Part shown: in pieces, positions 1 to 11,264 of the stretch | How positions within the stretch are numbered: the stretch's first letter is position 1 | Layout: every line of letters begins with the position of its first letter | The notes under the pieces: generated by a model | Databases searched by the model: none | What the model was told of the DNA's origin: nothing | What the model saw: only the letters and a program-made list of their open reading frames with translations | Assembly (NCBI GenBank): GCA_016840465.1 | Contig: JAEOSH010000063.1 | Coordinates: 1 to 11,264 of the forward strand | DNA length: 11,264 nt | DNA from: Candidatus Baldrarchaeum yapensis | Lineage (GTDB): Archaea > Asgardarchaeota > Baldrarchaeia > Baldrarchaeales > Baldrarchaeaceae | Direction of reading: 5' to 3' | Translations under genes and position numbers: made by a program

Positions 1-4
1 CAGC

Positions 5-913
5 ATGTGTAATATTAGCGGCCCGGTGGTAATAGAGCCCGGCGGGAACATTTCTCTTCTAATTAATGGTACGGCAGTCACTCGTGTTGGTTTGCATCCG
101 GTATTTACGGTGGTGCGGTACAGCTACGAACTTTCAGGAGAGACCGTTCACACATGGACGCACTCTAACACAATATTAGGGTTCGTATTCCCGCCAATTG
201 AGAGAATTAACCTAACTTCTTGCCCGAAGCCATTCCCCGAGCCTGAAATTGTCATAGACAAGAATGTAGACATAAATTACAACAACGTCACCGTGCATCT
301 GAATGTTACGAACATGGGAGACGACACGGCGGTGCTGACGATCGTTGAGTACACCTCATGTGGTGACATCATTGCTGGCGATGTTACCGAGTGGAGTGAG
401 GGAATCCTAGAAAAGGGCAAGATGCTATGGCCCACTGAGGAAGGATGGTCGGTTATGAAGTTTGTCAGGGTGCGTCATGTTGTCCTGGAGCCCGGTGAGA
501 GTTTCACGATGACCTACTGGTATGTAATAAACGTTACTGGTCCGACGGAGATAATCGTACCAGCGACCGTTGTGCTATACGTGTCGAGGTACTCGCTAAT
601 GAGGGTGAACGTTACCACCAGTGAGGCGAGAGTGGCTGAAGAGAGCGGCATGAAATCGCTTGAGGAAACGTATTCGACCAAGGGGCTCATGAACATACTT
701 TCGCTCCCAACGAGCACCATAATGCAGGGCGAAGAGACCGAGAACTCGTGGGTTGTGTATAGCAATGCACTGGTCGAGGTTGTAGAACCCACACCGACCG
801 GCAAGGCAGCGCCGACCCCTACACAGGTTCCATGGCGACTCATAGGACTAGTTATTGGTATAGTGGTAATAGCGGTGGTAATTGCGATCTTCATGAGGAG
901 AAGGAGATTCTAA
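5..913 (+). CDS. Membrane-anchored cell-surface protein, C-terminal part (Ig-like/DUF11-CARDB-like beta domains, Pro/Thr linker, C-terminal TM helix); probably 5'-truncated by the window
   Basis: Frame is open from position 2, with no signal peptide in view. Beta-rich sequence includes IVIDKNV...VTVHLNVTNMGD (DUF11-like). Eight N-X-S/T sequons. Ends EPTPTGKAAPTPT-QVPWRLIGLVIGIVVIAVVIAIFM-RRRRF, stop TAA 911-913. Confidence 0.8.
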   Translation: MCNISGPVVIEPGGNISLLINGTAVTRVGLHPVFTVVRYSYELSGETVHTWTHSNTILGFVFPPIERINLTSCPKPFPEPEIVIDKNVDINYNNVTVHLNVTNMGDDTAVLTIVEYTSCGDIIAGDVTEWSEGILEKGKMLWPTEEGWSVMKFVRVRHVVLEPGESFTMTYWYVINVTGPTEIIVPATVVLYVSRYSLMRVNVTTSEARVAEESGMKSLEETYSTKGLMNILSLPTSTIMQGEETENSWVVYSNALVEVVEPTPTGKAAPTPTQVPWRLIGLVIGIVVIAVVIAIFMRRRRF

Positions 914-933
914 TCGTATTTTATAATCACTCC

Positions 934-942
934 TTTATTTTT
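934..942 (+). terminator. Possible oligo-T archaeal terminator
   Basis: TTTATTTTT about 20 nt after the stop of the surface-protein gene. Confidence 0.3.
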
Positions 943-1183
943 GCTTACGTTATCTGATACACTGCCCTGCTTTCTGTCAAATGACATCTCGCTACCTAAT
1001 TTTATAATTGCTCTTTCCGCAACCTACGAATTCATAGGCTATGGATTTATAGGCCACATAGGATGAGCATGAGGTGCTAGTTGCACTAGATATAGGAAGT
1101 ACGCCGAATACCTGAGCAAGCAATGCCGAAAGTCTTAGAAGCTATCCCCGATACGGGCCATATTCTGATTCCATTAGTAGTTA

Positions 1184-1198
1184 AAGAAAGTTTTATAG
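1184..1198 (+). promoter_or_regulatory. BRE/TATA promoter candidate for lysS
   Basis: Purine-rich AAGAAAG (1184-1190) directly followed by TTTTATAG (1191-1198). GGTGAG SD-like motif lies just upstream of the TTG start at 1260. Confidence 0.5.
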
Positions 1199-1259
1199 GG
1201 AGAGCACGTTTGTAGAAGCACTTAAGGGTCTGAAAGCGTGGAGCAAGCGGTGAGGGTTC

Positions 1260-2756
1260 TTGCCAGAGGAAAGAGAGGATTTCATTGCGATGATGAAGAA
1301 GCGCGAGGAACTCATCCAGATGGGCGTAAACCCGTATCCACATAAGTACGAAATCACCCACTCCGTCCCGGAGATCGTTAGGGACAACGCCACCAATATC
1401 GTTTACAAGGGCGACCTGAGCACGGCGGGCAGGGTCTTTGCGATCAGGAGGCACGGAAAAAGCACCTTCGTGGATATAGTTGACGAGGGGGTCAGGCTGC
1501 AAATATACCTTAAGGCGGATGTGCTGGGTGACAAGTACCGCTTCTTTCTGAAGTACGTCAGGCGTGGAGACTTCATAGGTGTGCGCGGCGAACTTTTCAG
1601 GACGAAGACGGGGGAGCTCACATTGCTGGTCAAGGACTTCACAATATTGTGTAAGGCCTTATACACGCTTCCGAGAGAGTGGTACGGCCTCAAGGACATA
1701 AGGGAGAGGTACAAGAGGAGGTATCTCGACCTCCTACTGAACGAGCGGGTCAGGCGGACGTTCATCCTCAGGAGCAGGATAATTTCCGAGATAAGGAGAT
1801 ACTTGGAGGAGAGAGGGTTCATAGAGGTCGAAACGCCGATAATTCAGCCCGTGTACGGCGGTGCTGCGGCCAGACCCTTTACAACGTATGTAAATGCGCT
1901 GGGAGAGAACAGATACCTTAGAATCTCGCCGGAGCTGTACCTGAAGCGGCTCATAATCGGTGGCCTGAACAAGGTGTTCGAGATAGGGAAGAACTTCCGG
2001 AACGAGGACATAGATGCATTGCACAATCCGGAGTTTACGTCATTGGAGGTGTATGAGGCATACGCCGACTACAACGACATGATGAGGCTGACGGAGGACA
2101 TGATATCGACGGTTGCGAAGCGGGTTCTCGGGACCACGAAGATAAAGTGCCCGATTTACACTGAGGAGGGAGAGATGAAGGAGGTGGAGATAGATCTTTC
2201 ACCACCTTGGAGAAGGATAAAGATGTACGACGCGATAAAGATGTACACGCCTCATCACCTCGACGTGCGGGAGGCCACCGACGAGGAACTCATGGAGGAA
2301 CTCGAGAAGTTGGGCATTACCCTCAGGGGTGGGTACAACCGGGGGCTCGCGATAGAGAAAATATTCGAGGCCTACTGCGAGAAGCATCTGATACGGCCGA
2401 CGTTCGTAATGGATTACCCCAAGGAGACGTCCCCGCTGTGCAAACCCCATAGAGAGGATCCTACGCTGATAGAAAGATTTGAGGCGTTCATTGCGGGAAT
2501 GGAGATTGCAAACGCGTACACAGAACTCAACGACCCTGTCCTGCAGGAGCAGTTCTTCATGGAACAGCAGGAGAGGAAGATGCGCGGCGACGTGGAGGCG
2601 CATGAATACGATGAGGAGTTTGTGGAGGCCCTCAGATACGGAATGCCTCCCACTGGCGGCCTAGGGATAGGGATCGACCGGCTCGTGATGATATTAACGG
2701 GGTGCCCAAGCATCAAGGAGGTAATACTTTTCCCCATGCTCAGAAGAGAGGAGTAA
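1260..2756 (+). CDS. lysS: Lysine--tRNA ligase, class II (LysRS2)
   Basis: N-terminal OB-fold (GVNPYP...AGRV..IRRHGK..F...GDFIGVRG..FRTKTGELT); motif 1 FIEVETP; LRISPELYLKRLIIGG; motif 2 FRNED; HNPEFT; motif 3 GLGIGIDRL. An in-frame TGA at 1251 makes TTG 1260 the earliest start. Confidence 0.97.
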   Translation: MPEEREDFIAMMKKREELIQMGVNPYPHKYEITHSVPEIVRDNATNIVYKGDLSTAGRVFAIRRHGKSTFVDIVDEGVRLQIYLKADVLGDKYRFFLKYVRRGDFIGVRGELFRTKTGELTLLVKDFTILCKALYTLPREWYGLKDIRERYKRRYLDLLLNERVRRTFILRSRIISEIRRYLEERGFIEVETPIIQPVYGGAAARPFTTYVNALGENRYLRISPELYLKRLIIGGLNKVFEIGKNFRNEDIDALHNPEFTSLEVYEAYADYNDMMRLTEDMISTVAKRVLGTTKIKCPIYTEEGEMKEVEIDLSPPWRRIKMYDAIKMYTPHHLDVREATDEELMEELEKLGITLRGGYNRGLAIEKIFEAYCEKHLIRPTFVMDYPKETSPLCKPHREDPTLIERFEAFIAGMEIANAYTELNDPVLQEQFFMEQQERKMRGDVEAHEYDEEFVEALRYGMPPTGGLGIGIDRLVMILTGCPSIKEVILFPMLRREE

Positions 2757-2768
2757 CGACGGCAGACG

Positions 2769-2774
2769 TTTTTT
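2769..2774 (+). terminator. Possible oligo-T terminator after lysS
   Basis: T6 run 12 nt after the lysS stop. Confidence 0.3.
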
Positions 2775-2951
2775 CTAGTTACAGACGGGGAGTTCGACCA
2801 ATGAACTTAAACTTCATTTTTGGTGACGAAAAGTTCCATAATTGTTTTTACCAGAATATTTCCCCCGAATCGCCATTCGGTGGACCATATTAGTAACAAT
2901 TATTAATCGATCGGAAATTATGATTGCAAAAGAGCATCGGAAGGGAATGAC

Positions 2952-3683
2952 ATGGAGATTGCCGTGGAGGTTCGTGATCTTACGAAGATTTTCGGGCGTA
3001 AGATTGCGGTGAACAAGATATCCTTCGAAGTTGAGAAGGGCGAGATTTTCGGACTTATAGGGCCGAATGGTGCCGGTAAAACGACAACTCTCAGAATTCT
3101 CGCTACCATCCTCAAACCGACTGCCGGTACTGCCAAAATATTCGGCTTGGACGTCGTAAAGGATGCGGATATGGTCAGGAAGATGATAAGTTACCTTCCG
3201 GAGGAGGCAGGTGTTTACAAGAACCTCACGGGGCTCGAGTACTTGAGGTTTATGGCATCATTTCACTCCTCCTCGGAGGAAGAAGTCCAAAGAATGGTGG
3301 ATGAGGCCGCTGAAATCTCGGGGCTTGGAGACAGATTGCACGATAAGACCAAGACCTATAGTAAGGGTATGAAACGGAGATTGCTTGTTGCAAGAGCCCT
3401 TATGGCAAAGTCGCCGCTCGTCATACTTGATGAGCCCACGAGCGGGCTCGATGTGATGCATGCGGTTCACATAAGGGACATCATCAGAAATTACGCGCAT
3501 AAGTACGGAATGACTGTGCTTCTTTCCAGCCACAACATGCTGGAAGTAGAGTATCTCTGCGATAGGATAGCGATCATAGATAGAGGAAAGATAGTTCTGG
3601 AGGGAGGGCCATCGGAGTTAAAGGAGAAGTTTGGGGTTTCGAATCTTGAAGAATTGTTTGTGAGGGTGGTGAGAGGTGCTTAA
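2952..3683 (+). CDS. ABC exporter ATP-binding subunit (COG1131/NatA-like)
   Basis: Walker A GPNGAGKT, signature YSKGM, Walker B VILDEPTSGLD, H-loop SSH. Confidence 0.95.
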   Translation: MEIAVEVRDLTKIFGRKIAVNKISFEVEKGEIFGLIGPNGAGKTTTLRILATILKPTAGTAKIFGLDVVKDADMVRKMISYLPEEAGVYKNLTGLEYLRFMASFHSSSEEEVQRMVDEAAEISGLGDRLHDKTKTYSKGMKRRLLVARALMAKSPLVILDEPTSGLDVMHAVHIRDIIRNYAHKYGMTVLLSSHNMLEVEYLCDRIAIIDRGKIVLEGGPSELKEKFGVSNLEELFVRVVRGA

Positions 3684-4983
3684 GGATCTCAAAACGATAA
3701 TGCTGAAGGAGATAAAGGAGATCCTGCGCGATCCTCACATGTTTATCGGAATGATCCTTGTGCCGCTCCTCATGTTCCCGCTACTCGGAATGACGATGGT
3801 AGTATCGACGGAAATGATGATGCCATCCGAGGAGATAAGGATAGGAGTTCTGAACCTAGACCAAGGAAATGTTTCGAAAATATTCGTAGAATTCTTAAAG
3901 GAAGTGCCTAACATTACAGTTGTGGACCTGAACGAGAAAGGTATCTCGAATGTCGACGATGCAAAAAAATTCTGTATCGAAAATGGAATTCTTGTGTTCA
4001 TAGTTGTGCCAAAAGGATTTTCGGATAACATGCTGAACGGGCGACCCGTGATCATCGACATATATGCGATAATGGAGGAGCATGGTAAGACCACCGACAT
4101 AAGCAACGCGTTCAGCGTTGCGACGGAAATTTCGAGAACAGCCTTCGATAAAACCCTGTCCTATTTGCTGGTCGGCGACAAAGGTTCCGGGACATACGGA
4201 CTCGTCTATGTGAACCCTAAGACCATAGTGAAGGGCAATGTTTTAAACGCGTCCCCAGATGTTATTAGTGGAATTTACTTCTCCCAAGTGTTCACAATAC
4301 CCCTCATCCTCATGGTACTGCTCATCTTCGTGGTACAGATAGCCGCGGTGTCGATAGCATCCGAGAAGGAACAGAAGACCCTAGAGACCCTACTATCCCT
4401 ACCGGTGGACAGGAAGATGATCCTGCTCGGTAAGCTGACCGGCTCTATCATAGTTGCAATTGTGGGGGCACTGGGCTACCTAGTGGGTTTCAATCTCTAC
4501 ATCTCAATGGTCACGAGCAAACTAGCAGAGGATGTACCAATGATAAGGCCCGAGGATGTCGGATTTGCGATCACGCCGGTGGGTTACATAATCCTCGGAA
4601 TCACAATATTCCTGACGATACTTGTGGTTTTGTCCATGGCGATAATAATCGCCGCACCCGCCGAGGACATAAGAGGGGCACAGTCGATAAGCGGCTTTTT
4701 GATATTGCCAATGGTAGTGTTCTCAATATTCTTAGCGTTTGCATCGTTTGAGATCTCCGAGGAACTCAAATTGGCCCTAGTCTTTATTCCCTTCGCGACG
4801 CCCACAATCACGACGATAGAGCTCATGAGCGGCAAATACTGGATCCCACTTGTCGGCATAGTTGCGATGCTGATAGAGGCGGTGATATTCCTCTACGTGG
4901 CGACATGGTTTTTCACAAGTGAGAAGTTGATAACCATGCGAATAACACTTGGCAGGAAGAGAGAGGTCATTGAGGAGGAATAA
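3676..4983 (+). CDS. ABC-2 type exporter permease (NatB-like)
   Basis: N-terminal KEIKEILRD followed by a TM helix, a large extracytoplasmic loop, SIASEKEQKTLETLLSLPV, ILLGK and several C-terminal TM helices. Overlaps the ATPase stop by 8 nt (GTGCTTAA). Confidence 0.92.
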   Translation: MLKDLKTIMLKEIKEILRDPHMFIGMILVPLLMFPLLGMTMVVSTEMMMPSEEIRIGVLNLDQGNVSKIFVEFLKEVPNITVVDLNEKGISNVDDAKKFCIENGILVFIVVPKGFSDNMLNGRPVIIDIYAIMEEHGKTTDISNAFSVATEISRTAFDKTLSYLLVGDKGSGTYGLVYVNPKTIVKGNVLNASPDVISGIYFSQVFTIPLILMVLLIFVVQIAAVSIASEKEQKTLETLLSLPVDRKMILLGKLTGSIIVAIVGALGYLVGFNLYISMVTSKLAEDVPMIRPEDVGFAITPVGYIILGITIFLTILVVLSMAIIIAAPAEDIRGAQSISGFLILPMVVFSIFLAFASFEISEELKLALVFIPFATPTITTIELMSGKYWIPLVGIVAMLIEAVIFLYVATWFFTSEKLITMRITLGRKREVIEEE

Positions 4984-4987
4984 ACAG

Positions 4988-6199
4988 TCAATTATCACCA
5001 TTACCATATTTTATTTCGAATTTTTCGGCTCGTTCTAATGCAATCTCGACCATTCTTTCGATATCCAACTTTTGCTCCTCTTTCAAGACGACCCCCATTC
5101 TTGCTCGTGTAGATGGCCTCTTAGGAGCCGCAGCACACCCCTTCTCCTCCTCTGCAGAAATTTCGTAAGTTCCTATTCTTCGCGCCAGCCTTTCCGTTTC
5201 CACCTTTTCAAACGTTACAAGTGGTCTAATCACCGGTACGCCCTTTGTTGCTTCCTCTATTACCGCGAGATTATGTAAGGTCTGACTTGCCTGTTCCCCT
5301 ATTGCCTCTCCCGTAACTATTGCAACCGCCCCCTCCATTTCTGCAATTCTTTCCGCAACTCTATACATGACGCGCTTGCACAGCACACATGTGAGGTTGT
5401 CCATGCACTTATCCTTTATTTCTTGCAGGTTTTCGCCGTGCGGAACTATATAGACTCGCAGGGGAGTATTAAACATCCACTCGGAAAGTTTCCTCACAAG
5501 GCGCGTCACCTTATCTCTTGTCCGCTTATCTCCAAAGTCCCCTAGGTCGAAATGTAGGAACACGGGGATGCAACCACGACGCATCATAAGCCATGCGGCA
5601 ACGGGAGAATCTATGCCACCACTTATAAGGCAGACGACCCTCCCCTGAGATCCTATCGGGAATCCTCCCGGGCCTTCTATCGTTTCGAGGAAGATGAACG
5701 CTTTGTCCTCACGTATTTCGATTCCCATGGTGTACATCGGGTTTTCCAAATCAACTTTTAGGTTTAGATCTTTAAGTGAGGATAAAATTCTCTCTCCCAC
5801 GATTCTGTTCACATCAAGGCTCGTGTAGGGGTGCGTGCCAACTCTTCTACAGCGTACTGCAAACGTTGCATTCGGAATAAACTCTTCTTTTGCAAGGCTC
5901 ACACACACGTCCGCAATCTGATCGATGTCAGATGTTGTCGATATTGCGGGAGAAAAGGAGGAGATTCCAAACACCCTCGTCAGAAGTTCGGAGGCCTCGG
6001 ACGTCTCATTTGTAAAAAGATACGCCCGCCCGTAAGTGTACTCCAGTTTCTCAAACGAAACTGAGTGATGCTCCAAAAGCCTCCTTATGTAATCGCATAT
6101 CGACTTCTCATACCGCACCTTAACCCGCGGACTTTTCGTGCCGATCTCGCTGCCGAATCTTATTATTATGGCGTTATATTTTACTGGCAAGAAGTCCAC
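4988..6199 (-). CDS. thiI: tRNA 4-thiouridine synthase ThiI/TtuI (THUMP + PP-loop, Fe-S-type, no rhodanese domain)
   Basis: IIRFGSEIGTKS N-terminus; THUMP (TFAVRCRRVG..., VDLENP); PP-loop SGGIDS; CVLCKR (5378-5389); TGEAIGEQASQTLHNL; RPL; distal Cys in EKGC (5135-5137). GTG start. Confidence 0.95.
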   Translation of the reverse strand: MDFLPVKYNAIIIRFGSEIGTKSPRVKVRYEKSICDYIRRLLEHHSVSFEKLEYTYGRAYLFTNETSEASELLTRVFGISSFSPAISTTSDIDQIADVCVSLAKEEFIPNATFAVRCRRVGTHPYTSLDVNRIVGERILSSLKDLNLKVDLENPMYTMGIEIREDKAFIFLETIEGPGGFPIGSQGRVVCLISGGIDSPVAAWLMMRRGCIPVFLHFDLGDFGDKRTRDKVTRLVRKLSEWMFNTPLRVYIVPHGENLQEIKDKCMDNLTCVLCKRVMYRVAERIAEMEGAVAIVTGEAIGEQASQTLHNLAVIEEATKGVPVIRPLVTFEKVETERLARRIGTYEISAEEEKGCAAAPKRPSTRARMGVVLKEEQKLDIERMVEIALERAEKFEIKYGNGDN

Positions 6200-6202
6200 C
6201 CA

Positions 6203-7420
6203 TTACGAAACTTGGAGACCGTACTTCTCCGCGATTTCTATGAAGGCATTAGCGACGTACTTAACTTCGTCCCACGAGAGGCCGTAAGTGTTAAGTTTGA
6301 AGTGCTTGGTCATGCCAGGCTGTATTCCGACTATTTTCTTCTTCTTCAGTTCATGGTACAGGAAGTAACCCTTACGCTTGTGCTTCTGTGATATCTTGAA
6401 GAAACCCTCGCTTTCTATGTGTATCAACGTGTGTTCTTTGGGCTTTACTCCGAGTTGTCTCGTCCCCTCGATTCTCTCCATCTGTTCCACCAAGTACCTT
6501 GCTTTCTCAACCTCTTCGCTCCACCTTTTTACTCTCTCGACAACGTGCGGGAATGACGCCATGAGACTCACTATAGGCGCACCCATCACCGTACATCCGA
6601 GAAGTGCCAGTTCTTTCTGAGGAAAAGATCTCCCACTCCAATCTCCCACTATCTTCGACCTCGCCAGTATTATCTTCGCCATCTCCTCAGTCATTGCGAG
6701 TATTCCCGTCGGGGCGGATGCCGCCCAACTCTTATGCCCGCTTCCAACAAGGACGTCCACCTCCAACTCTTTACCATTTATAGGCATCAATCCGGCCGTG
6801 TATGCTGCATTTAACACAAAAGGAACATCGTAATCATGCGCTATCCTTGCCACCTTCTTAGCGTCATTGAGGTTCCCGTACTGGTAGTCGACGTGGGTCA
6901 GTAGGACTGCGACGGGGTATTCCCCTGTTTCCCTCTTCACCTCCTCTATCTTCTCGGCGTACACGTCCAAGTCCACTCTATACTCGGGGTAACCGCTGTT
7001 CGGAACCTCCTTTATCCTGAGCCCTGCCAGTTCGGCAGCAAGATATGTGGAGTAGTGCGCAAGGCTGTCTATCACGACATAACCGTCCTTTACTCCCCTG
7101 TGCCTCGCGAGCATGAGAAATGTTATGAACTTGGCCTCGCGGCACCTTGTCACTATACGCACCACATCCATTCCCAGAAATCTGGCCATGTCTTCGAGAA
7201 ACTGCTTTATGGGTGGCCTTTCTATCATATCAAGACGGGGAGTCTTGGCAGGGCACCAATCACAGACAGAGTATCCGTCACCAAATTCCAAAATCGCCCT
7301 TCTTGCCTCTTCGGTGAGTACACCACCGCGTTGTATTGGGTTTAAATTAATGTAGCCCGGCTTTGTAAACTCCCTCGTCAGATTTGTATACCTTTGTAGG
7401 TTCTGCTTTGGTATTTCCAC
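6203..7420 (-). CDS. pscS: O-phospho-L-seryl-tRNA:Cys-tRNA synthase (SepCysS)
   Basis: INLNPIQRGG, GDGYSVCDWC, LAHYSTYLAAE, LTHVDYQYGN, LNAAYT, PLP-lysine motif SGHKS, LLGCT, LMASFPHVVERVKRW. GTG start preceded by GAGGGGGT. Confidence 0.95.
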   Translation of the reverse strand: MEIPKQNLQRYTNLTREFTKPGYINLNPIQRGGVLTEEARRAILEFGDGYSVCDWCPAKTPRLDMIERPPIKQFLEDMARFLGMDVVRIVTRCREAKFITFLMLARHRGVKDGYVVIDSLAHYSTYLAAELAGLRIKEVPNSGYPEYRVDLDVYAEKIEEVKRETGEYPVAVLLTHVDYQYGNLNDAKKVARIAHDYDVPFVLNAAYTAGLMPINGKELEVDVLVGSGHKSWAASAPTGILAMTEEMAKIILARSKIVGDWSGRSFPQKELALLGCTVMGAPIVSLMASFPHVVERVKRWSEEVEKARYLVEQMERIEGTRQLGVKPKEHTLIHIESEGFFKISQKHKRKGYFLYHELKKKKIVGIQPGMTKHFKLNTYGLSWDEVKYVANAFIEIAEKYGLQVS

Positions 7421-7480
7421 CGCGATACCCCCTCGTTTCTGACCTTATATTCTCTCCTTAGGAACTATAAAAGGGTATAC
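7421..7480. promoter_or_regulatory. Compact divergent promoter region between pscS and the PP-loop gene
   Basis: Minus-strand TTTTATAG (7472-7465), the same 8-mer as the lysS TATA candidate. Plus-strand TTATAT (7445-7450). Central near-palindrome TCCT-T-AGGA (7455-7463). Confidence 0.5.
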
Positions 7481-8689
7481 TTGATGCACGGGACAGCTAT
7501 CGAATGCAGGCGCTGTCCACTTGACGACTCATTCGGAGACTTCCTAGCGGTCGTTGAGGGAGATATGAAGTTCAGGCTTACTAGGGTGAAAGTTTCTCCG
7601 CAGAGCGGATTGTGTAACCTTTGCGAAAGATTCCTCAGGGACGCGGGGAGGTTTTTCGAACTCAGAGATTTGGCAAGACGAGAAATGAGGAAGTTGTTCG
7701 AGCGCGTGAGAAAGGAAGGTCACCAATACGATGCAGTTGTCCTTCTAAGCGGAGGCAAGGACAGTTGTGCGGCTCTTATTCTCGCAAAGGAACGGTACAA
7801 GCTAAATGTGGTTGCCGCCAGCGTAGATAACGGATTCAGAATACCCGAGGCTGCCGAGAACATAGAGAATCTTACAGATAATCTTGGTGTGGACCTTATA
7901 ACATTCAAAATCCCGAGATCCCTCACAAAGAAACTGTTCCGGGTGTGCTTCGAGATCGGAGATCCGTGTGGGCTCTGCCAGACGCTCGTAGGCCCACCCA
8001 TCATGGCGAGAATTCAAATGAAGATGGGCATACCGATCAGAATTCTGGGCACAGATCTGGCGCAAGTCTATCACGAGTTTTTCATGCAACTGGATTACTG
8101 GAGAAAGAAAATAGGCATGGAGAATCCCTTTCTCTTCCGCCTATATAGCAACGATTACAAGATTTATGAGCGGAGATACGAACAGTACATCGATCTTCTG
8201 CGTAGAGAAATGCTTTCTGAGGCGTCGACCCTCTACGTGAGAGAACTTGAGCGCATTTACAAAGACCTTAGAAAGTACTGGCTGTCACCTGGAGAACTAT
8301 CTGAATTCTCACAGGAGAATTTTGTAAACGTGTACCTTACCGCCATGGAGATTACAGATTACTCCCAACAGAAAAAAATCCTCGAAAGGTACGGTTTTCA
8401 ATTGTCACCCGTATTCGGAGAACACGTATCCACAGATTGTAAGGTTGCGGCGGTTGCACAGTCCCTCTATACCGAGAAAATGTGGAAGGCCTTGAACTCC
8501 TGGAAGTGTCGGGTAGGCCTCATTTCCAAGCACGAAGTGCTGAACCTGATGAGAAATCGGCGGGCCCCTATTCCCACGATCAGAGAGTTCTTCGAAGAAA
8601 TAGGCGTGAAAAACATAAGGAATGTGTGGCAGCGAGCGTGGCTATATCAGGTGTTTGATAAGGATATTTTAGCGAGGATCTTTATGTGA
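7481..8689 (+). CDS. Cys-rich PP-loop (adenine nucleotide alpha hydrolase) enzyme, WbuX/N-acetyl-sugar-amidotransferase-like fold; substrate unknown
   Basis: N-terminal CRRC (aa 9-12) and CNLC (45-48); YDAVVLLSGGKDS; VDNGF..EAAENIENL; GDPCGLC (163-166); STDC (C320); RVGLISKHEVL. Start is TTG 7481 or ATG 7484. Confidence 0.8.
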   Translation: MMHGTAIECRRCPLDDSFGDFLAVVEGDMKFRLTRVKVSPQSGLCNLCERFLRDAGRFFELRDLARREMRKLFERVRKEGHQYDAVVLLSGGKDSCAALILAKERYKLNVVAASVDNGFRIPEAAENIENLTDNLGVDLITFKIPRSLTKKLFRVCFEIGDPCGLCQTLVGPPIMARIQMKMGIPIRILGTDLAQVYHEFFMQLDYWRKKIGMENPFLFRLYSNDYKIYERRYEQYIDLLRREMLSEASTLYVRELERIYKDLRKYWLSPGELSEFSQENFVNVYLTAMEITDYSQQKKILERYGFQLSPVFGEHVSTDCKVAAVAQSLYTEKMWKALNSWKCRVGLISKHEVLNLMRNRRAPIPTIREFFEEIGVKNIRNVWQRAWLYQVFDKDILARIFM

Positions 8690-9235
8690 ACGCCAAGAGT
8701 AGATGGATGACACGCAACTCCTAGATAAAACATATAACGTATGGCTAAAATGATAGCTTAATCCCCTTTACACATACTAACCTGAGAACTACGGACCTGA
8801 AAGCTGATATCTGCTCCTTTCGTTGTTTAAGCTCCTTAGCGCTGGTATATCAGTCTCGTAATTCCCATGCTGGTCAACGTCTCATATTGTTCGAATATCG
8901 AAATTTGAGTCCCATACTTGGCAATTATCGGATGATCATTTTTCTGAGATCTCCCAATTATTACATTATTTTTCTGAAACACGTACCAAGAACTTCGATG
9001 CTGTATCCGTTACCTTGAAATAAAGGACATCACGTCACGTCGCCTGAAAGGCGAACTTGCAAAGGAGGTTCGGCATAATGTCCATTTTAAGATATACGCA
9101 GAGATGCGGCTTGCATGATAGAAAGATATTTGAGGGGGGACCGTACCCATAGGTAAGGTGTTTCATAGGAGAAATATAATGGGGGCAGAAACGTATAGTG
9201 TTGCATTTGTTGCCCTCGTGCACCTTTGCAACCTC

Positions 9236-9249
9236 AAAACCTTTATAAA
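9236..9249 (+). promoter_or_regulatory. Strong BRE/TATA promoter candidate
   Basis: CAAAACC-TTTATAAA with the TATA at 9242-9249. Expected start about 9268-9275, where the GC-rich structured element begins. Confidence 0.6.
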
Positions 9250-9267
9250 GGACTTCTGTTGTGTTAA

Positions 9268-9452
9268 GCGGGCTCCGCCCGGGATGTGGGAGGGGCGGTG
9301 AGAGGGAGGGAAGCCCGAAAGGGCGGAGCGAAGGGTCAGATGGATGTGCGGAGCACCGTTCCCCGCGAAAGCCCGTCGATGAACCCCGAGGCGGGAAGGC
9401 TCTCCGCTACAAATGCATCAAAAATCGTGAAAGTAGCGGAGAGTCAGAACGG
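9268..9452 (+). mobile_element. Non-autonomous tnpB-derived (IS200/IS605- or IS607-type) mini-element: left-end/leader fused to right end
   Basis: Abrupt GC-rich island. The 5' part has hairpins (CCGCCC/GGGCGG; GCCC-GAAA-GGGC) and ends AAGGGTCAGATG. The 3' part (9343-9452) aligns structurally with the tnpB 3' end at 11124-11023. Exact boundaries are uncertain. Confidence 0.7.
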
Positions 9453-9472
9453 CTCATAAAAGTACCGTCCGT
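9343..9472 (+). ncRNA. Putative stand-alone omegaRNA (TnpB guide RNA): scaffold ~9343-9452 plus ~20-nt guide
   Basis: Stem GCGG/CCGC with an 11-nt loop containing CCGTTC (9356-9361), which is complementary to GAACGG (9447-9452) and would form a pseudoknot. 13-bp terminal stem GGCTCTCCGCTAC/GTAGCGGAGAGTC (9398-9410/9433-9445). Confidence 0.6.
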
Positions 9473-9531
9473 ACTTCGACAAAATGGATTCCGTGCAGGA
9501 TCTATGTAATGTTCGCACAGCTCCGCTACAA
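9402..9531 (+). repeat. 11-bp direct repeat CTCCGCTACAA, each copy forming the 5' arm of a hairpin
   Basis: Exact copies at 9402-9412 and 9521-9531. The second hairpin is GCTCCGC-TACAAG-GCGGAGC (9520-9539). Confidence 0.6.
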
Positions 9532-9553
9532 GGCGGAGCCGGTGGGTTGAAGC

Positions 9554-10774
9554 ATGCGATCTTCGGGATCTTCCGGTCACGGATCACAACTATTACCACT
9601 ACTCGCATTTTCAACAGTCTACTTCTTTGATTTGGTATTTAGACATGCACTTTCAGCCGTACTTCCGTGGTACAGGGTTGACACGGGATTCTCGTACGCG
9701 CAGCTGGGCCTGATACTTTCGGCCTACTTCTTGGGATATGGGGCGATGCAGATCCCCGGGGGCATACTCACAGACAAACTTGATGTTAGAAAATTAGTAA
9801 TAATTAGCATGATCGTAACCTCAATCATCGTTGTTCTGTTTCCGATGGGCAATACTTTCTGGCAAGCGTTTTTGATAATGTTGCTCATAGGAGTCGCATC
9901 GGCAGTAATTTTTGTAGGTCTCACAAAGTTGACTGCTTTGGCTTTTGACTATAGTGTGAGGGCGAGAGTCCAAGGATCTTGGGCAGCAGCAGGATCTTTA
10001 GGTGGCTCCGTAGTGATGGTCATAGGACCTCTCATGGCCGCCTGGGGAATGTGGCGAGAACTCTTTTATATTTCCGGGATAATTGGCTTGTTGGCAACAC
10101 TATTCGCTATGAGGTACATTTTTCGGCTAAAAACACACGCCTTGGGCTCTTCATATGTAAATTATGATGGCGAAATGTCCTTTAATTCCAGAGAATTGCT
10201 TAGCAGAAAGAACGTATGGCTTCTATGTCTTGCACAGCTTATATTCACGGGAGTAGCGGTCTCAAGGACCCAGTGGACGACGGCTTATCTAAAGGAATTT
10301 ACATTGCTCTCCGCAGAGGAAATCGCTATCTACACAGTAGCACTCATACCCGCATCGATCATAGGGCCCATAATATCGGGCTGGGTTGCGGATAGAATTG
10401 GAAGAAGAAACGGGGTCATTATTTGCTTCCTCATATCCAATGCGTTCCTTGTCCTTTGGATATGGGTCTCTTTCCCTGGTAACCCGCTGTGGGTACTAAT
10501 TTTGATAGCTCAGCCCATGATGATCTTCAGCGGCGCCGTTTTCACAAACTACGTATTGGCAGCAGAAATCGGAGGCACGAAATATGGAGGACTTATAACG
10601 GGACTCGTCAATACGTTCGGGATGGGGATAGGAGGATTTGTTTTCCCGTATCTGATCGGCATTATTATCGAAATCTATGCATCATATCCTCTGGCATTCC
10701 TATTTTTGGTAATCACTACAATTCTTGGCGTGATGCTGGAACTTGGAGTGAAGGAAGAGAAAATGCAAAAATAG
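9554..10774 (+). CDS. Major facilitator superfamily transporter (ACS/sugar-phosphate-permease-like)
   Basis: About 12 hydrophobic segments; motif A twice (GGILTDKLDVRK; GWVADRIGRRN); GGTGG SD-like motif at 9541-9545. Confidence 0.92.
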   Translation: MRSSGSSGHGSQLLPLLAFSTVYFFDLVFRHALSAVLPWYRVDTGFSYAQLGLILSAYFLGYGAMQIPGGILTDKLDVRKLVIISMIVTSIIVVLFPMGNTFWQAFLIMLLIGVASAVIFVGLTKLTALAFDYSVRARVQGSWAAAGSLGGSVVMVIGPLMAAWGMWRELFYISGIIGLLATLFAMRYIFRLKTHALGSSYVNYDGEMSFNSRELLSRKNVWLLCLAQLIFTGVAVSRTQWTTAYLKEFTLLSAEEIAIYTVALIPASIIGPIISGWVADRIGRRNGVIICFLISNAFLVLWIWVSFPGNPLWVLILIAQPMMIFSGAVFTNYVLAAEIGGTKYGGLITGLVNTFGMGIGGFVFPYLIGIIIEIYASYPLAFLFLVITTILGVMLELGVKEEKMQK

Positions 10775-11002
10775 AAGGACTTCTATCAACAAATAACGTG
10801 ATATAATGCGATTCTTAACGGTAATATCTCATCTTTCACGATGTGGAGGGTTATGCTGAACGATTATCTTAATACCGTCATAATTGCCGAAAATTATCAT
10901 TTTAGCGGCTTTCGAAATGAGCAACTCTCTGTATCTTCTGCTCAACAGATAATATGCTCCGGACTTAAACACTTGTTCCTTATCCTTTTATGGCAAGTAA
11001 TT

Positions 11003-11124
11003 ACGTAAGAAGTGCGGAGATAGGGGTTCAGCGGATGTCCACATTAGTGAGCGGACATCCGCCTTGGGGCGCATCACCCTTTTCGGGCTCGCCCCCCTTC
11101 GGGGCAGCCCCGAGGCCCCACATC
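11003..11124 (-). ncRNA. omegaRNA overlapping the tnpB 3' end, including the element right end and a putative guide
   Basis: GATGT-GGGG-(11-nt loop)-CCCC-GAAG at 11124-11097; perfect 10-bp terminal stem GCGGATGTCC/GGACATCCGC (11031-11040/11053-11062); GAACCCC at 11029-11023, followed by AT-richer flank. Confidence 0.6.
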
Positions 11125-11264
11125 CGAAGGTTCAGAACGGCCACGACATCCCTATCCAATACCGATCCGCATTTTTTACACTTCATCGACCTGCCCCGAT
11201 AGGCCACCATCGTGGCCCGACGGACGGGGCGGGTCTTGGAGGAGTTTTCATCAAAATGAGCAAA
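11028..11264 (-). pseudogene. tnpB: TnpB (IS200/IS605 OrfB) C-terminal Zn-ribbon/RuvC-III fragment, continuing beyond the window; possibly degenerate
   Basis: Frame is open from 11264: FAHFDENSSKTRPVRRATMVAYRGRSMKCKKCGSVLDRDVVAVLNLRMWG... It has the typical SKT(C)P.(C)...CxxCG..DRD..A..N pattern, but the first CxxC reads RPVR. Confidence 0.85.

Follow-up and report, generated by a model that had tools for sequence, protein, structure and literature searches.

The 11,264-nt stretch of DNA analysed here (hereafter the window) is contig C27 of a 2.27 Mb, 96%-complete Asgard genome of the class Baldrarchaeia and carries the gene of a PP-loop enzyme that faces pscS and thiI. An earlier note on this DNA had proposed the enzyme as a candidate new sulfur insertase, on account of cysteines laid out as in TtuA and of a promoter region shared with these two genes. 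The question raised by the locus is whether the enzyme places sulfur, ammonia or something else on an adenylated substrate.

Gene prediction and sequence motifs

The coordinates of the gene, of its motifs and of the neighbouring sulfur genes are collected in Table 1. Since TTG 7481 directly adjoins ATG 7484 and the database gene call is of 401 aa, the ATG is considered as the likelier start. All the motifs that had been read from the sequence were recovered by regular-expression searches, namely the paired N-terminal CxxC (CRRC at residues 9-12 and CNLC at residues 45-48), SGGKDS, CGLC and a distal Cys (TDC at residues 318-320, the third-Cys motif being S-T-D-C); the same searches found neither the GH..DD nor the RPL motif of TtuA in the 402-aa protein, and both had indeed been reported as missing.

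Table 1. Features of the PP-loop enzyme gene and of the divergent sulfur genes in the window
Feature	Position	Strand	Basis or remark
PP-loop enzyme gene	7481..8689	+	ORF translation of 402 aa, 0 internal stops
N-terminal zinc ribbon (predicted), C9xxC12 ... G43-L-C45xxC48	7505..7624	+	Regular-expression search
PP-loop SGGKDS, residues 90-95, ATP pyrophosphatase signature	7748..7765	+	Regular-expression search; conserved in orthologues
C163-G-L-C166, triad residues one and two	7967..7978	+	Profile alignment to TtuA (5mko) and MmLarE (8cnz); hhalign
Helical insert, ~residues 195-285	8063..8335	+	Alignment; secondary structure of the model
D319-C320, third triad Cys	8435..8440	+	Invariant among orthologues; structural alignments to LarE and TtuA
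pscS (SepCysS)	6203-7420	-	NCBIfam SepCysS, 522-577 bits; start GTG 7420
thiI	4988-6199	-	NCBIfam ThiI, 338 bits; operon with pscS
Divergent intergenic region	7421..7480	.	60 bp common to pscS and the PP-loop enzyme gene (60-63 bp by start chosen)

In an alignment of 13 orthologues (28-43% identity), the PP-loop and residues C163, C166, D319 and C320 never vary, and conservation reaches 90% or more at C9, C12, C45 and C48. As all seven Cys of the motifs are kept in orthologues at 30-44% identity, the pattern is not due to chance. Conserved positions were also found in the helical insert (N215-P216-F217 and Y266).

Fold and family assignment

Pfam matches of the enzyme (QueC, PAPS_reduct and NAD_synthase) cover residues 72-160 and correspond to a generic PP-loop N-terminus only. 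PF01171 and the TtuA and NcsA models are not among its Pfam and NCBIfam matches, a genome-wide PF01171 search found three other genes and not this one, and Pfam detected no RNA-binding domain. The NCBIfam model TIGR03573 (WbuX) gave 83.2 bits for a cut-off of 203.2, aligning residues 41-199 to model positions 20-177 only, a match that leaves the helical insert out; the weak likeness to WbuX that had been pointed out is thus correct.

An AlphaFold2 model was built from 140 relatives, with a mean pLDDT of 92. Its top structural match is 8wex, the NASAT of Legionella (Z 21.9, rmsd 4.9, 333 residues, model residues 2-395); TtuA, NcsA and LarE come next at Z 10-12.5 over a ~200-residue core, in the same order with Foldseek, and matches at Z ~10 include the nitrile synthetase ArtA, argininosuccinate synthase, TilS and YcfA. 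The family profile matches 8wex with an E-value of 1.3e-53. The NASAT hallmark, defined from LpNASAT 8wex, is a zinc-binding tetracysteine CXXCXn[GN]XCXXC combined with a PP-loop (PMC10607449), and the enzyme has both the tetracysteine and SGGXDS (as SGGKDS). The four N-terminal Cys are kept in 151-161 of the 166 family members (profile matches) and, since the two CxxC pairs match the zinc motif of NASAT, this four-Cys ribbon is predicted to be a structural zinc site outside the catalytic cluster. The PP-loop enzyme belongs to the WbuX/NASAT PP-loop superfamily as a divergent member, which agrees with its earlier description as an uncharacterised WbuX relative without a glutaminase partner.

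PP-loop enzymes span many reactions, and the Z ~10 matches to ArtA, argininosuccinate synthase and TilS would also suit another chemistry of nitrile, lactam or ligase type, or a decaying relic without catalytic activity. Such outcomes are considered very improbable: the reading frame is uninterrupted, neither the PP-loop nor the Cys triad varies at 30% identity and the pLDDT is 92, signs that would rather argue for a functional enzyme with the adenylate-and-substitute chemistry usual in the family.

Homology of the Cys triad to Fe-S ligands

Using the family profile, C163xxC166 aligns on C128xxC131 of TtuA PH0300 and on the CxxC of Methanococcus MmLarE, and hhalign placed it on the CxxC of the LarE and NcsA-like proteins of the same genome (96% probability). 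Structural alignments pair model residues 69..330 with 11..183 of the LarE chain 5uds, and residues 60..325 with 32..221 of the TtuA chain; from these ranges, C320 of the model would fall approximately within ~3 residues of Cys176, the third-ligand position of Fe-S-type LarE (PMC9283937). By profile, hhalign and structural alignments, the TtuA-like layout that had been claimed is therefore a homologue of the TtuA and LarE Fe-S sites. Among the NASAT-like ORFs (71 ORFs were screened from the collected loci), the triad is either all present or all absent, which indicates that the three Cys act as one unit. By analogy with these enzymes, C163, C166 and C320 are predicted to be, most likely, the ligands of a [4Fe-4S] cluster in which one iron stays free.

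The triad is not, as had been supposed, a special feature of this enzyme but a family-wide one, present in 162 of the 166 best profile matches, including members above the TIGR03573 cut-off. Canonical NASATs were taken from annotated plasmids, since none of the control genomes encodes a canonical WbuX. The triad is absent from 8wex and from the plasmid NASATs of Spirosoma, Agrobacterium and Alistipes; the Spirosoma and Agrobacterium genes lie with hisH and an AglZ/HisF2 gene, and the Alistipes gene sits in a nonulosonate locus. A Rhodobacteraceae NASAT that has the triad overlaps hisH-hisF.

Context classes of the family

Context classes were established from a survey of ~60 loci. Members with the motif GDFCWHCH...K[VI]EC are translationally coupled to HisH and HisF in 5/6 loci, and a triad-less derivative (L060) keeps both partners. 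Members with GEFCTPCN...HGDC lie in glycan loci (GT2, GT4 and epimerase genes), one of them coupled to an AsnB-type glutaminase. Members with S..C..C...S[ST]NC are found with carrier proteins and AMP-ligases, or inside NRPS modules. The Asgard clade to which the window's enzyme belongs and a second Asgard group (MKICDNCT...KTNC) have no HisH/HisF, glycan or carrier-protein neighbours. These classes (HisH/HisF, glycan, carrier-protein/NRPS and orphan) matter for annotation, since members are now named QueC, PAPS reductase, TilS or sugar amidotransferase nearly at random.

As the triad also occurs in the hisH-hisF-coupled subgroup, it does not by itself imply sulfur insertion, and it is compatible with ammonia chemistry. 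The window's enzyme could accordingly be an ammonia-dependent amidotransferase (amidine synthase) that would adenylate an N-acyl carbonyl and replace its oxygen by NH3 from solution; the triad would then be a family heritage, serving as a metal site with a structural or Lewis-acid role. That its closest structure and nearest family are NASAT would fit this proposal, as would the translational coupling of triad-bearing relatives to hisH-hisF and the position of the nearest glycan-type relatives (GEFCTPCN...HGDC) among GT2, GT4 and epimerase genes, with the AsnB-like glutaminase beside one of them. It is the main rival of sulfur insertion, but is judged less likely. A glutaminase, HisF2 or glycan gene accompanies the enzyme in 0/18 orthologous loci and the genome has no AglZ/WbuZ; the substrate-side half lies beyond the reach of TIGR03573; and L060 lost the triad while keeping its partners, so that amidotransfer would leave the invariance of the triad in the clade unexplained.

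Several observations were made on the other subgroups. In the CWHCH subgroup (L008, L015, L053, L057 and L086), a His is invariant after the second Cys, and L060, in which none of the three Cys is left (TWHYH...DD), still has HisH/HisF; the site of this subgroup is perhaps a four-ligand zinc rather than an open Fe-S cluster. NRPS modules of ~1,380 aa contain a whole NASAT-like PP-loop domain, triad included, which is inserted into the adenylation domain between its core and its C-terminal subdomain (order C - A - [PP-loop] - PCP); examples are L031:5253-9395 (Wocania arenilitoris), the P0116 cluster (Algoriphagus), L029, L030, L032, L058 and L059. Triad-bearing stand-alone PP-loop enzymes annotated as QueC (L088:6690-12909 on the B. 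thuringiensis HD1002 plasmid, L027, L028, L051 and L054) are encoded in cassettes that also contain ACP/PCP, a pair of adenylate-forming enzymes and, in many cases, AsnB.

Phylogeny and distribution

A phylogeny was inferred with FastTree on sequences chosen by similarity to the clade, using TtuA, NcsA and LarE of this genome as root. In the rooted tree, the Asgard clade (39 sequences, support 0.97) lies near the base of the NASAT-like family, the 18/18 triad-less sequences are nested in a crown group of 131, and one basal node has a support of 0.25. In an unrooted tree, the clade groups with the carrier-protein subgroup and the second Asgard group at a support of 0.96. As the sampling is biased to clade relatives and the basal node is weak, the phylogeny is used as supportive only of the view that the clade may be an early-branching, Asgard-only lineage of the NASAT fold, this fold being itself the sister of the TtuA/NcsA/LarE insertases.

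Full-length relatives are few, a Baldrarchaeota group at 41-44% identity and a second group, from Helarchaeota and metagenome contigs, at 30-34%. The clade is restricted to Asgard archaea (Baldrarchaeia and Helarchaeota). The gene was found in 3/5 Baldrarchaeia genomes, including both of those with a completeness of 90% or more, and in 2/151 genomes of the class containing Helarchaeota, and is a rare accessory gene. The isoelectric point, which is 8.2-9.4 for most clade members vs a median of 8.9 for sugar-type relatives, does not separate the two.

Gene neighbourhoods

The enzyme and pscS are divergent and, as had been reported, about 60 bp apart. Two AT-rich TATA-like boxes lie in this interval, TTATATT near 7444 and CTATAAAAG near 7466, and are considered as putative promoters. 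The pscS and thiI genes are separated by 3 nt, and their ThiI has no rhodanese domain and is of the Fe-S type (CVLC and a distal Cys). Two genes from SepCysS, the window encodes a class II, bacterial-type lysyl-tRNA synthetase (1260-2756, + strand, 637 bits to PRK00484). An 82-aa ORF at 9261-9509 has no family match and is probably spurious.

Orthologous loci were gathered for comparison (18, the window included), representing ~10 independent contexts. Neither pscS nor thiI was found beside the orthologue in any of the 17 other loci. The promoter shared with pscS-thiI, which had served as the argument for a sulfur function, is thus a linkage unique to this genome, an outcome that the earlier note had itself named as counting against its proposal. 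The idea of a link to sulfur genes holds in a weaker form through another locus (L042), where the gene of a distant orthologue, which falls in the clade's other main branch and not in that of the window's enzyme, faces an operon for TusA, DsrE, a class V aminotransferase and NifU_N/IscU at a distance of 293 bp; this operon may be a general housekeeping IscS-IscU operon for Fe-S assembly. Sulfur-gene neighbours are therefore present in 2/18 loci and were noticed after the fact. Two sulfur contexts in ~10 neighbourhoods exceed chance expectation according to a rough, post hoc estimate (P ~0.003, assuming that such genes make up <1%), and these neighbours are weakly suggestive of a sulfur insertase. 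The same metagenome contig, of Helarchaeota type, carries a gene of RNA polymerase subunit B with an intein (L042:12134-16975, Intein_splicing at residues 476-958).

HisH/HisF, AsnB, glycosyltransferase and carrier-protein genes were found beside orthologues in 0/18 loci. In the window, Pfam and NCBIfam searches likewise found no HisH/HisF and no glycan gene, as had been stated. The neighbours at the remaining orthologous loci are unrelated housekeeping genes. Synteny in Baldrarchaeota holds at the level of the lineage only, with a cupin gene upstream (unlinked in this genome) and a DUF169 gene downstream. A B12-radical-SAM gene lies near five loci of Helarchaeota type at varying distance and orientation; its recurrence was given no weight, because two copies occur in one locus and the gene may be one of a multi-copy family. 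Proteins of ~320 aa encoded divergently upstream in L022 and L025 were rejected as a conserved partner, being unrelated to each other.

Sulfur-transfer and amidotransferase genes of the genome

The same genome encodes ThiI, an NcsA-like protein, TtuA (E 5e-67 to PH0300) and LarE (298 bits), so that the PP-loop enzyme is an extra one that replaces none of them. Homologues of TusA and DsrE were not found in this genome by phmmer. The genome-wide search (96% complete) for an HisF2 of the AglZ/WbuZ type was also negative, the best scores being 45 bits vs 310 for AglZ and 42 vs 300 for WbuZ. A third HisA/F-like gene, on contig C19, was rejected as an AglZ/WbuZ partner, as it is of the hisAF_rel type (TIGR00734-like) and lies beside an MfnB homologue.

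This MfnB homologue, a (5-formylfuran-3-yl)methyl phosphate synthase, scores 354 bits, above the cut-off (L097:2649-3449 and 6740-7549 for the contig C19 genes), and its proximity to the hisAF_rel gene hints at the synthesis of a methanofuran-type cofactor in this Asgard genome. On contig C55, the NcsA-like gene, a class V aminotransferase gene and LarE lie within ~10 kb (L080, L082 and C55:11843-13156) and form a second small sulfur-transfer gene cluster of the genome.

A narrower version of the sulfur reading is that of a tRNA or rRNA thiolase acting at a site beyond those of ThiI, NcsA and TtuA, for instance of 2-thiocytidine type. The fold is related to that of TtuA, the neighbours in the window are tRNA-related (LysRS, SepCysS and ThiI), a THUMP methyltransferase and a tRNase Z-like gene are found nearby in another locus (L041), and most members are basic. 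However, this reading is considered improbable: genes for ThiI, NcsA-like, TtuA and LarE are already in the genome, a clade present in 3/5 Baldrarchaeia and 2/151 genomes of the Helarchaeota class is too patchy to resemble a core RNA modification, pI values are not above those of the sugar-type relatives (median 8.9), and no RNA-binding domain was detected.

Proposed reaction

The favoured reading, quite possible though held with reserve, is that the PP-loop enzyme is a stand-alone, Fe-S-dependent sulfur insertase, for which sulfur is the presumed nucleophile. The PP-loop would use ATP to adenylate a substrate carbonyl oxygen (amide or carboxylate). A hydrosulfide carried by the free iron of the three-Cys [4Fe-4S] cluster, and fed by a cysteine desulfurase/persulfide relay, would then attack the adenylate, and AMP would leave to give a thiocarbonyl product, for example a thioamide. 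The proposed mechanism is the one common to TtuA, Fe-S LarE and CtaC, and supposes that the enzyme would bind a cluster. Among these precedents, Fe-S LarE works with IscS (PMC9283937), and CtaC, a PP-loop enzyme that has a structural zinc (predicted) and a [4Fe-4S] cluster on three Cys (C154, C157 and C284), swaps an amide oxygen for sulfur using ATP and sulfide to form thioamides in closthioamide biosynthesis (PMC6772006).

This insertase reading draws on the order of structural matches, on the CxxC falling on known ligands, on the triad behaving as a unit and on the basal position of the clade. It also draws on the 18 loci devoid of HisH/HisF, glycan and carrier partners and the genome devoid of AglZ/WbuZ, on the two distant orthologues that face sulfur genes and on the precedents of CtaC and LarE. 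Against it stand the occurrence of the triad in the hisH-hisF-coupled subgroup and in the glycan-locus subgroup adjoining AsnB, the restriction of sulfur neighbours to 2/18 loci and the lack of TusA/DsrE in this genome. The substrate is unlikely to be one of the known tRNA thiolation sites or a nucleotide sugar of a glycan locus. A further proposal, possible but more doubtful, is that the enzyme would be the fifth Fe-S PP-loop sulfur insertase of the genome, a living intermediate between insertases of tRNA type and sugar amidotransferases. Its product would be a thiocarbonyl, for instance a thioamide or thioacid, and its substrate would come from a class (cofactors, metabolites or proteins, for example) for which thiolation is not yet known in archaea.

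If the sulfur reading is true, a sulfur compound for which no one has searched is made in Asgard archaea by means of an enzyme placed between two known families; if ammonia is the nucleophile, the gene is an ordinary orphan amidotransferase. For the family as a whole, the survey indicates that the CxxC...C site of WbuX-like enzymes is ancestral and common to TtuA and LarE, and that several amidotransferase lineages have lost its three Cys together.

Comparison with known systems

YcfA-YcfC (9kq6/9kq7), of the 6-thioguanine pathway, is a case of thioamide formation by a PP-loop enzyme that receives its sulfur from a PLP-dependent partner. YcfA (~220 aa), matched at Z ~10, differs from the window's enzyme in having no zinc ribbon and no NASAT C-terminal half, and no Fe-S cluster is described for it in the main text of its report.

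CtaC belongs to the chemistry class proposed for the window's enzyme. It acts only on carrier-protein-bound peptides, and its homologues lie in thiotemplate clusters, a context like that of the QueC-annotated ACP/PCP cassettes, whereas a carrier protein or NRPS was found near 0/18 of the orthologous loci studied here. Short peptides derived from the published CtaC primers gave no decisive match that would place CtaC in a subgroup, and starting a search from the B. thuringiensis plasmid homologue did not connect it to one either.

The NASATs (WbuX, WbpG and LpNASAT) have in common with the enzyme the overall fold, the zinc tetracysteine, SGGKDS and a C-terminal S340/R344/G346 motif. In contrast with them, the enzyme is recognised by the family model in its N-terminal half only, adds the helical insert of ~90 residues, and has neither a HisH/HisF2 partner nor a glycan locus.

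TtuA, NcsA and Fe-S LarE differ from the enzyme in that they match it (Z ~12) over the core only, its C-terminal half being NASAT-like, and TtuA differs further by the two motifs that the enzyme lacks. They have in common with it the PP-loop, followed ~70 residues on by a CxxC and then by a distal Cys; TtuA also has an N-terminal zinc finger, and the LarE of the same genome has S-T-T-C as its third-Cys motif, resembling the S-T-D-C of the PP-loop enzyme.

Follow-up and report, generated by a model that had tools for sequence, protein, structure and literature searches.

Which transposon leaves behind a TnpB guide RNA at a locus that encodes no TnpB, and could such an RNA still serve a nuclease encoded elsewhere in the genome? 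The question is raised by the 11,264-bp stretch of DNA analyzed here (hereinafter the window), which constitutes the entire contig C27 of a 2.27-Mb Asgard archaeal genome (100 contigs, 96% complete). A first-pass annotation of the bare sequence had described positions 9268-9472 as a stand-alone TnpB guide-RNA (omegaRNA) mini-element with its own promoter. The sequence lies in an 864-bp spacer between two protein-coding genes:

7481-8689: PP-loop ATPase-like gene
9554-10774: MFS transporter gene, co-oriented with the mini-element and starting 102 nt past its right end

We approached the question through the ends and copies of the element, its full-length relatives, the conservation of its predicted RNA structure and the sequences at its junctions. 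The nearest genomes available for comparison belong to the same order as the host.

A sharp-ended, multi-copy family without protein-coding capacity

The first-pass annotation had proposed searching the genome for further mini copies, and a BLAST search of the genome with positions 9100-9600 uncovered a multi-copy, sharp-ended family. It comprises 12 complete copies of 9182-9452 with 74-95% identity, which span about 266-279 bp, together with incomplete versions that are decayed or cut by a contig end (C57, C80 and C76:31882) and a 162-bp remnant on C1; the family is put at approximately 14 copies. When the copies were aligned along with 40 nt of flanking sequence, similarity ran from GG(GG)CAGAAACGTATAGTGTTGCATT to GCGGAGAGTCAGAACGG, and the flanks were unrelated. 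The mini-element proper is a sharp-ended repeat of 267 bp (9186-9452) that follows a G-run at 9181-9185, and the extent originally given to it was accordingly too short on the left, where the first 82 bp (9186-9267), including the true left end at 9186-9241, had been missed. Both junctions end in GG, and terminal inverted repeats and target-site duplications are absent. The intact copies carry GG before CAGAAAC and terminate in ...AACGG; the copy on C75 ends in GAGTGG, and two decayed copies deviate. The parts of the element and its immediate surroundings, all on the + strand except where indicated, are as follows:

9181-9185, +: G-run at the left junction; its last GG presumably forms the crossover dinucleotide of the serine recombinase, and GGGG presumably the TAM of TnpB
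9186-9241, +: left end (LE), CAGAAACGTATAGTGTTGCATTTGTTGC..., present in all genomic copies as well as in the LEs of full-length IS607 elements, both the one on C96 and those of other archaeal MAGs
9200-9205 on + and 9227-9232 on -: GTTGCA motifs in the LE
9242-9249, +: TATA-box-like sequence TTTATAAA, the predicted guide-RNA promoter, with the A-rich CTCAAAACC just upstream
9272-9329, +: 5' stem-loop of the omegaRNA scaffold; its stem is a perfect inverted repeat of 9 bp, GCTCCGCCC (9272-9280) with GGGCGGAGC (9321-9329)
9338-9452, +: 3' core of the scaffold and right end (RE), with stems 9349-9351/9363-9365, 9372-9377/9390-9395 and 9398-9409/9434-9445, ending in ...GUCAGAACGG
9356-9361, +: loop CCGTTC, proposed side of a pseudoknot, complementary to the terminal GAACGG (9447-9452)
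9453-9472, +: predicted guide CTCATAAAAGTACCGTCCGT, the start of the unique 3' flank, different in sequence in every copy

The only ORFs in the mini-element are 9261-9509 and 9286-9459, neither of which has a Pfam match and both of which run into the unique flank. We rejected the longer of these as a gene, as it matches no family, reaches into the unique flank and is broken by frame-shifting 1-2-nt indels among the copies. The element is thus devoid of protein-coding capacity, as a non-autonomous member of the IS607 family would be. A search of the genome with a covariance model of the scaffold (R1) retrieved 15 strong matches and several weaker, divergent ones, most of which are not adjacent to any tnpB gene.

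A full-length IS607 relative elsewhere in the genome

The genome contains a single full-length IS607 element (C96:26176-28026), in which matches to the LE and RE of the mini-element lie 1.85 kb apart with two ORFs between them. One of these, tnpA, codes for an IS607-family serine-recombinase transposase with Resolvase (PF00239) and HTH_17 domains (NF033518 at 237 bits, cut-off 110). The other is a tnpB (NF040570 at 162 bits, cut-off 100; PF07282 at 77 bits), the product of which retains, on inspection by eye, the motifs of RuvC I/II/III (residues D/E/D) and of the zinc finger, namely VDVN, ALESL, CPICG...C.C and ADRD. Judging by its sequence, this TnpB is apparently catalytically intact and cognate to the mini-elements, and its gene is the only cognate tnpB that remains in the genome.

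The expectation that both halves of the mini-element would match the ends of a full-length transposon was borne out by this tnpA(Ser)-tnpB element: about 50 nt of LE are common to the two, and 9338-9452 shares 93% identity with the 115-nt RE at C96:27912-28026. However, the segment 9272-9329, which had been taken for the left end, is instead a stem-loop derived from the zinc-finger codons of the parental tnpB (homologous to C96:27781-27826; score 40 vs 17.5 +/- 3.1 for shuffled sequences, reached in 0 of 500). Likewise, the notion that a tnpB ORF had been deleted between two GATGTG words has to be abandoned, since one word belongs to the CPICG-codon-derived GGGATGTGGGAG and the other to the start of the 3' core, both of which lie in the guide-RNA region. 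As the alignment places it, the loss of tnpA and most of tnpB occurred between the LE/TATA region and the zinc-finger segment, and a second deletion relative to the C96 element removed about 80 nt (C96:27831-27910) between the zinc-finger segment and the 3' core. We consider it likely that the mini-element descends from an IS607-family transposon with a tnpA serine recombinase, a tnpB and an omegaRNA, and is its non-autonomous form, stripped of proteins. The parent, being a serine-recombinase element, is of the IS607 type and not of the IS200/IS605 type.

The C96 element itself splits a sulfatase-like gene (L032:25-606 and L032:2430-2609), the upstream part of which matches Pfam Sulfatase and the downstream part, in another frame, gives a weak SGSH_C match. 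The reading frame of this gene is restored only by a joint of 2 G or 5 G, or by a register that shares GGT; the simple GG-core model predicts 4 G.

Covariation in the retained scaffold

The structural features noticed in the first pass could all be located in the mini-element: GATGT-GCGG-AGCACCGTTCC-CCGC-GAAA occupies 9344-9371, the loop CCGTTC (9356-9361) is complementary to the terminal GAACGG (9447-9452), and the long terminal hairpin (9398-9410 with 9433-9445) is followed by AGAACGG, which contains the GAAC noted there. A covariance model, which had been named there as a means of checking the structure, was built, and covariation among the homologs supports the RNA fold. For the 115-nt 3' core, we assembled an alignment (A1) of 29 distinct sequences comprising the host minis, the parent, and the full-length right ends and minis of other archaeal MAGs. 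RNAalifold applied to A1 returned three stems, with double pairing-preserving changes in 13 of 22 pairs. With the proposed pseudoknot included, 94.1% of the cells in A1 are paired, as opposed to 33-50% when the partners are slid by 1-3 columns; pairs with double changes number 13, compared to 2-5 in the slid versions, and the observed values were reached by none of 500 shuffles. As for the 5' module, it corresponds in 25 full-length tnpB genes to a 12-bp stem on either side of the zinc-finger codons; 7 of its pairs carry double changes and 82% of the cells are paired (25-48% in slid controls), and the mini-element of a related genome (G003) has a compensated version of the 5' stem, CTCGCTC/GAGCGAG.

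In the window copy all 21 stem pairs are intact, and with model R1 its 3' core (9338-9452) is the best-scoring of the minis at 135.9 bits, the parent attaining 140.6 bits. The scaffold has a G+C content of 64% in a genome of 46%. The covariation identifies the retained part of the mini-element as a predicted structured RNA, namely the TnpB omegaRNA scaffold; we assume that this scaffold, which measures 245 nt at full length, tolerates the deletion of about 80 nt. The two sides of the pseudoknot are perfectly complementary, without mismatch, in the window copy and the parent, and are nearly invariant, with no double changes; a single C:A mismatch occurs in 9 of the 29 A1 sequences, including 7 of the 14 host-genome copies. 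Being complementary and nearly invariant, the pseudoknot is compatible with the data and not proven by them.

Rfam offered no RNA family with a better fit. The whole window yielded 0 matches at the gathering score, and the region 8700-9700, searched at E-values up to 10, yielded chance-level matches only, one of which, a minus-strand match to a miRNA model, corresponds to the omegaRNA terminal hairpin. In the same spacer, a weak match to a C/D-box snoRNA model at 8923-8981 (23 bits, E 3.9) with the layout GATGATC...CTGA...CTGA is probably due to chance, given that its spacing is unlike that of archaeal C/D sRNAs. A further hairpin, GCTCCGCTACAAGGCGGAGC, lies at 9505-9530, 55 nt past the element. 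An 11-nt stretch of it (CTCCGCTACAA) also occurs in the 5' arm of the terminal hairpin of the omegaRNA (9402-9412); it may be what is left of an earlier copy, a hairpin resembling a terminator, or a coincidence.

A tnpB of a different family at the end of the window

The first-pass annotation had derived the omegaRNA assignment from a structural match to a tnpB fragment at the other end of the same window:

11022-11264, -: 3' end of a tnpB of a different family, running off the contig (PF07282 match at 11127-11246; translation ending at 11028), with its own omegaRNA-like right end

The matching motif, GATGT-GGGG-CCTCGGGGCTG-CCCC-GAAG, is present as described at 11097-11124 on the minus strand (0 of 200 shuffles). 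Nevertheless, this gene was rejected as the parent: its right end attains only 11.2 bits with model R1 (E 0.008 in the window), as against 135.9 bits for 9338-9452, and it finishes in GAACCCC (...GCTGAACCCC), with family similarity ending at about 11022. It belongs to a different family and is a distant structural relative only; the structural match is a likeness between two related scaffold families and is not evidence of parentage. Inspection by eye suggests that in this second scaffold (11022-11133) the loop GGGG and the terminal CCCC could form an equivalent pseudoknot. The last 144 bp of the contig are identical to the end of another contig (C48:9093-9236), so the two contigs probably join there. 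Solo right ends of this second family are also found in the genome, at C72:13036-13145, on C16, and at C6:5998-6057 and C96:31127-31185.

Junctions, TAM and guide

Across 16 left junctions, the four bases that precede CAGAAAC are GGGG in 12 cases, AAGG in two, GAGG in one and TGGG in the full-length C96 element. The GG directly before CAGAAAC is invariant, and the base before this core (TAM position -3) is G in 13 of the 16, with A in three copies. The right end reads ACGG, with C at position -3 where the LE side has G. This pattern mirrors the published IS607 rules, and by analogy with them GGGG would be the TAM: a bacterial IS607 element has a strict GG core, uses TGGG as both target and TAM, has a scaffold ending in UCGG, and discriminates self from non-self at position -3 (10.1101/2023.11.20.567912), and other IS607 TnpBs also recognize G-rich TAMs, AGGAG or GAGGG (PMC11061315). 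Should G at -3 be required, excised sites of the three copies with A at this position would escape cutting. A scan of metagenomes for the empty site of the window copy (GAGAAATATAATG-N2-6-CTCATAAAAGTACC) gave no match, and a search of the genome and the fetched loci with the joined flanks of 15 copies gave no paralogous site spanning a junction; because no empty site was found, the crossover register within the G-run is not fixed.

On the right side, ...CAGAACGG is invariant in 15 full-length homologs from other archaea, in which the scaffold lies within the tnpB frame and terminates at this sequence, as it does in the minis. Divergence sets in right after it, which makes 9452 the last base of the scaffold and 9453 the first base of the guide. 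The original guide placement (9453-9472) agrees with this, as homology among the genomic copies ends exactly at 9452; the length of the guide is assumed from published TnpB systems. The first 16 nt of the window guide have their sole perfect genomic match at their own site, and in the genome search no guide of any copy had a second perfect target site. Positions 9453-9497 show weak paralogy to C6:9069-9114 on the minus strand (78% over 46 nt, E 0.004). This paralog is preceded by GGGG, making it a TAM-flanked near-match of the window guide with 2 mismatches in 16; it may reflect chance or a paralogous upstream region.

A conserved TATA-like box upstream of the scaffold

The first-pass annotation had also called a promoter box. 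Such a box is present and conserved; however, it is located at 9242-9249, 19 nt before the position at which the element had been made to start (9268). The sequence (C/T)TTATAAAGGA is kept in every near-full copy as well as in the mini-elements of three other genomes (G003 and, in a divergent subfamily, G001 and G004) and of ten metagenome contigs from other populations, and the TTTATAAA box ends 22 nt before the 5' stem, the usual distance from an archaeal TATA box to the transcription start. From this archaeal promoter geometry we infer that TTTATAAA would serve as the guide-RNA promoter. In other MAGs, the LE of full-length relatives carries TTTTATAAAG at a comparable position, so the box probably derives from the LE. 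It is co-oriented with the MFS transporter gene and no T-run intervenes, which makes read-through into that gene possible.

A proposed guide RNA for a TnpB in trans, and the alternatives

The earlier proposal of a protein-free element with an omegaRNA scaffold for a TnpB supplied in trans is upheld by the ends, the copies, the covariation, the lack of an Rfam rival and the intact-looking cognate TnpB. Going by sequence evidence, we regard it as probable that the window harbors a protein-free IS607 mini-element that has an intact omegaRNA scaffold and its own TATA box, draws its guide from the 3' flank and relies on TnpB in trans. Under this model, the C96 serine recombinase would move the mini-element in trans by recombination at the GG core. 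The LE-derived TATA box (9242-9249) would initiate transcription near 9272, and the product, a scaffold of about 180 nt extended by about 16-20 nt of read-through flank (9453-9472), would be loaded in trans into the C96 TnpB, the predicted target of the loaded guide being the GGGG-flanked CTCATAAAAGTACCGT. Upon excision of the mini-element, the empty allele would read ...AATATAATGGG(G)(G) directly joined to CTCATAAAAG, and this rejoined donor site, a G-rich TAM followed by CTCATAAAAG..., would be cut by the TnpB complex, whereupon homologous repair from the sister copy would restore the element. The occupied site would be spared because its right end presents ACGG and not GGGG.

The same locus could be read as an inert relic, i.e., a MITE-like deletion derivative that is or once was mobilized by the serine recombinase, and the RNA of which is not made or no longer serves a TnpB; the scaffold would then persist because the element is of recent origin or because its right end is required by the recombinase. 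Several copies are indeed decaying (those on C75 and C69, C76b, the 162-bp C1 remnant and the truncated C80 copy), seven copies have the pseudoknot mismatch, and one cognate tnpB is left in the genome. Moreover, a 15-nt stretch of the LE (9199-9213) is 87% complementary to the terminal-hairpin loop (9406-9420), which could accordingly be a recombinase site. Yet the mini-element kept two structured modules totaling about 180 nt while 1.6 kb was lost, far beyond the need of a recombinase site. Further, in the 14 genome copies included in A1 (13 minis and a cargo-carrying element on C76), 18 of 42 paired columns vary and nine copies are nonetheless without a stem mispair, and diverged minis of other genomes repeat the succession of LE, TATA box, 5' stem and 3' core, with compensatory changes in their stems. 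On balance, we hold the relic explanation to be unlikely. We attach very little credence to an exapted local function, whether through a promoter reading into the MFS gene (9554-10774) or by guiding a nuclease-dead TnpB-like regulator: the TATA box does face that gene, which begins 102 nt past the right end with no T-run between, but the family is multi-copy with unrelated neighbors, the cognate TnpB keeps its RuvC motifs, and the window copy is unremarkable among the copies except for being the most parent-like.

A more far-reaching version of the preferred model of a mini-element guided in trans would have the minis, which outnumber full-length elements by about 14:1 and occur in several archaeal lineages, as a separately selected, dispersed guide library. 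We view this as rather improbable. If true, it would mean that a single TnpB patrols many loci, a step towards a CRISPR-like separation of guide array and effector, and the deletion of about 80 nt would define a natural minimal scaffold for a thermophilic TnpB.

Relationship to known gene-less guide carriers

The closest described system is the CboIStron/IS607 (Zedaveinyte et al., 10.1101/2023.11.20.567912), with which the family described here shares the parental tnpA(serine recombinase)-tnpB gene pair, the GG core at the junctions, the lack of inverted repeats and target duplication, a G-rich motif beside the LE (GGGG here, TGGG there) and a scaffold that terminates in CGG, its position -3 being C where the TAM has G. 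In that study, engineered gene-less mini-IS elements acted as a guide source for TnpB in trans. The elements found here differ in being natural, multi-copy, gene-less and archaeal, in having no group I intron, in possessing an archaeal TATA box that takes the place of the tnpB transcript, and in lacking about 80 nt of the scaffold region. IS607 TnpB reRNAs have also been derived from RAGATH-18 RNAs (PMC11061315); these resemble the present RNA in being guide RNAs of IS607 TnpBs with G-rich TAMs, but they adjoin their own tnpB, whereas the mini scaffold has no match to any Rfam family including RAGATH-18 and belongs to a different scaffold family.

Among elements of other transposon types, PATEs of the IS200/IS605 group in Geobacillus stearothermophilus and Haloquadratum are short and protein-less and combine the LE and RE of a tnpB transposon (PMC10055086, PMC3119063); according to Meers et al., they often encode omegaRNAs that need TnpB in trans (PMC10055086). 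Classification of the mini-element as a PATE was considered and rejected: PATEs have subterminal hairpins and the ends of elements that a Y1 (HUH) transposase moves in single-stranded form, unlike the mini-element with its GG core and a parent encoding a serine recombinase (Resolvase PF00239, NF033518). It resembles a PATE in its working but is no PATE, because its parent uses a serine recombinase. Stand-alone OMEGA omegaRNA loci have likewise been recorded as mobilized, free of effector and transposase, present in the same genome as effector loci and functional in trans (Altae-Tran et al., 2021, as reported in PMC10691335). They share with the present system the separation of guide loci from the effector, and those tested are bacterial OMEGA systems, unlike the Asgard IS607-TnpB system known from sequence.

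In the literature on IS607 in connection with MITEs or Asgard archaea, we encountered no description of natural, IS607-derived, guide-only mini-elements, a result that is weak evidence of absence. Gene-less elements that carry guides are already known, and the mini-element is a clean new example of them and not a new principle: it agrees with the prediction from the literature and opens no new question of concept. For the serine-recombinase (IS607) branch, it provides a clear natural example, from an Asgard archaeon, of a guide that has become separated from its nuclease; the gene-less guide carriers in the literature are mainly of the IS605/PATE type or engineered. On the practical side, the family supplies a scaffold already trimmed by nature, a candidate G-rich TAM for a thermophilic TnpB and a covariance model with which further copies can be found.

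Distribution and further members of the family

Mini-elements of the same layout are present in G003, which contains a full-length right end in addition to a mini, and a divergent subfamily occurs in two other comparison genomes (G001 and G004). The layout is also seen in 13 metagenome contigs, three from the host population and ten from other populations. One metagenome contig (Ga0180300_10001449, L087) bridges the host contigs C71 and C91 across a mini-element with >99% identity.

Within the host genome, C82:5703-5958 is a second, divergent mini-element (about 253 bp; 39.6 bits with the family model), situated about 600 bp from the copy at C82:4835-5104 and in the opposite orientation. The mini copies associated with C39:1-28 and C69:3437-3464 have an identical 28-nt 5' flank and different 3' flanks, a pattern that points either to copies having recombined with each other or to contigs joined at the repeat during assembly. 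Finally, the cargo-carrying element on C76 (C76:22491-24413; L033:494-2414) has the same LE and omegaRNA right end, but tnpA and tnpB are replaced by about 1.7 kb of other cargo, and this cargo includes a gene for a 231-aa V4R-domain protein (PF02830, 33 bits).
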